Of a DNA stretch of 64,000 nt, positions 1 through 64,000 are shown in pieces (the stretch's first letter is position 1; each line of letters opens with the position of its first letter). The position numbers and the translations under genes are program-made. Location: the IMG/VR virus record IMGVR_UViG_3300045303_000182, positions 45,847 through 109,846 of that record; one strand, written 5' to 3'. The notes beneath the pieces were generated by a model. It was not told where the DNA came from. It worked only from the letters and a program-made list of their open reading frames with translations, and searched no databases. Source of the stretch: a virus.

Positions 1-2
1 TC

Positions 3-434
3 GAGCGCCGACTGCTCCAGGTAGCTCACGTACTCCCGCGTGATGATCTCGGGGTTGTACATGAAGTAGAGACGGCACTTCGACAGGTCGTCCTTCACGT
101 CGTACTCGGCACGACGGATGTAGCCGCGCAGGATCCGCGCTGGCCCCCCGTCAGGGCCGAGCAGCAGAGGGTGCAGCCGACCTGCTGCTCCACTCACGAA
201 GGGAGGGTTGACCAGACCCTGTGCGCCTGTGAAGCCAGCGGAGCGATCGCCCGACTGGAACCACTCGTAGGCGAACTGCTGACGCAGCGCGTCGGTCGAG
301 ATGTTGGTCTGGTGGTCCACCCACTGGCTCGGCACGTCGGCCGAGGAGTACGTCTGGCCGCGCGCCCACCCGTAGGCGTGCGGGGTCAGTTGCGCTGGCT
401 TGTAGCTGTTCTTGATCCCGTATTGGTATGCCAT
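3..434 (-). CDS. Tail tube initiator / baseplate-proximal protein, truncated by window edge
   Basis: My translation: MAYQYGIKNSY...CRLYFMYNPEIITREY. ATG overlaps the tape-measure stop (TGATG). FxYNP motif and position are typical of CIS/myovirus tube initiators. Confidence 0.55.
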   Translation of the reverse strand, partial: MAYQYGIKNSYKPAQLTPHAYGWARGQTYSSADVPSQWVDHQTNISTDALRQQFAYEWFQSGDRSAGFTGAQGLVNPPFVSGAAGRLHPLLLGPDGGPARILRGYIRRAEYDVKDDLSKCRLYFMYNPEIITREYVSYLEQSAL

Positions 435-3277
435 CAGGCTGACCTCACCAGTCGTCGCTTCATCTCGTCCTCGAGGTGGTCCGCGATGAGGTTCACGGTG
501 CGCCTTACGTCGATACCGCCATTCGCACCGCCCCCGTATCCCCCTACGGAGAGCTTGAAGTCGTTCTGGAAGACGATGTTGCCACCACCCTGGCGCGACG
601 GGTAGTTGTACGCCATCGCCATCGCCTCGACATCACCGAGGCCCGCCTTCTTGAGCGCCTGGTCTGCGAGGCCCGCCGCCTCCGCTGGGATGCCACCGAA
701 GGGGTTGCCGTTGATGTTCCACGGACGCATCGTGTTGGGACCGCCAGGCCCGTTCATCGGTGACACATTGCGGTACTGGTCCCAGGCGATGAACGCTGCC
801 GCCTGCGGGTCCATGGCGTCGGCCTGGGTGAACGGCGACGGATTGCCCTTGTCCGTCCACGGCTTCTGGTTCGCCTGCAGGATGCCGCCGCTCTCATCGA
901 CGGGGCCAGAGTTCCAGGCGTTGGCTGTCCAGTGCGACTCACGGTAGGAGATCTTCAGGAAGTTCTTCAGCACGTCACCGCTGAAGCCAGCGTTGTGCAG
1001 AGCCTTGGCGACAGCAACACCACGCTCGATCGGGTCGCTCGACTGGATCCCCGCCACGATGTCGGGCGACGCCGTCTGGTTGTACTTGTCACCGCGGCCA
1101 GAGGCGCTGGTGCCCTTCCAGATCTTGCCGTTCGTGCCGCCCCAGCCAGTACCAGTGCCAGCGACCGACTCACCCTTGGCGGTCTGCGAGAAGGAGGACT
1201 GCACCTCGCCACCATTGAACACGCCACCCAGCACGCCACCGAACCCACCCACCTTGGGCGTCATGCCGAGCACGGTCTTGGATGACGAACCAGCGAGGCG
1301 CTTGTACATGTCGTCGGCGTCGGTGGCGAAGGCCGTCGTCTGCTCCGTACCGCCGATGAGCTTGCCCAGCGCGCCTGTCATCGTGGAGAGGATCTTGGTG
1401 ATGAAGCCCGCCATGCCCTCCGGGCTGGAGGCCACGTCCTTGATGCTGTCCACGAACTTGTCGAAGTCGTTGTCCCCGATGTCCGCGTCACCGACGCCAG
1501 AGATGTCACCCGGCATCCCGACGTGCCACGGCTCACCGTGGTTCTTGCCCGAGGCCAGCCCGAACTTCTTGGCGTTCTTCATGATCCAGCCGTACTGGCT
1601 GCGCGGTCCGAGGTCGGCAGCCATGCCGCGCGTGTGGGCGCTGGGCTTGCCCGAGACGTTGGAGTAGCCCTTGGCCCGGAGCCGCTCCTGAATCCCGGTG
1701 TCGCGCAGACCGGAGGTCATGCGGAGCTTCGGGTTGGCCTTCATCATCGCGCCGACCTTGGACTTCATGTCCGGGTGCAGACCGCTGAGGCCGTTGCCGC
1801 CAGTCGCTCCGTAGGCGTCCCCGATGTCGCCCATGCCGCCGAAGGCGTTGGGCACGTCGCCGCCGCCGACGAGTTCGTTCATGCCCCGTTCGGCCCCGGT
1901 CATCATGAGGTCTTCCAGCGAGTCAGGCAGGTACTGGATCCAACGGAAGATCGAGTTGGAGAGGGCCGGGATGACCTTCTCCTGGATCGACCCCATCAAC
2001 TCGTTGAACCAGCGGTTGCTGCCCTCACGCTGTGCGTACTGGCCTGACATCTTCCCGGCGAGGCTGAACTCGGTGCGGGTGAGCTCGGACCCGGCGCGCA
2101 GGCGCTGCCACGCGACGTTGTCCTTGTCCGCACCGATCTCAAAGCCCTTCTCCGTCGAGGAGGCTCCCTTGCTCGTCTTGCTGAGGGCGTACGTCCACCA
2201 GTAGTCGCGCATGTTCTGCGGCACGCCGGTCGTGTTGAACCAGGCGTCGATGTTGCTGCCAGGGAAGTACTGCGCCATCAACTCGCCGTAGCTGAACCCC
2301 TTGCCGCGGTTGGCTCCGGGCCGCAGACCTTCGAACCAACGCAGGATCGACTCGGCCCACTCGCTGAGGCTCTTCTGGCGACCGCCGGCAGCGATCATGC
2401 CCATCGTTCCGCCCGTGAACATCTGCGCCCGCTGCTGCGAGCCGGTGTCAGCGGCGTAGCCACCGATCTGGCTGACGAGGCCACCCTGCCCACCAACCTG
2501 AGCCAGGGGGTTGAGCATCTGCGCCTCGCGCACGCCCTTGAACAGACCAGCGGCGCGCACACCTTGGCCCTCAGGGTTGCCACCGAAGTTGTAGCTCGCA
2601 CCAAGGCGGGCCGAGTCACCGAACATGCTGATCATGTCCTGCGGCGTGCCGTAGATCGAGCCAGGGAACTTGGCGATCGTGGACATCATCGACGCCGTGT
2701 TGACGCCCTGCTGGTTGGCGGTCATGTTCAGCCCACCGGAGGCCATGATCGCTGTGTCACGGTTCGTGTTGATCCGCGACCGCAGGTAGCGCAACGGGGC
2801 GAGCGCCAAGTCCTTGGTCAGGTCGTCGCCGCTGGAGCCGACGAAGGCTCCGAGGCTGAGGCCACCCGGCAGCTTCTTGTCCACAACGTTCTGGATGGCT
2901 GCCGAGGCCGACGACGTTGCGCTGTACATCCAGCCGCTGTTGCCACCACCGCCACTGCTCGATGACTGCGCTGCGGCAGCGGGGACGTTGCCGCCTCCGC
3001 TACCGCCGCCGCCGCCCGCACCTGCTGCGCTGAGCGCGCTACCCATCCCAGCGAGTTGCTGGGTGACCTTGGTCGCTGTGTCACCGATGGACTTGAGGTG
3101 ACGGTTGATCTTGTCTGCGATGGCGTAGGCGTTGTTGCCGAAGTCGGAGAGAGCCTTCTCCAGGCCCTTCATGGCGGCAGCCATCTGCGAGATCGATGCT
3201 TGCGCGGCCTCAGTGTCGATCTTGAGGTTCGCGGCAGGCCCCATGTTGTAGGCCCGTGCAGCATCAGGCTCAGCCAC
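434..3277 (-). CDS. Tape measure protein with M15-like peptidase and lysozyme/transglycosylase-like domains
   Basis: 947 aa, Ala/Gly-rich helical N-terminus. TSGLRD...SAHTRGMAADL...EPWHV (Zn peptidase M15). ISYRESHW...GILQAN...PW (SLT-like). Lies after the chaperone genes. Confidence 0.8.
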   Translation of the reverse strand: MAEPDAARAYNMGPAANLKIDTEAAQASISQMAAAMKGLEKALSDFGNNAYAIADKINRHLKSIGDTATKVTQQLAGMGSALSAAGAGGGGGSGGGNVPAAAAQSSSSGGGGNSGWMYSATSSASAAIQNVVDKKLPGGLSLGAFVGSSGDDLTKDLALAPLRYLRSRINTNRDTAIMASGGLNMTANQQGVNTASMMSTIAKFPGSIYGTPQDMISMFGDSARLGASYNFGGNPEGQGVRAAGLFKGVREAQMLNPLAQVGGQGGLVSQIGGYAADTGSQQRAQMFTGGTMGMIAAGGRQKSLSEWAESILRWFEGLRPGANRGKGFSYGELMAQYFPGSNIDAWFNTTGVPQNMRDYWWTYALSKTSKGASSTEKGFEIGADKDNVAWQRLRAGSELTRTEFSLAGKMSGQYAQREGSNRWFNELMGSIQEKVIPALSNSIFRWIQYLPDSLEDLMMTGAERGMNELVGGGDVPNAFGGMGDIGDAYGATGGNGLSGLHPDMKSKVGAMMKANPKLRMTSGLRDTGIQERLRAKGYSNVSGKPSAHTRGMAADLGPRSQYGWIMKNAKKFGLASGKNHGEPWHVGMPGDISGVGDADIGDNDFDKFVDSIKDVASSPEGMAGFITKILSTMTGALGKLIGGTEQTTAFATDADDMYKRLAGSSSKTVLGMTPKVGGFGGVLGGVFNGGEVQSSFSQTAKGESVAGTGTGWGGTNGKIWKGTSASGRGDKYNQTASPDIVAGIQSSDPIERGVAVAKALHNAGFSGDVLKNFLKISYRESHWTANAWNSGPVDESGGILQANQKPWTDKGNPSPFTQADAMDPQAAAFIAWDQYRNVSPMNGPGGPNTMRPWNINGNPFGGIPAEAAGLADQALKKAGLGDVEAMAMAYNYPSRQGGGNIVFQNDFKLSVGGYGGGANGGIDVRRTVNLIADHLEDEMKRRLVRSA

Positions 3278-3434
3278 GCGCCTTCTCCCTCTTCCAGGTA
3301 ATCATCTTGAGCCAGTAGCTCCGCTGTCGTCCGGTCATCGCACGTATCTCACTCAGGGTCCATCCGCTGTAGTTGGAGGCGATCACGTCGTAGTTGACGT
3401 ACAGCGCCTGATCGTTAGCTACGAAAGAAGTCAC
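3270..3434 (-). CDS. Tail assembly chaperone C-terminal ORF (DUF6760-like), probably reached by frameshift
   Basis: LYVNYDVIASNYSGWTLSEIRAMTGRQRSYWL. Overlaps the end of the upstream chaperone in the +1 frame. Confidence 0.6.
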   Translation of the reverse strand: MTSFVANDQALYVNYDVIASNYSGWTLSEIRAMTGRQRSYWLKMITWKREKARG

Positions 3435-4245
3435 CCCATCCCATGCCCAACGTCTGCGAGGCTCCACAGGAGGCGCAGGTCGTAGTGACGTTGAGGTCGA
3501 TCTGCGGCTGGCGCTCGACCAGAAGCTCGAGGAACTTCTGGCGGTCGCGCATCGACAGCGACCGTGCGAACCCCATCGGGTCGGTGACCAGATCGCCGTT
3601 GCGCTTGGTGACACAGCGGCTGATCATCAACGTGTTCTGCTCGGCCACGCTGAGGCCCTTCTTGTCCATCACCTCTTCCTGGTCCGAGCCGAGGGCAGCC
3701 CGGTAGGTGAGCACCTCGCCCTTGGAGGTGGTCCACTCCAAGGTCGTGGCGTCCACGTTCTCCACCTTCGTCGGCGGGAAGTCCGTGTCGAGGAGGAGAT
3801 GCACTTCCTGCGCTACCCCACACGACTGACAGGTGAAGCCGATGTCGCGCGAGTTGCCGAACGACACCTGCACCACCTTGAGGAAGATCTGCTCACGCTC
3901 CCCGATCAGCAGGTCGTTGAGGAAGTACTGACGCTCGGGGACCGAGTGCTTCGACAGGTCGAAGGAACCGATCGATGTGACACCGAGAGCCAGCACCGTG
4001 TTGAAGTACTGGTATGGGGTGGTCGCCTTGGCGAGCGCCTCCTCGTCCACCCCGGTGAGCTCGCGGCAGACAGCTTCACGCTCCCATATGCCGCTATGGA
4101 ACAGCCCTCTCGGCAGCTTAATCACGGGGTCCGGTGCGTCATCGATGAGAGGCACCGGTCCCGCGATCGCTTCCTTCGCTTCGCGCAGCGTCTGCTGCTT
4201 GTCTTGCACCGCCTGTTCAGAGGCGAACACGTCAGTCGTTGTCAC
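3415..4245 (-). CDS. Tail assembly chaperone / T4 gp26-like baseplate hub assembly protein
   Basis: RELTGVDEEAL, two CxxC motifs (CQSCG, CASCG), C-terminal DFFR. Between tube and tape measure. Confidence 0.7.
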   Translation of the reverse strand: MTTTDVFASEQAVQDKQQTLREAKEAIAGPVPLIDDAPDPVIKLPRGLFHSGIWEREAVCRELTGVDEEALAKATTPYQYFNTVLALGVTSIGSFDLSKHSVPERQYFLNDLLIGEREQIFLKVVQVSFGNSRDIGFTCQSCGVAQEVHLLLDTDFPPTKVENVDATTLEWTTSKGEVLTYRAALGSDQEEVMDKKGLSVAEQNTLMISRCVTKRNGDLVTDPMGFARSLSMRDRQKFLELLVERQPQIDLNVTTTCASCGASQTLGMGWGDFFRS

Positions 4246-4271
4246 GTCTAGTTCTCCGGTCGTTGGTTGAG

Positions 4272-4877
4272 TCAGCGCAGCGCTTGTGCAGAGTGCCGCA
4301 GGTTGGCCGCGTCCTGTGCTCCGTGGAACACGTCGAAGCCTTCGTGGTGGACCTGCATCTGATGCACCAGCACGGCGTTCTCCATCGCGCTCAGGTTGTT
4401 GAAGCCGATGCTGGCGGTCCAGCAGTTGTAGAAGGCGAACGCGAGGATCGCCCCCGAGGTGTCACCGGTCGAACCGGAGGCCGGTCCGTCGGTGACAGGG
4501 TGGTCGAGAACGCGGACCGCCATGTCATAGCGGAACTCCTCCCCGAGGCCGATGGTGCCAGCGCCCCACTGGACGCTGAACATCTGCTTGGCGAGGTTCC
4601 ACATACCGGGCTTGGTGTAGAACACGCCGGCCGAGCAGGTGAGCGGAGCAAAGTCCGTCTGCCCCGGCAGCTTGTGCGGGTTGGTGTTCCAGCCGCCTTC
4701 GCGGTACTGGACCATGTCGGTGTTCATGGCGATGCCCTCGACCACCATGAACCCCATCTCAGCGATCTGCCGAGAGAGGGTGGCGTCCGAGTGGAACATC
4801 TGAACTTGGAACTTGAAGTTCCTGACGGGGTCGGCCCGAAGCCGGGTCCGATCCGCCAGGGATGGTGCGCTTGGCAT
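4272..4877 (-). CDS. Tail tube protein (T4 gp19-like)
   Basis: DPVRNFKFQV, YREGG...HKLPGQTDF, HEGF. Directly downstream of sheath. Confidence 0.92.
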   Translation of the reverse strand: MPSAPSLADRTRLRADPVRNFKFQVQMFHSDATLSRQIAEMGFMVVEGIAMNTDMVQYREGGWNTNPHKLPGQTDFAPLTCSAGVFYTKPGMWNLAKQMFSVQWGAGTIGLGEEFRYDMAVRVLDHPVTDGPASGSTGDTSGAILAFAFYNCWTASIGFNNLSAMENAVLVHQMQVHHEGFDVFHGAQDAANLRHSAQALR

Positions 4878-4893
4878 GTGTTACTCCTCTGGC

Positions 4894-6774
4894 CTATGCG
4901 ACCGGCTGGACTTCGGTCGTGAAGGAGCCACGATCGAACTGGGTGATCTTGATGACGACGAACTCAGCGGGGTACTCCAACGCCACGCCGATCTCCATGC
5001 GGACTTCGCCCGACTGGATGACGGCTGGGGTGTTGATCGTGTCGTCGCAGGTGATGTAGTACGCCTGAGCGGTGTTGGCACCGCGCAGCCCCCCTGCTTC
5101 CCACAGAGGCCGCAGGATGCGTTCTGCGGACATCCGCAGGGCACTCCACAGCCGCTGATCGTTGTTCTCGAAGACGGCGAACTGGGTCGAGCGCTTCACC
5201 ACCTCCTTGATGTAGATGAGCGTCCGACGAGCGGAGACGTAGCGGTCAGCGCCGTACGTCTTGCGGGTGCGGCCACCCATCACGCAGATCCCCGAGCCGA
5301 CCACGGAGCGGACGACGTTGATGTTCTGCGAGTTGAGATCACCGAGCTCAGTGTCGGTGAACTTCGTCTGCACGCCCACGGCGTTGCTGAGTCCTGCGAT
5401 CACACCAGCGGGCGCGCGGAACACGCCGACGGTGGCATCGACGCGCGCCATCATCCCGGCGACCGCCCCGCCCGGAGGCACGTTGATCGTGGTCCCGACC
5501 CGAGCCGGGTTGGGGATGATCAGCCAGGGGCCGTAGGAAGCCGAGTAGCTGTCGCCCGTGTTGGCCCCGAGCGACGTGACGATCTGCGTCTTGTAGACCG
5601 ACGACGACGTGCCGGGGTTCCGCGGAGGAGCCGAGTCGTTGATGATGAAGATGTCCTGCCGGTCCGAGAAGAAGGTCGAGGGGATGGTCGCACCCACCCA
5701 CGACGAGGCGAACTCGGAGGTGTCGGCCTTCGATGCGTCAGCGAGGTAGCCGCAGATGTTGAGGGCGATCGGACCCTCCACCTTGGTGATCATCTCGGCG
5801 GCGTCCTGGAGGTCACCAGCGTCAGGGATCGACGGATCGATACCACCGGCCAGGACCACAGGGTCGTCGGTCGCCATCGGCCGCGGCTGCTGCTCGTTGA
5901 TGCCCGACACCGAGAGGTACAGCGAGCCTGAGGCCGAGTCGTTGATCACCGTGTCGATGCGCCGCGTGCCTGGGATCTCGCCCTTGATCGACAGCGACGG
6001 GAACGTCTCCACGACCTCGTCGTTGCCTTCGCTGTTGCGGATCAGCACTTGCAGGGCGAACACGTCCTCGGCCGTCGCGCCGGCACCGACAGTGCTCTGC
6101 GTGGTGAGGCCGTACTTGAGGCCGTTGCCCCACACGCCGGGAGAGCGAGCCTTCAGCGTGAAGCTGGTGAGGTTGCCCGACCCAGTGTTCTGGCCGTTGA
6201 CAGCGATGGTCGAGGCGGTGCCCTTCTCAGGGGCCGCGGTCGGCGTGGCTCGGATCACCCAGCACAGCCGCCCACCGTTCTGGAAGTACGAGTAGACGCT
6301 GAACGGAAGGTACGAGAGCACCTTGGGCGTGACCGGGATGGCTGCCGGCGTGCCGGGGAAGGCACCGGCCACCCACACACCCGCAGGGGAGTGCGGCGTG
6401 AAGTGGGCCTTGGATCCATCAGCGAGCTTGACGTACTGACCCGCCGTGAAAGCAGCACCGCCGAATGGCGTCTGGTACTTGCCGTCACCGTAGGTGGCAT
6501 GGGCCTTGATGGCGGTGAGGTCAGCGGGGACCGGCGTCGTGACACGGCCGGTCACATCGTTGGGATCAGCCAGCGCAGGCTGCGAGATCGGGTTGAGGCC
6601 ACCGAAGACGGTGACATAGTCACTCCAGGACTCAACGAGGATCGGCTCGTTCACCGGCCCCTTCTCGGCAGCCCCGACGAAGGCACCCACGGTGTAGGTG
6701 CCCGCCACGTCGGACGGGTTGACGAGTAGTGACTCCTCGAGGTAGACGCCTGGACGGCGGTAGTACATGGGCAT
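4894..6774 (-). CDS. Contractile tail sheath protein
   Basis: RPGVYLEE, YFQNGG, GVFRAPAG, RYVSARR, FAVFENND, PAEFVVIKI. Confidence 0.95.
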   Translation of the reverse strand: MPMYYRRPGVYLEESLLVNPSDVAGTYTVGAFVGAAEKGPVNEPILVESWSDYVTVFGGLNPISQPALADPNDVTGRVTTPVPADLTAIKAHATYGDGKYQTPFGGAAFTAGQYVKLADGSKAHFTPHSPAGVWVAGAFPGTPAAIPVTPKVLSYLPFSVYSYFQNGGRLCWVIRATPTAAPEKGTASTIAVNGQNTGSGNLTSFTLKARSPGVWGNGLKYGLTTQSTVGAGATAEDVFALQVLIRNSEGNDEVVETFPSLSIKGEIPGTRRIDTVINDSASGSLYLSVSGINEQQPRPMATDDPVVLAGGIDPSIPDAGDLQDAAEMITKVEGPIALNICGYLADASKADTSEFASSWVGATIPSTFFSDRQDIFIINDSAPPRNPGTSSSVYKTQIVTSLGANTGDSYSASYGPWLIIPNPARVGTTINVPPGGAVAGMMARVDATVGVFRAPAGVIAGLSNAVGVQTKFTDTELGDLNSQNINVVRSVVGSGICVMGGRTRKTYGADRYVSARRTLIYIKEVVKRSTQFAVFENNDQRLWSALRMSAERILRPLWEAGGLRGANTAQAYYITCDDTINTPAVIQSGEVRMEIGVALEYPAEFVVIKITQFDRGSFTTEVQPVA

Positions 6775-6849
6775 AGTCGCTCCTGACGGAAGGTTGCTAG
6801 TTGGTGGATCCGATTAGTGCGACGACTGGTTGTACGAGCCTGATGGCGG

Positions 6850-7578
6850 TCACGGTTGAGGTGTCAGAACCTCTTGCCCTTCGTGGTCAATCTCGAAGAG
6901 CTTCTCCAGGCCATCTCGCGTGTAGGCGTCGAGGTGGACCCGGAAGACCTTGTAGAAGCTGGCGTCGAGGAACCGCGTCTGCGGCACCTCGGCAAGCAGT
7001 GAGACGGTGTACACCTTGCGGAAGATCCGCTTGGTGCCCGATTCCGATGTCTCGGACTGGTCGGTGTTGGCGTAACCGATGAGCTCAGTGCGCCGCCATG
7101 TCTGATCAGCGTCGCAGGCGATCCAGAAGGGTCGCTGGGGGAACACATCAGTGGCGAAGATCGACCGGAGGTAGCGGTCGTGGAGGTTGTGCCGCGCGAA
7201 GACGCTCACCTGATACACCAGCCGGAACGGGAGGTAGTTCAGGATCTGGTAGTCCTGCAGCGCCCAGCCATGCTCAGGCGGCGGCAACGTGGGCGAGACG
7301 CTCGGCCGGTACAGGCCCTGAGTGTTCTCGAGGTGGTTGCTGTGGAACAACTCGTAGGCAGGCTCGGCCGTGATGGCGTCGATCGTGATGAAGGGGTACT
7401 TCAACTGGCGCTCGGACTGCGGCCAGCGGAACCAGACGCCCACCTTCTCCCACGTCGAGTCGGGATCACGCCCTGGTACCTCGATACCAGTGAGGTAACT
7501 CTTGAGCGCCTCGTCCTCGGCCAGCAGGAACCCGACGTGTTCGTGGATGTCAGGCTGGTCGCGCAGCGGGCGTATCAC
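6850..7578 (-). CDS. Tail terminator / completion protein
   Basis: Position just upstream of sheath. YPFITID...YQVSVFAR pattern. Confidence 0.55.
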   Translation of the reverse strand: MIRPLRDQPDIHEHVGFLLAEDEALKSYLTGIEVPGRDPDSTWEKVGVWFRWPQSERQLKYPFITIDAITAEPAYELFHSNHLENTQGLYRPSVSPTLPPPEHGWALQDYQILNYLPFRLVYQVSVFARHNLHDRYLRSIFATDVFPQRPFWIACDADQTWRRTELIGYANTDQSETSESGTKRIFRKVYTVSLLAEVPQTRFLDASFYKVFRVHLDAYTRDGLEKLFEIDHEGQEVLTPQP

Positions 7579-7964
7579 AGCGGCTTCCCGACGATCCCGG
7601 ACCCGTAGATGTAGCCGTGGGCTTCCATCTCGTCCTTCCAGCGCTTGTTCGCTTCGCGCACATCCTCTGAGAGGGAGCGGAACAGCGCCGAGGGAGGACG
7701 CACCTCGTCGCCGTACTCCAGGGCCATCGCCTCGGAGACGCGGTCCTGGTTGTTGACACCGAGGAACATGTAGCCGTCCTGCGACCAGACCGTGATGTCG
7801 TCAGCGAGGTCGGACCATTCGGGCGTCTCACGCGCACGCTCCACGACCCGGTCGTGGAGGAAGGAGACAGCAGAGGATGCGGCGGCTTCAGTGTCGGCCT
7901 GGAGCTTGTCCATGTAGCGAGACAAGCTCGCGAACCACTCCGCGCTGATGCTGATCTGCGCCAT
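7575..7964 (-). CDS. Neck / tail-completion protein
   Basis: ALEYGD..RPP motif, GAGGAG RBS, position in head-tail block. Confidence 0.5.
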   Translation of the reverse strand: MAQISISAEWFASLSRYMDKLQADTEAAASSAVSFLHDRVVERARETPEWSDLADDITVWSQDGYMFLGVNNQDRVSEAMALEYGDEVRPPSALFRSLSEDVREANKRWKDEMEAHGYIYGSGIVGKPL

Positions 7965-8022
7965 GGACTCCTCGATGCTGTGCTATGGAGGTCATACCCG
8001 CTTGGTATGGCCTGGCCGGAGC

Positions 8023-8277
8023 CTAGCTCAGCACGTCGAGCGCAGCGAGTAATCGCATCACCGCGTCCACCTGATCCCCTCGCAGCGTGATCACCAGATC
8101 AGCGTGGCCCTCAGCGTCCTCACCCATCGCCCGCGTCCAGGAGTCGGGACGGACCTCGTTGGCAACTTGACGGACGAACTCGACACCCGACTGCATGAGT
8201 GCCAACTGGCCGGTGAGGTTGGCGACATCGACACTGATCCGACGTATGGCCCCAAGGGCAACTGTGCTCTCCATCAC
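8023..8277 (-). CDS. Hypothetical protein (possible fibre chaperone)
   Basis: Overlaps the stop of the upstream ORF; 84 aa. Confidence 0.45.
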   Translation of the reverse strand: MMESTVALGAIRRISVDVANLTGQLALMQSGVEFVRQVANEVRPDSWTRAMGEDAEGHADLVITLRGDQVDAVMRLLAALDVLS

Positions 8278-9167
8278 CAGTAACTATTGCCGGCGTAGTT
8301 GCGGTCCACGTAGTACACGCTCACGTCGTAGTACTCCGTGCCGTCACACCACATGTCCTCGCACCAGAGCATGTAGGTACCGTTGCCGGTCGTGCTCCAG
8401 CCAGAGCCTCGAGCTACGAAGCCGCAGGCTTGGCCGTTGCCCCACTCGTAGAGAGGGAAGTCCCACCAGGCATAGCTGCTGCCGCTGAGAATGGTATGGC
8501 CGATGTGGTCGTTGAGCGGACCCCGATCGACGGTCTGAGTGATCAGGTTGACCGTGCGCTGGTTGTAGGGGGTGACGACGCTCGACTGCGGCGTGGTCAT
8601 GTTGCGCCAGTGCAAGCCGGTGAGGATGACGCTGCCTGGCACGCCGACCCAGAACGGATCGTCCCTGTTGCGCGCGCTGCTGATGTGCTCCGAGCTCCAA
8701 GGACGCGACTGCTGCACGGTGCCGTAGTGCCCAAGCTCGGTATGGCCGATCTGCACACGCACCGGACCGCACCAGCCACTCTCCAGACCAGCAGCGCTGA
8801 CGGACTGCACGAAGAACTGGTAGCGCCCGTCCTGGCCGACGCCGAAGTTGCCCCACGGTGAGCCACCGACGTTGACCGAGTTGAGCCAGTTGCCGTTGGC
8901 GTCGGTCTGAACGAGCCGGTAGTACGCGACAGGAGCGCCACCGGCCGGTGGGCCAGTGAAGCCGATCGCCACGTTGTTGAAGTCCCAAGCGTGGACCCAA
9001 ATGCTCTGCGGTGCGAGGGGGAAGCCGCGGTAGCCCGAGTCCTGCCAAGCGCCGTTGACCTTCTCGTAGATGTAGCTGGCTGTCTGCCATGCCCCGCCCC
9101 ACCTGATCTTGATCTGACCGTTGTTGCCGGCGCGCCAAGCTCCACCAGACTTGATGTAGACGGTCAT
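8274..9167 (-). CDS. Virion protein with fibronectin-III-like domain
   Basis: PPAGGAPVAYY...YQFFVQSVSAAGLESGW FN3 pattern; Trp/Gly-rich. Confidence 0.6.
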   Translation of the reverse strand: MTVYIKSGGAWRAGNNGQIKIRWGGAWQTASYIYEKVNGAWQDSGYRGFPLAPQSIWVHAWDFNNVAIGFTGPPAGGAPVAYYRLVQTDANGNWLNSVNVGGSPWGNFGVGQDGRYQFFVQSVSAAGLESGWCGPVRVQIGHTELGHYGTVQQSRPWSSEHISSARNRDDPFWVGVPGSVILTGLHWRNMTTPQSSVVTPYNQRTVNLITQTVDRGPLNDHIGHTILSGSSYAWWDFPLYEWGNGQACGFVARGSGWSTTGNGTYMLWCEDMWCDGTEYYDVSVYYVDRNYAGNSYW

Positions 9168-10096
9168 TGGATCATGATCGATCCCTCAGGACAGTTGCCC
9201 ACGCCAGGGTCGCCCCAAAAGTGCGGAGCGAAGTAGCCAGTGTGAGCACCGTCGTAGCGGATGTACTGGATGGGGTTGGTGAAGATCCGAGCCTGGGTGT
9301 TCGCCAGGATGTCGAGGACTCCACCGCCACCGATGTTGATGCCACCAGTCGTGGTCTGCACATAGGGACCAGTGCGGTTGACGTGACGCATGATGGCGCT
9401 GCCGCTGTCGCCATAGAACGAACCGCTCTGCGAGTCGAACCCGGCCGAGGCCGTGGCCTTGTTGCCAGAGTGGGCGACACCGCCGATCGTGCCGCTGGTC
9501 CCGTTGATCACACCGCCCGTGAGCGTGCCCGACATCGTGATGTTCGGAGCCGTCAGGGTGCCGCTCATCGAGATGCTGCCCGCCGAGACTGTGCCGGTGG
9601 TGACGAAGCCTGCCGCTGATATCGGGATATCGGAGACGAGGTTGGCGGCGTCGGTGGTGAGCTTGGCCGCTCTGGCACCGGTCTTGATCGAGACCCCGGT
9701 GCCGTCCACGGTGAGCACGCCGCCCATCACCAGGATCGGGTTGTCGAGCACCGTCTGCGTCGGCTGGAACGTGATGCCCTTGCCGCCAGCGTTCTTGTGC
9801 GAGATGGCGACACCGGCAGCGGTGTCCTGCAACGAGACGAGGTTCACCCACTGCGGGATCTGCACCCAGGTGTTCTGCGTCTTGGAGAACGCCTCCAGCC
9901 TGTCGCTCGCCTCGTTGTAGGTCGTCATCCCGAACTTCGGGTTCGGGTACTGCGTCTGACGCGATGCAGTCGTAGCGAAGCGCAGGACCGCGCGCTCCAT
10001 GATCCACTCGGCGTCGATCTCACGCCAGTAGTTGGAGTAGTCCACCCAGTCGGCCTTGCCATACCCACCAGCCGGAAGCGGTTCGATGATCGTCAT
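9164..10096 (-). CDS. Fibre-like virion protein
   Basis: Gly/Thr-rich beta repeats (ISMSGTLT, ITMSGTLT); coupled to neighbouring genes. Confidence 0.55.
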   Translation of the reverse strand: MTIIEPLPAGGYGKADWVDYSNYWREIDAEWIMERAVLRFATTASRQTQYPNPKFGMTTYNEASDRLEAFSKTQNTWVQIPQWVNLVSLQDTAAGVAISHKNAGGKGITFQPTQTVLDNPILVMGGVLTVDGTGVSIKTGARAAKLTTDAANLVSDIPISAAGFVTTGTVSAGSISMSGTLTAPNITMSGTLTGGVINGTSGTIGGVAHSGNKATASAGFDSQSGSFYGDSGSAIMRHVNRTGPYVQTTTGGINIGGGGVLDILANTQARIFTNPIQYIRYDGAHTGYFAPHFWGDPGVGNCPEGSIMIQ

Positions 10097-10617
10097 GGTG
10101 TCACCACCTCAGGTGCGGTCCCCGGAGGGAAGTCGAAGTTCATGTCGTCGTCAGGGAAGCTCTCGATGGCGGTGATGCCGATGATCACGTCCTCGCCCTT
10201 GGCGCGGCCGCGGATCTGGTAGGCGCTGATCTCCCAGTAGCGGCCGTCGTAGTAACACATGTCGTGCAGCCGGTCCCGCCGCCAGATCTCGCTGGGGCTG
10301 GTGTCGTAGACCCGGTTGCCGTGCGTCTCGGTGACGGAGAAGCCAGCCTCGTACATGTTCTTGGCCGAGACGGCGAGGCGCAGACGCTGCGTGGGCCGAC
10401 GACCCTCAGGGGCGTAGTCCTCGGTGGCCTCCTGCTGATCGACCCACAGGATGGGGATGACCTTGCCCTTGTGGTACTGGCGGTAGCCCTCGTCGTAAAC
10501 CCGGTCGTACCTCGAGGCGTCAGCGTCGAAGCGGAAGTAGATCAGCCCCTCACCGATGGTGCCGTAGTGGCGATCGAAGTGCTTCCAGATCTGGCGAACC
10601 TCACGGCGTGTGTCCAT
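10093..10617 (-). CDS. Head-closure / neck protein
   Basis: YDRVYDEG, D..YYDGRYWEI pattern; follows the adaptor gene. Confidence 0.55.
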   Translation of the reverse strand: MDTRREVRQIWKHFDRHYGTIGEGLIYFRFDADASRYDRVYDEGYRQYHKGKVIPILWVDQQEATEDYAPEGRRPTQRLRLAVSAKNMYEAGFSVTETHGNRVYDTSPSEIWRRDRLHDMCYYDGRYWEISAYQIRGRAKGEDVIIGITAIESFPDDDMNFDFPPGTAPEVVTP

Positions 10618-10798
10618 CGGACACCCCTTGCCGATCGAGGAGCTCCGGGGCCATCTGCATCTTCATCTCGACCTCGCGCTCCTCGGTGAGCGCCCCGCAC
10701 TCTCCGCACCGCGTCACGTTGGTGTCCTCGTCCCACATGACGTTGGCGTCCTTGCCCTTGCACCACCCGGTGTGCTCGGTGTGCTGCTCCTTCATCAC
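10601..10798 (-). CDS. Small Zn-ribbon protein
   Basis: H..WC and CGECG; fills the gap between two structural genes. Confidence 0.4.
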   Translation of the reverse strand: MMKEQHTEHTGWCKGKDANVMWDEDTNVTRCGECGALTEEREVEMKMQMAPELLDRQGVSDGHTP

Positions 10799-11640
10799 GG
10801 CACCCCGAGCCAGCCAGGACCGACGGCCGGGTAGCCAGCGCCTGTGCTGCGGCGAGCGGATGAGCGGTCGTAGATCTCAACGCCATCGATCACTTCGACC
10901 GTGCCGTCATCGACCACGCCCATCGTGTAGTCGGGGATGGGCGGGTACAGCCGCTTGGGCCAGCGCGGATCATCGATCTCACGGTTCTGGTACATCGGCA
11001 CGTAGCGACCTGTGGTGAGGGCGACGCGGCGCAGCTTGAAGACCTCCAGAGCGCCGTAGCCGAGGTTCAACGACTGAGCGCGCGTCTGGTACTCGTTCTC
11101 CCAGTACTGCATCATCTGCAGCACCTGGGCGTAGCGCTGGTGGGCCGGGATGAACATGCCCTCGGGCGTTGACACATCGATGTCGAGCGCTAGCTCGATG
11201 CACAGCGACCACAGCAGACGGACGACCGCACCCATCTGAGCAACCTCGGACACAGCAGGATCGACCTCGCTGAGGTCTTGCCCCGGCGTGGTGTAGAGCA
11301 CCTCGTCCGAGATGTTCTGGACCGCTCGAGCAACGTCGGAGTCTGAGAACCAGATGTAGTGATATCCGGCTACCAGCACCCTCTGACCGATATATGACTC
11401 ATCGGTCAGCTTGAGGATCCCGTTCCGTTCATCAAGCTGCCACTTGTCGGTGAGCGCCGGCGTAGTCGGGTCGGCGTCCGGGGTGACGTAGACCTGCAGC
11501 GAGCCAGGCGAGACGAGCGGGTGCGGGAGCCGGATCGTCAAGACCTGGACCGGCCCCTCCTCCACTTCGAAGTACTGCGGGAAGTCGCGGACCAGGGACC
11601 GGACCCCACTCGCCATCTCGACATCGACCGCTGTAGCCAT
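10795..11640 (-). CDS. Head-to-tail adaptor
   Basis: DIDVSTPEGMFIP..QRY motif; position; leaderless-type TAAGGT-N6-ATG upstream. Confidence 0.6.
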   Translation of the reverse strand: MATAVDVEMASGVRSLVRDFPQYFEVEEGPVQVLTIRLPHPLVSPGSLQVYVTPDADPTTPALTDKWQLDERNGILKLTDESYIGQRVLVAGYHYIWFSDSDVARAVQNISDEVLYTTPGQDLSEVDPAVSEVAQMGAVVRLLWSLCIELALDIDVSTPEGMFIPAHQRYAQVLQMMQYWENEYQTRAQSLNLGYGALEVFKLRRVALTTGRYVPMYQNREIDDPRWPKRLYPPIPDYTMGVVDDGTVEVIDGVEIYDRSSARRSTGAGYPAVGPGWLGVP

Positions 11641-11649
11641 GCCTCAACC

Positions 11650-12078
11650 TTACGCTGGGAGCCGCATCCACACCCCGATGGTGGGCGGCTTGTCGTCGGG
11701 CGGGACCGCCGGGAGCACAGGCCGGATGATCAGGGTGCCGGTGCGCGCGATGGTGATCGGAGAGTCATCGGCGTTGGTGTCGATGAAGGCCAGCACGTTG
11801 GGGTTGCCGTTGCCCACGTCCTGGGCCACCACGACCTGATACGGAGTGGCAGCAGACACCTTCTGGAAGGCGACCGGAAGACCCATCGCCTGCCCGTCTT
11901 CGAAGTACCGACCCATGATGGGCTGGACGCCACCGCGCTCGCCACCGAGGTCGGCCACCGTCTTGGCGACGGGGTCGAATGAGACATTGGTGCAGAGCAG
12001 AGCAAGGATCGAGTCGTACTGCCAGGTGAGCTTGCCCTGAGCGAAGAGCGCTGCGACCTGTTCGTAGTTCTGGTTCAT
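11650..12078 (-). CDS. Virion-associated hypothetical protein
   Basis: Start chosen at MNQNY after a GAAGGGA RBS; LAFIDT motif. Confidence 0.5.
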   Translation of the reverse strand: MNQNYEQVAALFAQGKLTWQYDSILALLCTNVSFDPVAKTVADLGGERGGVQPIMGRYFEDGQAMGLPVAFQKVSAATPYQVVVAQDVGNGNPNVLAFIDTNADDSPITIARTGTLIIRPVLPAVPPDDKPPTIGVWMRLPA

Positions 12079-12098
12079 AGCTGGGTATCCCTTCCGAT

Positions 12099-15000
12099 CT
12101 ACACAAGTTCCCACACCAGTTCGTCACCGCAGTACACCCGATCGACGGCCTCGTCTCCGAGGAATAGTACGTCAGCCTCGTTGAGCGTGGTCCCACGACC
12201 GGCAGCGACAGCGAACGCCCGCGCATCCCAGGTGTCCCAGCCCCCGTAGGCGAGAGCGAAGTGCTCGACGGTTCCGGTGGCGCTGAAGGTCGCCGCGTAG
12301 ACCGTGAGGATCGACGCCTGGCGCTCGATGGTCGCCAGCGCCGTGGCGGTCCAGGTGCCCCAGTCCGCAGTGATGAGGCCGGGAACAGCGACGGAGACTT
12401 CCGCTGTAGCGATCCACCGGCCCCAGTTGGTGGTGATGGAAGCAGGGTGGTTGATGTAGACGACACCGACGGCAGTAGCGCTCCACGCCCCCCAGTTGGT
12501 GCTGATCGACGCCGAGGTGGTGATGCCGTGCGCGTCGCCAACAGCGGTCGCCGTCCACGTCCCCCAGTCCGACGTGATCGTGGCAGCGGTTGCGCGCGTC
12601 GCGCTCGCCGTTGCCGTCCAGGCCCATGTCGTCGTGATCGACGCTGGGTGCTCAACGGTGGCGCTCGACCCCAGGAACGTCGTGCCCCAGTTGGTGGTGG
12701 CAGACGCTGCTACCAGAGGGATGGCTACCGCAGTGGCGTCCCACAGCCCCCAGTTCGTCGTGATCGTGGCGTCGATCTCCTCGGCCACGACCTGCGCTGT
12801 AGCAACGGCCTGCCAGGTGCCCCACGATGTCTCGACGCTGGCGTAGACGGTGTGAATGGCCTCGGCGCTGGCCGTCCAGGTGCCCCACGACGTGGTGATG
12901 CTGGCGTTGCGCTGGATCGGCTGGGCCGTGGCTGTCGCTGTCCAGGTGCCCCAGTCGCTGACGCTCGTCGCTGGGTGCTCGACCTCGGCCGTGGCTGCCG
13001 CCGCCCACGCCCAAACCGTGTCAACGGTCCCATAGTGGGATATCGGCAAGGCGACCGCGATCGCGGTCCAGCCTCCCCAGTTGGTGGTGATGAACCCAAC
13101 CGCCTGGCCCTCTTGGGTGCCGATCGCTGTGGCGCTCCAAGCACCCCAGTTGGTGGAGATCGAGGCGATGTGCGCGATCGGGTCAGCGATCGCTGTCGCA
13201 GCCCACGTACCCCAAAGCGATGTGATAGTGGACGTGTGGCCGACGAGCGCCGTAGCGGTCGCTGCCCATCCACCCCACAGCGTGTCGATCGACGCCGAAT
13301 CCTCGACAACGGCTACCGCTGTCGCCGCCCACGTTCCCCAATCGGCCGTACTCGAGGCTGCGGTCGTTCGGACCGCCGTCGCTGTTGCTGCCCACGACCA
13401 GACCTCTGTGGCAGTGGCTGAACGCTCGACAACAGCAATCGCCGTCGTCGTCCACCCTCCCCACGGAGAATCAGAGGTAGCACTGGTCTCGCGGACAGCG
13501 ACGGCATCGGCAACCCAGCCGCCCCAGTTGCTGATGGCCGTGCCGGAAATGACCGGGAACGCTTCGGCCGTACCGAGCCACCCACCCCAGTAGCTGACGA
13601 TGGTGGCGGGATGCTCGACCTCAGCAGTCGCTGGCCCGGTCCACCCACCCCAGTTGGTGGCGACCGATGCGTTGCGCTGGATCGGATCAGCAGTCGCAGT
13701 AGCGGTCCAGGTGCCCCACGACGTGACGCTCGTCGCGATGTGCTCCGATATGGCAGCGGCAGTAGCGGTCCAGGCGTCCCATACCGATGTGACAGTGGCC
13801 GGGTGATCAGGAGCCGCGACAGCCGTTGCTGTCCAGGTGCCCCAAGAAGAAGAAATGGCACCATCGGTCGATCGAACACTGGTTGCGGTGGCCGTCCATG
13901 TGCCCCAACTCGAGGCAGCGTTGGCCGGGTGACTGACCGTGGCAGTGGCGATCCAGAAGTCACCCCCGCCTGCCGGAACTCCTGCGCCGAGGTACTTGGC
14001 CCGCAGGTGATCCTCGACGCTCTTGCGCTGGGCACCCGACAACCGACGGTCGTAAAGGCACACCTCGGCCACTTCGGCGTCGCACGTCTCCGCAGTGCTC
14101 ATGTCGTAGCCACTGATGGCGAACGTGTCCGACCAACCGGCAGAGGTCGCCGCCGTACCGAGGAGCAACCCGTCACCGAAGAAGCGGGTCAGTCCAGTGA
14201 TCCCGTCAGCCGAGTACATCTTCCATGCGCCCGTCATGGGTGTCTGTGTGTTCGGGTTGGTGAACCCGGCGTCGTAACACACATCCTCAAAGCCGTTCCA
14301 GTACCCGACGAGAAGGTTGGCTGGTGGGTAGATGCCGCTGATGACGCGGCCGATCGCACCGCCAGGGATGATCCGCCCGACGTAGACCAGCGTCCAGTCG
14401 ATGTTGACGCCCGTCCCGCTGCTCATGCGGATCCGGCCCTCGTTGATCTTGAAGCGCACGCTCGACAGGCCGTTGAGGGTGTTGCCCTGGACAACAGGCT
14501 CCGGGGTGCCGATCACCGGGATATCGACGGCACTGCCCTGGTTGGACCACGATGTGAGCGGCCCGAGTGGAAGCGCGTTGGCTTCTAGCCAGACAGTCAG
14601 GCCCGGTATGTCACTGGGAGAGAACGATGGCGCAACGGCGTTCCACACCGTGGTAACCGACGCCGGGTGCTCGACCCCGGCTGTTGCCGTCGCGACCCAG
14701 GCACCCCAGTTGGTGAGGATGACGCTGGAGAGCTCCGGCGTCGCCATCGCTGTCGCCGTCCAACCTCCCCATGACGTAGCGATCGATGCTGGTGTCGCGC
14801 GAACGGCTGTGACAGTGGATGCCCAGGTTCCCCACGACGAGACAGCAGAGGCTGGGTGCTCGACGGATGCGCTCGCTGTAGCCGACCAGCCGCCCCAGTT
14901 CGATGTGATAGTGGCAGGCCAAATGGAAGAGGCTGTCCCCGTCGCTGTTGCTACCCATGTGCCCCAGGAGGTAAGTGCTGTAGCCGGGTGCTCCAACGTC

Positions 15001-15377
15001 GCCGTCGCTGTTGCCGCCCAGGTGCCCCACGACTGAGCGGAGGTCGCTGCAGTAGCTCGGACAGCGGTCGCTGTTGCCGCCCACGTTCCCCAGGACTGAG
15101 ACGAGGTGGCAGCAGTCGCGCGAACAGCCGTGGCTGTCGCCGTCCACGACCATCTCTCGGTGATGGTGCCAGCGACCGTCGGGATGGCGGCAGCGGTCCA
15201 GGGCAGGTATGTCCAGTTGGAAGCAATCGTCGCTGCTCGACCAACCGTGGCGGTGGCTGTACCAGACCAACCACCCCAGTTGGTGGTGATCGTGGCGACT
15301 ACTTCAGGCTTCTCCAGAGTGCGCTGAGCGCCACTCTCAAGTGTCCGTTGAACTCCAGACTCTAGGAAGCGGCTCAC
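12099..15377 (-). CDS. Long WGxW-repeat fibre protein with inserted LamG/concanavalin-like domain
   Basis: About 40 copies of a ~20-aa unit (A[TS]I[TS][TS]NWG[GTA]W[TSA]ATATA). Central PSDIPGLTVWLEA...AEVCLYDRRLS lectin-like domain. Confidence 0.75.
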   Translation of the reverse strand: MSRFLESGVQRTLESGAQRTLEKPEVVATITTNWGGWSGTATATVGRAATIASNWTYLPWTAAAIPTVAGTITERWSWTATATAVRATAATSSQSWGTWAATATAVRATAATSAQSWGTWAATATATLEHPATALTSWGTWVATATGTASSIWPATITSNWGGWSATASASVEHPASAVSSWGTWASTVTAVRATPASIATSWGGWTATAMATPELSSVILTNWGAWVATATAGVEHPASVTTVWNAVAPSFSPSDIPGLTVWLEANALPLGPLTSWSNQGSAVDIPVIGTPEPVVQGNTLNGLSSVRFKINEGRIRMSSGTGVNIDWTLVYVGRIIPGGAIGRVISGIYPPANLLVGYWNGFEDVCYDAGFTNPNTQTPMTGAWKMYSADGITGLTRFFGDGLLLGTAATSAGWSDTFAISGYDMSTAETCDAEVAEVCLYDRRLSGAQRKSVEDHLRAKYLGAGVPAGGGDFWIATATVSHPANAASSWGTWTATATSVRSTDGAISSSWGTWTATAVAAPDHPATVTSVWDAWTATAAAISEHIATSVTSWGTWTATATADPIQRNASVATNWGGWTGPATAEVEHPATIVSYWGGWLGTAEAFPVISGTAISNWGGWVADAVAVRETSATSDSPWGGWTTTAIAVVERSATATEVWSWAATATAVRTTAASSTADWGTWAATAVAVVEDSASIDTLWGGWAATATALVGHTSTITSLWGTWAATAIADPIAHIASISTNWGAWSATAIGTQEGQAVGFITTNWGGWTAIAVALPISHYGTVDTVWAWAAAATAEVEHPATSVSDWGTWTATATAQPIQRNASITTSWGTWTASAEAIHTVYASVETSWGTWQAVATAQVVAEEIDATITTNWGLWDATAVAIPLVAASATTNWGTTFLGSSATVEHPASITTTWAWTATASATRATAATITSDWGTWTATAVGDAHGITTSASISTNWGAWSATAVGVVYINHPASITTNWGRWIATAEVSVAVPGLITADWGTWTATALATIERQASILTVYAATFSATGTVEHFALAYGGWDTWDARAFAVAAGRGTTLNEADVLFLGDEAVDRVYCGDELVWELV

Positions 15378-15394
15378 GACACATCATCTCAGGT

Positions 15395-17308
15395 TCACGG
15401 CGCAGCGCCGGGTGCCCAGTAGCCCCTGGCCGCAGTCCAGTGCCAGTGAACGACGTTCCCAGCGATCGTGGCCGACTGCCCGGATGTCCAGTGCGCTGAG
15501 GTGCTGGAGTAGTAGCCGAACAACGAGCAGGCGGTGACCTGTTCGTTGGCCGGGAGAGCCGAAATCGCAGCGTTGGTGACGACATCACTCGGGTTCACAA
15601 GCGTGCCCCCGTTGGAGGGGGCGGCACCGCTCACCCAGGCTGTGCCGTTCCAGTAGTACTGGTGGATCACTGCCCCGTTGAGCATGTTGTAGAAGCGGAA
15701 GTCGGAGTTGCAGACGGTCGTTGTACGGTTGACCCAGGCGCTTCTGAACAGCGGCACGTAGCCGTAGCCCAGCAGGGCGGCAGCGATGGTGGAGTTGGAA
15801 GCCGTCACTCGGGAGTCGATGAAGGTTTGGCCCGGTGTCACTGCATACGTCGCCGCCTCATGGATCGTCACGGGAGCCGCAAGGATCACCCAAGATGTGC
15901 CGTTCCACTGAATGATGGCGTTCCCCATCCAGACGTGCTGATCGGCGGTCCACGGCGACGACGGGCTTCCCACGAAGTAGCTGTTCATCACGGCGACCTG
16001 ATCCGCAGCGGCGATCGCACCGCAGTTCGGGTTGGAGCTATTGGGGTTGTAGAGCGACAGGGTGGTCGGTGCCAGAGCCGTTGGGGTGCCGTACTGAATG
16101 TTGGCGCTCCAATGGGAACCATTCCAGAACTGGCTGGCACCCAGGTACTTCATCCTCTTGTAGGGGGCGGTGTTCGACCTCCAGGCCAGCTTCTCCGAAG
16201 CTGCTGCTCGATACCCAGCAGCGGTCAGCCACGTAGCGAAGGTGCCGTCCTGGTACCCAATGCCCAGGGCAGGCAGGTCAGATTGATGAATGACATACTG
16301 ATCATCAGGAAGCAGCGCCGTCTTGACCGGCGTCGGCGGGGCGGTACCGGGTGACACACCGTTCATGAAGGTGCCTGTGGTCATCCCGTACATCTGCTGC
16401 CCACCGATCGTCGTGTATGACGTTGGTGACCAGACCTCGTAGTTGCCGCTAGCGCCGACAGTCGCGTACGCCTCAGCAGCCCAGGCCCGTTGTTCCGCTG
16501 GCAGCGCTGCAATGCCTGCGTGGGCGAGCGTCTGCGTCATGTAGGCGTAGTTCGTTGTCGATGCGTACGTCCACCCTCCTGCGCCGGTCCAGAAGAAGCT
16601 GTACGTAGTGTTTGCCGTGGGACTCGGGAATCTGACGGCACCAGTGGTGTTGGTGAACCCAGGCGCTCCAATAGCGGGGTTCATCGTGTAGCCGAGGCCC
16701 GTGAGCTTGGCGGCGTTGGTGGCATCACCAGCCGTGATGTTCGGGTCCATTACCACCGCGCACCCTGGTGTGAGCGTCTTGTCCCAGGCGTTCCCCAGGT
16801 ACTCCGGGCCGGTCGAGGCGAACTCCCAGGCGGTGCCGTTCCACCTGACGACGTGACCAAGAGTGTTGGAGGCGTGACTCACCACGGCGTACTGGCCTGC
16901 CGCCCACGCTGTCAGAGGGCTGGCGACGCACAGCTTGTCTAGGTTGGTGATCCTCCGAGCAAGCGACAGTCGATTCCAGTCGAGATACCAGACGTAGCTG
17001 CTACTCGCCCCGCCCGTCGGCGTGAGCGTGGTCCTGGTGTTGCTTGGGGTGAACGGCCTCCACTCCGACCCCGACCAGAAGAACGTGCTCCCGGCGTAGG
17101 TCATCGTTGTTGTGCTACCGAACCACGCATCAACGAACTGAGGGTCGGGATAGAACCCGCAGTAGGTCAGGTAGGGGGCCTGCTGTGACGAGTTGGTGGC
17201 GTGCGTCGGCATCAGCGGATCGGCAGCGAACACGTCCTTCGGCCAGACCGCTGCCTTGCTGGCGACGCGCGACACGATCGCTGATGCTGTGACACCAGCG
17301 ATGGGCAT
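15395..17308 (-). CDS. Repeat virion protein (about 8 W-x-G-x-x-W modules)
   Basis: Repeated AWxxGQ...WNGTxW modules. Start MPIAG overlaps the upstream stop (TGATG). Confidence 0.6.
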   Translation of the reverse strand: MPIAGVTASAIVSRVASKAAVWPKDVFAADPLMPTHATNSSQQAPYLTYCGFYPDPQFVDAWFGSTTTMTYAGSTFFWSGSEWRPFTPSNTRTTLTPTGGASSSYVWYLDWNRLSLARRITNLDKLCVASPLTAWAAGQYAVVSHASNTLGHVVRWNGTAWEFASTGPEYLGNAWDKTLTPGCAVVMDPNITAGDATNAAKLTGLGYTMNPAIGAPGFTNTTGAVRFPSPTANTTYSFFWTGAGGWTYASTTNYAYMTQTLAHAGIAALPAEQRAWAAEAYATVGASGNYEVWSPTSYTTIGGQQMYGMTTGTFMNGVSPGTAPPTPVKTALLPDDQYVIHQSDLPALGIGYQDGTFATWLTAAGYRAAASEKLAWRSNTAPYKRMKYLGASQFWNGSHWSANIQYGTPTALAPTTLSLYNPNSSNPNCGAIAAADQVAVMNSYFVGSPSSPWTADQHVWMGNAIIQWNGTSWVILAAPVTIHEAATYAVTPGQTFIDSRVTASNSTIAAALLGYGYVPLFRSAWVNRTTTVCNSDFRFYNMLNGAVIHQYYWNGTAWVSGAAPSNGGTLVNPSDVVTNAAISALPANEQVTACSLFGYYSSTSAHWTSGQSATIAGNVVHWHWTAARGYWAPGAAP

Positions 17309-19323
17309 CAGCCAAGATCCCCGAACACAACCCAACGAGTGCTGCTGATCAGCTTCGCTGTGACAACACCGTTCTGTGCCCGAATCGCGAGCTTGCCGTC
17401 AGCCGAGACGATCGTCGCGCCCGACCCTGCTGCGAACGTCACCGTCTGAGTCGTATCACGCATGTAGTGGTACTCAGACCCGACCACGATGCTGGTGTTG
17501 GCAGCCGTGCCCAGCGTGATGGTGACCGCTGAAGCAGTGGTCAGGTAGCAGAAGTCCCCAGCACCCGATGGTAGAGGCGAGATCGAAGCGGAGACCGAGG
17601 TGGTGACGGGCGCTCCCCCACCACGCTTTGCCCACACCAAGGCGTAAGAGCCAACCGCGGCTGGCGCATTGGATGTGCAGGTCCACTCGGTATCAGCTTG
17701 CGCTGTTCCCTCGGACACGAACACCGTGGCGTTGGTAGCAGTCGATGAGGTCGCCATATCAGTAGCGCGCGTCCATGCCCCGTTGGCGACCACGTAAATG
17801 CCGTTCTGAGTCTGAGTGGTCTGATCCTTCACCAGGACACGGTTGCCAGACACCGCACTGACACCGTCAATGGTCTGCGCTCCGCTCAGCGACGCGATGT
17901 TGGCTGTGCTGGCGCACCGCACCGCCGCCTTCCACGACAGAGTGAGAGGAACAGCATCGACGTACCCCTTGTTGGCAGCGTCGGTGTCGTTGTTCGGGCT
18001 GGAGACGTTCCTGACGTAGTACCCGCCGAACGACACGTTGCCTGTCGGTACAGCCAGGGCGTTGAGCGGGATGGTCGAGTGGGCCGCAGCGTTGTGGGAG
18101 GCAGGATCGAGCGCACCTAGTTGCTGCCAGCCCGTCCACCCACTCGGTCCATCGACGTAGGTGTACGCCCGAAAGAAGACCAGGGGAAGGGCGGCTGGGA
18201 TGTAGCCGTCGGTGGGGTGCGCTGTCCACTTCTGAGCGACTTGGACGGAGTCACCGCGAACGACCTCGAGCGTCCCCGGATACGTGTTCGCCATCGCCGG
18301 CGCGTGCTGAGCCGTCGCGTTGTTCGTGTAGCTGGTCGTGTACTGCCCTCGGTTCGTGAAGGTGTCCCAGTCTTGAGTCGAACCGACGTTGCCAATGACG
18401 TTCGTTCCAAATGTGACCGTGGGGTCTTTCCAGTACCCGTCGTCACACAACACGTTGTAGCCAGAACCAGACGCGGGACCGGGAACCAGACCCTTCGTGT
18501 TCCACTGGAAGACGGGGAGCAGCGCGGCGGCTTGAGCAGCAGTCAGATCCTTCGGGTCAGCGGTCGAGCCAGTGTTGTTGCCCTTGAAGGTGTTGGCAGG
18601 CATGTTCGCCAACACACTGTTGGTGACGGAGTCAGCAGAGGACGCTGGCGTGAACTCCCAAATGGATTCGTACCACGTAGCGCCGCCACCAGCGGCAAGC
18701 CCGATAACGACGGGCACCTGAACGTAGTCACCCAACAGGCCACTCACTCCAGTGGTCGTGAACAATGACCGCTCAGTGGGGTTGCCAACGATCGAGCCGA
18801 GGATTCGTGAGCCGGGTGGCAGCGTCAACAGGAACGCCGTGAGATCGGTGCTGTTCTTGTCGTAGATCGAGAACCGCAGCCATGTCGGGGAGTTGGTGTA
18901 CGAGAAGTAGCCCGTACTGGTTGACACCTCTGACATCCCTGGCACTGCTCCAGGCGTGATGTTGCCATTCCACCTGTAGGGCAGTGGGACGTTCTGCCAG
19001 TAGGCGTCTCCATCAGAGTCGCTGTTCTTGGTCAACACCTGACTGGTTGTGCCGCCGTTGGGCGCTGGCGGGCTGTACCAGTCCCACATGTCAACGTCCG
19101 GTCCCCAACTCTTGAGCACTCGGTTGGCGCTTCCCGGCGCAGGGAGCGGTGGAGCACCGACGCCGTTGGCGTTGAGGAAGGTGACCATCTCCGACAGCGT
19201 GAGGCTCTTGTTGGTCCCCGTCGGAGCCATCGACTTGTCGGAGACATCGACCGTCTCGATCAGGTCGGCCCCGGTGGCGACATCCCCGGTCAACGCCGCC
19301 AGTTCAGTGATCTTGCCTGGCAT
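17308..19323 (-). CDS. Tail/head fibre protein (mosaic)
   Basis: KITEL N-terminus, GGTTSQVLTKNS..D repeat, DAANKGYVD, WKAAVRCASTANI...RVLVKDQT..QNGIYVV fibre modules. Confidence 0.75.
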   Translation of the reverse strand: MPGKITELAALTGDVATGADLIETVDVSDKSMAPTGTNKSLTLSEMVTFLNANGVGAPPLPAPGSANRVLKSWGPDVDMWDWYSPPAPNGGTTSQVLTKNSDSDGDAYWQNVPLPYRWNGNITPGAVPGMSEVSTSTGYFSYTNSPTWLRFSIYDKNSTDLTAFLLTLPPGSRILGSIVGNPTERSLFTTTGVSGLLGDYVQVPVVIGLAAGGGATWYESIWEFTPASSADSVTNSVLANMPANTFKGNNTGSTADPKDLTAAQAAALLPVFQWNTKGLVPGPASGSGYNVLCDDGYWKDPTVTFGTNVIGNVGSTQDWDTFTNRGQYTTSYTNNATAQHAPAMANTYPGTLEVVRGDSVQVAQKWTAHPTDGYIPAALPLVFFRAYTYVDGPSGWTGWQQLGALDPASHNAAAHSTIPLNALAVPTGNVSFGGYYVRNVSSPNNDTDAANKGYVDAVPLTLSWKAAVRCASTANIASLSGAQTIDGVSAVSGNRVLVKDQTTQTQNGIYVVANGAWTRATDMATSSTATNATVFVSEGTAQADTEWTCTSNAPAAVGSYALVWAKRGGGAPVTTSVSASISPLPSGAGDFCYLTTASAVTITLGTAANTSIVVGSEYHYMRDTTQTVTFAAGSGATIVSADGKLAIRAQNGVVTAKLISSTRWVVFGDLG

Positions 19324-19334
19324 CAGCCGACCAC

Positions 19335-19730
19335 CTACGCGGCGACGTTGAGGCCGATGGAGATGGCTCCGATCGCGAACGTCAGTGTGTCACCAGCGGT
19401 GTAGGCGTTGGCGGTGATGATCCCTGAGCCGAGGAAGTTGCCCGCCGAGGTGGCGTCCCACAGGGAGTAGTGAGAGGCGTCCTGCGAACCAGCGATGCCG
19501 GTGTACTGCACCTGCGCGTCGTTGAGGATCGAAGTGACGCCAGCAGCCGTCGAGACGTTGCCCATGGAGACAGCCTTGCGGGCCGTTTCCGTCGCTGGCG
19601 CGGTCACGCCGGCAGCGCCGGGGTCAGCGATGTGGAGTTGGATGTATGTCTGGGCGACAGAGAACGACAGCGCGTTGAACGTAGCGTCGAGCCACTTGCC
19701 GACCAGATAGGAGCTTGGTCCTAGTGCCAT
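19335..19730 (-). CDS. Small fibre-associated structural protein
   Basis: YIQLHIADPG...LWDATSAGNFL...GDTLTF pattern common in phage fibre clusters. Confidence 0.65.
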   Translation of the reverse strand: MALGPSSYLVGKWLDATFNALSFSVAQTYIQLHIADPGAAGVTAPATETARKAVSMGNVSTAAGVTSILNDAQVQYTGIAGSQDASHYSLWDATSAGNFLGSGIITANAYTAGDTLTFAIGAISIGLNVAA

Positions 19731-19751
19731 GTCTGGTTACCTTTCGTTGAG

Positions 19752-20018
19752 TCACCCAATGATGACATAGAGCGTTTGTGAGTCTTTGACAATCAGTGCG
19801 TCGTACTGGGCCTGGGTCATGCGGACCCACTTGGCGTCAGCGCCTGGTGGGCCTGGTGGACCGGGAGGCCCTTGGTCACCCTTGGGACCGTGTTCGATGA
19901 CTCCTATCTCGATATCGGCAGGCCGTACCGGGGTAACAACGACACCACTGCTGCCATTGCCCGTCCAGACATGGATCGGAGCTTCTTGGCCGGTGCGAAC
20001 GAGAACGTCAGAACTCAT
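19752..20018 (-). CDS. Short collagen-like fibre protein
   Basis: GPKGDQGPPGPPGPPG plus C-terminal MTQAQYDAL..KD..TLYVI. Start MSSDV overlaps the upstream stop. Confidence 0.65.
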   Translation of the reverse strand: MSSDVLVRTGQEAPIHVWTGNGSSGVVVTPVRPADIEIGVIEHGPKGDQGPPGPPGPPGADAKWVRMTQAQYDALIVKDSQTLYVIIG

Positions 20019-20758
20019 GGCACCCTTCCGTTGGGACCGACGCACCAGCCGCCCGTGGTGATCACGGTGACAGTGGGAGGCGGTCCCGGCCAGGGAACGA
20101 GCGGGTACCCAGCGCCGCCACCGATGAGCACATCGGTCTCGGTGACGCGCGGCGCGATGTTGACGATGCCGTAGAGCCATGTGCGAAGAGCGTCAGGCGG
20201 GGGCCAGATCTCGTCCTCGGGCAGGTCGATGGGCATCGGGAAGCGCGAGAGATCAACGGCCGAGAGCGAGTACAGATCCCAGCGGTACTGGCCGTAGTGG
20301 CGGTTGTCGGCGCGCGGCAGGAACAACTCCACCTTGGTGTACTCGGTGTCCTCGTCAGCCCCTGGGTGGAACTCAGCGGCCGTGACGAAGTCAGCGACGA
20401 GCGTGGACTGGTAGCGGTGGAGCACCCTGATCTGAGCGAACCACTGCTGGTCGCTCATGTCGTCGCCAGCGATCGAGGGGTCGTTGAAGTAGAGCGGGAT
20501 GACCACGTCGTCGCCCTGGTAGAAGAGCAGGTCGCAGCGCGACGGCGTGCGCTCCCACAGCTTGTGCCCGTCGGCGGTGGTTGCCGAGCTCGAGCCGTCC
20601 CCGTTCACGATGTTCGGCGGATAGAAGGGTACGACGGGCTGATACCACGGTAAGGACGGTGCGACCTCGCCAGGCTCCAGCACCAACTGGGCCGTCCCGG
20701 CGATCCGGGTGGGCATGTTCGGTCCGAAGACCTGGGCGACCTGTTGTCCTGCCATCAC
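20015..20758 (-). CDS. Virion structural protein
   Basis: DLLFYQGDD...AQIR...WDL...RTWLYG adaptor-like pattern. Confidence 0.55.
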   Translation of the reverse strand: MMAGQQVAQVFGPNMPTRIAGTAQLVLEPGEVAPSLPWYQPVVPFYPPNIVNGDGSSSATTADGHKLWERTPSRCDLLFYQGDDVVIPLYFNDPSIAGDDMSDQQWFAQIRVLHRYQSTLVADFVTAAEFHPGADEDTEYTKVELFLPRADNRHYGQYRWDLYSLSAVDLSRFPMPIDLPEDEIWPPPDALRTWLYGIVNIAPRVTETDVLIGGGAGYPLVPWPGPPPTVTVITTGGWCVGPNGRVP

Positions 20759-22317
20759 GACCTCACGTAGCTGTAGACGGTGAGATATTCCGGGGTGATG
20801 TCGAAGGCTGTGTCACCACCGACTTGGTCCTCAGCCATGACGTGCTCATGCTCAGGGATCGGGTCGATCCAAGCCGTGTGGGTGTGCTCACCGTTGGGGT
20901 CCACGTTGTGCCAGTGCTCGGAGCGAGCGGTGCTGACGCGGACGTTCGACAGGGCAGGCGAGGTCCACTGCAGAGCCTCGACCGAGTAGGTGTGGTTGCG
21001 GTCGTTGAAGAGGGCGTCGATCTTGTTCTGCCCACCCCACACCAGCGCCACGACGGCGGTGCCACCGAGGCCCGCGTAGTCGAAGCCGTTGTGGGCGTGA
21101 CCGTCATCGTTCACATCGTGTTCGTGGGTGCCGCCGTAGACGTTGTGTCCATGGTTGCCGGCGCGGCTGACGTTGACCTTCGCGTTGACTGCGCCAGCAG
21201 GCTGCGACCGCGGCCGGTGCCCGTGGCGAGGCATGTGGGCGACCTGGAGCGTGATCAGGTTGTTGGCGTGGGTTGACACCTTCAGCCCCGGCTTGCGACC
21301 CCAGTCGCAGATCATCGCCAGCTTCTGAGCGTTGGGCAGTTGGATGTACCGCGGTGTGTCATTGACGATGAGGTGCTGCATGCCCTGGACATCGAACAGC
21401 AGCGGCGCATCCTCCTCGTAGACCTTGCGGCCGTCGATCGGGATCCAACCGAGCGGAGTCATCACGCTCGGCTGCTCCAGGCTGGTGATGATGGTGCCAG
21501 GAGGGTTGGCCGACTTGGTGGTCGCCAACTCTTCCCAGGCGTTGCCACGCCAGACGAAGATCTTGCCCCTGGTCTTGTCCTGCCAGATCGTCCCCGGCTC
21601 CAACGGTGCTACTGGCTGCACGGTGTCCCAGTGCAGGTTGGCCCCGTAGACGTTGCCGACAGCGGTGATGTCGCCCTTGGCGAAGACGTTGCCGTCAGCG
21701 GTGAGCGTCCCCTCCAGCTTGAGGTTCTTGTGGATGCTCAGCGTCTCGGGAGCGCTGCGCCACATCCAGGTGTCGTTCTCCCACACCGTACGGCCGTCGC
21801 CGTTGAGGAGGAAGTGATTGCCGGTGCCGTTGAGGTTGCGGAGCAGCGCGTCGTCGGGCGAGATCTTCGTCAGCAGGTTCTTGCTGACGAACTTGCGCTT
21901 GTCGATGACGTTGTCCGACAGGCTCTGCACGCCGGTCGGGCAGAACACCGCTGCGAGCACGGTGACGCCCAACGGCGGGTCGGGGAACACCGGGTCCACG
22001 GCCGGCGTGCCCACAATGACCGTGAGGGTGCCTCCAGCGTCGGCCACGACGAGAACGAAGCGATCCTGGGCGCTGGTGACGCCGAGGCCGACCGTACCCG
22101 GAGCAAGGGTGACGATGGCACCGTTGACGAGGAGCGTGCCTCCAGGAGTCGAAGCCGTGGTGCCAGCGACAGTGACTCCACAGCCCTCGATCACACCCCA
22201 CAGAGGGTGCGCGAGGGTGTTGAAGTCCACCCGGTCTGGCTCGGCCATCCGAGGGTTGGTGACATCGCTTGCATTCGGGATCAGGAATCCGTCGTGCAAG
22301 ACCTTCGGACGAGCCAT
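20755..22317 (-). CDS. Short fibre with tail-collar domain and HxH repeats
   Basis: PPGTII...PLGWIPIDG...QLPN collar motif; MPRHGH and multiple HxH metal-binding repeats. Confidence 0.75.
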   Translation of the reverse strand: MARPKVLHDGFLIPNASDVTNPRMAEPDRVDFNTLAHPLWGVIEGCGVTVAGTTASTPGGTLLVNGAIVTLAPGTVGLGVTSAQDRFVLVVADAGGTLTVIVGTPAVDPVFPDPPLGVTVLAAVFCPTGVQSLSDNVIDKRKFVSKNLLTKISPDDALLRNLNGTGNHFLLNGDGRTVWENDTWMWRSAPETLSIHKNLKLEGTLTADGNVFAKGDITAVGNVYGANLHWDTVQPVAPLEPGTIWQDKTRGKIFVWRGNAWEELATTKSANPPGTIITSLEQPSVMTPLGWIPIDGRKVYEEDAPLLFDVQGMQHLIVNDTPRYIQLPNAQKLAMICDWGRKPGLKVSTHANNLITLQVAHMPRHGHRPRSQPAGAVNAKVNVSRAGNHGHNVYGGTHEHDVNDDGHAHNGFDYAGLGGTAVVALVWGGQNKIDALFNDRNHTYSVEALQWTSPALSNVRVSTARSEHWHNVDPNGEHTHTAWIDPIPEHEHVMAEDQVGGDTAFDITPEYLTVYSYVRS

Positions 22318-22329
22318 GGCCTCCCTCTC

Positions 22330-22662
22330 TCAGCTTCTCACGTAGATCTTCCCCAAGTCCCAAAGGTAGGCGGCGATGTGGCGGGGAACGCGGTAGCGCT
22401 TCCCGGCCTCGAGGCGGAAGGAGACGTGCGGGTTGCCGTACGTGAACTCCTCGATCGTCTCAGCCATGCGGATCTCGACCATGCCATCGGGGTCCACCTT
22501 GGGGGGTGGATCGTTGATCTGCTCGACCTCGATCTCGCGCCTGCCCCCGAAACCGAGGTCGGATGGGCGAGTGACTTCACTGGTTGCCGGATCCATCTCT
22601 GGATCGATCTCGACTTCGGGAACTACTTCCTCATCGAGAGGCTGGGGCTGTCTGGTTGGCAC
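22330..22662 (-). CDS. Hypothetical virion-associated protein
   Basis: GKRYRVPRHIAAYL...G motif; GGAG RBS. Confidence 0.55.
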   Translation of the reverse strand: MPTRQPQPLDEEVVPEVEIDPEMDPATSEVTRPSDLGFGGRREIEVEQINDPPPKVDPDGMVEIRMAETIEEFTYGNPHVSFRLEAGKRYRVPRHIAAYLWDLGKIYVRS

Positions 22663-22702
22663 GTCTGGTTCTCCTGCTGGTATCCCGGTATGGAAGCCGA
22701 GA

Positions 22703-23299
22703 CTACTCCCCGGCTACGACGCCCTCGAGGTAGGCGACGAGCGTCGTGCGGTTCTTGCCTGCCTTCTCGCTGGCGAGCACCGCTTCGGCTTCGTCGGGGT
22801 TGTCGTTGATGAAGTCCTCGATCTCGGCCACCGTGTAGTCGGCCGGGTCGAAGCCCAACTCGACCTCGTCGTCCTCGACAGGCACGTCGGGCACGTCTTC
22901 GCCCGTGTCGGCGTCGTAGATGACCGGCTCGTCATCCTCATCGACTCGACGCGGACCAGCCGTGAGGGACTGGACGATGATCGGGTAGCTCCCACCGGCA
23001 GGCGGGCCTGCGCCGGCAGCGACGGTGAGCGTCGCCGTCTTGGCACCAGCCGAGGCGAAGGTGACCGAGATCGGCCCCTTGTTGTCGGTGGCCGTGGCGG
23101 GCACGCCATCGGGGGTGAAGGTCCAGTCGTAGTCGGCGGCGGCGCGCGACTTGTCCTTGGCTTCGAAGGTGAACTTGCGGCCGTTGGTCTGGTCGGCGGT
23201 GGCCTTGACATCAGCCGTCTCCACGACGTTGCCACTGCCTCCCCCACTTGCTCCAGTGCCGCCGTACATGTTGGGGCCGTGAACGGAAACGATGCTCAT
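22703..23299 (-). CDS. Capsid decoration protein (PKD/Ig-like domain plus helical C-terminus)
   Basis: YDWTF...VTFASAGAKTATLTV (PKD); C-terminal EKAGKNRTTL; directly after the capsid gene. Confidence 0.6.
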   Translation of the reverse strand: MSIVSVHGPNMYGGTGASGGGSGNVVETADVKATADQTNGRKFTFEAKDKSRAAADYDWTFTPDGVPATATDNKGPISVTFASAGAKTATLTVAAGAGPPAGGSYPIIVQSLTAGPRRVDEDDEPVIYDADTGEDVPDVPVEDDEVELGFDPADYTVAEIEDFINDNPDEAEAVLASEKAGKNRTTLVAYLEGVVAGE

Positions 23300-23375
23300 G
23301 CGATACCTCTTCCTCGGGATGCGCCAGAGCGCCAAGGAGCCGCCGCGGGCGGGGACGACTCCCTGGCGCGGCTGG

Positions 23376-24737
23376 TCAGTTCGTGACGATCTTGCAGACC
23401 GAGGACTCGGTCACGACGCCCCAGCCCCAAATCGAGTACCACGCCAGCGCGTGCTCACGACCGAAGTCGAGCACCCCGCCGTCGCGAAGCTCCACCGGGA
23501 GGGAGATGGCATGACCGAAGGCGTTGTCGCCCAGGACGATGGCCTCGTACGCGCCACCCGACGGACCCCACGGCTGACCCCAGCCGGGGAGGCCAACGGA
23601 GCCGGTCGGGTTGTCGTCCAGCGCTGCCGGATCGGCAACGTCCGCGAACGGGTCGAGCGTCTCGTCGTAGTTGGTCATCGACAGGTCGCCACCGGCCTGC
23701 AGCGCGGCGCGCTGGGCCTCGGTGAGGCCGAGGGCCGTGCCACGCCAGTCCGGGTTGAACGGGTTCGCCGTGGCGACCGCCCCACCCGGCAGGTTCGGGT
23801 ACGGATCCGACTCGGTGCCGGTGACCGGCGCACCGATCTGCGTCGTCTCGATGAAGACCACGTCGTCCAGACGGCCGATCTCGCCCAGCATGAAGTTGCC
23901 GGGAGCCGCGTACTTCGTGACCTCGATCCACTCCGGGGTGTCCCGGAGCCGACGGGACTGGTGCGGGTGGACGAAGCAAACGTACGTCTCACCGAGGCGA
24001 GGCACGTTCTTGCTCGACAGCACCTCGACGGCGTCCTTCACGCTGTGCGGCGTGAGGTAGTAGCCGTTGTCCACGCCACCCGCCGTCACAGCGGCGATGT
24101 TGGCGGCGACGGTCCCCGGCTCGTAGATGCCGTAGCCAGCGTTGATGGCGGCGGGCTTCTTGTAGCCGAACACGACGCTCGACGCGCGCTGGAGCGTGCT
24201 GCGAGCCTGGCCGTCCATGTAGAGCGCCATGTTGCGGCCCAGGAGACGCGAGGCCGAGGCCATCACGTCATCGAAGGACGCGTTGAGCAGGAGCTCGGAG
24301 ACGGCGACCGCGAAGCCCTGCTCTGCGACGGTGATCGCGTACTGGTTCGCCGTGATCGCGTGCGTCTTCATGCGGACGCCTTCGATCAGTGGCCCAGCGG
24401 GCATGGGGAGGTTGTTGTAGCGCATGAAGTTCACGGTCAGACCCGGCATCGTGCCGAGTTCCGTCTTCTTCACGGCGAACTGCTCGAACCGGAGCACGGG
24501 CATGCTCTGGAAGAGGATCTCCTTGGACCAGATGGTCTGGATCGCTGGACCCATCATCGTGGTGCCGGATGCAACGGAGCCGGCGTAGCCGACCCCTGTG
24601 TTGTCCATCGTCGCGTTGCCGTAGTACCCCACAGGGGCCTCGTACTGCGAGTAGGGACCGCCCGTGGCGATACGCGTGGTACCGGTGATACCGGAAACTA
24701 CGGGAAGCTCGCCACCGAGACCAGTACCTGCGGGCAT
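23376..24737 (-). CDS. Major capsid protein, N4-gp56 family
   Basis: WSKEILFQSMPVLRFEQFAVKKTEL, YVCFVHPHQ, GEIGRL, DFGREHALAWY. Confidence 0.92.
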   Translation of the reverse strand: MPAGTGLGGELPVVSGITGTTRIATGGPYSQYEAPVGYYGNATMDNTGVGYAGSVASGTTMMGPAIQTIWSKEILFQSMPVLRFEQFAVKKTELGTMPGLTVNFMRYNNLPMPAGPLIEGVRMKTHAITANQYAITVAEQGFAVAVSELLLNASFDDVMASASRLLGRNMALYMDGQARSTLQRASSVVFGYKKPAAINAGYGIYEPGTVAANIAAVTAGGVDNGYYLTPHSVKDAVEVLSSKNVPRLGETYVCFVHPHQSRRLRDTPEWIEVTKYAAPGNFMLGEIGRLDDVVFIETTQIGAPVTGTESDPYPNLPGGAVATANPFNPDWRGTALGLTEAQRAALQAGGDLSMTNYDETLDPFADVADPAALDDNPTGSVGLPGWGQPWGPSGGAYEAIVLGDNAFGHAISLPVELRDGGVLDFGREHALAWYSIWGWGVVTESSVCKIVTN

Positions 24738-24806
24738 GGTGGTTCTCCTTACGGATGATGGAGGGCTAGGAAGCCCCCCGGTGCGGTTGTTGTGTTACCG
24801 CTGCGC

Positions 24807-25646
24807 TCAGCGGCCTCGTCTGTTGTTCGGTGAGGTCGCCTGGAGGAGTTGTGACCGGTAGCGCTTGTAGGTCTCCATGTCCATGCCCTTGATGTCATCG
24901 GGCGTCAACGATTCGTACGACGGCAGTTGTTCCATCGGCCCGACAGGCGGTGAAGTCGGGGCCGCTCCTCTTGGGGGTGGGACGGAGTTGGCGGCTGCCA
25001 AGTTGGCGAAGATCTGCTCGCTGCGGGCCTTCATGACCTCGATCGACGCATCGATCGCGGCCGGGGTGTCCCCACTGATCAGATCCCGAAGCTCGGGCAG
25101 GATGTACTCGGACTCCTGCTCGATGCGCTGGCGCTTGTACTCCATGATCTCGTTGAACTGTCGTTCCCGGTCGAACACGGCGCGGTCGGCGTCGTAGCGC
25201 TGCTCCAACTGTGATAGCTGCGTCTGCCATTCCACTTCCTTGCGGGCGAGGAGGTCACGGACCTCAAGCTCGCCCTCTTCCTTCGCCTTCGCGATGTCGG
25301 CAGCCTCTTGGGCCAACCTCTCCCGCTCGGCCGTCTCAGCGGCTCGCGCCGCCTGCAGTTCCTCTAGCTGCGACCCCATCGTCTCGATGCGGCCGTACAG
25401 CTTGTCCTTCTCCTCGCGTCGGATCTCAGCGACCTCCTGCTCCGTGAAGAAGCGGCCCTGGACCTGTTGCGGCTGTGTGATCCCGTTGCCCAAGTTGACA
25501 ACCGGCTGACTGACCTGTTGGTCGGGTCTGCCGTTCTGTCCGTTCCAGTCCGCGGCGTTGCGCGGCTGTGCTGGTTCCACGCCGACAAGGTGACCCTGGC
25601 CGGTGTCTGTGATGTTGTTGGGCTGGTTGCCCTCTTGGACGGTCAT
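24807..25646 (-). CDS. Capsid scaffolding protein
   Basis: Coiled-coil, RREEKDKLY, C-terminal IKGMDMETYKRYR; between portal and capsid. Confidence 0.8.
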   Translation of the reverse strand: MTVQEGNQPNNITDTGQGHLVGVEPAQPRNAADWNGQNGRPDQQVSQPVVNLGNGITQPQQVQGRFFTEQEVAEIRREEKDKLYGRIETMGSQLEELQAARAAETAERERLAQEAADIAKAKEEGELEVRDLLARKEVEWQTQLSQLEQRYDADRAVFDRERQFNEIMEYKRQRIEQESEYILPELRDLISGDTPAAIDASIEVMKARSEQIFANLAAANSVPPPRGAAPTSPPVGPMEQLPSYESLTPDDIKGMDMETYKRYRSQLLQATSPNNRRGR

Positions 25647-25730
25647 GTTGCGCCTTCTCGTTGTCCTGGTTGGTGAAGTTAGCAGGTGGGTGAGCGATAC
25701 CTGGATATCACACGTCCCCTAAGGGATGTA

Positions 25731-27386
25731 TCACTCGGTCTGTTCGTCAAAGTCTGACCGCTCCGGCGGGTGCGGTCCATAGGCCATCCACTGAAGCTCC
25801 TGAGCCATCGCCGGATCGACCTGCTGGAGCATCGGAACGGGGTTGCCCTCGGCGTCAGCGCCCATCATCGGCTGCCCGTCGGGTGTCATGCCCGTCGCCA
25901 TCATGGTGAAGCTGTTGATCTGGCCGCGGATGAGGTCGAGCGCACCCTGCTGCTTCGTGTCCTCCAGCACCTCTTCGAAGATCTCGCGCATCTTCTGGTC
26001 CGGGAAGGCGTAGCCGAGGTCGCGCAGCGCTCCGCGTCGGGACTCGAGGTTCATCGCCATCATCGCCTGGATCTCGTTGATCTTGATCAGCCGGTCCATC
26101 GGCATCGGGGCGGGCCAGTCCACGTAGGTGCGGTAGCTCGCCGGGTCGTTGGGGTTGAGCTCGGGGTACTGGTCGGGCTTCAACTCCGTCGAGGACAGCA
26201 TCGGGTTGTACACGACGAGGTCCGGGGCGAAGAGGAAGGCGTGCCGGATGATCAACTCGTTGATCTGCTGGAACAGCGGCGTGTACTGGGTCTTCTTGCG
26301 CTCGTACTTGAGCATCAGCGGCTGGTACTGGATCGACAGTGCGACGCCTGATGTGTTACTGATCGGCTGCATCGTGCCGAGCGCCTGAGCCGGGACGCCG
26401 GTCAGTTCGTGCATCGCCTGCTTGAGCAACTCCATGTAGCCGAGCGGACCGGTGAAGTTGGTCTGCAACTCCAACTGGCTGATCTTGGCGTCCTTGTTGT
26501 TGATGGCCCACACCTTGCGTGGACCCTTCTCCAGGTTCGACGCCTTGGCTCCGGTGATCACCGTGACGGGAGCGACGTGGTAGTTGATGATGTCGCTGAT
26601 CTCCGTGGCCTTCTCGTTGTACTCACGGTTGAGCGAGACGAGGTCGGTGATGTCGGCCAGGCCCCACGGCGACGAGGCCACAGGGATGTTGGTGCAGAAG
26701 GCGATCGGGATCGTGCCCAGCGGGTTGGGGCGCGCGTCGATCAGTTCGTCGTTGATGTACTCCTCGATCGTCTCCTCGGTCATGAGCTCGACGTATGTCA
26801 TCACCATGCGCGAGCCGTCCGAGGCCGTGCCCCAGAACTTGTACTTGAGCTTGAAGCGGATGAGGCGCGATCGATCGTGCGGGTGGAACTCCGGGAAGCA
26901 GAAGGCGGGGTTCAGCGGGAGGATGCGGATCTTGCCGTTGTGCGGCACGCCGGCCGGGTCCACGTACGGGTCTTCGAAGGCGACCTTGACGAACACGTCA
27001 CCCGAGACACCACCAAGCTGGCCGATCTCCTGGAGGATCCCCATCTTGTTGTTGTGGACCTCCCACACTTCCTTGAGCGAGTACGGCACGATGGCCGCGG
27101 TCGCCTCGGGGCTGTGGAAGTTGATGCCCTTGCCGAAGCAGAAGTTGCAGATGTAGTCCGCGAACGCGCGCACCCAGTTGAAGACCAACTGCGGCTCGCC
27201 TATCTCACGCTTGTATGCCCAGTGATGGCCGAGGTACCACGCCCAGTTGCTGGCGTACCGGTTCATCCGAGGTCCGTGGACTTCGAACTCCTCGTCGGCA
27301 AGCTCCACCAGACCCAGCGGTGAGATAGCAACGGTGAGGTCGCTGGCAGCGCCTCGGTAGCTGGGTGGGTAGAAGGTGGCTGCCAT
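25731..27386 (-). CDS. Portal protein (SPP1 gp6-like)
   Basis: 551 aa; NPLGTIP, WGLADI, NTSGVAL; upstream of scaffold and capsid. Confidence 0.92.
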   Translation of the reverse strand: MAATFYPPSYRGAASDLTVAISPLGLVELADEEFEVHGPRMNRYASNWAWYLGHHWAYKREIGEPQLVFNWVRAFADYICNFCFGKGINFHSPEATAAIVPYSLKEVWEVHNNKMGILQEIGQLGGVSGDVFVKVAFEDPYVDPAGVPHNGKIRILPLNPAFCFPEFHPHDRSRLIRFKLKYKFWGTASDGSRMVMTYVELMTEETIEEYINDELIDARPNPLGTIPIAFCTNIPVASSPWGLADITDLVSLNREYNEKATEISDIINYHVAPVTVITGAKASNLEKGPRKVWAINNKDAKISQLELQTNFTGPLGYMELLKQAMHELTGVPAQALGTMQPISNTSGVALSIQYQPLMLKYERKKTQYTPLFQQINELIIRHAFLFAPDLVVYNPMLSSTELKPDQYPELNPNDPASYRTYVDWPAPMPMDRLIKINEIQAMMAMNLESRRGALRDLGYAFPDQKMREIFEEVLEDTKQQGALDLIRGQINSFTMMATGMTPDGQPMMGADAEGNPVPMLQQVDPAMAQELQWMAYGPHPPERSDFDEQTE

Positions 27387-28234
27387 CAGAATCCTTCGAA
27401 CTGCATCTGGTTGGCGACCCGACGGTGCGTCGGCTCAGGCTCAGGCTGTGATACCGCAGTATGGCGCAGTTCGGACAGCAGCGGCTCATGCGCGCTCTCA
27501 GTGGAGGCTCCCCACTCGCCCAGGCCCGCCCCCTTGCCGATGCGCTCCACGTCGTTGGTGGAGAAGTCGATCGCCTCGCTGAGGCTGCCCATGCCGCCAC
27601 GGATCAGGCCCCACTTGGGCGTGTAGCCGATCGTCTGCCCGCTGCGCTCGCCCTCGTTCGCCACGACCGGATCGAACAGCGCCTGCTGGATGTGCGGCAG
27701 CTTGCCTTGCTCCTGGTGGAGGCGGTTGGCCTCGGGCGTGCCCTGCACAGCGTGGTGAGCGAGGTCCACGTAGTCGAGGCTGCCTCGAGCTTCGATCGTC
27801 GGCTCGCGACCGGTAGGGGTGTAGTCATGCACCCCTTGGGGGGCTATGGCGTGGTCCCGTACCGTGGTACCAGGACGGAGACGTACCTCGGCCTCGTTGT
27901 CGAAGCCCCACTGCGACTTGCCGGTCTTGAACTCGCCGTTGTCGGTGTAGTGCGAGCGGATGTTGCCGCCCATCCACTCGCCCTGGCTGATGATCTGGTC
28001 AGGGTCCACGACCGCTCGATGCACGGTGCGCTCCTCGTCGCTCCCGCCGAGGCCGGTGTAGTGAGCCACGTTCTGGTCGGTGGTCCAGTGGACGCCAAGT
28101 GAGTCACCAGGCCCGCCCTGCATGCGGTAGATCGTCGTGTTCGGCGTCGGGTTCTTGGCGAGCTTCTGGAACTGCTCCTTGCGGAGCTTCATGGCAGCCC
28201 ACTCTTCATCGCTCACACCCGCCATCAGGTCCAC
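27386..28234 (-). CDS. Putative ADP-ribosyltransferase (R...ExE type)
   Basis: TIYR...GVHWTTDQNVA...NEAEVRL spacing matches the three ART catalytic strands. Confidence 0.55.
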   Translation of the reverse strand: MDLMAGVSDEEWAAMKLRKEQFQKLAKNPTPNTTIYRMQGGPGDSLGVHWTTDQNVAHYTGLGGSDEERTVHRAVVDPDQIISQGEWMGGNIRSHYTDNGEFKTGKSQWGFDNEAEVRLRPGTTVRDHAIAPQGVHDYTPTGREPTIEARGSLDYVDLAHHAVQGTPEANRLHQEQGKLPHIQQALFDPVVANEGERSGQTIGYTPKWGLIRGGMGSLSEAIDFSTNDVERIGKGAGLGEWGASTESAHEPLLSELRHTAVSQPEPEPTHRRVANQMQFEGF

Positions 28235-28440
28235 CGGCTCTTGGTCGGGGACTTCGCGCGCATGTAGCTGCGGTAGGCGTTCTTGATCGGGTTGCGGACG
28301 TAGAGCGCTGGGAACTGCTTGCTGCTCAGCGTCGGGAAGGGGTCACTGGGACTGCCCGTCTGGTGCGAGGCAGCGAACGTCTCGATGTGGTGCCGCGGCG
28401 GCTGCCGGCGTGGGCGTGTCTCGCCGCGGTATCCAGGCAT
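28225..28440 (-). CDS. Small basic protein with LSSKQF motif
   Basis: Start MPGYRGE follows the upstream stop; overlaps the next gene. Confidence 0.5.
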   Translation of the reverse strand: MPGYRGETRPRRQPPRHHIETFAASHQTGSPSDPFPTLSSKQFPALYVRNPIKNAYRSYMRAKSPTKSRWT

Positions 28441-28444
28441 CTCG

Positions 28445-28588
28445 CTACTTCGTGTCCTTGCCGGTGTCTTGGCGCTCGCGCCCCTTGCTGGCCGCAGACG
28501 GCTTGGCCTTGGTCTGCTCCTTCTTGCCCTTCGTGAACGGCTCGGCCTTCTTGCCGCCGAAACTCGCTGGCTTCTTGTCACCAGGCAC
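28445..28588 (-). CDS. Small Lys-rich protein (47 aa)
   Basis: GTG after GAGGAGG RBS: MPGDKKPASFGGKKAEPF... Confidence 0.5.
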   Translation of the reverse strand: MPGDKKPASFGGKKAEPFTKGKKEQTKAKPSAASKGRERQDTGKDTK

Positions 28589-29039
28589 CTGCGCTACCTC
28601 CTCCTCCACCCCCGCCAGGGGTGTCGTACATGGGTGAGCGCTCGACCTTGCGGTTCGGATCGAACGCTGTGTTATTGCCATATGAGCCGTTGATCCCTCG
28701 CGACCCGTGAGATCCGCCGGGGCCGTACTCGGCCTGGGCGAGCGCGCGTTGGCCGGGAAGCGAGGAGTGCAGCCGCCAGTCCTGGGTGAACCCGCCGCCC
28801 TGGGGATGGGGCACGACGATCTCAGGCCCCTGCTTCTGCGGCGGGGTGTAGCTGCCGGTGATGCCGATCTGCGGCCCCGGCTCCTTCTTGGGATCAGCGA
28901 AGAGCTTGTACGGGATCGTGCTCTCCAGCACGCTGTCCTTGTCGTCGGAGAAGAACGCACCGTGGATCGCGCCGATCGCACCACCGCTGACGAAGCCAGC
29001 AGCAGCCTTGAGCGGGTTGGGCCACCAGTCCTTCGGCAT
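28578..29039 (-). CDS. Hypothetical protein (contains DPNRKV)
   Basis: TGATG coupling to the upstream ORF. Confidence 0.55.
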   Translation of the reverse strand: MPKDWWPNPLKAAAGFVSGGAIGAIHGAFFSDDKDSVLESTIPYKLFADPKKEPGPQIGITGSYTPPQKQGPEIVVPHPQGGGFTQDWRLHSSLPGQRALAQAEYGPGGSHGSRGINGSYGNNTAFDPNRKVERSPMYDTPGGGGGGGSAGAW

Positions 29040-29218
29040 CAGCTACCTCCGTGACCGAACTTCTCCGTCATCTCGCTCAAGAAGCGAGAGTCCTCGTCGT
29101 CGGGGTTGTTCATGGTGGCCTTCATCCGTGCGAAGCGATCCTCCATGGCATCGCGCGACACCTGCCGATCGGGATGCCCAGCCTTGTTGGGCTTGTCCAC
29201 TCCATGTCCACTCGCCAT
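29039..29218 (-). CDS. 59-aa protein with shared MASGHGV leader (absent from ORF track)
   Basis: My translation: MASGHGVDKPNKAGHPDRQVSRDAMEDRFARMKATMNNPDDEDSRFLSEMTEKFGHGGS. TGATG coupling on both sides. Confidence 0.75.
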   Translation of the reverse strand: MASGHGVDKPNKAGHPDRQVSRDAMEDRFARMKATMNNPDDEDSRFLSEMTEKFGHGGS

Positions 29219-29433
29219 CAGCGTGATCCTCCTTGCTCTTTCGGCAGTTGGTGACCCATGCCGATGCTTCTCATGTACTCGGCGTAGTCACCCGTGCCGA
29301 CGGCCTTGGCCGAAGCGTCCGAAGCCCTCCAGGCGTCAAGCTCCTGGGCGTATGGACCAACGTCCTCAGGCCCGACCTTGCGGCCGGGATGGTCTGCCTT
29401 GTTGGGCTTCGGGACGCCATGACCGCTTGCCAT
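29218..29433 (-). CDS. 71-aa protein with shared MASGHGV leader
   Basis: MASGHGVPKPNKADHPGRKV...; same N-terminus as the neighbouring ORF. Confidence 0.75.
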   Translation of the reverse strand: MASGHGVPKPNKADHPGRKVGPEDVGPYAQELDAWRASDASAKAVGTGDYAEYMRSIGMGHQLPKEQGGSR

Positions 29434-29435
29434 GA

Positions 29436-29654
29436 CTAGGCCGGAAGCTGCGTGGCCTCGGGCGGCGTCTCGTTGTCGCCGCGCGACGCCTGGATCTCAT
29501 CGATCGCCGCCTGGATCTCGTCCACCTTGGCGTTGATCTCCTGGCCGACCTCGGCAGCCTTGGCCGACAGCGCCTGGCGCAGTTCCTGCACCGCCGTGTG
29601 TGCCTTCTCGATGGCGGCGTCGAGGCGACCTCCGGGGGTTGCTGTGTCACTCAT
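29436..29654 (-). CDS. Small coiled-coil protein
   Basis: AAGGAG RBS; heptad pattern. Confidence 0.65.
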   Translation of the reverse strand: MSDTATPGGRLDAAIEKAHTAVQELRQALSAKAAEVGQEINAKVDEIQAAIDEIQASRGDNETPPEATQLPA

Positions 29655-29665
29655 GTCGTATCTCC

Positions 29666-29977
29666 TTATGGGGTTGGTTGACCAAGTAGATGGTCAGCGA
29701 GTTGTCGATGGAAGCCCTTGACGAGGGTCTGCGGGGGATCACCAAGCTCGTAGGGGTTCATCCCGATGAGCTCGTCAACCCCGTCCTCCGCAGGCTCGTA
29801 GAGCGGTACGCCTTCTTGGTACTCGGAGAGGTCGGACTCGGTGTCACTCGTTGACACATAGACGTAGAGCGCCTGGCGCTCCTCGTCCCACTGTGCGCCA
29901 TGGACCTTGACCTTGCCGTTGCGCGGCAGGTTGATGTCATATGCCAGCTTCCAGTACACGTCTTGCTTCTCAGCCAT
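29666..29977 (-). CDS. Hypothetical protein
   Basis: In operon, normal spacing to neighbours. Confidence 0.55.
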   Translation of the reverse strand: MAEKQDVYWKLAYDINLPRNGKVKVHGAQWDEERQALYVYVSTSDTESDLSEYQEGVPLYEPAEDGVDELIGMNPYELGDPPQTLVKGFHRQLADHLLGQPTP

Positions 29978-29980
29978 GTG

Positions 29981-31321
29981 TCAGTCGGGGAGGTACAGCG
30001 CCCCGGCCCCTCTCTTGGTCCGTCTGGTGAAAGTTGTCTCGGGCATCGCTGCCGCCTGCCAACCGTAAACCTTCTCAGGTGTGTACGACAGGGTGCGAGC
30101 GCCTGGCTCCGGGTGCAGCGTGCGGTGGATCTGCTCCTCGCCCCAGGCAGCGCCCTGCTGGTAGCGAATCTTGCCGAGGCCGCGCTCGCCCAGCACCTGC
30201 CGGAAGGCGAAGTCCATCGCAGCGTGAGCGTGAGGGATGCGGGCCATCGCCAACTCCCGCTCCGACTTGGAGCCAGTGTCAGCGCCCGACGGGTTGATGT
30301 TCTGCCCCGACCCCTTGATCCCGGAGAGGTGCGGGAGGGCGATCCCGGCCATGTGGATGTCGCCCACGGTGAACGGCGCAGCCTCGTCAACGAACGAGCC
30401 AGCGAACGGAGAGGTCTTCGGGGCTGCTCCGAACAGCGGGTTGCCCTCGGGTGAGGTCTTCGACGGCAGGCCCATCCAGTCGGTGATGTCAGCGCCCTCG
30501 ATGCCCTGCTTGAGGCCCCATCCAGCCTTGCGGACGTTGGTGAACATGCCGATGCCACCACTGCCGGGACCATGGGTCCGACCGATCTCCTTGAGATCCT
30601 CCCCGGAGATCTCGCGGAACTGCTCACCCGTCGTGTAGCGCCCGCTCTGAGCGATGTGTCCCGCCACCGCAGCAGCGTTCACGTTCGACGTGTTCATCGC
30701 CCCACCAAGGGTCGGCTCAGCGAACTTGTTCTTGGCCGAGGTCATGGCGATCGCTGCTGCCTGCCACTCGCTTGGGGCACCAGGGATAGCGCGCTCCAGC
30801 GACTTGCGAGCGAACGACTCAGGCTCGTAGAAGTTGGCGGCGTACGGCGTCGCCCCCATCTGGCTGGAGCGGGTGTACGCGCGATCGAGGCCACGGCCGA
30901 GGTCAGCCGTCATGCGGCCCAGGCTGGTGCCGTGTTGCTCGAGGCCGGCGTGAGCGCGGGTTCGCTCGTCATCGGAGAGGTCTTCCCAGCGCGTCGGCAA
31001 CGGGAAGGGGTTGTTGCCGTGCTCGGCCAGTTCGTTGAACTCGTACATCGACGGAGCAGCGCGGGCGTGCGTCTTCTCGATGTCGGTCCAGCCCATCTTC
31101 TCGTAGTGGGCAGCCATGTCGCCAACGCCGCGCAGCGGCGAGTCCATCTTCGACCCGCTCTGCTCGTAGGAGCGACGACGCGTCGTCAGCGTGTTCCGCA
31201 CGGCCACGTTCTCCGGGCGAGCCATGTCCTCGGGGGTGAAGCTGCGCTTGACGCCCTCGCTGACATCGGACGCCTCGCGGAGCGTCTGGAGCGGCCGACC
31301 TCTCTGTGGTGCTGTAGGCAT
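29981..31321 (-). CDS. HhH-GPD/DNA-glycosylase-like phage protein (DUF7178-like)
   Basis: NFY...AAIAMTSAKN...NV..A...NVRKA...PKT..F...TVGDIHM...QGAAW pattern recalled from this phage family. Confidence 0.5.
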   Translation of the reverse strand: MPTAPQRGRPLQTLREASDVSEGVKRSFTPEDMARPENVAVRNTLTTRRRSYEQSGSKMDSPLRGVGDMAAHYEKMGWTDIEKTHARAAPSMYEFNELAEHGNNPFPLPTRWEDLSDDERTRAHAGLEQHGTSLGRMTADLGRGLDRAYTRSSQMGATPYAANFYEPESFARKSLERAIPGAPSEWQAAAIAMTSAKNKFAEPTLGGAMNTSNVNAAAVAGHIAQSGRYTTGEQFREISGEDLKEIGRTHGPGSGGIGMFTNVRKAGWGLKQGIEGADITDWMGLPSKTSPEGNPLFGAAPKTSPFAGSFVDEAAPFTVGDIHMAGIALPHLSGIKGSGQNINPSGADTGSKSERELAMARIPHAHAAMDFAFRQVLGERGLGKIRYQQGAAWGEEQIHRTLHPEPGARTLSYTPEKVYGWQAAAMPETTFTRRTKRGAGALYLPD

Positions 31322-31354
31322 ACGAAATCAGTTTCCGTTCGCTAGCATAAACCC

Positions 31355-31552
31355 GTGGCTACCAACCAACTCACCGGAACCGGCTCGCTCATCGACCTCC
31401 TTGAGGCGCTGACTGACGAGCAGCTTGAGGAGCAGATCACGTACTGGCAGGAGCGCCGTTCCGAGGCGGTGGCGCGCGGCTACGCCTCCTGGCGCTACAG
31501 CCGCTCCATCGAGACGGCCTCCGGGATCCTGTCCAGCCGTCATTCCGCCTGA
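31355..31552 (+). CDS. Small protein antisense to the late operon
   Basis: Fills the gap between two minus-strand genes. TAGCAT -10 box lies 6 nt before the GTG at 31355. Confidence 0.6.
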   Translation: MATNQLTGTGSLIDLLEALTDEQLEEQITYWQERRSEAVARGYASWRYSRSIETASGILSSRHSA

Positions 31553-32151
31553 GCCGCCCTCCGAGCCTTGATCTTGGACTCCTTGGCTGCCTTGGCGTCA
31601 CGCACCGGTTGATTGGCCCAACTGGCGATCTCCGGGTACTTCTCCGGGTCGAGCGCAGTGGCCGGGTTGTTCTTGATGACGTTGGCGAACTCGGGGAACG
31701 CCGCCGACAGCCGAGCCGGGGGAGTGTGCTCCGACCCGGTGAACCATGGGTTCGGCTCCTCGGCCATGTCGTGGAGGCTGAACGACGCTTCCTGGCCGCG
31801 CAGAATCTGCGCTCGGCGTGAGTTGCTATGTCCCTGCGGCGTGGCCGGATAGACCTTCGGGATGTCGAGCACGCTGGCGTCGTCGGACTGCCAGCCGCCG
31901 ATCATCTCCTGGCCGCGACCCTTGGCCTTCTGCTGCTGCCAGAGCGGAGCCGACCCGGCAACGTAGCCAGCGAGGTGTGCCTCGTCGGCGGTCCCGCCAA
32001 CACGAAGCTCAGCAGCGGGGTGCGCTGCCACCGAATAGCCCTCGGTGACGAAGTCGCGCTTGCGGGGGTCGTACGTGAAGCCACCCTCCGTCGCGAGACG
32101 GTTCTTCATCTCACCGAACTGGTGATCGCTGGTAACTCCACTCCCACTCAT
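31540..32151 (-). CDS. Conserved phage effector-like domain of unknown function
   Basis: GGFTYDP...GYSVA...IGGW....LD...GQEASFSL. Start MSGSG by ATGA overlap. Confidence 0.55.
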   Translation of the reverse strand: MSGSGVTSDHQFGEMKNRLATEGGFTYDPRKRDFVTEGYSVAAHPAAELRVGGTADEAHLAGYVAGSAPLWQQQKAKGRGQEMIGGWQSDDASVLDIPKVYPATPQGHSNSRRAQILRGQEASFSLHDMAEEPNPWFTGSEHTPPARLSAAFPEFANVIKNNPATALDPEKYPEIASWANQPVRDAKAAKESKIKARRAAQAE

Positions 32152-32450
32152 CCCTGCGGACTCCTTGGCTTGACCCACCCCTTGCTGATCTGCTTGGCCC
32201 GCTGACGGGCCTGGATCTCGGGTTCCCGGATGTACTGCGGCTGGAGCGCCGGCGGAAGCTCATGCTTCTTGAGGTAGTTCTCCTTGGCCGCTGTGATCGC
32301 TGCTGGCGTGTTCTCCAGCATCTCAAAGCCGGTCTTCGACCGACTCGGCCCGACGGGCTTGATGAGATACTTGCCCAGGTTGGACTTGGGACGACCAGGA
32401 GCCGCCTTGGTCCAATCGACCAACACCGTGCCCTTCTTGAGGGCGGGCAC
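32148..32450 (-). CDS. Basic hypothetical protein
   Basis: In operon. Confidence 0.55.
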   Translation of the reverse strand: MPALKKGTVLVDWTKAAPGRPKSNLGKYLIKPVGPSRSKTGFEMLENTPAAITAAKENYLKKHELPPALQPQYIREPEIQARQRAKQISKGWVKPRSPQG

Positions 32451-32453
32451 GGG

Positions 32454-32816
32454 TCAGTCCTGGACGTTCGCCGGGTTGATGCGGATCAGCCGTCGCTCGG
32501 AGCCAAGCTCCATCTCGAACTGCGGCGGCAACTGGCCGACCGAAGCGCCGATGACGAAGTCCTGGAGCATGGTCGGTGCCTCGATCCAGGTTGCGCTGCC
32601 GACGTGAGCTCGCTCACGCATGGTCTGCATCGGATCCTTGACGCAGACGAAGGGACGGCCACGACCGTCACCGCCCGGATCACCGTAGGCACCCTGGCCG
32701 AAGTCGGCGGGGATGTCGGTGTCGGTGGCGACGCCCTCTTCGAAGCGAAGGGGACCACGCCGCGCGGTGTTGATCGCGATGGCGTGCTCGTAGCCCGATT
32801 CTGGACGGTATGACAT
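32454..32816 (-). CDS. Conserved head-associated hypothetical protein
   Basis: RGPLRFEEGVATDTDIP...RERAHVGSATWIEAP; AGGAGG RBS. Confidence 0.65.
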   Translation of the reverse strand: MSYRPESGYEHAIAINTARRGPLRFEEGVATDTDIPADFGQGAYGDPGGDGRGRPFVCVKDPMQTMRERAHVGSATWIEAPTMLQDFVIGASVGQLPPQFEMELGSERRLIRINPANVQD

Positions 32817-32879
32817 ACGGGCCTCCTGTTAGCTGGCTATGGACGGAGCATAGCCCTATACCACGACCTGGCTGAGGTA

Positions 32880-33908
32880 TCAGGACTCGGGCTTCCGCAG
32901 CTTCCACTTCTCTTCGTCCCGACGGGGAGTCCCAAGCCGAACGTCGGCGGGTGTCTCACCTTCGAATGGCAACCCCAACTGCGTACCGACACCGCCCGGA
33001 CGCATGTCTTCCTTCACCTTGATCGACGGGTCGTAGCCAGCCTCGGCCAGATGGACCAACGCCGGATGCGGCTTGTTGCGGAACGCGTGCTCGTCGCCGG
33101 TCCAGCCGTACTTCTCGCTGGCGGGTCGCCCGTTGAGCGGGTTCCGCGCCTGCATCACATCCTCCGACCACGTCCTTGCCGTCTCGGGTAGTGCCCGATA
33201 CGAGGTAGAGCCGACAGCCTCCACGTCGTTGCGATAGGCGAGCGTCTTGCCTTGCTCAACCAGATCGGTGGCCTTCTCGGCGTAGTTGGCAGCAGAATCA
33301 GACCAACGGGTGTCCTTGGTTCGCTCACCTGTCTCCCGGTTGACAATGTCGTTGTTGGATCGGTACGGACCGCCAGCGATCGACCCACCGGGCCTCTCCG
33401 TCATGAACGTTCCTCGAGGCGGGTCTGCCAACGTCTCAGCAGGGATGCGCGCTGGGTGCATGAACGGACGCGGCGCGCGTGACGCAGCGGCCTCCAGGTC
33501 ACCGAAGTGCATGCCCACCGCCGAGCCGTAGTTGGTCATCGGGCGCTCTTGGGAGTCCACCGACCAGTCCCGGTAGTCCTCGTTCTCCTCGCCCTCGTCG
33601 TCGTAGTAGGCGTTGCCCCAGTCAGCACCTTCGAAGTCGGACGGGTCACTCGCTCGGTGCTCGTACTCGTCCGAGCGCGCAAGTTGCGAGTCCTCGGAGC
33701 CGTGCCAGGAGATCACGTCGTCGTGTGCCGGCGTGTCGCTCTGGCGCATCCAGTTCGACGGGTGGAGCCGCATCGGGTCACCCGTGTAGCCGCCAGTGGG
33801 AGCGAACAGTCGGCCCTGGGGGTGCTTCTCGGTGCCCTCGTAGGGCCGCGACTTGTCAGCAAGCCACAGGTGCCGCGTCTGTTGCGACAGGTGCTCGCCG
33901 TCAGCCAC
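32880..33908 (-). CDS. Putative ADP-ribosyltransferase (ART-PolyVal-like)
   Basis: WHGS...GMHFG...AA..R...YRNDVEAVGSTSY matches the H-H/Y-E ART pattern of polyvalent proteins. Confidence 0.6.
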   Translation of the reverse strand: MADGEHLSQQTRHLWLADKSRPYEGTEKHPQGRLFAPTGGYTGDPMRLHPSNWMRQSDTPAHDDVISWHGSEDSQLARSDEYEHRASDPSDFEGADWGNAYYDDEGEENEDYRDWSVDSQERPMTNYGSAVGMHFGDLEAAASRAPRPFMHPARIPAETLADPPRGTFMTERPGGSIAGGPYRSNNDIVNRETGERTKDTRWSDSAANYAEKATDLVEQGKTLAYRNDVEAVGSTSYRALPETARTWSEDVMQARNPLNGRPASEKYGWTGDEHAFRNKPHPALVHLAEAGYDPSIKVKEDMRPGGVGTQLGLPFEGETPADVRLGTPRRDEEKWKLRKPES

Positions 33909-34167
33909 GACTACTCAGCCCACGGCCGAAGTCCTTGGCACGACCTCGCTCCGTGGCTTCGAACGCCTCATCCTCGATGCGGTCAGCGTGCTCAGCAGTG
34001 CCACCAACGGAGTGGAAGTCCTGACGAGCCTGCGTCCAGGCTTCATCCAGGTTGGCGCTCGCGTTGAGGATGTCGGGGTGCCGATAGTCAGCGTTGGGAT
34101 ACGCGGCTCGGTGAGCGGCAGCGGCAGAGACAGCCTCACGAAGCCTTTGGTCAGGCGAGAGAGCCAT
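33901..34167 (-). CDS. Hypothetical protein (N-terminal LSPDQ)
   Basis: TAGCGT-N6-ATG leaderless-type start. Confidence 0.6.
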   Translation of the reverse strand: MALSPDQRLREAVSAAAAHRAAYPNADYRHPDILNASANLDEAWTQARQDFHSVGGTAEHADRIEDEAFEATERGRAKDFGRGLSSRG

Positions 34168-34179
34168 GACCGGACGCTA

Positions 34180-35781
34180 CTACCGGAAGAAGGGCGAATC
34201 GATGACTTCGACCAGCGGCACCGAGTCACCGATCGTGCAAGCGCAGGCCAGCGCAGCCGAGTCCACGTAGTCGTCGTGGGCCTCTCGCTCGCTGGGAGCC
34301 TCGATGAGGAGGTACTGGCCCTTCATCACCTTCTCAGCGTCGGACATCTGCTGGCGGAAGCGCCGCCAGACGCGCGTACGCCGCGCCTTGCTGTGGCCGG
34401 GGTAGATCAGCATCTGGCGCTGTGTCAGTTGGATGAGGTGCTTCCACCGCTCCGACTGCGTCTTGGCGTCGCTGTTCATCGGGATGACCTCGCAGCGCGA
34501 TCCCATCAGCCGCTGGATGCGATCGGCCACGGCGGAACCCATGCCCTGGGCGTCCACGGCGATGTGGGAGATGACATACGGGTCGAGGAACTCCATGATC
34601 TGGAAGTACTGCTCCTCCCACGCGGTGTTGTGGATCTCCAGCCAGTTGAGGATGCGGTGCTCGCGGTACCCGGCAGCGTCGGGGTGGTCCCAGTCCACCC
34701 AGCACACCGTCACGACGGTCGAGTCCTTCACACGGGCCGGGTCGATGCCCACGACGCACGGCGTGCGGTGCCACGCCTTCATCAGCGGCATGCTCTTGTC
34801 GGCCAGCATGTCCAACTCGTCCTCGGTGATGAGCATGCCTCGGTCGAGCATCCACTTGAGGCAGTAGCTCATCTGGAACTCTTCGGAGTCCTCCCCGAGG
34901 CGGTACTTCTCCTTCTCCACGAACTTGCGGTACGCCTCGTTGTACTTCGACACGACGCGGTAGTCGTATTCGAAGTGGTTCGTGCGCCGGCCGCGCGCCC
35001 GACGCTTGTTGAGGTTGATGGCCTTGTAGAAGTCACCCTTGTGGTAGCCGGGGGTGCCGATCTTGACCATCGAGCCACCGGTCGAGGCGAGCATGGGGTG
35101 GATCGACTTGCGGATCACCTGCTCGTCAGCGTCCTGGCACTCGTCCACGACGAGGATGTGATACGTCGAACCTTCGATCTTCGCCCGAGGGTTGGCGGTG
35201 TGCCGACGGCAGCGGGAGCCGTTGGAGAGCTTCAACTCCCGGCTCTTGGCGTCGAGCTTGGTGGCGATCTCGGGATCCTGAAGGAAGTGACCGGCGCGGT
35301 CGCTGCTGAGGCGGTCGATCAGGCGGCGGTAGACGATCTCGCTCTGCTCATCGACCGGGGCGAACAGACCCACCCACACGCCGTTCTTGAAGCGCTCCAG
35401 GATGGGATACGTCTTCGCCAGGATCGGGAAGAGGATCATCACCCCGGCCAGGGTGGTCGCCACGACCTCGCTCTTGCCTGACTGGCGGGCCAGGAGGCCG
35501 GTCATCTCCTCAGCGTCCTGGAGGACCAGGGACTCGATCATCCGGTACGACATCGCCCGCTGGTACGGGTAGAAGTCCTCGCCCCACAGTTCCTCGCAGA
35601 ACAGGATCGTGCGCTTGACGAGCTCATCCACGAACCCGGCCATCTCGGGGTCGAGCAGGACGAAGGACTCATCCTCGGCCTGGATGTTCTCGCCCTCGTC
35701 GTCCTCAGCCTCCGCAGCGAGTTGCTCCTCAAGCTCTTCGTCGCTGGGGCCGTAGCCAAGGTCTTCGATGGTGACAGCCAC
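34180..35781 (-). CDS. terL: Terminase large subunit
   Basis: ARQSGKS Walker A, LVVDECQ Walker B, IGTP coupling motif, VGIDPA and HDDYVDS nuclease motifs. Confidence 0.95.
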   Translation of the reverse strand: MAVTIEDLGYGPSDEELEEQLAAEAEDDEGENIQAEDESFVLLDPEMAGFVDELVKRTILFCEELWGEDFYPYQRAMSYRMIESLVLQDAEEMTGLLARQSGKSEVVATTLAGVMILFPILAKTYPILERFKNGVWVGLFAPVDEQSEIVYRRLIDRLSSDRAGHFLQDPEIATKLDAKSRELKLSNGSRCRRHTANPRAKIEGSTYHILVVDECQDADEQVIRKSIHPMLASTGGSMVKIGTPGYHKGDFYKAINLNKRRARGRRTNHFEYDYRVVSKYNEAYRKFVEKEKYRLGEDSEEFQMSYCLKWMLDRGMLITEDELDMLADKSMPLMKAWHRTPCVVGIDPARVKDSTVVTVCWVDWDHPDAAGYREHRILNWLEIHNTAWEEQYFQIMEFLDPYVISHIAVDAQGMGSAVADRIQRLMGSRCEVIPMNSDAKTQSERWKHLIQLTQRQMLIYPGHSKARRTRVWRRFRQQMSDAEKVMKGQYLLIEAPSEREAHDDYVDSAALACACTIGDSVPLVEVIDSPFFR

Positions 35782-35964
35782 GCTGGGAACTCTAGGCCGT
35801 ATCCCGATACCAGGAGAAGACGCTCGCTCGGAGCGCCTCGAGCTCGAGGCCCCCTTGGTTGTCGCGGTTGTAGGGAGGAACGAAAGCGGATCCTCGCGTG
35901 ACGTTGGTCACACTGGCGGGCACCGAGGGCAGAAGCTGCGTTCAGGCGTGTCCTGATCCGCGCT

Positions 35965-36198
35965 TCACTCCGTATCGAGGTACGAGGCGTCGCGAGGTAT
36001 CACACGCTTGCGTGGTGGCTCTGGCTCTACGACCGGCTCTTCCACGTCGAGCTTCTTCGGCTTGCCGAGGCCGCGGTGGTAACCGGGGCACGCTGCCAGA
36101 TGGTTCGCTACTGCCTGCTGCAGGGACACTCGCCTCATGTCAGGTGATGAGGTCCAGCCTCCGCAGTACTCGCAGAGGTGCCTCGCCTTGCGCGGCAC
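35965..36198 (-). CDS. Small Zn-finger protein
   Basis: CEYC...H...C. Confidence 0.5.
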   Translation of the reverse strand: MPRKARHLCEYCGGWTSSPDMRRVSLQQAVANHLAACPGYHRGLGKPKKLDVEEPVVEPEPPRKRVIPRDASYLDTE

Positions 36199-36666
36199 CT
36201 ATTGGTCTGTTCGGCCGTCGTCCAGCAGCCAGAGCACGCACGACGCCAGGTCGAACACGTCGCATGGGTGGCGAGTGTAGTGACACACAGCGCAGCGCTC
36301 GTAGCCGTTATCCGGCTGCTGGGAAGGGTCGTGAGCGCTCTGCAGGTCGAGGGCGAAGCGGCGCAGGTCGTCTCGACCCCAGCCGTTGACATCGTCGCGC
36401 GGCTTGGGGTGATCGTCCTTGCACTCGTCGCACGGCTTCATGATCGGTGCCGGCGCTTGGCCGGGGGCCAGGGTGAAGCCCATCGGTAGGTGGCAGGTGC
36501 AGTGGCACACGAAGACCTTGGGCGGCTTCGCGGCCACCTGGGTCATCGCATCGACCAGCACCTGGCGCTGCTGGTGCGGCTCAAGCTCTTCGATCTGAGC
36601 GAGCACAGCACCCACCACGAACCGAGGGTCGGAGAAGTCCTGGTCGTCAGTCACGGATGACGCCAT
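36199..36666 (-). CDS. Cys/His-rich hypothetical protein
   Basis: CHCTCH, CDEC, CAVC. Confidence 0.5.
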   Translation of the reverse strand: MASSVTDDQDFSDPRFVVGAVLAQIEELEPHQQRQVLVDAMTQVAAKPPKVFVCHCTCHLPMGFTLAPGQAPAPIMKPCDECKDDHPKPRDDVNGWGRDDLRRFALDLQSAHDPSQQPDNGYERCAVCHYTRHPCDVFDLASCVLWLLDDGRTDQ

Positions 36667-36916
36667 TCTCGTCCATGAACATGATGTCCATGCGCTTGCC
36701 GTTGGCCCGGAAGATGGCCTTGAGGTGCATCAGCAGATCGACCATCGGCTCGGTGTCGTCCTCGTAGCCGTGGCACTCGATGCCGCCGCGCTTGCCGTCG
36801 TCCAGGAAGACGATGCACTTGTCGCCCTCTCGGTGCTCGGGGTGCGAGTCGAAGACCTCCGTCATCGCCTCGCACATCCGAGTCAGCCGGTCCGTCGGCT
36901 CTCGGTCAATCGCCAT
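36647..36916 (-). CDS. Hypothetical protein
   Basis: Start MAIDRE after AAGGAG. Confidence 0.55.
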   Translation of the reverse strand: MAIDREPTDRLTRMCEAMTEVFDSHPEHREGDKCIVFLDDGKRGGIECHGYEDDTEPMVDLLMHLKAIFRANGKRMDIMFMDENGVIRD

Positions 36917-37211
36917 TGGTGTTGCGCTCCTTGTAGTACTCCGATGAGGCCCGAGCGCATGCGATGCCCTGGCAGCCCTGACGCCTCCGGTAGAGCGAGG
37001 CGTCGGGGCATGTTGATGAGTCACGGTCGGGATCGACGCCACAGACGCCCTCGACGTGAACCGTGATCTTCTTGGCGGGTCGCCCGCCCTTGCGTTGGCT
37101 CTCCAGTTGGGTGACGCGGGCAGTCAGTAGTCCCACCTGGAAGATGAGATAGTCGATCTGCTCCTGGGGAGTGCGGCGACGCAGGACGACCTCGCGGTCG
37201 TCAGTGCTCAT
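36906..37211 (-). CDS. Hypothetical Cys-containing protein
   Basis: ATGA overlap; Y...GC....C motif. Confidence 0.5.
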   Translation of the reverse strand: MSTDDREVVLRRRTPQEQIDYLIFQVGLLTARVTQLESQRKGGRPAKKITVHVEGVCGVDPDRDSSTCPDASLYRRRQGCQGIACARASSEYYKERNTNGD

Positions 37212-37552
37212 GAGATACGCACTGCCAATCCGCAATCAGCGCACCGCACAGGCGAGGGGATCTGAGGCTCCCACACAGCCGAGCGGCCGTCCTCGGAGCG
37301 GCTGTTGTGCATCGGGATGCGAATCTCCCGCCCGTGCGGACACGGCTCGTCGTCACCCGGACCAGCACACGGTGTGAGCGGGTCCGAGGCGAGGAGCCGG
37401 AACATCTTCGAATAGAAGTCCGGTCGTCCGCGAAGCGCATCGGTCAGGGCGTCAGCCACTTGCTCACGCACGACCTGATCGATGTCGAGTCGCGCGATGG
37501 CGTCGGCCAGCGGCAGGTACTTCCTGTCGAAGCGCCGTTGGGAGGGGTTCAT
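37208..37552 (-). CDS. Hypothetical Zn-binding protein
   Basis: ATGA overlap; CPH, CADC. Confidence 0.5.
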   Translation of the reverse strand: MNPSQRRFDRKYLPLADAIARLDIDQVVREQVADALTDALRGRPDFYSKMFRLLASDPLTPCAGPGDDEPCPHGREIRIPMHNSRSEDGRSAVWEPQIPSPVRCADCGLAVRIS

Positions 37553-37863
37553 GACGCCGTGAGCGGCTCGTTCAGCGACGGCACTACGGAGATCTCAAAG
37601 ACGATGCCTCCGGGGGCCAGACCGAACAGGAGGCCACGCTCGTCCACCTCTTCGTGCTGCCACTGGACCGTGTCGCGGTTGGCGGCGGTGTCGCGCAGCC
37701 CCTCGATGAGGTTGATGGCGTCGTCGGTCGTCTTGGCGTCGAAGGTGCGGAGGACTTCCATGTCCCCGACAGCGCCCTTGGAGAGCTTGACGGTGTAGTG
37801 GTCGTAGGTGGCGAACTCGAGGTCGAGCACGCCCTGGTTGGGATCAGGTGTAGGTGAGGTCAT
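37549..37863 (-). CDS. Hypothetical protein
   Basis: TATCGT-N7-ATG leaderless-type start. Confidence 0.6.
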   Translation of the reverse strand: MTSPTPDPNQGVLDLEFATYDHYTVKLSKGAVGDMEVLRTFDAKTTDDAINLIEGLRDTAANRDTVQWQHEEVDERGLLFGLAPGGIVFEISVVPSLNEPLTAS

Positions 37864-37878
37864 GCCGCAAACGATATC

Positions 37879-38121
37879 TCAAATCGTTTGCAGATTCAAC
37901 TTCCGCTGCAAGGCCCGTATGGCACCCAGTTGCTGCTCGGTCAGCACCTCAAGCTGAGACAGCACCCACTCCTGGTCCAGTTCCGAGTGACTCAGCCCCC
38001 GGAACATCTCCCCGTTCCTCATCATCGCCGCTTCCAGCATGTCGATCAGGTCTGCCCTCGCGAAGCGATCGAACTTGCTCGGGGGTGGGAAACTCTTCTG
38101 CTGCTTCTTCCTCAGGGCCAT
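37879..38121 (-). CDS. Hypothetical helical protein
   Basis: GGAAGGAAGAG RBS; overlaps the tail of the upstream ORF. Confidence 0.5.
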   Translation of the reverse strand: MALRKKQQKSFPPPSKFDRFARADLIDMLEAAMMRNGEMFRGLSHSELDQEWVLSQLEVLTEQQLGAIRALQRKLNLQTI

Positions 38122-38368
38122 CGCTCTTCCTTCCCCACGCTCCGATCTGATTCGGATCGACCTCCAGGCCCCATGGTGTCACAGTGCTCTTGTACCGGCA
38201 GGTGCCGATGTGCAGCCAATGCTTATGTGATACCCGGATACGGAATGCGAAGGTCGAGTAGCGATAGGGGGGTAACGCCTCCTCCATCGTCGCCTTGGTC
38301 AGGAAGGACCGGTCCTGGGCGTCGCGCTCGACACCCCAGTAGATCGGCACGCCGCGTATCAGGATCAA
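37949..38368 (-). CDS. Hypothetical protein
   Basis: TTG start overlapping the GNAT stop; long overlap with the next ORF. Confidence 0.45.
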   Translation of the reverse strand: MILIRGVPIYWGVERDAQDRSFLTKATMEEALPPYRYSTFAFRIRVSHKHWLHIGTCRYKSTVTPWGLEVDPNQIGAWGRKSDGPEEEAAEEFPTPEQVRSLREGRPDRHAGSGDDEERGDVPGAESLGTGPGVGAVSA

Positions 38369-38781
38369 GACTGGTTCCTCTTCGGTAGGCGACCTCCGAC
38401 CGAGCGTGCCCAGGGATCACCTGAGTTGGTGCGGAAGGACGAGTGTCGTGGCAACGGTACTCCGCGCGTCTCGCCGGCAATCTCCTGAGCCTTCGCGTGC
38501 AGCGCCGAGGCGATGCCCTGCCGCTGGAACTCCGGGTCGGTGTAGACGCCCTTGATCTCGCCGGTCTTGTGGTGCCACGACATCGAGGAGATCGGCCGAG
38601 TGCCGGGATCGACACTGGATCCTGCGTACTGGTTGCGCTCGGTGGGGTGCGCCTTCGCCCACGGTGTGTCAACGTCCTCGGGTGCCCACGCTTCGACGGT
38701 GTGCGTCGAGACGCCGCCCATCTCCTTCGGGTTGGCCGGGTGGAAGACCGTGTCGAACTGGGTCTCGCCTTTGGTCTTCAT
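38365..38781 (-). CDS. GNAT-family acetyltransferase
   Basis: GEIKGVYTDPEFQRQGIASAL acetyl-CoA motif. Start MKTKGETQF by ATGA overlap. Confidence 0.75.
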   Translation of the reverse strand: MKTKGETQFDTVFHPANPKEMGGVSTHTVEAWAPEDVDTPWAKAHPTERNQYAGSSVDPGTRPISSMSWHHKTGEIKGVYTDPEFQRQGIASALHAKAQEIAGETRGVPLPRHSSFRTNSGDPWARSVGGRLPKRNQS

Positions 38782-39173
38782 CGCACCCTCGAGGTGAGCG
38801 CTCTGCGCTCGGCATTGGAGGGAGCACTCTCCTCCTCGGGCGTCATCTTGCGGTAGCCGAAGTTGTCGAGCGAGGCGTTGATGTGTCTCCCCTTGGACGC
38901 CGCGCGAGCCATCGAGCGGTAGCCCTCGTAGGGCACTTCCAGGTAGATGTACGCCGGTCCACCGTTGCGCCAGGTGACCTGGATGGCGTTGTTGAGATAG
39001 TCGTAGCGGAAGGCATCGACCCGGCTGGACTTCGGCGTCTCGACCCAGGGACCGAGGTCGTGAGCAGCTTCGTTGAAGGCTTCGTCCAACGAGTAAGCGC
39101 CGGCGTGGACCTTCTTGCGCTGCCCAGCCTGCTGGCCTGGGACTCGGGCGACCTTCGGCTTCGCAGCGGCCAT
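38778..39173 (-). CDS. KTSC-domain protein
   Basis: SSRV..FRYD...QVTWRNG..YIYLEVP...AASKGRHIN. Confidence 0.8.
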   Translation of the reverse strand: MAAAKPKVARVPGQQAGQRKKVHAGAYSLDEAFNEAAHDLGPWVETPKSSRVDAFRYDYLNNAIQVTWRNGGPAYIYLEVPYEGYRSMARAASKGRHINASLDNFGYRKMTPEEESAPSNAERRALTSRVR

Positions 39174-39190
39174 GTGCGTACGCTAGCCGG
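39174..39190. promoter_or_regulatory. Bidirectional leaderless promoter
   Basis: Overlapping -10 boxes TACGCT (+, 39179-39184) and TAGCGT (-, 39180-39185), each 6 nt from an ATG. Confidence 0.65.
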
Positions 39191-39457
39191 ATGGACCTGG
39201 AGCAGGGAGTCTCAGCAGCCCTCGGAATCACAGTCGATCCCGACGGCGATGCCGTGGTGCTCGTCGTCATTGGGACGGAGCGCCATCAGGTGGCTGTGCC
39301 GATGACTCCCGAGGTGGCGATCGCCTACGGGAGGGCGATGAGGGAGATGGCTCGGGAGGCGCAGACCCTCCAGGACGAGCTTGACGATCTCAGCCCGGAG
39401 GAACTGCAGGACCGGCTGATCGCCATCCAGAAGCGGTACGCCGCTCAGACGAACTGA
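39191..39457 (+). CDS. Hypothetical protein
   Basis: Fills the gap between minus-strand genes; leaderless-type start. Confidence 0.65.
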   Translation: MDLEQGVSAALGITVDPDGDAVVLVVIGTERHQVAVPMTPEVAIAYGRAMREMAREAQTLQDELDDLSPEELQDRLIAIQKRYAAQTN

Positions 39458-39461
39458 TGTG

Positions 39462-40475
39462 TCATTTCCAGCGCTTGATCATCCGCTTGACGGCAGCGCT
39501 CATGCGAGTGCGCTCGACCTCAGCCGTCTCCTTGGTCGTCTCCAAGACCGCCATGTCGGTGTAGCGCTCGAAAGCGTCGCGGACCCAGCCGACCACGGTG
39601 GCCGGGGGAACGGCCTCCAGTTCGAACTTTCCCGCCTTGCCGGCGACAGCAGGGTTGCCGTTCTCGTCCAGCAGGCCGAGGTCCACCGCCTGGTCTGCCG
39701 TGAGGCCCAGCCACTCGCTCTGGAGCACGTAGTCCACGATGGCTGACACCGGGTAGTCCTCGCCATCCAGATCCCTGGTCGCCTCGTTGCCGCCCATGGC
39801 GTCGATGAAGAACTGGCGGATGTCGGAGTCGCTGCGATCGATGCGCGTCATGCCCGAGGGGTCGCAGTCACCGAGGAAGATGAGGATCGTGCGCTGATGG
39901 GTGGTGACGAAGCGCTCCCTGGCGTCGATGGCCGACTGGCGGATGCGCTTGACCGGGTTGAAGCCCGAGCCAGTGATGAGGACCGCCCCGAACTCACCGG
40001 CCACGCGCTCCAGGACGGGAAGGTAGCCCGCTGACTCCACCCACAGTTCGATGAACCAGTCCTGGTTCTGGCGCAGCGCACGACGGTAGGCGTGCTCGAT
40101 GTCGCTCACCGTGGAGCGCCAGTAGTCGGCCGGGTCGTCGTAGCCGCCGATGTCGATGACGACGCTGCGGCCGTCATCGATGTCGTCCCAGTCGATGTAG
40201 CCGCTGCGACGAGCCGAGGTGATGAGGTCGGTGAGACGGCTGTCGTCAGCCTTCGTCGCCAGCCGCTGGCCCATCAAGCGGTAGAGGATGGCGCGCGGTC
40301 GCAGCGGGAGATAGGCGGCGTTGGTCGTGAGGATCTTCTTGATCTCGGTCAGCGTGGTGTCCTGCCAGGAGCCGGGGTTCGGCTCCCACTGGTACTCACC
40401 CAGCCCTCGGGCGCTGGGGTACTCGCGACCTGTGAGGCGACCGACGTAGCCCCGTTCCTTCTTCTTTCTCGGCAT
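39462..40475 (-). CDS. TopoVI-A/Spo11-like Toprim protein
   Basis: R.ILYRL, ARRSG.IDW..I.D, IELWVE, LGDCDPSG, FELEA. Confidence 0.7.
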   Translation of the reverse strand: MPRKKKERGYVGRLTGREYPSARGLGEYQWEPNPGSWQDTTLTEIKKILTTNAAYLPLRPRAILYRLMGQRLATKADDSRLTDLITSARRSGYIDWDDIDDGRSVVIDIGGYDDPADYWRSTVSDIEHAYRRALRQNQDWFIELWVESAGYLPVLERVAGEFGAVLITGSGFNPVKRIRQSAIDARERFVTTHQRTILIFLGDCDPSGMTRIDRSDSDIRQFFIDAMGGNEATRDLDGEDYPVSAIVDYVLQSEWLGLTADQAVDLGLLDENGNPAVAGKAGKFELEAVPPATVVGWVRDAFERYTDMAVLETTKETAEVERTRMSAAVKRMIKRWK

Positions 40476-40593
40476 GCCGAGATTGTAGCAGGAAACCCGC
40501 TAGCTCTGAGCTAGCGGCTGTGTCACGATCATCCTGGCCGGGAGAACCGGGTGCCTCGCTGTCATCCACGGACGAGGCAGGCTTCTCCCGGCC

Positions 40594-41001
40594 CTACCGA
40601 CCGGAGGCACCACGTTTGAACGCACGAACATTCGATGTCGCAGCCTTCTTCGGCGCGGTCTTCCTGACCGGTGCTGCCTTCTTCGGAGCGGCCGTCTTGC
40701 GCGGCGCTGCTGCCTTCCGCGGCGCTGCCTTCTTCACCGGCCCCGACGCCTTGCGGGTCCGCGCCCTCTGAGCGCGGACCTGTTCGGCGCGCTGGTACGC
40801 GATCAGGGCCTGACGAAGCTGCCAGTTCTCAGCCTGTAGCCGCTGCACGAAGATCAGGTGGTTGTAGAACTTCGGCTCGGTCATGACGAGCACGACGGAG
40901 CGCGCGACAAGCTCGGTGACCACCTGCTCCAGGTTGGGTGGCACGCGGCCGTGGACGAACGCCTGGACGTGCCTCATGAGGTCGTCGCTCTCTTCGCTCA
41001 C
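40594..41001 (-). CDS. Protein with histone-like (AAPKK/AAPRK) tail
   Basis: C-terminal KKAAPRKAAAPRKTAAPKKAAP repeats. Confidence 0.6.
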   Translation of the reverse strand: MSEESDDLMRHVQAFVHGRVPPNLEQVVTELVARSVVLVMTEPKFYNHLIFVQRLQAENWQLRQALIAYQRAEQVRAQRARTRKASGPVKKAAPRKAAAPRKTAAPKKAAPVRKTAPKKAATSNVRAFKRGASGR

Positions 41002-41900
41002 GGCTTGGTCACGTACTCCTGCTCCACGACACCGAACGAATCATCGCCGCGAAGGTGCTGTGGAATCCAGAAGCGGCCCTCGATCTTGCCGAACAGGAGT
41101 CCTTTGCCGTACTTCGGTCCGTACTCGGAGAAGTGCCCCCGGACTGAGCTCAGAGGACTCGAGGGCACCTGAGAGAGCGGAACGCCCATACCCCGATACG
41201 AGCGTGATACGGGCTTGATGTGGATCTCGTTCACTGTCACACCCGTGCGCGACAATCGCCGTGCGACGGGTCTGCTCCGGGTCGGCTCGGCCACCTGGAC
41301 GTTGACGCAGTTGCACATGTTGAAGGTGTCGAGCATGACCATCATCGCCGTGTCCCACAGCGTCGCGTCGAGGTCCGGGCGCACCTGGATCCAGTTGAGG
41401 TCCGCTATCTCACCGTCGGGGTAGATGGCGACACGCCACAGGTGCAGCGGCCCCTGGGTCCGCACGTACTCGCCGCCACCGCGCCCGCCCATGTACACGA
41501 CGACGTGCATCACCCAGCGCACGCGGTCCCACTCGATGACGTGGGTGTCAGCCAGCGAGTCCCAGTACTCGATGACCTTCGGGTCGATCCGGTCGTTCTC
41601 CTCCTTGCTGGTGAGGTCGATCGTGCGCGCGCTCATCACGGTGACGTTCTCGAAACCGTTGACGTAGCAGATGAGGGCGTTCTGCCACGGCGGGCAGATG
41701 CGGTGGTCCTCGTAGATCTGCCCGCCCTGCTCGCTGCTCATCCAGCGGTCCCAAATGGCCGTGGAGTCCACCACGGTGGCCCACTTCGTCAGAAGGGCTG
41801 TGTCCTTGTTCAGGGTGTCACCGGGAGCGTCGTCACGCGGGTCGTAGACGTTCCCCATCCTGAGGTCACGCACGACCTTGGCGATCGCCTCCGCGCTCAT
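40998..41900 (-). CDS. Conserved phage hypothetical protein
   Basis: C-terminal VRGHF...FWIP.H.RG motif. Confidence 0.65.
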   Translation of the reverse strand: MSAEAIAKVVRDLRMGNVYDPRDDAPGDTLNKDTALLTKWATVVDSTAIWDRWMSSEQGGQIYEDHRICPPWQNALICYVNGFENVTVMSARTIDLTSKEENDRIDPKVIEYWDSLADTHVIEWDRVRWVMHVVVYMGGRGGGEYVRTQGPLHLWRVAIYPDGEIADLNWIQVRPDLDATLWDTAMMVMLDTFNMCNCVNVQVAEPTRSRPVARRLSRTGVTVNEIHIKPVSRSYRGMGVPLSQVPSSPLSSVRGHFSEYGPKYGKGLLFGKIEGRFWIPQHLRGDDSFGVVEQEYVTKP

Positions 41901-42097
41901 TCCGGCTTCGGTGCAGCCCGCACCTCGAGGATCACGTCCCTGGGCTGGGTGTCACCCACGTCCAACCGCATGCGGATGACGGGGATGTAGTCACCGTTGT
42001 TGTCCACCACCGGGTAGGCCGATATCCCAGCCCTCATCAGCGTGCCGACGACGAAACCGGTCACCAGTGCGTGGTCGTTGTCTACGAAGTTGCCCAT
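41897..42097 (-). CDS. Small hypothetical protein
   Basis: GGAGGAG RBS, ATGA overlap. Confidence 0.6.
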   Translation of the reverse strand: MGNFVDNDHALVTGFVVGTLMRAGISAYPVVDNNGDYIPVIRMRLDVGDTQPRDVILEVRAAPKPE

Positions 42098-42201
42098 ATC
42101 TCCTCCATGATAGCTGATTCCAGCAAGCTAGCGGTTGACAACGTTACGGTTGTGTGACGCTAGGGTGGTGCGACCCTCCCTTACCTACCAAGGAGATAAG
42201 C

Positions 42202-42795
42202 GTGATACCTCGACTACTGCTCATTGCTTCACTGTGCCTCTGCGGAGGTGGTGGCATCCAGATCGACACCTCGGCCCCAGCGGCGCTCGCTGCACCCGCC
42301 CAGGTGGTGGTGGAGCCGCCTCCCGCGCCGCCGAGCTCAACGGTAGTGGTCGAAGCGATCAACGACCCCGCAGTGGCACCCATCGCTGAACCGTTCGTGC
42401 CTGCTGTGCGCCTTTCTCCACCGATCCAGGTCGCTCCGACGCTGCCGCCGCCGCCCTCCGGGATATGGGGCCTGCCGTTCGCTCCCGAGGGCCTGAGCAA
42501 CTGCGACGAGATGTCGTTCTACCGGCAGCAGTTCGGCCTGCCGGCGCGCTTCGACGGCATCGGCTGGCGTGAGTCAAACTGCAGGAACGAGGACGGCGTC
42601 CACACGTCGTGCTGCTGGGGCTACTGGCAGCTTCACCAGATGCACCTGGGCGGCGAGGTCTACGCGCGCAACTGCGATGTCCACTCGTACCGCGACGTGA
42701 ACAGCGACAACCCGCTGGAGAAGCAGAAGCAGGCGTGCGCCGCCAAGCAGTTGTACGACGCTGCAGGCACCTCGCCCTGGGCAGCCACGCGGTAG
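42202..42795 (+). CDS. Secreted lysozyme/transglycosylase-like protein
   Basis: Signal-like N-terminus, Pro-rich linker, WRESNC...GYWQL...AAKQLY..AG.SPW. AAGGAG RBS before the GTG. Confidence 0.7.
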   Translation: MIPRLLLIASLCLCGGGGIQIDTSAPAALAAPAQVVVEPPPAPPSSTVVVEAINDPAVAPIAEPFVPAVRLSPPIQVAPTLPPPPSGIWGLPFAPEGLSNCDEMSFYRQQFGLPARFDGIGWRESNCRNEDGVHTSCCWGYWQLHQMHLGGEVYARNCDVHSYRDVNSDNPLEKQKQACAAKQLYDAAGTSPWAATR

Positions 42796-42868
42796 TCTCT
42801 CCCGTGGTCGGCCGTTCCCGTGGAAGCCCGCAGCCATTCGATGACTCACCTATCCGAATGGAGCTTCC

Positions 42869-43105
42869 ATGGTCAGAGCAATGTTCTACGTCAACCACGT
42901 CGGCAAGAACGCCAGCGGCATCGGCGTCGTCAAGCTGAACGCGACCACCAAGGGCGACTACGCCGCCTGGTCCAAGTACACGCCCTCGGGACAGCTTGAG
43001 ATCAGCAGCCTCAATGAGAAGGCGACAGCCTGGTTTGAGGAGAGGCTGGGCAAGGACGTGGCGCTCACGTTCGATGACCCCACCGAGGCTGATCAGGCTG
43101 TCTGA
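42869..43105 (+). CDS. Small conserved phage protein
   Basis: VRAMFYV...WSKYTPSGQLEI. Confidence 0.65.
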   Translation: MVRAMFYVNHVGKNASGIGVVKLNATTKGDYAAWSKYTPSGQLEISSLNEKATAWFEERLGKDVALTFDDPTEADQAV

Positions 43106-43211
43106 CCCGTATCGGGATACCAGCAGAAGTGCGTGACTAGCGCTCGAGCTCTCTGGGGGGCCTGTGACCAGGGGCGATGCGTTAACGGCCCAGATAACGG
43201 GTTTCGCGGAA

Positions 43212-43263
43212 GAGGGCCTCGACAGCCCGTAGGGCGGTATGCCCACAAGCTGTCGAGGCCCTC
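43212..43263. terminator. 15-bp perfect inverted repeat between convergent genes
   Basis: GAGGGCCTCGACAGC ... GCTGTCGAGGCCCTC. Confidence 0.6.
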
Positions 43264-43288
43264 GCCTCGAGGTCCAAGTTTCCTTTCG

Positions 43289-43462
43289 TTATGAACCGAA
43301 GGGGTTGCGCTGACCGGGGGTGACGTGGTCGCGCTCCTCGGTCCAGGTGTGCCCGATCTCGTTGTCAACGAGGTGGTCGCGCATCATCGTGAGCGCGTCG
43401 CACAGCCCAGCCAGGCGCTCGTCGGCCTGGCCGATCTCGATGTCGATGTGCCAGCGGATCAT
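43289..43462 (-). CDS. 57-aa hypothetical protein (absent from ORF track)
   Basis: My translation MIRWHIDIEIGQADERL...; ATGA overlap with the upstream gene. Confidence 0.5.
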   Translation of the reverse strand: MIRWHIDIEIGQADERLAGLCDALTMMRDHLVDNEIGHTWTEERDHVTPGQRNPFGS

Positions 43463-43830
43463 CGCTTCACCCCGGCTTCCTTGAGCACGGACGCCGGCAC
43501 ACCCTCTTCACGCCAGTCGGCGTAGATCAGGCCGTGGCGCTCGCTGTAGGAGGCGCAGTGCTCGATGAACGCGCGGACGAGGGACGAGTTGTCGCTCGAC
43601 TCTTCCGCCTGGGCCTCGCGAAGCAACGGACGGAGCTTGAGACGCTCGATCGGATCCGTGGCCTCAACGAGGGCCTGCTGGAGGTCTTCGGCGGTCCTGC
43701 GGCGGGGACCGCGGCGCGGGACGGGGACTGCCTGGATCGACTCCAGGTACAGACGCACTGCTCGGGACTGAACCATGGCGATCGACATCGCACTCGGTTC
43801 TTTGGGGGTGTCAGCCTTGGGTTTGGTCAT
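43459..43830 (-). CDS. Basic DNA-binding-like protein resembling an Acidimicrobiia conserved protein
   Basis: RAVRLYLE...RRGPRRRT...YSERHGL.Y..WRE.GVPASVLKEAG. Promoter GTGACA-N17-TAGCAT-N6-ATG. Confidence 0.6.
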   Translation of the reverse strand: MTKPKADTPKEPSAMSIAMVQSRAVRLYLESIQAVPVPRRGPRRRTAEDLQQALVEATDPIERLKLRPLLREAQAEESSDNSSLVRAFIEHCASYSERHGLIYADWREEGVPASVLKEAGVKR

Positions 43831-43861
43831 GCAACTATGCTAGTTGCTAGCAACCACTATG

Positions 43862-44080
43862 TCACTCTCGCTCGACGGGGCACCAGTTCTTGTCGCCGGT
43901 CGTGTGGTTGATCGATCCGCAGTTGACGCAGCCGTAGTTCGCGTTCTCCGGGAACGCCACAGCGCTCACCGACATGACGACGCGCGCTCCGAGCGGAGGG
44001 TACGACTCGGTGTCCCGGTCGATGACGATGGTGATGACGCCGCCCCCAGCATCCCGGACGTAGCCCCTGATGTCAGCCAT
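43862..44080 (-). CDS. Small Zn-knuckle protein
   Basis: CVNCGS..H.....C. Confidence 0.45.
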   Translation of the reverse strand: MADIRGYVRDAGGGVITIVIDRDTESYPPLGARVVMSVSAVAFPENANYGCVNCGSINHTTGDKNWCPVERE

Positions 44081-44291
44081 GGCTCTCATTCTGCAGCGCC
44101 TCGAGTTCGCGGCGCAGACGCAGGCGAGCTTCCTCAGCGCTCTCAAAGTCGCCGTCAGGAGCGTTCGTCGCCATCCACTGGCTCTGGAAGGCGTCGCACT
44201 GGCAGCGGTGGTCGCCGTCGTGGCCTTCCAGCTTGTGGCAGACGTGCTCGGGGGACCAGCCATCGGCCCACTCGTACCCGCACGCTGTCAT
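44073..44291 (-). CDS. Small Cys/His protein
   Basis: C...HVC...GHDGDHRC; ATGA overlap. Confidence 0.5.
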   Translation of the reverse strand: MTACGYEWADGWSPEHVCHKLEGHDGDHRCQCDAFQSQWMATNAPDGDFESAEEARLRLRRELEALQNESHG

Positions 44292-44671
44292 GTCTGGAGC
44301 CTTGGGTACTTGCGGAGGAGTCGGTCCACAGTCTCAAGCGCCGCAGCGCTCGGTTCCTCGATCTCCTCTTGCCCATGGTCTGCTGCCTCGTTGCCGGAAG
44401 CGAACAACGGTACGGTCGCCTCGGGGATATCGGGATACCCCACGACGCGTAGCGAGATGAGGTCGAACTCGTTGCCGCGGGAGGTATGCACGACGGCCCA
44501 GCCGTGACAGAAGTGCTCCGGGGTCGCGTGGCAGGCGAAGTACGCGAAGGGCTGCTCGGGCGTGATGTTGTCGTACTCGCGCAGCTTCTCGTACTCATGG
44601 TGCGCCCACAGGCCGCTGGGAACGTCACAGCGGTACGGGCAGGCACTACAGGGCTGTGAGCGGACCTCCAT
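44288..44671 (-). CDS. DUF6283-like protein
   Basis: PCSACPYRCDVPSGLW...EYEKL..YD...FACH...CHGW. Confidence 0.7.
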   Translation of the reverse strand: MEVRSQPCSACPYRCDVPSGLWAHHEYEKLREYDNITPEQPFAYFACHATPEHFCHGWAVVHTSRGNEFDLISLRVVGYPDIPEATVPLFASGNEAADHGQEEIEEPSAAALETVDRLLRKYPRLQT

Positions 44672-44931
44672 CAGCGGTACCGGTCCTCTTCGGCCTGGCG
44701 CACCTGGCGCAGGATCTCCGTGACCGCCGGCCCGACGCACTCGGTCGAGCACGCGTTGTAGGCGTAGGCGGGGCCACAGCCGATGAGCCAGCCCTCGCCC
44801 TGGTGCCAGCCGTACGGCCCCATGACCTTCTGGCCGCGCTTCTTCGGCCCCTCGCGGCCAGGCACGAACTCAGGCTCCCCGACGCTCTTGCACTTCGGGT
44901 TGTCGCACACGATCATCAGTCGCTCAGCCAT
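44671..44931 (-). CDS. Small Zn-binding protein
   Basis: CDNPKC...ACSTEC. Confidence 0.55.
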   Translation of the reverse strand: MAERLMIVCDNPKCKSVGEPEFVPGREGPKKRGQKVMGPYGWHQGEGWLIGCGPAYAYNACSTECVGPAVTEILRQVRQAEEDRYR

Positions 44932-45100
44932 CGGACTCCTCCTTGTCTCCGATCCAGAAGTCGATGTCTTCCTCGGTCTCCAGGGCGTCAGCCGCCTCGG
45001 CCATCAACGTCGCCCAGGCGGTCAGCGGCGGCGGCTCCGTGAGGGGCCACTCTTCGCACGCGGTGGCCGCGCGACGCAGGCGCTCGATCAGCCCGCCCAT
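44924..45100 (-). CDS. Small hypothetical protein
   Basis: LIERLR...EAADALE; TGATG coupling. Confidence 0.5.
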   Translation of the reverse strand: MGGLIERLRRAATACEEWPLTEPPPLTAWATLMAEAADALETEEDIDFWIGDKEESDG

Positions 45101-45744
45101 CAGATATGCACGTCCACGACAGCGACGAATGCATCGTCGTTCAGGCCGGTCCAGAACTGATCGAACCACTTGGAGAAGGCGTCCTGCTCGGTCTCGCCCT
45201 CGGTGCTCATGCCGAACCAGCCCATGCGGCCGGGAGCCTTCCAGACGCCCTCAGCGAGCACGGCGTAGGTCTGCACGCGCTCGTCCTCGGTGACGATGTC
45301 GCCCTTGCGAGCCACGTTGGCCTTGAAGCCGTCGGTCTTGGTGTAGAAGCCGTCCCAGCGGCCACCGATGACCCACCAGTCCCACTTGCTCTGCGGGTTG
45401 TAGTTGCTCATCTGATAGAGGCCCTTCTCGTCAACGAAGTACTTCTCGTCGTCGCCCCACTTGGCGTTGGCGAGGGCAGCTACGGCCGCGGGGTCACCGA
45501 GGTCAACCTCGGGATCCTCCTCACGGAGAGAGGAGTAGGGCCAGCCAAGCTCGCGCGTCGGCATGGAGCGCCAGTTCTCGGGGACCGGGTCTGTGTAGCT
45601 CTTGTACGGCTCGACCTCGATGTTCTCATCGAACGGCTCAAGGGCCGCGCTGACCATCTCTTCGATATGAGCCATGTCGAGGTTCCCACCTGGGTGGGTG
45701 CGGGGCGTCTCGGCCAGCACGACGGTGACGGTGTAGTGACTCAC
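45100..45744 (-). CDS. Conserved phage hypothetical protein
   Basis: YNPQSKWDWWVIGGRW, G.MGWFG, VVDVHI; AGGAG RBS before the GTG. Confidence 0.7.
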   Translation of the reverse strand: MSHYTVTVVLAETPRTHPGGNLDMAHIEEMVSAALEPFDENIEVEPYKSYTDPVPENWRSMPTRELGWPYSSLREEDPEVDLGDPAAVAALANAKWGDDEKYFVDEKGLYQMSNYNPQSKWDWWVIGGRWDGFYTKTDGFKANVARKGDIVTEDERVQTYAVLAEGVWKAPGRMGWFGMSTEGETEQDAFSKWFDQFWTGLNDDAFVAVVDVHI

Positions 45745-45798
45745 TGGGGTACTCCTGGGGTAGGTGGTTACTGCTAGCAACTATGCTAGCTGATTCCA

Positions 45799-46275
45799 TC
45801 AGGAATCCTCCTCAGCCTGAGCCTCTTCCAGCGCGCGTCGCAGAGCGAGCCGCTCCTCCTCCTCTTCGTGCTCGGCCATCCAGTCCTTGAGCCTCTGGAG
45901 GTTCGCCGGGGTCAGCGGGCCTGCTGGGAAAGCGAGATCAAGCTGATCGAAGGCGAGCACAGGGAACCACGCCCAATCTCTCCCTTCCCATACCCCGATA
46001 CGGTGCGCGGCCTGGTCGTACTTGAGCGTGCCCACCTCGAGGAGCTCAAAGATCCGCAGTGCCTCCTGGATCTCGCGCGACCGATGAGGCTTCATCTCGA
46101 TGTAGTACTTGCCGTCCACGAAGTGGACCGGGAAGCCCTCGGGTTGGCCGAGGGCACCACCGAACTGCTGGGGACTCAGGTGGGGGCTGCGGTGGAGCGC
46201 GGCGCGGTCGCCGCGCTCCCGTAGCTCATCCATCGTCGCCTTGGGGATCTCAACCCAGGACGGATCAACGGTCAT
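45799..46275 (-). CDS. Hypothetical protein (contains HLSPQQF)
   Basis: ATGA overlap with the LPxTG gene. Confidence 0.6.
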   Translation of the reverse strand: MTVDPSWVEIPKATMDELRERGDRAALHRSPHLSPQQFGGALGQPEGFPVHFVDGKYYIEMKPHRSREIQEALRIFELLEVGTLKYDQAAHRIGVWEGRDWAWFPVLAFDQLDLAFPAGPLTPANLQRLKDWMAEHEEEEERLALRRALEEAQAEEDS

Positions 46276-47744
46276 GCCCGCCGGCGCTTCCTCCCTACCG
46301 AGAAGAGGGCGAGGCCCGAGCCGAGGGCGAGGGCAGCAATAGCGAGGTAGGTGCCGCTGTTGCTTCCGGTGGGTGGCAGTCCCTCGGGCGGGGGCGTGAC
46401 CCCTGGCGGGAACGGCCCGTTCGGATTAGCGCAAGTTGCGCTCTCCGGTGGGTAGGTGACGAAGGCCGTAGCCGTCGGGTTGACCGTGTAGGTCAGGTTG
46501 ATGCCGGCGCGGAGGAACTCGTCGCTGGGGTCGCGGATCCAGAAACCATCGCTGGTGAGGATCCAGCCAGGCACGTCAGCGATGGTTCCATCGCTGTTCA
46601 CGGTGGTACCTGGGTACAGCAAGTCCACGGTCGTGCCGGGGGCGTAGACCAGCGGTTGGGTCGAGACGACGTTGCCGTTGATGTCCGACATCGTCAGCGT
46701 CCCAGTGCGACCGGCCAACTCGGGGAACGTGTTCTGGAAGACGATCCTGATCGTCGGAACCTCAGCCACGCAGACTGTCGCCGCGGCTCCGAACGTGAAC
46801 GGTGGGGCTGGCACCGTCGTGGTAGTGGTCCCAGGGATCGTAGGCCCAGTCGTGGTGGTCCCAGGGATGGTGGTGGTGGTCGTTGTGGATGGCGAGGTCG
46901 TCGTCGTCGGCCCAGTCGTAGACGTGGGTGGCACCGTCGTCGTCGTCGGCGGGAGCGTCGTGGTCGTCGGCGGGAGCGTGGTCGTCGTCGTCGTTGATGT
47001 CGTCACCGCCGTGGTCGTAGTGGTAGGTGGGCAGTTCGGTGGGAAGGTCACGGAGGCCGTTGCTGTCTCCGGGCCGAGCGAGTAGATCAGGTTCACGTTC
47101 TGCGTCGTGTTGGGGTAGGCGATCGTCACCGTCTGGTTCGACTGGAAGGTCAGGAACACCGACCCGCCCGTGCTGAACGACAGCACTCCGACCTGACCGT
47201 TGAGGTCAGGCCGATCACCGAAGGTGATCGAGATCTCGGGCAGGAAGTCGGGACCGCAGAAGGCGAACACGTTGACCGCGAACAGGCTCGGCTTCGGAGG
47301 CTGGGTCGTGCTCGTCGTGCTTGTGGATGACGTTGTGGAAGTTGTGGATGACGTACTGGTCGAGGTTGTGGAACTCGAGGTCGTCGTCGTCGGCTTCATC
47401 GTGGTCGTCGTGGTCGGGTACGGCTTGTGGGTCGTCGTGGTCGCTGGCAACGTCGTCGTCGGAGCAACGGTCGTGGTCGTCGTCGGGTAGGTGTGCGGCG
47501 GCTTCTCCGTCGTGGTCGTGTCGTGCTTGTACGTCGTCGTCGTCTCGTACGGCTTGTGGGTGGTGGTCGTCACCTCCCGCGGCTCCGTCGTGGCAGTGGT
47601 CGTCGTGTAGTTCTGCGTCTCGACCTGCACGACTTGCTCGACCGGGGCTTCATCGGGCGGCTGCGGCGACTCTTCGGCCATCACTGCAGGCACTCCACAT
47701 GCCGCTAACACCAGGAGGCCCAGTAGCCCCAGTCGCCTGATCAT
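46272..47744 (-). CDS. Thr-rich LPxTG cell-wall-anchored surface protein
   Basis: N-terminal signal, poly-Thr tracts, two related beta domains, C-terminal LPPTG plus hydrophobic helix plus RKRRRA. Confidence 0.85.
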   Translation of the reverse strand: MIRRLGLLGLLVLAACGVPAVMAEESPQPPDEAPVEQVVQVETQNYTTTTATTEPREVTTTTHKPYETTTTYKHDTTTTEKPPHTYPTTTTTVAPTTTLPATTTTHKPYPTTTTTMKPTTTTSSSTTSTSTSSTTSTTSSTSTTSTTQPPKPSLFAVNVFAFCGPDFLPEISITFGDRPDLNGQVGVLSFSTGGSVFLTFQSNQTVTIAYPNTTQNVNLIYSLGPETATASVTFPPNCPPTTTTTAVTTSTTTTTTLPPTTTTLPPTTTTVPPTSTTGPTTTTSPSTTTTTTIPGTTTTGPTIPGTTTTTVPAPPFTFGAAATVCVAEVPTIRIVFQNTFPELAGRTGTLTMSDINGNVVSTQPLVYAPGTTVDLLYPGTTVNSDGTIADVPGWILTSDGFWIRDPSDEFLRAGINLTYTVNPTATAFVTYPPESATCANPNGPFPPGVTPPPEGLPPTGSNSGTYLAIAALALGSGLALFSVGRKRRRA

Positions 47745-47747
47745 GTG

Positions 47748-48077
47748 CTACTCCCCTACGTGGACCGTCACCTTGCGAACTGTGTCAGTGAGAGCCTGGA
47801 ACGCTTCCACACTCCGCGCTGGCACTTCGGGGCCGACTGTAGCCGTAAGAGACACACCGGACTGATTCTTGATCTCGACGGTGTCACCCTCGTAGAAGGC
47901 GTCAGCCTCAAGTAGCTCGTTGAGGACGTGGGCCATGAAGTCAGCCCCCATCCGGCTGCCGTCATCGCAGAGCGCTCCGACCCACAAGTTGATAGGAGCG
48001 TCCACGGAGTAGACCCACGCCTCCTGCTTGCCCTCGGGGTCGAACACGCCAATCAGCACTACCTCGTTGTGGTTCAT
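47748..48077 (-). CDS. Hypothetical protein
   Basis: ATGA overlap with the deaminase gene. Confidence 0.55.
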   Translation of the reverse strand: MNHNEVVLIGVFDPEGKQEAWVYSVDAPINLWVGALCDDGSRMGADFMAHVLNELLEADAFYEGDTVEIKNQSGVSLTATVGPEVPARSVEAFQALTDTVRKVTVHVGE

Positions 48078-48478
48078 CGGTACACCACCCGCGTGATCCC
48101 TGCGCCCTGGATCAGCACCGAGCAACCGTGGCACGGCTCCCCGGTCACGTAGATCGTCTTGCCACGCGTCTCACGGCCCGCTCGCATGATCGCGTTGGCC
48201 TCGGCGTGGACAGCGTCACAGCGGCCCGGACCATGGCTGTAGGGAGCCAGCGACGGCACCTCCTCCTTGGAGAGCAGGCCGCGCGAGCAGTCACCGGCCA
48301 GGCACGACCCGGCGTTGGACGCCAACCCGTTGTAGCCGAGGGAGACGATGTCCTTCGTCTCCTCATCGAAGATGATCGCAGCGTGCCTCGCACGACGGCA
48401 GTCGGACCGTGAGTCAGCCAACAGCCGCGCCATCGCCAGCAGCGTCTCGTCCCAGGAAGCGCGAACGTGCTCAGTCAC
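48074..48478 (-). CDS. dCMP deaminase (ComEB-like)
   Basis: GYNG, HAEANAI, PCHGC. Confidence 0.9.
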   Translation of the reverse strand: MTEHVRASWDETLLAMARLLADSRSDCRRARHAAIIFDEETKDIVSLGYNGLASNAGSCLAGDCSRGLLSKEEVPSLAPYSHGPGRCDAVHAEANAIMRAGRETRGKTIYVTGEPCHGCSVLIQGAGITRVVYR

Positions 48479-48732
48479 TCGATGCCTTCCAGGACAGCGA
48501 CGCGCTCGATCAGGTTCTCGCTGTGGGCCACGTACAGCGTCACCGTGGGGTCGATGCGCTCCATGAAGTCAGCCAGCAGGCCAGCGATGAGCGCGATGTC
48601 GGCTCGTAGCTGCCCCTGCTGACCGATGTCACCGTGGGAGATGTCCTCGTCCAGGACTTCCATCTCCAGTTCGGACGCTTTGGCACGCAACAGGCGCACC
48701 GCGCGCTCGGGATCCAGCTTCTCAGTTGTCAT
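48475..48732 (-). CDS. Hypothetical protein
   Basis: TAGCTT-N7-ATG leaderless-type start. Confidence 0.6.
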   Translation of the reverse strand: MTTEKLDPERAVRLLRAKASELEMEVLDEDISHGDIGQQGQLRADIALIAGLLADFMERIDPTVTLYVAHSENLIERVAVLEGIE

Positions 48733-48742
48733 GTGATAGAAG

Positions 48743-49336
48743 CTAGCAGGAGCAGGAGAAGTAGGACGGCCTCCGTCCGCGTGGAAACGAGGCCCCTGCG
48801 TAGATCTCCATGTGGTCCCACATCAGGTCGGGGATCGAGCCGCTGGCGTCCTCGCCGTGGATGACGACGTACTCGTCGCCATCGTTGCCCTGGCTGACAC
48901 AGTCGCGAACCAACTGTTCGAACTCGATGTCCATGTCGCGGGCGAAGTTCCGCAGCCAATCCTCGCTGGCCCGCACGTTGGGGCCGATCAGGAGGTCGGT
49001 CGTCTCTCCCGAGGGCGGGAAGGCCGGGTGCTCCCACACATGGCGCAGGCTGGTGATCTCGCGGGGGTAGACGATCAGCCAGAAGCGCGCGTCGGGCTGC
49101 ACCGGCTGCCGCAGGAACGGATCCACGATGCCCACGCTGTTGACCCCGACAGCGCCGCGGTAGGCCAGACCGTCATCAGGGTCCAACTGGACGTGCTGAC
49201 CGGGCTGCAGGAGCTCACCAGCCTCGATCGGGTACACGGCGAGGTGGATTGCGTCCCGCTTCTCCTCCGGGCCGATGATCGAGCCGAGGGTGTCGAGGGC
49301 GTCTGTGTGGACAGTTGGTCGGGCGTCTTGCGTCAT
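48743..49336 (-). CDS. Conserved phage hypothetical protein
   Basis: RDAIHLAV, GIVDPFL, ITSLRHVWEHPAF, C-terminal FSCSC; TAGCTT-N7-ATG. Confidence 0.7.
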   Translation of the reverse strand: MTQDARPTVHTDALDTLGSIIGPEEKRDAIHLAVYPIEAGELLQPGQHVQLDPDDGLAYRGAVGVNSVGIVDPFLRQPVQPDARFWLIVYPREITSLRHVWEHPAFPPSGETTDLLIGPNVRASEDWLRNFARDMDIEFEQLVRDCVSQGNDGDEYVVIHGEDASGSIPDLMWDHMEIYAGASFPRGRRPSYFSCSC

Positions 49337-49511
49337 GACTCAGAAGCTAGCGAAATCCCTAAGCGATCCGAGCAGCATTTGCCGGCGCTCGAGGGATCCG
49401 CCGGCGTGGGATCCCCCTTCTGCCCATATCGCCATATCAGCCGCACCTCCAACACGGCTCCCCCGCCTACATGCCGCCTCAACTACCCGCGTTGGGGTGG
49501 TGACGCGAAGA

Positions 49512-49534
49512 AGCCCCCGCCGTAGCGGGGGCCT
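49512..49534. terminator. GC-rich hairpin downstream of the 49550 ORF
   Basis: GCCCCCGC-CGTA-GCGGGGGC. Confidence 0.55.
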
Positions 49535-49549
49535 CTCGCCTGAGGACGG

Positions 49550-49993
49550 TCAGGCCGGTGTGGCGACGTGGCGCGTCGGCGCTGTCCGCGTCGCCCGATG
49601 AAGAGCCGTCTTGCCCTTCCCCGAGCGCTTGTTCGAACCCGGCTTCACGCCCGCACGCGCTCCCAGCTTGCGCGAGGCCGGTGGCGGCGTCAACTTCACC
49701 TTGTACCCGCACGGGAACGCCCCCTGCACGTCGAACTCCTTGATCAGCGCACGGTCGTTCTTGCTCAGGTCGTAACGCACCACCGTGTCGGGATCGTTGG
49801 AGAAGGTGACGTACACCTTCGACGCTCCGACCGACACCGTGGCGACGCCCTTGCTGCGCCGCATCGACTCAGCAATGGCGCAGTGCGCCGGATCCGTGGG
49901 GATCGCCCTGCTCACGTCGGCCGCCGTGATCTCCGTGGACAGGTTGCGGGTGGCGTCCTTGACGGTCACCCCGTTCATCTTGATGGCTGGCAT
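49550..49993 (-). CDS. Basic hypothetical protein
   Basis: AGGAG RBS before MPAIK. Confidence 0.6.
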   Translation of the reverse strand: MPAIKMNGVTVKDATRNLSTEITAADVSRAIPTDPAHCAIAESMRRSKGVATVSVGASKVYVTFSNDPDTVVRYDLSKNDRALIKEFDVQGAFPCGYKVKLTPPPASRKLGARAGVKPGSNKRSGKGKTALHRATRTAPTRHVATPA

Positions 49994-50166
49994 GCTTGCT
50001 CCTACTCGTTGTAGTGGACTCCGAGAGCGCACCCTACATGATGTGTCACGTCGAGCGCAACGCCTGCTCAGAGGAGCCATCCATGGCCTCCACGCACGGA
50101 TACGCGGATACCCGCTTATCACTGCTTCATAGGTCCGTATGGGACTCGCTACTACTCTCTGGCGCG

Positions 50167-50601
50167 ATGAGACGCCCCCTGCTGCTCGCCGTTGCGGCCC
50201 TGCTCCTGGCCGGTTGCGACCTCGACTACCCCGCCCTCGGCCTCTACCGCGATGTCACCCCCGGAGGCCAGGAGCAGATCGACCAAGGCTTCGTTGTCGA
50301 TGTCATCACCCCCGTCGATCTCCCCGGCATCTGGCTCGCCGCCCATCGCTCCAGCCACGGCTCGAGTTTCGCCAACCTCGTCAATGCCCGCGTCGGTGAC
50401 CAACTGACCTACGGCGGTGTCAACTACGTCGTCGTCCGCACCGCCATCGTCAACGATGCCTGGACCCCGCGTTACCTCGGCCCTCTCGTCCTGCAGACCT
50501 CCTTGCCGGGAGACGACAACCTCCTCGTCATCTGCGAACCGGCCGGCGCACCACCCCCCGGCACCGCAACCGCCTCCCTCCGCGCCGTCCGACTCCCGTG
50601 A
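50167..50601 (+). CDS. Sortase-fold lipoprotein with non-canonical active site
   Basis: LAGC lipobox; LAAHR...F.NL...VGD...Y.V...LVLQTS (canonical LxTC). Confidence 0.65.
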   Translation: MRRPLLLAVAALLLAGCDLDYPALGLYRDVTPGGQEQIDQGFVVDVITPVDLPGIWLAAHRSSHGSSFANLVNARVGDQLTYGGVNYVVVRTAIVNDAWTPRYLGPLVLQTSLPGDDNLLVICEPAGAPPPGTATASLRAVRLP

Positions 50602-50828
50602 GGCCCGAAGAGCGCCACGACCTCTACGTCCTGATCATCGGCCTGGTGCTGACGATCGCCCTCGGAGCCGCCGCAGCCCGCTGGATCCCTTAGCGATACC
50701 GCACTACCCAACCCGCACTACGGCCCTATAGGGATGCGGAGTTGCTAATCGCTACCCAACGAGCGCAACCACCAACACGCACAGCAAGCCGGTGACGGCT
50801 GCGAAGATCAACGCCTTCGACTCGTCGC

Positions 50829-51029
50829 TCATCGTCGGTTCGGCCAGTTGTCGGAGACGCCCTGATCCTTGCGGTAGCGCTGTGGCCCCCGCATCATGCT
50901 GTCCGGTTGGACGCCCTGGCGTCCCAACTCTTGCCGGATCGCTGCCTGGAGTAGTGGGCTGAGGCTCAGCCCGTACGCCTCAACGAGGTCATCGAGCTCA
51001 GCCGGTAGGTAAACGGTGCGTTGTGCCAT
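50829..51029 (-). CDS. Ribbon-helix-helix DNA-binding protein (CcdA-like)
   Basis: RTVYLPAEL...GLSLSPLLQAAIRQEL. Confidence 0.7.
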   Translation of the reverse strand: MAQRTVYLPAELDDLVEAYGLSLSPLLQAAIRQELGRQGVQPDSMMRGPQRYRKDQGVSDNWPNRR

Positions 51030-51050
51030 ATACGTACATTAGTACGTATA
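51029..51050. promoter_or_regulatory. Inverted-repeat operator over the RHH gene promoter
   Basis: TATACGTAC-ATTA-GTACGTATA overlapping the -10 region; TTGACG upstream on the minus strand. Confidence 0.6.
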
Positions 51051-51228
51051 CCCCCGGCATCGTCAAGCCCTTAGAGACTATGACAGTTTGCAGCGATAAC
51101 CGGTGTTCACCAGGCACGATGGCGACACCTCGAGCAGATAATGCCTGGTCAGAGCGTTCTGCACTACGGCCGAAACTCCCACGGTCCAACACCCACCGCC
51201 GTTCCCTCGGCCGGCCGGAGGCCGGTCC

Positions 51229-51411
51229 GTAACTTAATAGGCGGCTATCGCCGGCCTATTAGTTACTAATGCGGGCATGCCATAGCCGCCTATAGGCGGC
51301 TATTGTTGCTAGCAAGTCGTGCTCATAGTTGAGCTCGACCAGGGCATATGCACGGCTATTGCCGTGCATAAGCACGACCAGTTGCCAACGATAGACGGCT
51401 ATTGCCGTCTA
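51229..51411. repeat. Hairpin/palindrome array with CGGCTAT cores
   Basis: Hairpin 51229-51266; 22-bp palindrome 51282-51303; stems with TATT loops at 51347-51370 and 51392-51411. Confidence 0.8.
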
Positions 51412-51671
51412 CGTGCCGAGGGATACAGGTGCTCGAGGCGTTCGCTAGTAGCTACGAGCTATCAACTCGGAGCGTTATCGATGAGTCATTGTCTGCATTC
51501 ACTCATGAGCTCGGTGACTGATATGGGCATGGGTGGCTCTCACCGGCCGCAATAGGGCGCGCCGTTGGTATCGGCATATGGGGTGATGAGCACTCAGTAC
51601 GCATGGGACACGGCGCTAACGCCATGGGCCGAGCATGGGCTGACCATGGGCCGAACGAGTACGGTCGTGGG

Positions 51672-52814
51672 ATGTTGACGGTGGACCTCTTCGGAGGCGC
51701 AGGTGGTGCAGCCCTTGGGCTGGAGAGGCTTGGACTCAGGCCGTGGTCGTACGAGATCGTGGGGGACTGTGTTCAGACTCTGCGCCGAGCCGGTCACCGC
51801 GCCGTGCAGTGCGACCTGAGCACGTACGCATGGGACGAGGGGTGGCGTGGTGAGGTTGGGGTGCTGCATGGGTCGCCGCCTTGCCAGCCGTGGAGCGCGA
51901 GCGGATCGGGCCGTGGTGCTGCTGACCCACGCGATGGCATGCCGCACATGCTGCGAGCGGTGGAGGCGTTGGAGCCGTGGCTGGTGACCGTGGAGAACGT
52001 GGAGGGGCTGACGTACGCCAAGCACCGGCCGTACCTCGACTGGTTCGTGGAGTCGCTGCGAGCGCTGCGCTACATCGTGGAGTGGCGGGTGCTCAACACG
52101 GCCAACTACGGGGTGCCGCAGACGCGCAAGCGGCTCATCATCGTGGGGCGCATCGGTGGCAGTGTGCGATGGCCCGCACCGACGCACGCCAAGCAGAACG
52201 CCGGCAACGCGCGGACGTGGAAGCCAGGCGACCCCGACGTGCTGCCGCCCGTACTGCTGCCGTGGGTGAGCATGGCCGAGGCGCTCGGTTGGGGGATGAC
52301 CACGAAGCCGATGCTGACGATCGCCTCGGCGCGGACGACCGGTGGCCCTGATGCCCAGGGCGTCGGCGGTAGCCGTGCTCGGGCGGTCCTCGAGGCCGAG
52401 CTAGTCGCCGGTCGGTGGGTGCTGAACACGGGCAACGATTGGAAGCCGGGACAGGATCGGCGCACCGCGCAGAAGCGCTCGCTGCTACGACCGGCACCGA
52501 GTCTCACTGGCAAGTCGGGCGGGCACTGGGTGCTCGACCGACCAGCGACCACGGTGCAGAACGACACACGCGTGCACCCGCCTGGACACCGAGCGAACGC
52601 CGACTACGACGGCCACCCACGGCGCGGCCCGGACGCGTACCGGCTGAGCGTGGCCGAGCTAGCGCGGCTGCAGGACTTCCCCGACGGCTACCCGTTCGTT
52701 GGCACGAAGACGAGCCAGGTGAGGCAGATCGGCAACGCCCTCCCGGCCACCCTGCTGCAGGCGGTAGTGGGAGCGAACCTGTGGCCCCCGCATTGGCCCG
52801 TAGAAGAGCCGTAG
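51672..52814 (+). CDS. dcm: DNA (cytosine-5) methyltransferase
   Basis: LFGGAGG, SPPCQ, ENV, QTRKR, RLQDFP, QIGNA; TACGGT-N6-ATG start. Confidence 0.93.
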   Translation: MLTVDLFGGAGGAALGLERLGLRPWSYEIVGDCVQTLRRAGHRAVQCDLSTYAWDEGWRGEVGVLHGSPPCQPWSASGSGRGAADPRDGMPHMLRAVEALEPWLVTVENVEGLTYAKHRPYLDWFVESLRALRYIVEWRVLNTANYGVPQTRKRLIIVGRIGGSVRWPAPTHAKQNAGNARTWKPGDPDVLPPVLLPWVSMAEALGWGMTTKPMLTIASARTTGGPDAQGVGGSRARAVLEAELVAGRWVLNTGNDWKPGQDRRTAQKRSLLRPAPSLTGKSGGHWVLDRPATTVQNDTRVHPPGHRANADYDGHPRRGPDAYRLSVAELARLQDFPDGYPFVGTKTSQVRQIGNALPATLLQAVVGANLWPPHWPVEEP

Positions 52815-52905
52815 AGGCCCGTATCGGCATACGGGCAGCACTTGCGTTGCTAGCAACTGCGAGGCGCTTAGAACGCCACACAGCGCCTGGGCCGAGACGC
52901 GAAGA

Positions 52906-52929
52906 AGCCCGCCCCGAAGGGCGGGCCTC
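52906..52929. terminator. Hairpin between the convergent methyltransferase and helicase genes
   Basis: GCCCGCCC-CGAA-GGGCGGGC. Confidence 0.6.
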
Positions 52930-52980
52930 ATCACTGCGGAAGGTGAGTCTCGACGGGGCGCTACCACACGCCCCGGAGCC

Positions 52981-54687
52981 TCACCACCCGCCGACGTGGT
53001 GGCGCTTGCTGGGCACCCACTCCATCAGTGCCTCGTACTGCACCGACTCTTCGCTCATCGTCACCGGGCGACCGGCGTTCACCGCGTCGCACACGGCAGC
53101 CTTGCGCTCTAGGACGACCCAGCCAGCCGCGTCGAACGTCGCGTCGCCGTCGCTGTAGTGGGCCTGCAGGACGTGCCACGTCACGCGCTCACCGGCAGCG
53201 GCGCGGGCCTTGGTGATGTCATCGACGCGCAGGTTGCGACCGGCCGTCTGAGCAAGGTCGCCCGCCGACCACGGCACCTGCACGTACACCGCGTCCGAGG
53301 CTGCGGTGAGCGTGACGGCCATGCCCGCCGCCTTGACCTGCGCGAGGCACACCTGCGCGTCACCGGCCTGGAACTCTGCGATGGCGTCGGTGCGATCGTC
53401 GCCGGTCACCGAGCCGTTGATCGACACGATGCTGATGCCACGGCCGAGCAGGGCCAGGCTCAGCTTCGTCCACACCGACTTGTGGTCGTAGAACGCGATG
53501 ACCTGCTTGCCCTCAGCGACGAGGTCAGCGATGTAGTCGGCGGCGTACTCGGCCTTGGCGACGCCCGCCTCTTCGCGGAGCATGCCCATCTGGACGACGG
53601 CCTGCGCGCGGCTGACCTTGTCGGCCCACACCGCGCCGCGCTCTTCGGCGCACAGGTTGTAGAAGTCCTTCTCGACCCGCTGGTACCGGCGCATGATGCT
53701 GTCGGGCAGCGTGGCCGGGACGATCGTCCAGCCGCTGTGGGGCAGCACGCCCTCGCCCAGGTCGGCCTTCTCGCGGCGCACGTAGGCCGTGCGGCGCAGG
53801 CAGTCGTGCAGCACCAGCGCGGTGGCCGTGTCGATGCCGGTGAACTTCGTGAACGTGCGCCCGCCCTTGGCACGGCCCTGGACCGGGGCGCAGTAGCGCC
53901 ACTTGTAGCTCGCCAGGCTCGACGCGCCAGGCGTGACGGCCTTGACGAGCGCCTCGCCGCCGACGATCTGCAGCGGGATGAACGCCTCGATCGGGCGGTT
54001 GGTGAGCAGGGTGCCGGTGGCACCGACGATCGGCGTGCCGACCGAGCGGCACCATGCGCCGACGGCGAGCATGACCTTGCTGCGGCCGGTCGGCTTGTCG
54101 CCGTTGCCCTTGTCGCGGTGAATCTCGTCGCGAGCGATCAGCGACGCGGTCTGCACCCAGGCGCTGGCGACGTGGTGCTTCTTGCCGTTGGCACCGACGA
54201 CCTCGTCGGTCAGCCAGGTGCTCATCGTGCGGCTGTCGTCGCTGATGAAGAACACGTCGGCGTCGGGCAGCGGGAGACGCTTGTGGCCCTTGACGATGCA
54301 CAGGCGCAGGTTGGGGAAGCACGCCGCCAACTCGGTGATGTAGCCACCCTCGGCCACCGGAGGGGCGACGATGATGGCGGGGCGACCGGTGGCCGCGATG
54401 CGCTCGGCGGCGAGCGCGAGCAGCACGGCCGTCTTGCCGAGGCCCATGTCGTCACCGACGAGGCAGCCGCCCCAGCGGGCGATCGACGCCTGGGCGTACA
54501 GGTAGGCGCTCGCCTGCCAGGGGTGGAAGGGGCGAGCGAGGCCGGGGATGACGACCGGCGCAGCCGGGGCGAGCGCCTTGCTGGCGGCGAGCCAGGCATC
54601 GTCACCGAGGCCGTGGAACGCCACGACGGGCGTAACGGGCGCAGCGGCCGCAGCGGCTGCGAGTGTGGGGTCAAACAGGTTGGTCAT
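52981..54687 (-). CDS. SNF2-family helicase/ATPase
   Basis: GDDMGLGKT, DEIH, ATGT, AAGMAVTLTAA, QTAGR. Confidence 0.88.
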   Translation of the reverse strand: MTNLFDPTLAAAAAAAPVTPVVAFHGLGDDAWLAASKALAPAAPVVIPGLARPFHPWQASAYLYAQASIARWGGCLVGDDMGLGKTAVLLALAAERIAATGRPAIIVAPPVAEGGYITELAACFPNLRLCIVKGHKRLPLPDADVFFISDDSRTMSTWLTDEVVGANGKKHHVASAWVQTASLIARDEIHRDKGNGDKPTGRSKVMLAVGAWCRSVGTPIVGATGTLLTNRPIEAFIPLQIVGGEALVKAVTPGASSLASYKWRYCAPVQGRAKGGRTFTKFTGIDTATALVLHDCLRRTAYVRREKADLGEGVLPHSGWTIVPATLPDSIMRRYQRVEKDFYNLCAEERGAVWADKVSRAQAVVQMGMLREEAGVAKAEYAADYIADLVAEGKQVIAFYDHKSVWTKLSLALLGRGISIVSINGSVTGDDRTDAIAEFQAGDAQVCLAQVKAAGMAVTLTAASDAVYVQVPWSAGDLAQTAGRNLRVDDITKARAAAGERVTWHVLQAHYSDGDATFDAAGWVVLERKAAVCDAVNAGRPVTMSEESVQYEALMEWVPSKRHHVGGW

Positions 54688-54739
54688 GGGATTCTCCGTC
54701 GAGTGGTAGGTGAACGGGTGAGAGGTCAGGATACAGGCG

Positions 54740-54760
54740 TGCTAGCAGAAACCAACACGC
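54740..54760 (-). promoter_or_regulatory. Conserved promoter/operator GCGTGTTGGTTTCTGCTAGCA (copy 1)
   Basis: Followed 6 nt later by TATCCT, upstream of the helicase. Confidence 0.8.
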
Positions 54761-54815
54761 CCGGCGATACCGGGGTATGAGATTGGCCCATACCCCGGTA
54801 CCGGGCGTTGATGAC

Positions 54816-55682
54816 TCACCAAGCCTTGGTGCTGCAGACCGGGCCGATGCCCTGCTTGCGCCACTCGCTGGTGAGGGTGATGCCGCACCGGCCGCACACG
54901 CCCAACTCCTTGCCGTACAGCACGGTGGCTGCCTGCGGGTCGAGGGCGATGGCGGCGAGGATGGCCTCGCGGCTCGCACGGTTGCGGATGGGGAACAGGT
55001 CGTCGGACGCCTGCGCCGAGACGAACACGAAGCCCTCCCACTTGCCGCCCTTCGCGCCGTGCTCGACGCGGTAGAACTTGACGATGCCGTCGTCGTCGGT
55101 GAGCGCGTAGCGGCCCTCGGCCACGGTGGGCGCAGCGACCGGCGCAGCCGCCGTCGGGGCGGGGCACTGGCCGTCGAGGTGGAACGTGTCCCAGCCCTTG
55201 CCACACGCCTTCTGAGCGATGCGACCGAGGCCCTCGGCCACCTTGCCGCCGCAGGTGACGCACTTGGCGGCGAACTTGTTCGGACGTACCGCGGCAGCCG
55301 TGGCGGGACGGTGGCGGCGAACGACGCTCAGCGCGTCGGTCAGCTTGATCGCGCAGGCGACGTTGTCATACTCGTCGGCCGTCCCGGCGAGCACGTCACC
55401 GACGTTGGCCGGGGCGTGCTGGTTGACGGCAGCGAGGTCGTCGGCCGTGAGGCCGTACGTGACCGCCTCGGCCTGGATCAGCTTGATCAGGGCCTTGGAC
55501 TGCTCGACCGTGCTCGACGCGTGCAGGGCGCACACTGTGAGCCACTGGCCGTTGTCGAGGGCGGCGAAGTCAACACCGGCCTGGGTGGCGGTGCCGCAGA
55601 AGAAGCACAGCTTGCCGCTGTACTTGGACGGGATCGCCTTCTGGAACCGGGCGAGTCCTGCGGGGGAAGTCTGAGTGGTCAT
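54816..55682 (-). CDS. DUF6011-like Zn-finger protein
   Basis: CGRCGITLT.....GIGPVC; N.FAAKC..CG. Confidence 0.7.
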   Translation of the reverse strand: MTTQTSPAGLARFQKAIPSKYSGKLCFFCGTATQAGVDFAALDNGQWLTVCALHASSTVEQSKALIKLIQAEAVTYGLTADDLAAVNQHAPANVGDVLAGTADEYDNVACAIKLTDALSVVRRHRPATAAAVRPNKFAAKCVTCGGKVAEGLGRIAQKACGKGWDTFHLDGQCPAPTAAAPVAAPTVAEGRYALTDDDGIVKFYRVEHGAKGGKWEGFVFVSAQASDDLFPIRNRASREAILAAIALDPQAATVLYGKELGVCGRCGITLTSEWRKQGIGPVCSTKAW

Positions 55683-55733
55683 GGGGTGCTCACTTTCGTG
55701 GTAGGTGACGAGCAGTTACTAGGATGCCGCGGG

Positions 55734-55752
55734 TGCTAGCAGAAACCAACGC
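55734..55752 (-). promoter_or_regulatory. Conserved promoter/operator (copy 2)
   Basis: GCGTTGGTTTCTGCTAGCA-N7-CATCCT. Confidence 0.75.
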
Positions 55753-55934
55753 GGCGCTCGGATTTCCCTGAGCTCGAGCTCATAAGCCCTGGTCACAGCC
55801 TCGAGATTGCCGGCGGCGTAGGCCCTCGGAGTTACCAGTCGGTGCGGTACATGAAGTTGAACAGGATCCAGATCGCGATGCCGAGCGCCACGAACGCGAG
55901 CACGATCGGGATCACGTCGTGGTACCACGCGTGG

Positions 55935-56102
55935 TCACCCTGGCGCGGTGGTCGTCGTCTCATCGATCGTGGGCGCGTGGGCGGGTGAGTCATCGTTCAG
56001 CAGCATCATCACCATGAGCGCGACGAGCAGGACCACGAAGCCACCGACGACGAGCACGAAGAACGATCGCAGCGTGTCGTCGTCAGCCTCGGCCGGGTCC
56101 AT
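55935..56102 (-). CDS. Small membrane protein
   Basis: One transmembrane helix; TACGGT-N7-ATG. Confidence 0.55.
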   Translation of the reverse strand: MDPAEADDDTLRSFFVLVVGGFVVLLVALMVMMLLNDDSPAHAPTIDETTTTAPG

Positions 56103-56460
56103 ATGGGCGACCGTATCCCGGTATCGGACGATGATGCCTCGGATCGCCGGCAGACCTCGAGGCGCTCCGCACGAATCGAAACGGCCCACGCGTGTGCGGA
56201 TCGCGGGTGCCCGTTTCCCCCTCGGAGGCGTGGCTGTGTGCCCCGTAGCGAGGCGCTAGCGGCGCGGACGCATCAGCACAGCACGCGCTCACAGCGAGGC
56301 TCACAGGGCCACACAGCGCCTCGGACTTGACCCCGGACGCGGCTCAGCCCCCGCTCACCGCGGGCACCCATGGGGACCGGGGAGGGGGGCTGAGTCTGAT
56401 CGTCGTGGGCCACCTACCAAGCAGCCACGACGACTGCCTGCAGCATGCCACGCGCAGGGG

Positions 56461-56634
56461 CTAGTCGAAGAACGAGCGAATCGCCTTCGCCACGATGAAG
56501 CCGGTGAGGAAGTTCTCGCCGTACCGCTTGGCACGCGGCCACAGCGGGCCACGATCGACCGCTGGCGCGGGGCGCACCGTCTCGGCGTAGAAGTCAGCGA
56601 CCTCACGCTCGGCGCGCCGATCCTGCGCGCTCAC
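56461..56634 (-). CDS. Small hypothetical protein
   Basis: GTGA overlap; last gene of the Ku operon. Confidence 0.45.
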   Translation of the reverse strand: MSAQDRRAEREVADFYAETVRPAPAVDRGPLWPRAKRYGENFLTGFIVAKAIRSFFD

Positions 56635-56756
56635 GACAGCTTCGCGATCAGGCTGGCGAGCAGCGGCTGCTCGTCGGCGCACAGCAGGCCGGGGATCGTG
56701 AACGCACTCAGCAGGCGGCGCAGTAGCTCACGCTCGGCGGGTGTCAGGTCAGGCAT
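56631..56756 (-). CDS. Small hypothetical protein
   Basis: MPDLTPAERELL...; TGATG coupling. Confidence 0.45.
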   Translation of the reverse strand: MPDLTPAERELLRRLLSAFTIPGLLCADEQPLLASLIAKLS

Positions 56757-56917
56757 CACGCCACCACCGCGGGCAGCGGGAACGACCACCCGGTGGTCGT
56801 CGCGTGGATGTCCTTGCACGCCTCGCACGTCGGCGGGCGATCGTTCATGATCACGGCCTCCCACGGCCCACCGCAGAGGGTGAGCCGTGGGGTGGCCTCG
56901 TCGTAGAAGTGAGTCAT
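56756..56917 (-). CDS. 53-aa Zn-binding protein (absent from ORF track)
   Basis: My translation MTHFY...TLCG...TCEACK; TGATG coupling on both sides. Confidence 0.5.
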   Translation of the reverse strand: MTHFYDEATPRLTLCGGPWEAVIMNDRPPTCEACKDIHATTTGWSFPLPAVVA

Positions 56918-57261
56918 CACGCCACGTCCGCGTACGAGCGGCGGCGAACGATCTTGTAGATCGAAGGCTGCGCCAGGCCAAACCGGCGACCGAGCGCCGA
57001 CTGGCTGTGCCCCTCGGCGTGCAGGCGGCGAATCTCGCGGACCTGATCGTCGGTGAGCACGCGGCCGGTGGCGACCACGTTGTTGGCGTGCGTCAGCGCA
57101 CGAATCTCGTCGGCAACGTCGGCGCGCTGCGCCTCGCCGTCGGCAATGAGGGTGGCGAGCAGGACGCGGCGCTCGGTGAGCTTCGCGTCGAGCCGCGCCC
57201 GGAGCGACGCGATGTCCGCGTCGATCCGGGCCACCCGGTCGAGGGGTGCGAGGCGGCTCAT
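56917..57261 (-). CDS. Coiled-coil plus helix-turn-helix protein
   Basis: LTDDQVREIRRL...SQSALGRRFGLAQPSIYKIV. Confidence 0.75.
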   Translation of the reverse strand: MSRLAPLDRVARIDADIASLRARLDAKLTERRVLLATLIADGEAQRADVADEIRALTHANNVVATGRVLTDDQVREIRRLHAEGHSQSALGRRFGLAQPSIYKIVRRRSYADVA

Positions 57262-57470
57262 GACTGCGCCGCCGTGAACGCGGCCAGCGCGAGCGCCTCG
57301 ACGCGCTTGGTCAGCTTGCCGTCGCCGCTGTAGGTGAACGTCGGCTCGCCGCCGTCCTCGCCGGGGCGCACGGTGATCGTGCCGAACCAGCCGTGGAACT
57401 GCCCGGACAGGCGCACCACGCCACCGTTCAGGTGGCGGGTGCTGTAGTCGTACTGCAGGCCGCTCATCAC
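57258..57470 (-). CDS. Small hypothetical protein
   Basis: Coupled to the Ku stop codon. Confidence 0.5.
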   Translation of the reverse strand: MMSGLQYDYSTRHLNGGVVRLSGQFHGWFGTITVRPGEDGGEPTFTYSGDGKLTKRVEALALAAFTAAQS

Positions 57471-58276
57471 GCCACCTTGCCCTTCGCAGCCTTGGCCGCA
57501 TCGATGCTCGCCTGCAGGTCGGCCATCAGGTCACCGATGACGGGGACCGCGGGCTTCGCCGGGGCGGGGACGCCCTTGGCCTTGTTGTCCACGAACGCAC
57601 GCACCGCGGGCGCTGTGTCATCGGTGAGCACCGGGGTGCTGGTGCCGACCGCGTCGAGCAGGGCCTCGGCCAGCGCCAACTCGGCGGCGCTGAACTTGAA
57701 GCCGTCGTTCAGGTCACGCGCCTCGCGGACCTGATCGGCCGTGCGGACGTAGGTGAACGAGCCGTCGGCGGCGAGCAGGGCGTAGCGGGCGGGGCCGCGC
57801 AGGGCGACCCGGACGAGGGCGACGACCTTCTTCTTCCGCAGCACGGTGAGCAGCAGCGCGAACGCCTTCTCACCGGCAGCGTCGGCCTTGCCCTTGACGG
57901 CCTTCGGCCGAACCTGCGCCACGTCCTGCGCGGCGTAGTTGCCCACGTCCTTGACGGGGATGAAGGTGACGATGTCACCGACGCCCTTCGGGCAGGTGCA
58001 GTCGGCAATCTCGTCGTCGGTCAGGACGACCCACGCGCCGTTGCTGGCCTCGGCCATGCGGACGACGCGGTCCGACGGGATGACCTCGCCAGTGTCCTTG
58101 CGGATGGGCGAGCGGCCGACGGGGATCGATGCGTCGCCGTCGAGGAACTCGTTGCGGGAGACGCGTGTCTCTTCGGTGCCGGTGTAGACACCGAGCGGGA
58201 TGTTCAGCACGCCGAAGGCGAGCGTGAACGAGTTTGATGCCCGTTGCGGGGCGGGGGCGAGTGCGGTGGTGCTCAT
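57467..58276 (-). CDS. ku: Ku-like DNA end-binding protein
   Basis: LAFGVLNIPLGVYTGTE, WVVLTDDEI, AELALAEAL, DLMADLQASI; start MSTTAL after GGAG. Confidence 0.85.
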   Translation of the reverse strand: MSTTALAPAPQRASNSFTLAFGVLNIPLGVYTGTEETRVSRNEFLDGDASIPVGRSPIRKDTGEVIPSDRVVRMAEASNGAWVVLTDDEIADCTCPKGVGDIVTFIPVKDVGNYAAQDVAQVRPKAVKGKADAAGEKAFALLLTVLRKKKVVALVRVALRGPARYALLAADGSFTYVRTADQVREARDLNDGFKFSAAELALAEALLDAVGTSTPVLTDDTAPAVRAFVDNKAKGVPAPAKPAVPVIGDLMADLQASIDAAKAAKGKVA

Positions 58277-58329
58277 GGGATTCTCCGATTGGTAGGTGTG
58301 GAGTGGAACGGGGATCAGGGTATCGAGCG

Positions 58330-58350
58330 TGCTAGCAGAAACCAACACGC
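58330..58350 (-). promoter_or_regulatory. Conserved promoter/operator (copy 3)
   Basis: Exact 21-mer, then N7-TACCCT, upstream of Ku. Confidence 0.8.
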
Positions 58351-58364
58351 CGATACGTGAGATA

Positions 58365-58544
58365 TCAGACGGTCGTGACGACCCAGCCGTCGCGCTCGAC
58401 GACCACGTCGTACTCCCGGAGGATGTACAGGGTGGCCCAGGCGATGAGCGCCCGGTCGGTGCGCTCGACGTGCGAGTCGATTTCGAGCGGCTCGCTCAGT
58501 TGCGGGTGGCTCAGGCGGTAGGTGATTTCGTGGGTGGTAGGCAT
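58365..58544 (-). CDS. 59-aa leaderless protein (absent from ORF track)
   Basis: My translation MPTTHEITYRLSHPQLSEPLEIDSHVERTDRALIAWATLYILREYDVVVERDGWVVTTV; ATG 6 nt after the -10 of copy 4. Confidence 0.65.
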   Translation of the reverse strand: MPTTHEITYRLSHPQLSEPLEIDSHVERTDRALIAWATLYILREYDVVVERDGWVVTTV

Positions 58545-58557
58545 GCGATCAGGATGG

Positions 58558-58584
58558 GGTTTCTGCTAGCTGAAACCAACACGC
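58558..58584 (-). promoter_or_regulatory. Conserved promoter/operator (copy 4, near-perfect palindrome)
   Basis: GGTTTCTGCTAGCTGAAACC at 58558-58577. Confidence 0.8.
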
Positions 58585-58856
58585 GGCCCGGATTGCCGGC
58601 GGTGACATCCGTCACCTCGAGGTCCGCAACGCATACGGGCCGAGCATGCGCCCACGGCCCTCGTACGACCGGCTGTGTGGCCGCGTGAGCGGCGATCGGC
58701 ATCGGGCGCGGTGCTTGCCGCTCACGGCCGCAGCGAGGCTCACAGAGCCTTGTAGGCCGTGCGCGCCACCTTCGCCCCATACCCGGATATGGCACGCCGA
58801 ACCGGGAACGCGAAGCAGCCCCCCGTTGCCGGGGGGCGTGCTCGGAGCGGGGCGGC

Positions 58857-60131
58857 TCAGGCTCGGTGGGCAGCCTCGGCCGCAGCCTGCCGCAACTCTT
58901 CGTTGAGCAGGATGATGATCGACCGATCCTCAATGATCGACTCCACGATCGGCCGCTCGTTCGGGCCGAACATGCTCGTCAGCACGTTGAGGCCGACGAC
59001 CGGGCCGAACGTCGCCACGTTGCGCTCGCAGCGCTGCAGGGCGGCGGTGCCGACCGGGGTGCGGACGCTGTTGCGCTCGCGGGCCGTGCGGAGCGCGTCG
59101 CCCAGCAGGCGGATCGCCGCCGACTTGATCAGCTTCGTCTCCACGTCGCCGTTGTAGCCCCAGCAGACGTGCTCAAAGCGGTTGACGAACGCCTCGTTCT
59201 GCTTGCCCATGCCGACGTAGCCCTCGTTCAGCGTGCCGATGACCCACAGGTCGAGCGACGCCTGAGTGACCTCGGCCATGAACTGGCCCTTGTTGAACAC
59301 GGCCTTGTTGCGGTTGACGAACAGGTGCCGGTGGTCGATCAGCGGGTGCAGCGACGACGTGACGCGCGGGTCGAGCGCGTTGACCTCGTCCAGGTACAGG
59401 ATGCCGCCGACCTGCGCCGCCAACTCGACCATGCCGGGGAGCCAGACGAGCGACTCGACGCCCGTCGCCGGGTCGGTGTAGCTCGTCGTCTGGCCGAACA
59501 GGTCGAAGTCGGTGACGCCCGACGAGCCGCTGATCGTGAAGATCGGCATCGGCTTCGGCAGGCCGAGGCGCTCGGCCCACACGATGGCGAGCACTTCGAC
59601 CAGCATGGTCTTGCCCGACTGTGTGTCACCCTTCAACAGGACCGAGGCGGGGCGACCGGCGTTGTTGCTGTCGGCCCGGTACGGGTCGCTGGTGAAGGCG
59701 AGCAGGAAGTCGATGTCGGTCAGACCGGGGGCGACCTCGCGGCCGATGTACTGGCGGAACTTCCGCTTGCTCGGACGCAGGTGGTCGAGCCGCTGGTCCA
59801 TCGGATCGGTGATCGGGTCGAGGATGCGGGCGACCTGCGCCACGGTGGCGACGGCGACCTGCTCGGTGGCGACCAGCGTGGCGACGGGAGCCGTCAGCAC
59901 CGGAGCCGGTGCGGGAGTGGCGACCCCGGCGATGCCGACGGGAACGTCCTTCAACTGACGGGGGAGGATGTAGTAGTGCGTGCCCTCAGGCGTCTCGACC
60001 AGCACCTTGCGCTGGTTCGGCTCGCCGTCGGCGACGGGCTTGCTGTCGAGGATGGTGACGACCTCTCCGGCGAAGTCGCCGTCCTTGATTTCGTACTGCC
60101 ATCCGGTGAGGAGTGCTGCTGCTGTTGCCAT
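58857..60131 (-). CDS. MoxR/CbbQ/NirQ-type AAA+ ATPase
   Basis: GDTQSGKT, LYLDEVN, GTLNEGY, NEAFVNRF. Confidence 0.85.
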   Translation of the reverse strand: MATAAALLTGWQYEIKDGDFAGEVVTILDSKPVADGEPNQRKVLVETPEGTHYYILPRQLKDVPVGIAGVATPAPAPVLTAPVATLVATEQVAVATVAQVARILDPITDPMDQRLDHLRPSKRKFRQYIGREVAPGLTDIDFLLAFTSDPYRADSNNAGRPASVLLKGDTQSGKTMLVEVLAIVWAERLGLPKPMPIFTISGSSGVTDFDLFGQTTSYTDPATGVESLVWLPGMVELAAQVGGILYLDEVNALDPRVTSSLHPLIDHRHLFVNRNKAVFNKGQFMAEVTQASLDLWVIGTLNEGYVGMGKQNEAFVNRFEHVCWGYNGDVETKLIKSAAIRLLGDALRTARERNSVRTPVGTAALQRCERNVATFGPVVGLNVLTSMFGPNERPIVESIIEDRSIIILLNEELRQAAAEAAHRA

Positions 60132-60186
60132 GGGTATCGGTCCGTTCGGTGAGTGGTAGGTGGGAACGAGTACGACTCTAGGCCGG

Positions 60187-60207
60187 TGCTAGCAGAAACC
60201 AACACGC
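60187..60207 (-). promoter_or_regulatory. Conserved promoter/operator (copy 5)
   Basis: Exact 21-mer, then N6-TAGAGT. Confidence 0.8.
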
Positions 60208-60420
60208 GTATCGCGATATCGGCAGAAACCTCGAGTTTCCCCTGGTCAGAGGGGGTGAGCTCCCCGAGCTCATATCTCGGTACCACACGCGAGACCCTTG
60301 CCAGCAACTCGACGTGCGAAGAATCTGCGATGCCGGCGGCGGGCGAAAACAGCCTCTGACCTGGACCTCGAGGCTCGCGCCGGCCGCCTCGACGGCATGT
60401 TCGCCCGATACCTCGGTACC

Positions 60421-60441
60421 GCGTGTTGGTTTCTGCTAGCA
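60421..60441 (+). promoter_or_regulatory. Conserved promoter/operator (copy 6)
   Basis: Exact 21-mer, then N6-TAGAGT-N7-ATG (leaderless VWA gene). Confidence 0.8.
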
Positions 60442-60460
60442 GGGGAGTAGAGTCATCCCC

Positions 60461-62794
60461 ATGACCACGCCACCTACCACCGTCGGGGGAAAGCCTCCGA
60501 AGAAGGCGCGGAAGAAAGTCACGACCGACCTCGGTCGTCAACTTCTCACCCGCGAACGTCAGCGCCTCAGCCGTGAGCAGGCTGCTCTTGCCGAGCAGCA
60601 GCTTCTGGAAGCCGAGCGCGCCCGGACCCAGCAGAAGCGCAACGTCAAGTCGGCCAAGCCGCTCGACATCGCTGTCAGCCGGTCGATCGTCAAGCGCTTC
60701 GCAGGCGTCCTCGCCTCCGAGGGTGTCAGCGTCCGCATCAGCGCCACGCCGAGCACCACGACCAGCGCCTGGACCGACTTCGAACAGATCGTCATCAACT
60801 ACGTGCAGCAGGACGACGACCGCGTGCTCGCCGCCACCATGCGCGGCCTGGCGTACCACGAAGGTGGTCACTGCCGGTTCACCCTCCCGTTCATCCAGCT
60901 TGCCGAGGCCGCGGGCCAGCCCGCCGACACGAAGCTGCACCGGGCGTGGAACTGCCTGGAAGATCAGCGGATGGAGACGGCCGTCGTGTCGGACTCGCCG
61001 CGCAAGGCTGCGTATCTCACGCCGATGATCATGCTCGACTTCGTTCCTACGGTGAACCACGCCGCCGCCAACTGGCCGCTGCTGGTCTGGCGTCGGTACC
61101 TCCCGACGCACATCCGCAAGGGCGCTCGCAAGCTGTTCGTCCACCAGCACAACCTGATGGGCCTCGACGGCGAGGCGCTCGCCAAGTCGATCGAAGCCGT
61201 CACCACGAAGTACGTGCTGGCCGACAACGCCGTGACCATGTGGGAAGCGGTTGTCGAGTACGCCGCGCTGCTCCAACAGACCGCTCCGTTCGCTGCGAAC
61301 GTCGATGACAACGCCATGGGCCACCAGCGCCAGTACAAGCGCTCCGAGCGCAACCTGGACGACTTCCTGGTCATCCCGGTCGAGGGCGGCATGGTTGACG
61401 AGGGTGCCGACGAGGCAGCCGACGAGGCCGACGAGTCCGACACGATCGACACGGTCGAGGGGTTCCAGCACTTCCTCGACATCCTGTTCGCGCTGCTCAA
61501 CGGCCAGGACATCCTGCCCCCGGTCATCTACGCCTCCAAGGGCGAGGGTGAGCAGGGCGAGGGCGCTGGCTCCCCGTCCGACGAGGCGCAGCCGCACGGC
61601 GACGCTGCCGACGAGGGCGACGACGAGGGCGACGAGTCCGACGACGATGCCGAGGCCGAGGGCGACGAGTCCGAGGGCGGCAAGGGCAAGGGCAAGGCTT
61701 CCGACGACGACACCGAGGGTGCCGACGACGACGAGGCCGAGGCTGGCTCCAACGGCTCCAACGACGACGACGACGACGACGACGAGGCTGACGCCACGGC
61801 GACGGGCGGCGACGACGACGGCCTGGACTTCGCCAACGAGCCTGCCGACGACGAGCAGGACGAGCAGGGCGGCGCGAGCGGCGAGCACAAGAACACTGGC
61901 GTGCGCGACGACCTCGACTACAAGAACGACGACGACCTGACCGACGAGGCGCTCCAAGAGGCGATCGATGAGGCTGCTGCCGCTCGCGACAGCGACCCGA
62001 CGCTCGACGGCGACGTGCAGTCGCTCCACGATGCGATCAACAACCGCACCAGCGACCTGCTGCCGTACAACGCAGGCGTCAGCCAGGACATCGCCGCCGA
62101 GGCGACGGGCCGCAACCTGGCCGACGACATCGAGCAGGCGTTCCGCGAGAACACGATCGACAAGGCTCCGGGCTGGGTCGAGGGTCAGCGTCGTGGCATC
62201 GTCAACGTGCTGCGCTACGAGACGCGTCGCCCCGGCGACGTGGAGTTCTTCCGCCAGTACACCGAGACGGACGCCCCCGGCCAGAACATCGCCGTGTCGG
62301 TCCTGCTCGACTACAGCGGTTCCATGGGCGGCGCGACGCTGGAACTGGCTCAGGCCGGTTACGCCACGAAGCTGGCTTGCCAGGCGCTCGACATCCCCTG
62401 CACCGTGACCCTGTGGGACACGCAGGCGACGGTGCTCTACGACGCCACCGAAGAGGCCGACCGCCTCCCGGTGATCGTCTCGGCCGGTGGCACCGACATC
62501 ACGGTGGCGGTGGCCGACCTCGACAAGCAGCGCTACGAGAAGGACATCCACATCGTCATCATCATGACCGACGGTGCGTGGTCCGGGGCGTGCGGCCAGA
62601 ACGGCTTCCTCGCTTCCTACAAGGGCGACGAGGGCCGGTACTTCATCGGCCTCGGCTACAACAGCGGCTGGGGCGACTCCGGTCCGGGGATGGCCGAGAA
62701 CCTGCGCCGCTACGGGTGCGACGAGGCCCACGGCATCGCCTCCCTGATGGAGATTCCCCGCTACTTGGAGCAGGCGCTGGTCGCCTTCTCCTGA
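60461..62794 (+). CDS. VWA-domain protein with HExxH metallopeptidase-like N-terminus (CobT-like)
   Basis: HEGGH, WNCLEDQRME, acidic linker, LLDYSGSM MIDAS motif, MTDG. Confidence 0.85.
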   Translation: MTTPPTTVGGKPPKKARKKVTTDLGRQLLTRERQRLSREQAALAEQQLLEAERARTQQKRNVKSAKPLDIAVSRSIVKRFAGVLASEGVSVRISATPSTTTSAWTDFEQIVINYVQQDDDRVLAATMRGLAYHEGGHCRFTLPFIQLAEAAGQPADTKLHRAWNCLEDQRMETAVVSDSPRKAAYLTPMIMLDFVPTVNHAAANWPLLVWRRYLPTHIRKGARKLFVHQHNLMGLDGEALAKSIEAVTTKYVLADNAVTMWEAVVEYAALLQQTAPFAANVDDNAMGHQRQYKRSERNLDDFLVIPVEGGMVDEGADEAADEADESDTIDTVEGFQHFLDILFALLNGQDILPPVIYASKGEGEQGEGAGSPSDEAQPHGDAADEGDDEGDESDDDAEAEGDESEGGKGKGKASDDDTEGADDDEAEAGSNGSNDDDDDDDEADATATGGDDDGLDFANEPADDEQDEQGGASGEHKNTGVRDDLDYKNDDDLTDEALQEAIDEAAAARDSDPTLDGDVQSLHDAINNRTSDLLPYNAGVSQDIAAEATGRNLADDIEQAFRENTIDKAPGWVEGQRRGIVNVLRYETRRPGDVEFFRQYTETDAPGQNIAVSVLLDYSGSMGGATLELAQAGYATKLACQALDIPCTVTLWDTQATVLYDATEEADRLPVIVSAGGTDITVAVADLDKQRYEKDIHIVIIMTDGAWSGACGQNGFLASYKGDEGRYFIGLGYNSGWGDSGPGMAENLRRYGCDEAHGIASLMEIPRYLEQALVAFS

Positions 62795-62810
62795 CCAATC
62801 CCACGGCCCA

Positions 62811-62841
62811 GGCCCGGAGTGCTCCAAAGGCGCTCCGGGCC
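62811..62841 (+). terminator. Hairpin after the VWA gene
   Basis: GGCCCGGAGTGC-N7-GCGCTCCGGGCC. Confidence 0.55.
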
Positions 62842-62870
62842 TTCGGCCATCACCTACCAAGAGGTACCCC

Positions 62871-63041
62871 ATGAACCGATACGAGAAGGCGTTCCACGAA
62901 ACGCACAGCGTCCTGTCCGAGTGGCTGCCCGACGCGGAGCCGTGGAAGGTGGACACGATCACGCGCAAGGTGGTCGAGAGACTCATCGCCAAGGGCGTCG
63001 TGCAGAGCACCGACCCGGACGAACTGAGCGTGCCGTCGTGA
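62871..63041 (+). CDS. 56-aa hypothetical protein (absent from ORF track)
   Basis: MNRYEKAFHETHSVLSEWLP...; GAGG RBS preceded by CACCTACCA. Confidence 0.6.
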   Translation: MNRYEKAFHETHSVLSEWLPDAEPWKVDTITRKVVERLIAKGVVQSTDPDELSVPS

Positions 63042-63049
63042 GGGCGCAC

Positions 63050-63277
63050 ATGGCGCGCTTCCCACTGACCGATCACGCTCAGCAGAGGCGCAAGCAGATG
63101 GGCGTGAGCGAGGACAGAATCCTCGACGCGCTCAACCACCCCGAGGCCGTCTACCCCGGCTCACAGGGCCACCCAGGGGGTCGTACGTGCCGCCAGAAGG
63201 GTGACATCGTCGTGATCACCGACGATGCGACCGGCGAGGTTGTCACAGTCCTGTGGCACGGCAAGGAGGGCCGATGA
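63050..63277 (+). CDS. DUF4258-like (RelE-fold) small protein
   Basis: LTDHAQQR..QMGVS...I..AL..P...VVTV. Confidence 0.65.
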   Translation: MARFPLTDHAQQRRKQMGVSEDRILDALNHPEAVYPGSQGHPGGRTCRQKGDIVVITDDATGEVVTVLWHGKEGR

Positions 63278-63525
63278 CGCGCAGCTACAAGCCGAAGCCG
63301 ACGCCGCCTGATGGGCCGCGTCCGAAGCGCACAGCGGGCGTCCTGTCGTGCTCGGCGTGCAAGAGGACCATCCCATATCAGGGTTACGCCGATCCTGATA
63401 TCGAGCCATGGCCCAAACACAAGTGCCCGACGCCTCGAGGTCCGATGGAGGTCCGCGACTTCGACCTGTTCAGCGACGACGACCCGTACCGACCGGCGCT
63501 GCCGGCGGGATTGAAGTTCCCATGA
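63274..63525 (+). CDS. Small Zn-binding protein
   Basis: CSAC...H.C; ATGA overlap. Confidence 0.45.
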   Translation: MTRSYKPKPTPPDGPRPKRTAGVLSCSACKRTIPYQGYADPDIEPWPKHKCPTPRGPMEVRDFDLFSDDDPYRPALPAGLKFP

Positions 63526-63692
63526 CCTACACCTACACACCGCGCCAGGACGACGTGATCGTCTGGCCGAACGGCCTCACCATGCGCTGCGAGATGAACG
63601 GCATCATCGTGGTCGAGGGCGTGCCCGCTGATGACACACTCACCGTCGAGCCAACGATCGACGGCACCTACCTGATTGGAGTCGTGCAATGA
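63522..63692 (+). CDS. Small hypothetical protein
   Basis: ATGA overlaps on both sides. Confidence 0.5.
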   Translation: MTYTYTPRQDDVIVWPNGLTMRCEMNGIIVVEGVPADDTLTVEPTIDGTYLIGVVQ

Positions 63693-64000
63693 GCACGCTG
63701 CCCCCCGTAAACGGTCCTACGGACCTGCCTGGCCTCCGGGACTGGCTCCTGAGTCGCTTCCGCCCCGGTGGTGACCTGCACAGCGTCGATGGTCGGTTCG
63801 TCCACGACAGCCTCAAAGCGGCGCACCTGTGGTGGGTCGAGGAAGAGACGTGCCACCTGCTGGCCGAGTCCGCACCGACGTGGCCCGACGACTACACGTT
63901 CAGCTTCCAAGACCTTCCAACGCCCGCGGGCCTGGCGATCTTCGCCCACGACATCGAAGGCACTGACTCATCACCGGAGGCGAACGGCGAGCCGGTACGC
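63689..64000 (+). CDS. Hypothetical protein, truncated by window edge
   Basis: ATG overlapping the previous stop; open to the end of the window. Confidence 0.5.
   Translation, partial: MSTLPPVNGPTDLPGLRDWLLSRFRPGGDLHSVDGRFVHDSLKAAHLWWVEEETCHLLAESAPTWPDDYTFSFQDLPTPAGLAIFAHDIEGTDSSPEANGEPVR

Follow-up and report, generated by a model that had tools for sequence, protein, structure and literature searches.

The genes for the terminase (TerL) and the portal of an uncultured, ~110-kb phage are separated by 6.8 kb that carry 15 closely packed genes, 14 of them on the same strand. They lie in the window, the whole stretch of 64,000 nucleotides that was analysed. Both anchors were identified by Pfam and PHROGs, and the portal is 57% identical to that of Streptomyces phage BRock. 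The 14 minus-strand genes show coding-type GC3, and at most of their junctions neighbouring genes are separated or overlap by no more than 12 nt, in agreement with the sequence-only reading of this DNA, where terminase and portal were described as split by ~6.8 kb of mostly coupled ORFs. At the downstream end the stop codon of g282 overlaps the start codon of the portal gene (TGATG). Searches of Pfam and PHROGs gave zero matches for any protein of the cassette in between. The features are as follows:

34180–35781, minus strand: TerL, which bounds the cassette upstream (Pfam Terminase_6N/6C; phrog_2; E 7e-26)
33901–34167, minus strand: g88, a doubtful small gene with LSPDQ (34147–34161); GC3 0.64, coding score 8
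32880–33908, minus strand: g342, with an ART fold by AlphaFold2 (AF2) and VIA-align and H-Y-E-like residues; 44 homologues
32454–32816, minus strand: g120, the sole universally conserved gene of the TerL–portal interval (42/42 gene-called loci)
32148–32450, minus strand: g100, small basic protein kept in high-GC relatives (family F8, 7 loci)
31540–32151, minus strand: g212, the 'GGFT/GGW' protein, with TSDHQF (32116–32133) at the N-terminus; 39 homologues
31355–31552, plus strand: possible 65-aa gene, coding score 20, inside the only sizeable gap of the cassette (218 nt)
29981–31321, minus strand: g446, DUF7178-like with an HhH-GPD-like predicted fold (Atlas; alignment with family F10)
29666–29977, minus strand: g103, acidic protein, coding-type GC3
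29436–29654, minus strand: g72, small coiled-coil-like protein with homologues in loci L012 and L009
28578–29433, minus strand: three small proteins with the common peptide [ND]-H-P-x-R-[KQ]-V, namely the next three
29218–29433, minus strand: g71b, HPGRKV at 29374–29391
29039–29218, minus strand: g59, HPDRQV at 29159–29176
28578–29039, minus strand: g153, DPNRKV at 28644–28661
28445–28609, minus strand: small Lys-rich gene, coding score 33, with a frame-specific GC3 shift at 28390–28660
28225–28440, minus strand: g71, small basic protein with LSSKQF (28312–28329) in mid-protein (GC3 frame plot)
27386–28234, minus strand: g282, with an ART fold by AF2 and VIA-align and R-S-E-like residues, coupled to the portal gene; 20 homologues
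25731–27386, minus strand: portal, the downstream anchor (Pfam SPP1_portal E 1e-22; phrog_64 E 2e-33)

The main ORFs of the earlier gene list are real. Missing from it were the Lys-rich gene at 28445–28609 and the possible plus-strand ORF at 31355–31552, and g88, which it counted as a gene, has a weak coding signal and no homologue among the 88 fetched loci. When the plus-strand ORF was compared with the opposite-strand ORFs of other gaps, none was homologous. No homologue of g103 was found in the fetched loci, and a Pfam search with g72 returned weak coiled-coil noise only. Homologues of g71 with 68% identity occur in L003–L005 and in L010, and the copy of L003–L005, which was read, keeps the peptide as MSSKQF. 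In g212 the TSDHQF string is part of a conserved HQFGE[MI] block, in which H19 and Q20 are invariant over 22 aligned sequences of the family and F21, G22 and E23 are invariant or nearly so; distant relatives of g212 lie immediately upstream of the portal gene in low-GC phages.

The TerL–portal gap was compared across 45 loci, each with both anchors. It ranges from 0.6 to 6.8 kb, its content varies, and nearly all of its genes are oriented as the anchors. The gap proteins fall into 88 families, 54 of them singletons, and the only universal one is g120 (51 loci by tblastn, and also present in BRock and Alone3), for which Pfam, PHROG and Atlas all gave no lead. Because length and content vary to this extent and g120 alone is universal, the interval is a hypervariable accessory-gene slot, or hotspot, of this phage clade, whose genes would be transcribed together with the head operon. 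In the occurrence of ART and ParB-type domains beside virion genes, in the fast turnover of content and in the presumed role in host conflict, the slot resembles the polyvalent proteins of phages, and the solo forms of their domains encoded adjacent to portal or MuF genes (Iyer, Burroughs, Anand, de Souza, Aravind, 2017; PMC5512222). In difference to these, the domains are encoded here by separate small genes without fusion to MuF or portal, and none of Pfam's ART models, ART-PolyVal included, matches in the cassette. The proposal that the cassette encodes stand-alone enzymes of polyvalent-protein kinds stands, with two ART folds in this phage, ParB-like proteins in relatives and a portal-adjacent position in the head operon.

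The AF2 model of g342 (pLDDT 81, pTM 0.74) was compared with known structures by VIA-align, and among the 50 matches listed (52 chains with Z>=2) nearly all are ART-fold, including a RES toxin (Z 5.1), ExoA (4.9) and ParT (4.8); one cyanophage pre-ejectosome chain was also found (Z 3.7). The predicted fold thus matches the H-Y-E class and its relatives (diphtheria toxin, ExoA, PARPs, RES/ParT/MbcT). Invariant residues of the family are H69, G128-S129, H134 and E230, and the conserved residues follow the H-Y-E order, H69-G-S .. Y127/H134 .. E230, with their roles predicted from sequence order. For g282 (pLDDT 75) the best matches of residues 30–145 are ART toxins, i.e., TreX (Z 4.8), EcPltA (4.0), LT-A (3.8), Scabin (3.8) and pertussis S1 (3.5), and its predicted fold matches the R-S-E group (cholera/LT-A, pertussis S1, Scabin, TreX/TreTu). 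R37, S45, H49-W50, E114 and E116 are invariant; the conserved residues can be read in R-S-E order as R37 .. S45/T51-T52 .. E114-x-E116, although the spacing from R to STS is unusually short, and here too the roles are predicted from residue order. In contrast to known ART toxins and enzymes, Z-scores are low (<=5.1) for both proteins and the ART models of Pfam match neither. We therefore uphold the earlier assignment of two ART-like proteins at the level of the predicted fold, as divergent ART-fold proteins that may be enzymatically active.

The HhH-glycosylase-like protein that had also been proposed is g446, and the Atlas model bears this out. DUF7178 is found on 27 of its 30 nearest clusters (score 0.95), and the best structural match is 3-methyladenine glycosylase II/HhH-GPD (TM 0.58 by target). 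The protein aligns to family F10, of which the L017 member matches DUF7178 with E 4e-5.

All seven motif strings that the sequence-only reading had listed under LSxxQF are present at the positions given there. Within this one genome their enrichment is not significant: the loose form [LT][SR]xxQ[FT], a type of pattern defined post hoc, has 7 occurrences genome-wide, of which 3 fall in the cassette with its 6.6% of residues; for QF the counts are 35 and 6, and the share of QF within the first 40 residues, about 20%, is what protein length predicts. The claim that the motif is often near the N-terminus does not hold, since it spans residues 38–43 of 71 in g71 and 32–38 of 158 in the gene at 45799, and in g282 it lies within a helix. 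The wider claim of short peptides common to unrelated cassette proteins, on the other hand, was borne out, and judged by sequence LSxxQF is the weaker half of a genuine terminal short motif, of which the stronger half is Q-x-x-L-F. Enrichment across relatives gave a divided answer: QF is kept in the g212, g282 and g342 families and in DUF7178 tails, but QxxLF is far stronger.

In the 274 gap proteins Q..LF was found 20 times, where 500 shuffles gave 2.9 +/- 1.6 and at most 8, a 7-fold enrichment; controls had 22 against 16.2 in shuffles. The final 8 residues contain it in 8/274 gap proteins and 3/716 controls (Fisher p 0.002); the three controls all lie upstream of TerL, and none was found in structural genes past the portal. 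The motif is placed at C-termini, at N-termini and in loops, at times in two or three copies per protein. Its core can be written (P-[GN])-Q-x-x-L-F, with the conserved P-[GN] before Q, often D or P after F (..PGQGSLF, ..LFDP, ..LFAP) and frequently a companion ..QF element before it, which is found in many of the tails that carry the motif. Relatives with the motif span 40–66% GC and their portals are 55–80% identical.

Conservation within families is high. In g342 the three short motifs HLSQQT (33876–33893), QGRLF (33804–33818) and QLGLPF (32964–32981) all lie in disordered segments (pLDDT <50 at residues 1–9, 15–25, 31–39 and 306–331). Q-x-R-[LM]-F is retained in 26/27 homologues and the second form, Q[LMT]xL(P)F, in about 17–22 of the 27, while the N-terminal motif reads QF in 12 and QT in nine others. 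The motifs of g282 are LRKEQF (28169–28186), in a confidently predicted helix, QQALF (27674–27688), modelled with a pLDDT of about 87, and the C-terminal QFEGF (27389–27403), covered by residues 264–282 with pLDDT <50. All 17 g282 homologues have Q..[LM][FL] at 183–187, 12 of them have the QF motif, and their C-termini end in QGTLF, QGSLL or QLQLDL. Among 132 full-length cluster representatives of DUF7178-like proteins, 61 (46%) have a canonical motif of 5 or 6 residues within the final 12, where shuffles gave 0.55 (0.4%; maximum 3 in 300 shuffles), and QF is found in 26/132 tails against 3.5 expected. C-termini of family F10 alternate both lengths at one position (QGALF, QLTLF, QDSLFD, QQLGLGL). 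Unlike most relatives, g446 itself ends in ..GAGALYLPD and has lost the terminal motif.

Carriers are also found outside the head operon. In L089–L092 a DUF7178 gene with the tag (..KQLDLFS) is found between RuvC and DpdA/RNR, as part of a replication block (PolA-UvsX-Cas4); no homologue of TerL or portal lies within 8–10 kb of it, the reach of the fetched loci. The phage analysed here also encodes, outside the cassette, a ParB-like (GGHHR) protein of 299 aa whose sequence starts with QQRLPF, QPQLF and QFQMF.

The QxxLF tags match the bacterial beta-clamp-binding motif, Q-phi-x-[L/M]-[F/L] or Q-phi-x-[L/M]-x-[F/L], which occurs in C-terminal tails, disordered N-termini and loops, sometimes more than once per protein (PMC11139829). 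The core is indistinguishable in both the 5- and the 6-residue form, as in QL[SD]LF and the motifs of Pol II, Pol IV, Hda, MutS, mycobacterial DinB1 and Mu MuC, and QESLF of L014 is the same string as the clamp motif of M. smegmatis DinB1. Like known clamp clients the carriers are DNA-directed enzymes, and phage precedent exists in MuC of phage Mu, which enlists the host clamp via a clamp-binding motif (PMC12867686); the survey of polyvalent proteins mentions clamps 0 times (PMC5512222). Because QxxLF is conserved and enriched, matches the canonical motif, sits at disordered termini and is present outside the head operon, we give a probability of about 0.5 to the tags being tethers to the host sliding clamp. 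From the resemblance of the motif only we infer DnaN as partner, and activity and modified targets are likewise putative. By docking to the DnaN ring of the host, the tagged enzymes, directed at DNA or NAD, would accumulate on DNA that carries the clamp, either at replication forks or where phage DNA is replicating. DNA or replisome proteins might be their substrates there, or they might compete with host proteins that use the clamp. The tag would then be an address to a site in the cell and not to the capsid. The ring would be that of the host: PF00712 (beta clamp N-terminal domain) has no match in the genome, a clamp of the phage's own was not found there, and in the cultured relative Alone3, whose replisome is of the PolA type, no clamp is annotated within 15.8–95 kb of the record.

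Several observations argue against the clamp. Position 2 is often Gly or Gln instead of the preferred aliphatic residue (QGRLF, QQALF, QGTLF), the QF instances named earlier (QFGEM, QFQKL, QFEGF, QFPAL) violate the canonical position-4 rule, g446 has no terminal motif, and QQALF of g282 lies in a region that is modelled confidently and is not disordered. The carriers differ from the clients described so far: they are accessory proteins with an ART fold or of DUF7178/HhH-GPD-like or ParB-like type, no known client is among them, and clamp binding is a prediction here. The position-2 residues, together with P-[GN] before Q and D or P after F, which are outside the published clamp consensus, and the second ..QF element could also mean that these are real docking peptides for another hub, a phage adaptor or a host protein other than DnaN (e.g., SSB, RNA polymerase or a chaperone), the likeness to clamp motifs being convergent. 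The replication proteins of this genome carry a separate terminal peptide, RKRxIPR, and therefore lineage-specific docking codes exist in it. However, the alternation of QxxLF and QLxLxL mirrors the known classes of clamp motifs, the motif is retained over the whole GC range, and no candidate phage hub was identified. Conservation over this range fits a conserved host target and, given portals that are 55–80% identical, equally a conserved phage partner. We regard another hub as a real but clearly less probable option than the clamp.

T4 internal proteins and Alt enter the prohead via a capsid targeting sequence (CTS). LSxxQF had been proposed as such a head-loading signal, so that the enzymes would be loaded like these T4 proteins and then injected. 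This is not supported for LSxxQF, whose placement is not consistently N-terminal, and it is unlikely for the tags as a whole: they occur at either end or inside proteins, sometimes in two or three copies, and their carriers include proteins upstream of TerL and the DUF7178 protein of the replication module; they fit a well-defined host-protein docking motif; and most cassette proteins (g120, g100, g103, g72, g446) are motif-less. PHROGs revealed no prohead protease in the 3 genes from the portal to the major capsid protein or in 4 further head/tail-side genes, and no cleavage consensus was seen past the tag. Still, the head-operon position of the genes, in one orientation and closely coupled between TerL and portal, and the overlap of g282 with the portal start suggest virion association. 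Solo ART and ParB-type domains encoded beside virion genes have been interpreted as packaged effectors (PMC5512222), the pre-ejectosome match of g342 points the same way, and QF lies among the first 15 residues of 13/274 gap proteins compared to 4/350 downstream structural proteins.

That the cassette is an ordinary accessory-gene (moron) dump with peptides arising by chance or composition would agree with the 54 singleton families, the missing database matches and the single-genome statistics, but it is very improbable and largely refuted by the gap enrichment, the about 100-fold enrichment at DUF7178-like C-termini and the nearly invariant motif that two unrelated ART families keep within disordered segments that otherwise vary.

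If a capsid tag is encoded here, the N-terminal HPxR[KQ]V peptide of the microproteins g59 and g71b and of their relatives is, on its sequence pattern, a better candidate than the LSxxQF and QxxLF tags. The T4 internal-protein locus (IPI-III, Alt) likewise has variable small proteins near head genes with a common N-terminal peptide followed by divergence, and T4 Alt is a packaged ART, as the cassette has ART-fold proteins; to this pattern the microproteins are a closer fit than LSxxQF. In difference to T4, neither a prohead protease of the T4 type nor its cleavage site was recognised in this phage, and LSxxQF and QxxLF of the clade are not restricted to N-termini as the CTS is. In g59 and g71b 16 of the first 20 residues are identical and the sequences diverge afterwards. 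Counts of P.R[KQ]V among relatives are 16 for gap proteins and 5 for controls, and 14 of these occurrences form the N-terminal leader of proteins of 53–128 aa, often in tandem.

The interval between TerL and the portal is an accessory-gene hotspot rather than a fixed effector operon. The phage carrying it (record of 109,846 bp, 64% GC, CheckV completeness 93%, with the window as its final 64 kb) has a portal with 57% identity to those of Streptomyces phage BRock and of Alone3, LuckySocke, GiJojo and pSt2308, which are contractile-tailed phages of ~112-116 kb. At least 467 portal relatives are present in IMG/VR. BRock was considered as a member of actinophage cluster BM, but this was rejected as BM is, according to the literature, a separate ~200-kb group. 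The anchors and the main genes of the interval are:

34180-35781, minus strand: TerL, upstream anchor
32880-33908, minus strand: g342, ART-fold protein
32454-32816, minus strand: g120
31540-32151, minus strand: g212
29981-31321, minus strand: g446, DUF7178-like protein
27386-28234, minus strand: g282, ART-fold protein
25731-27386, minus strand: portal, downstream anchor

Between the anchors, frame-wise GC3 and gene calling from codon usage gave 14 minus-strand genes and one possible plus-strand ORF. The gene models of the sequence-only reading were correct overall, except that a small gene at 28445-28609 had been overlooked and that g88 is weakly supported. The junctions are tight, with the stop of g282 overlapping the start of the portal gene, and intrinsic promoter and terminator counts inside the cassette show no excess over the shuffle level. 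The only long minus-strand non-coding stretch of the cassette (218 nt, window 31322-31552) overlaps a plausible 65-aa plus-strand ORF, to which the opposite-strand ORFs in the gaps of other phages show no homology.

For comparison, 45 loci with both anchors were used, from phages of 40-66% GC. The gap ranges from 621 bp to 6.8 kb, almost all of its genes are co-oriented with the anchors, and the encoded proteins fall into 88 families, 54 of them singletons. The one universal gene is g120, which is present in all 42 gene-called loci, in 51 loci according to tblastn, and also in BRock and Alone3. In other lineages the gap is filled by a metallophosphoesterase, an HslV-like peptidase, a GP88-family protein, a hydrolase combining VanY with peptidoglycan binding, or ParB-like proteins. 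The closest relative for which the entire interval was fetched (locus L005, portal 78%) has only g120, g100, g71 and g282 in common with the window.

The universal protein g120 and its homologues keep a RGPLRFEEGVATD block, and in many relatives they start with ..APAPQFPE... No tool suggested a function for g120, the Atlas being uninformative; possibly the protein takes part in head assembly. In the low-GC branch the HslV/proteasome-like peptidase (phrog_1040, E 2e-26; L057:9051-9686 and family F6 in 11 relatives) lies directly upstream of the portal and adjoins the metallophosphoesterase (F1); the phage of the window has neither. The VanY-type D-Ala-D-Ala carboxypeptidase with a PG_binding_1 domain, found in the gap of several relatives (family F12; L025:6773-7579, L018:4312-5109), may be associated with the virion or serve in lysis.

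Sequence searches with the cassette gave little. Its proteins had zero matches in Pfam (E<=10) and PHROGs, and profile searches against PDB sequences returned nothing relevant. Neither megablast of the region nor tblastn of g282, g342 and one protein of the gap family F10 matched GenBank phages, and scanning viral and metagenome contigs with g282, P0202 and P0166, one protein at a time, yielded nothing.

At the level of structure, the earlier suggestion that g282 and g342 are ART-like was borne out by the match lists. For g282 (20 homologues, AF2 model with pLDDT 75) residues 30-145 match almost only ART toxins, and ranks 1-10 are all ART or ART-like toxins. The best match reaches Z 4.8 (rmsd 4.0, 95 aligned residues); the list includes TreX (4.8), EcPltA (4.0), LT-A (3.8), TreTu, Scabin and pertussis S1. 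For g342 (44 homologues, pLDDT 81, pTM 0.74) 52 chains reach Z>=2 and nearly all of the 50 listed are ART-fold, the best with Z 5.1, rmsd 3.6 and 117 aligned residues. They include the RES toxin (5.1), ExoA (4.9), ParT (4.8), cholix, MbcT, diphtheria toxin and PARPs. Foldseek matched both models only at E>0.3, yet the ART fold was enriched in the top rows.

Across 17 homologues of g282, R37, S45, H49-W50 and E114-x-E116 are invariant; across 27 of g342, H69 within W-H-G-S, a YGSxVGMHFG block and E230 are invariant, as are S129 and H134. In the alignments the order of these residues fits a putative R-S-E-like set in g282 and a putative H-Y-E-like set in g342. No curated ART sequence family matched either protein (Pfam E<=10, PHROGs). 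The low Z scores support the ART superfamily at the level of the fold only, and together with the lack of detection by sequence models they lead us to name g282 and g342 as ART-fold proteins with plausible catalytic sets rather than as members of a named family. On the models, the catalytic domain of both probably has an ART fold.

The third proposed enzyme, g446, had been called HhH-glycosylase-like, which may likewise hold at fold level. The best match of its Atlas model (pLDDT 0.55) is a 3-methyladenine glycosylase II/HhH-GPD cluster (TM 0.58 by target, 0.31 by query), so that with the ART-fold matches all three enzyme guesses survive at this level, tentatively in the case of g446. By language-model features g446 is DUF7178-like, as 27 of the 30 nearest Atlas clusters carry DUF7178 (PF23802; score 0.95). 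The protein itself has no match in Pfam; an F10 member in locus L017 reached 24.0 bits (E 4e-5) against DUF7178, below the 27-bit cut-off. The two can be aligned, and Y165, H366, Q389 and W393 are invariant in both g446 and F10. A profile of g446 and its relatives collected 267 clusters at 50% identity, and a literature search found no paper naming DUF7178.

Outside the window the genome also contains a DpdA/queuine tRNA-ribosyltransferase-like gene (C1:3248-4654), 31% identical to a copy in a related locus (L089:16302-17804; phrog_887). It suggests 7-deazaguanine-type DNA modification in the clade, a possible clue to what the glycosylase-like DUF7178 protein does.

Several proteins of the cassette had been proposed to share an LSxxQF-like peptide, often near the N-terminus, that serves as a capsid-loading signal. 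All seven quoted peptides are found in the sequence, and the existence of shared tags holds. The motif as formulated fares less well: its seven loose matches in the genome, three of them in the cassette (6.6% of residues), are not convincing as a non-random set, and QF has no N-terminal bias in this genome. Nor is the position as described, since LSSKQF lies at residues 38-43 of 71 and HLSPQQF at 32-38 of 158, while LRKEQF (residues 17-22) is part of a predicted helix.

A stronger motif, QxxLF, emerged from the families. In the g342 family the disordered N-terminus has HLxxQ[FT] and a near-invariant P-Q-G-R-L-F-x-P (26 of 27), and Q[LMT]SL(P)F is found in a disordered linker close to the C-terminus. 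All 17 aligned members of the g282 family have H-x-Q-x-x-[LM]-[FL] at 181-187; their disordered C-terminus closes with QFEGF in some members and with QGTLF, QGSLL or QLQLDL in others. The g212 family keeps an N-terminal HQFGE[MI] in 22 of 22 aligned members. [quoted passage not shown]

The same motif is enriched in the gaps of the relatives, where 274 proteins contain 20 matches to Q..LF against 2.9 +/- 1.6 expected. Control proteins are at expectation (22 vs 16.2), and those with a terminal Q..LF are all encoded upstream of TerL, none among the structural genes after the portal. The large F10 protein, whose gene immediately precedes that of the portal in many relatives, has as its ending QGALF, QQMALF, QGELFG, QDSLFD, QLTLF or QQLGLGL. 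When the tails of 132 full-length representatives of the 267 DUF7178-like clusters were counted, 61 had Q..[LM][FL] or Q..[LM].[FL] within the last 12 residues (0.55 expected), and many more end in near-variants such as ..PTLF, ..RLF or QLKLWG. QF, too, is more frequent in the tails than expected (26 of 132 vs 3.5), and it usually stands 3-12 residues ahead of the terminal motif, as in ..SGSQFKGQGSLF. The tail thus has two parts, with QxxLF as the major element and the originally proposed xxQF as the minor one upstream of it.

Proteins that bind the bacterial beta sliding clamp, DnaN, use the motif Q-phi-x-[L/M]-[F/L] or its six-residue form Q-phi-x-[L/M]-x-[F/L], which may be part of a C-terminal tail, as in Pol II and Pol IV, of a disordered N-terminus, as in Hda, or of a loop (PMC11139829). 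From conservation, enrichment, disorder and genomic context we put the probability at about 0.5 that the hotspot enzymes carry docking motifs of this type. QLGLPF of g342 fits the pattern fully, and the clamp motif of M. smegmatis DinB1, QESLF, recurs as the exact string close to the N-terminus of a gap protein in a related locus (L014_197). QGRLF of g342 and QQALF of g282 fit except at position 2, where the pattern calls for an aliphatic residue, and the QF strings QFGEM, QFQKL, QFEGF and QFPAL violate position 4. Docking onto another hub instead of the clamp is regarded as unlikely. Also in keeping with clamp clients, 5- and 6-residue forms of the tag interchange at one C-terminal position, the context is disordered, a protein may have several motifs and the carriers are DNA-directed.

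The phage genome has no match to the beta-clamp N-terminal domain, and in Alone3, which has a PolA replisome, no clamp is annotated within 15.8-95 kb of the record; any clamp partner would therefore be that of the host. Phage Mu MuC enlists the clamp via such a motif (PMC12867686). As a tentative extension of clamp docking, a large clade of uncultured ~110-kb actinophage-type viruses might use a two-part terminal code, [LV]-[SGN]-x-x-Q-F and P-[GN]-Q-x-x-L-F, to plug changing accessory enzymes into the host sliding clamp. Its carriers would include two previously unrecognised ART families, the uncharacterised DUF7178 (HhH-GPD-like) and ParB-like nucleases, and the clamp would be a general landing pad for takeover or DNA-modification enzymes, possibly delivered with the virion. 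If the tags bind DnaN, they offer a sequence-readable rule to find phage proteins acting at the host replisome, and a first way into the function of DUF7178 and of the two ART-fold families missed by Pfam and PHROG models. The short list of phage proteins exploiting the sliding clamp, an antibiotic target, would become longer. Peptides common to genes near the portal are not necessarily for capsid loading and can be addresses inside the host.

Packaging of the tagged proteins is possible, as their genes lie within the head operon, but the tag itself is no evidence for it, and capsid targeting by these peptides appears improbable. A T4-type capsid-targeting sequence would be expected as a leader at the very start of each cargo protein; the tags here are not generally N-terminal, and the conserved QxxLF elements are found at the C-terminus or within the protein. 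They also occur outside the gap. In four contigs (L089-L092) a tagged DUF7178 gene (..NLSKQLDLFS) belongs to a replication block of PolA, UvsX, Cas4 exonuclease, RuvC, DpdA and RNR genes, with no homologues of TerL, portal or g120 in the fetched loci (at least 8-10 kb on each side). A 299-aa ParB-type protein outside the cassette and the window (genome C1:9970-10869) starts with three clamp-motif-like peptides, QQRLPF, QPQLF and QFQMF, in its first 54 residues. Furthermore, no prohead protease was recognisable among the scanned portal-side head and tail genes, although a distant or overlooked one may exist; in the head module PHROGs identified the portal, the major head protein and a scaffold-like protein of 279 aa. 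The papers searched contained no virion proteomics of this clade.

Polyvalent proteins, in which 2 to 15 effector domains are joined in one polypeptide, often fused with MuF or portal (PMC5512222), differ from the cassette proteins, which are single-domain or small and have no such fusion; only the description of solo versions near virion genes fits. That key paper on packaged phage effectors (Iyer et al., 2017) does not mention clamps. The weakest explanation, that the peptides are shared by chance, is hardly tenable, with at most 8 Q..LF matches in any of 500 shuffles of the gap proteins.

A different peptide may be the better candidate for a capsid tag. [ND]-H-P-x-R-[KQ]-V is common to g71b, g59, g153 and an 87-aa protein at the left end of the genome:

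Window 28578-29433; genome C1:444-707; gap genes of loci L005, L010, L012, L014, L018 and L056: small leader-bearing proteins with N-terminal ..[ND]-H-P-x-R-[KQ]-V

The loose form P.R[KQ]V is ~10-fold enriched in gap proteins of relatives (16 vs 5 matches), and 14 of the 16 are N-terminal leaders of 53-128-aa proteins, often in tandem and fully divergent past the leader. In this layout they recall the T-even internal-protein locus. The leader is perhaps the real capsid-cargo tag of the clade. The exact pattern HPR..G does not occur here, the local peptide being HPxR[KQ]V.

The 299-aa ParB-type protein carries a ParB/Srx-type GGHHRIAAQ box near its C-terminus, and related ParB-like genes with an N-terminal DHLQGKLF lie directly before the portal in two relatives (L005 and L009). 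A 112-aa protein at genome 9635-9973 was considered as DarT/Tpt1-like and dropped, as searches gave no support. Finally, RKRxIPR is found a few residues from a terminus of several replication-block proteins, the RecA-like protein and a resolvase-like protein (genome C1:18138-30557, outside the window). A protein of 54 aa encoded shortly upstream of TerL (window 35965-36129) has it as well. The peptide has the appearance of another terminal docking code of this genome, independent of the first.
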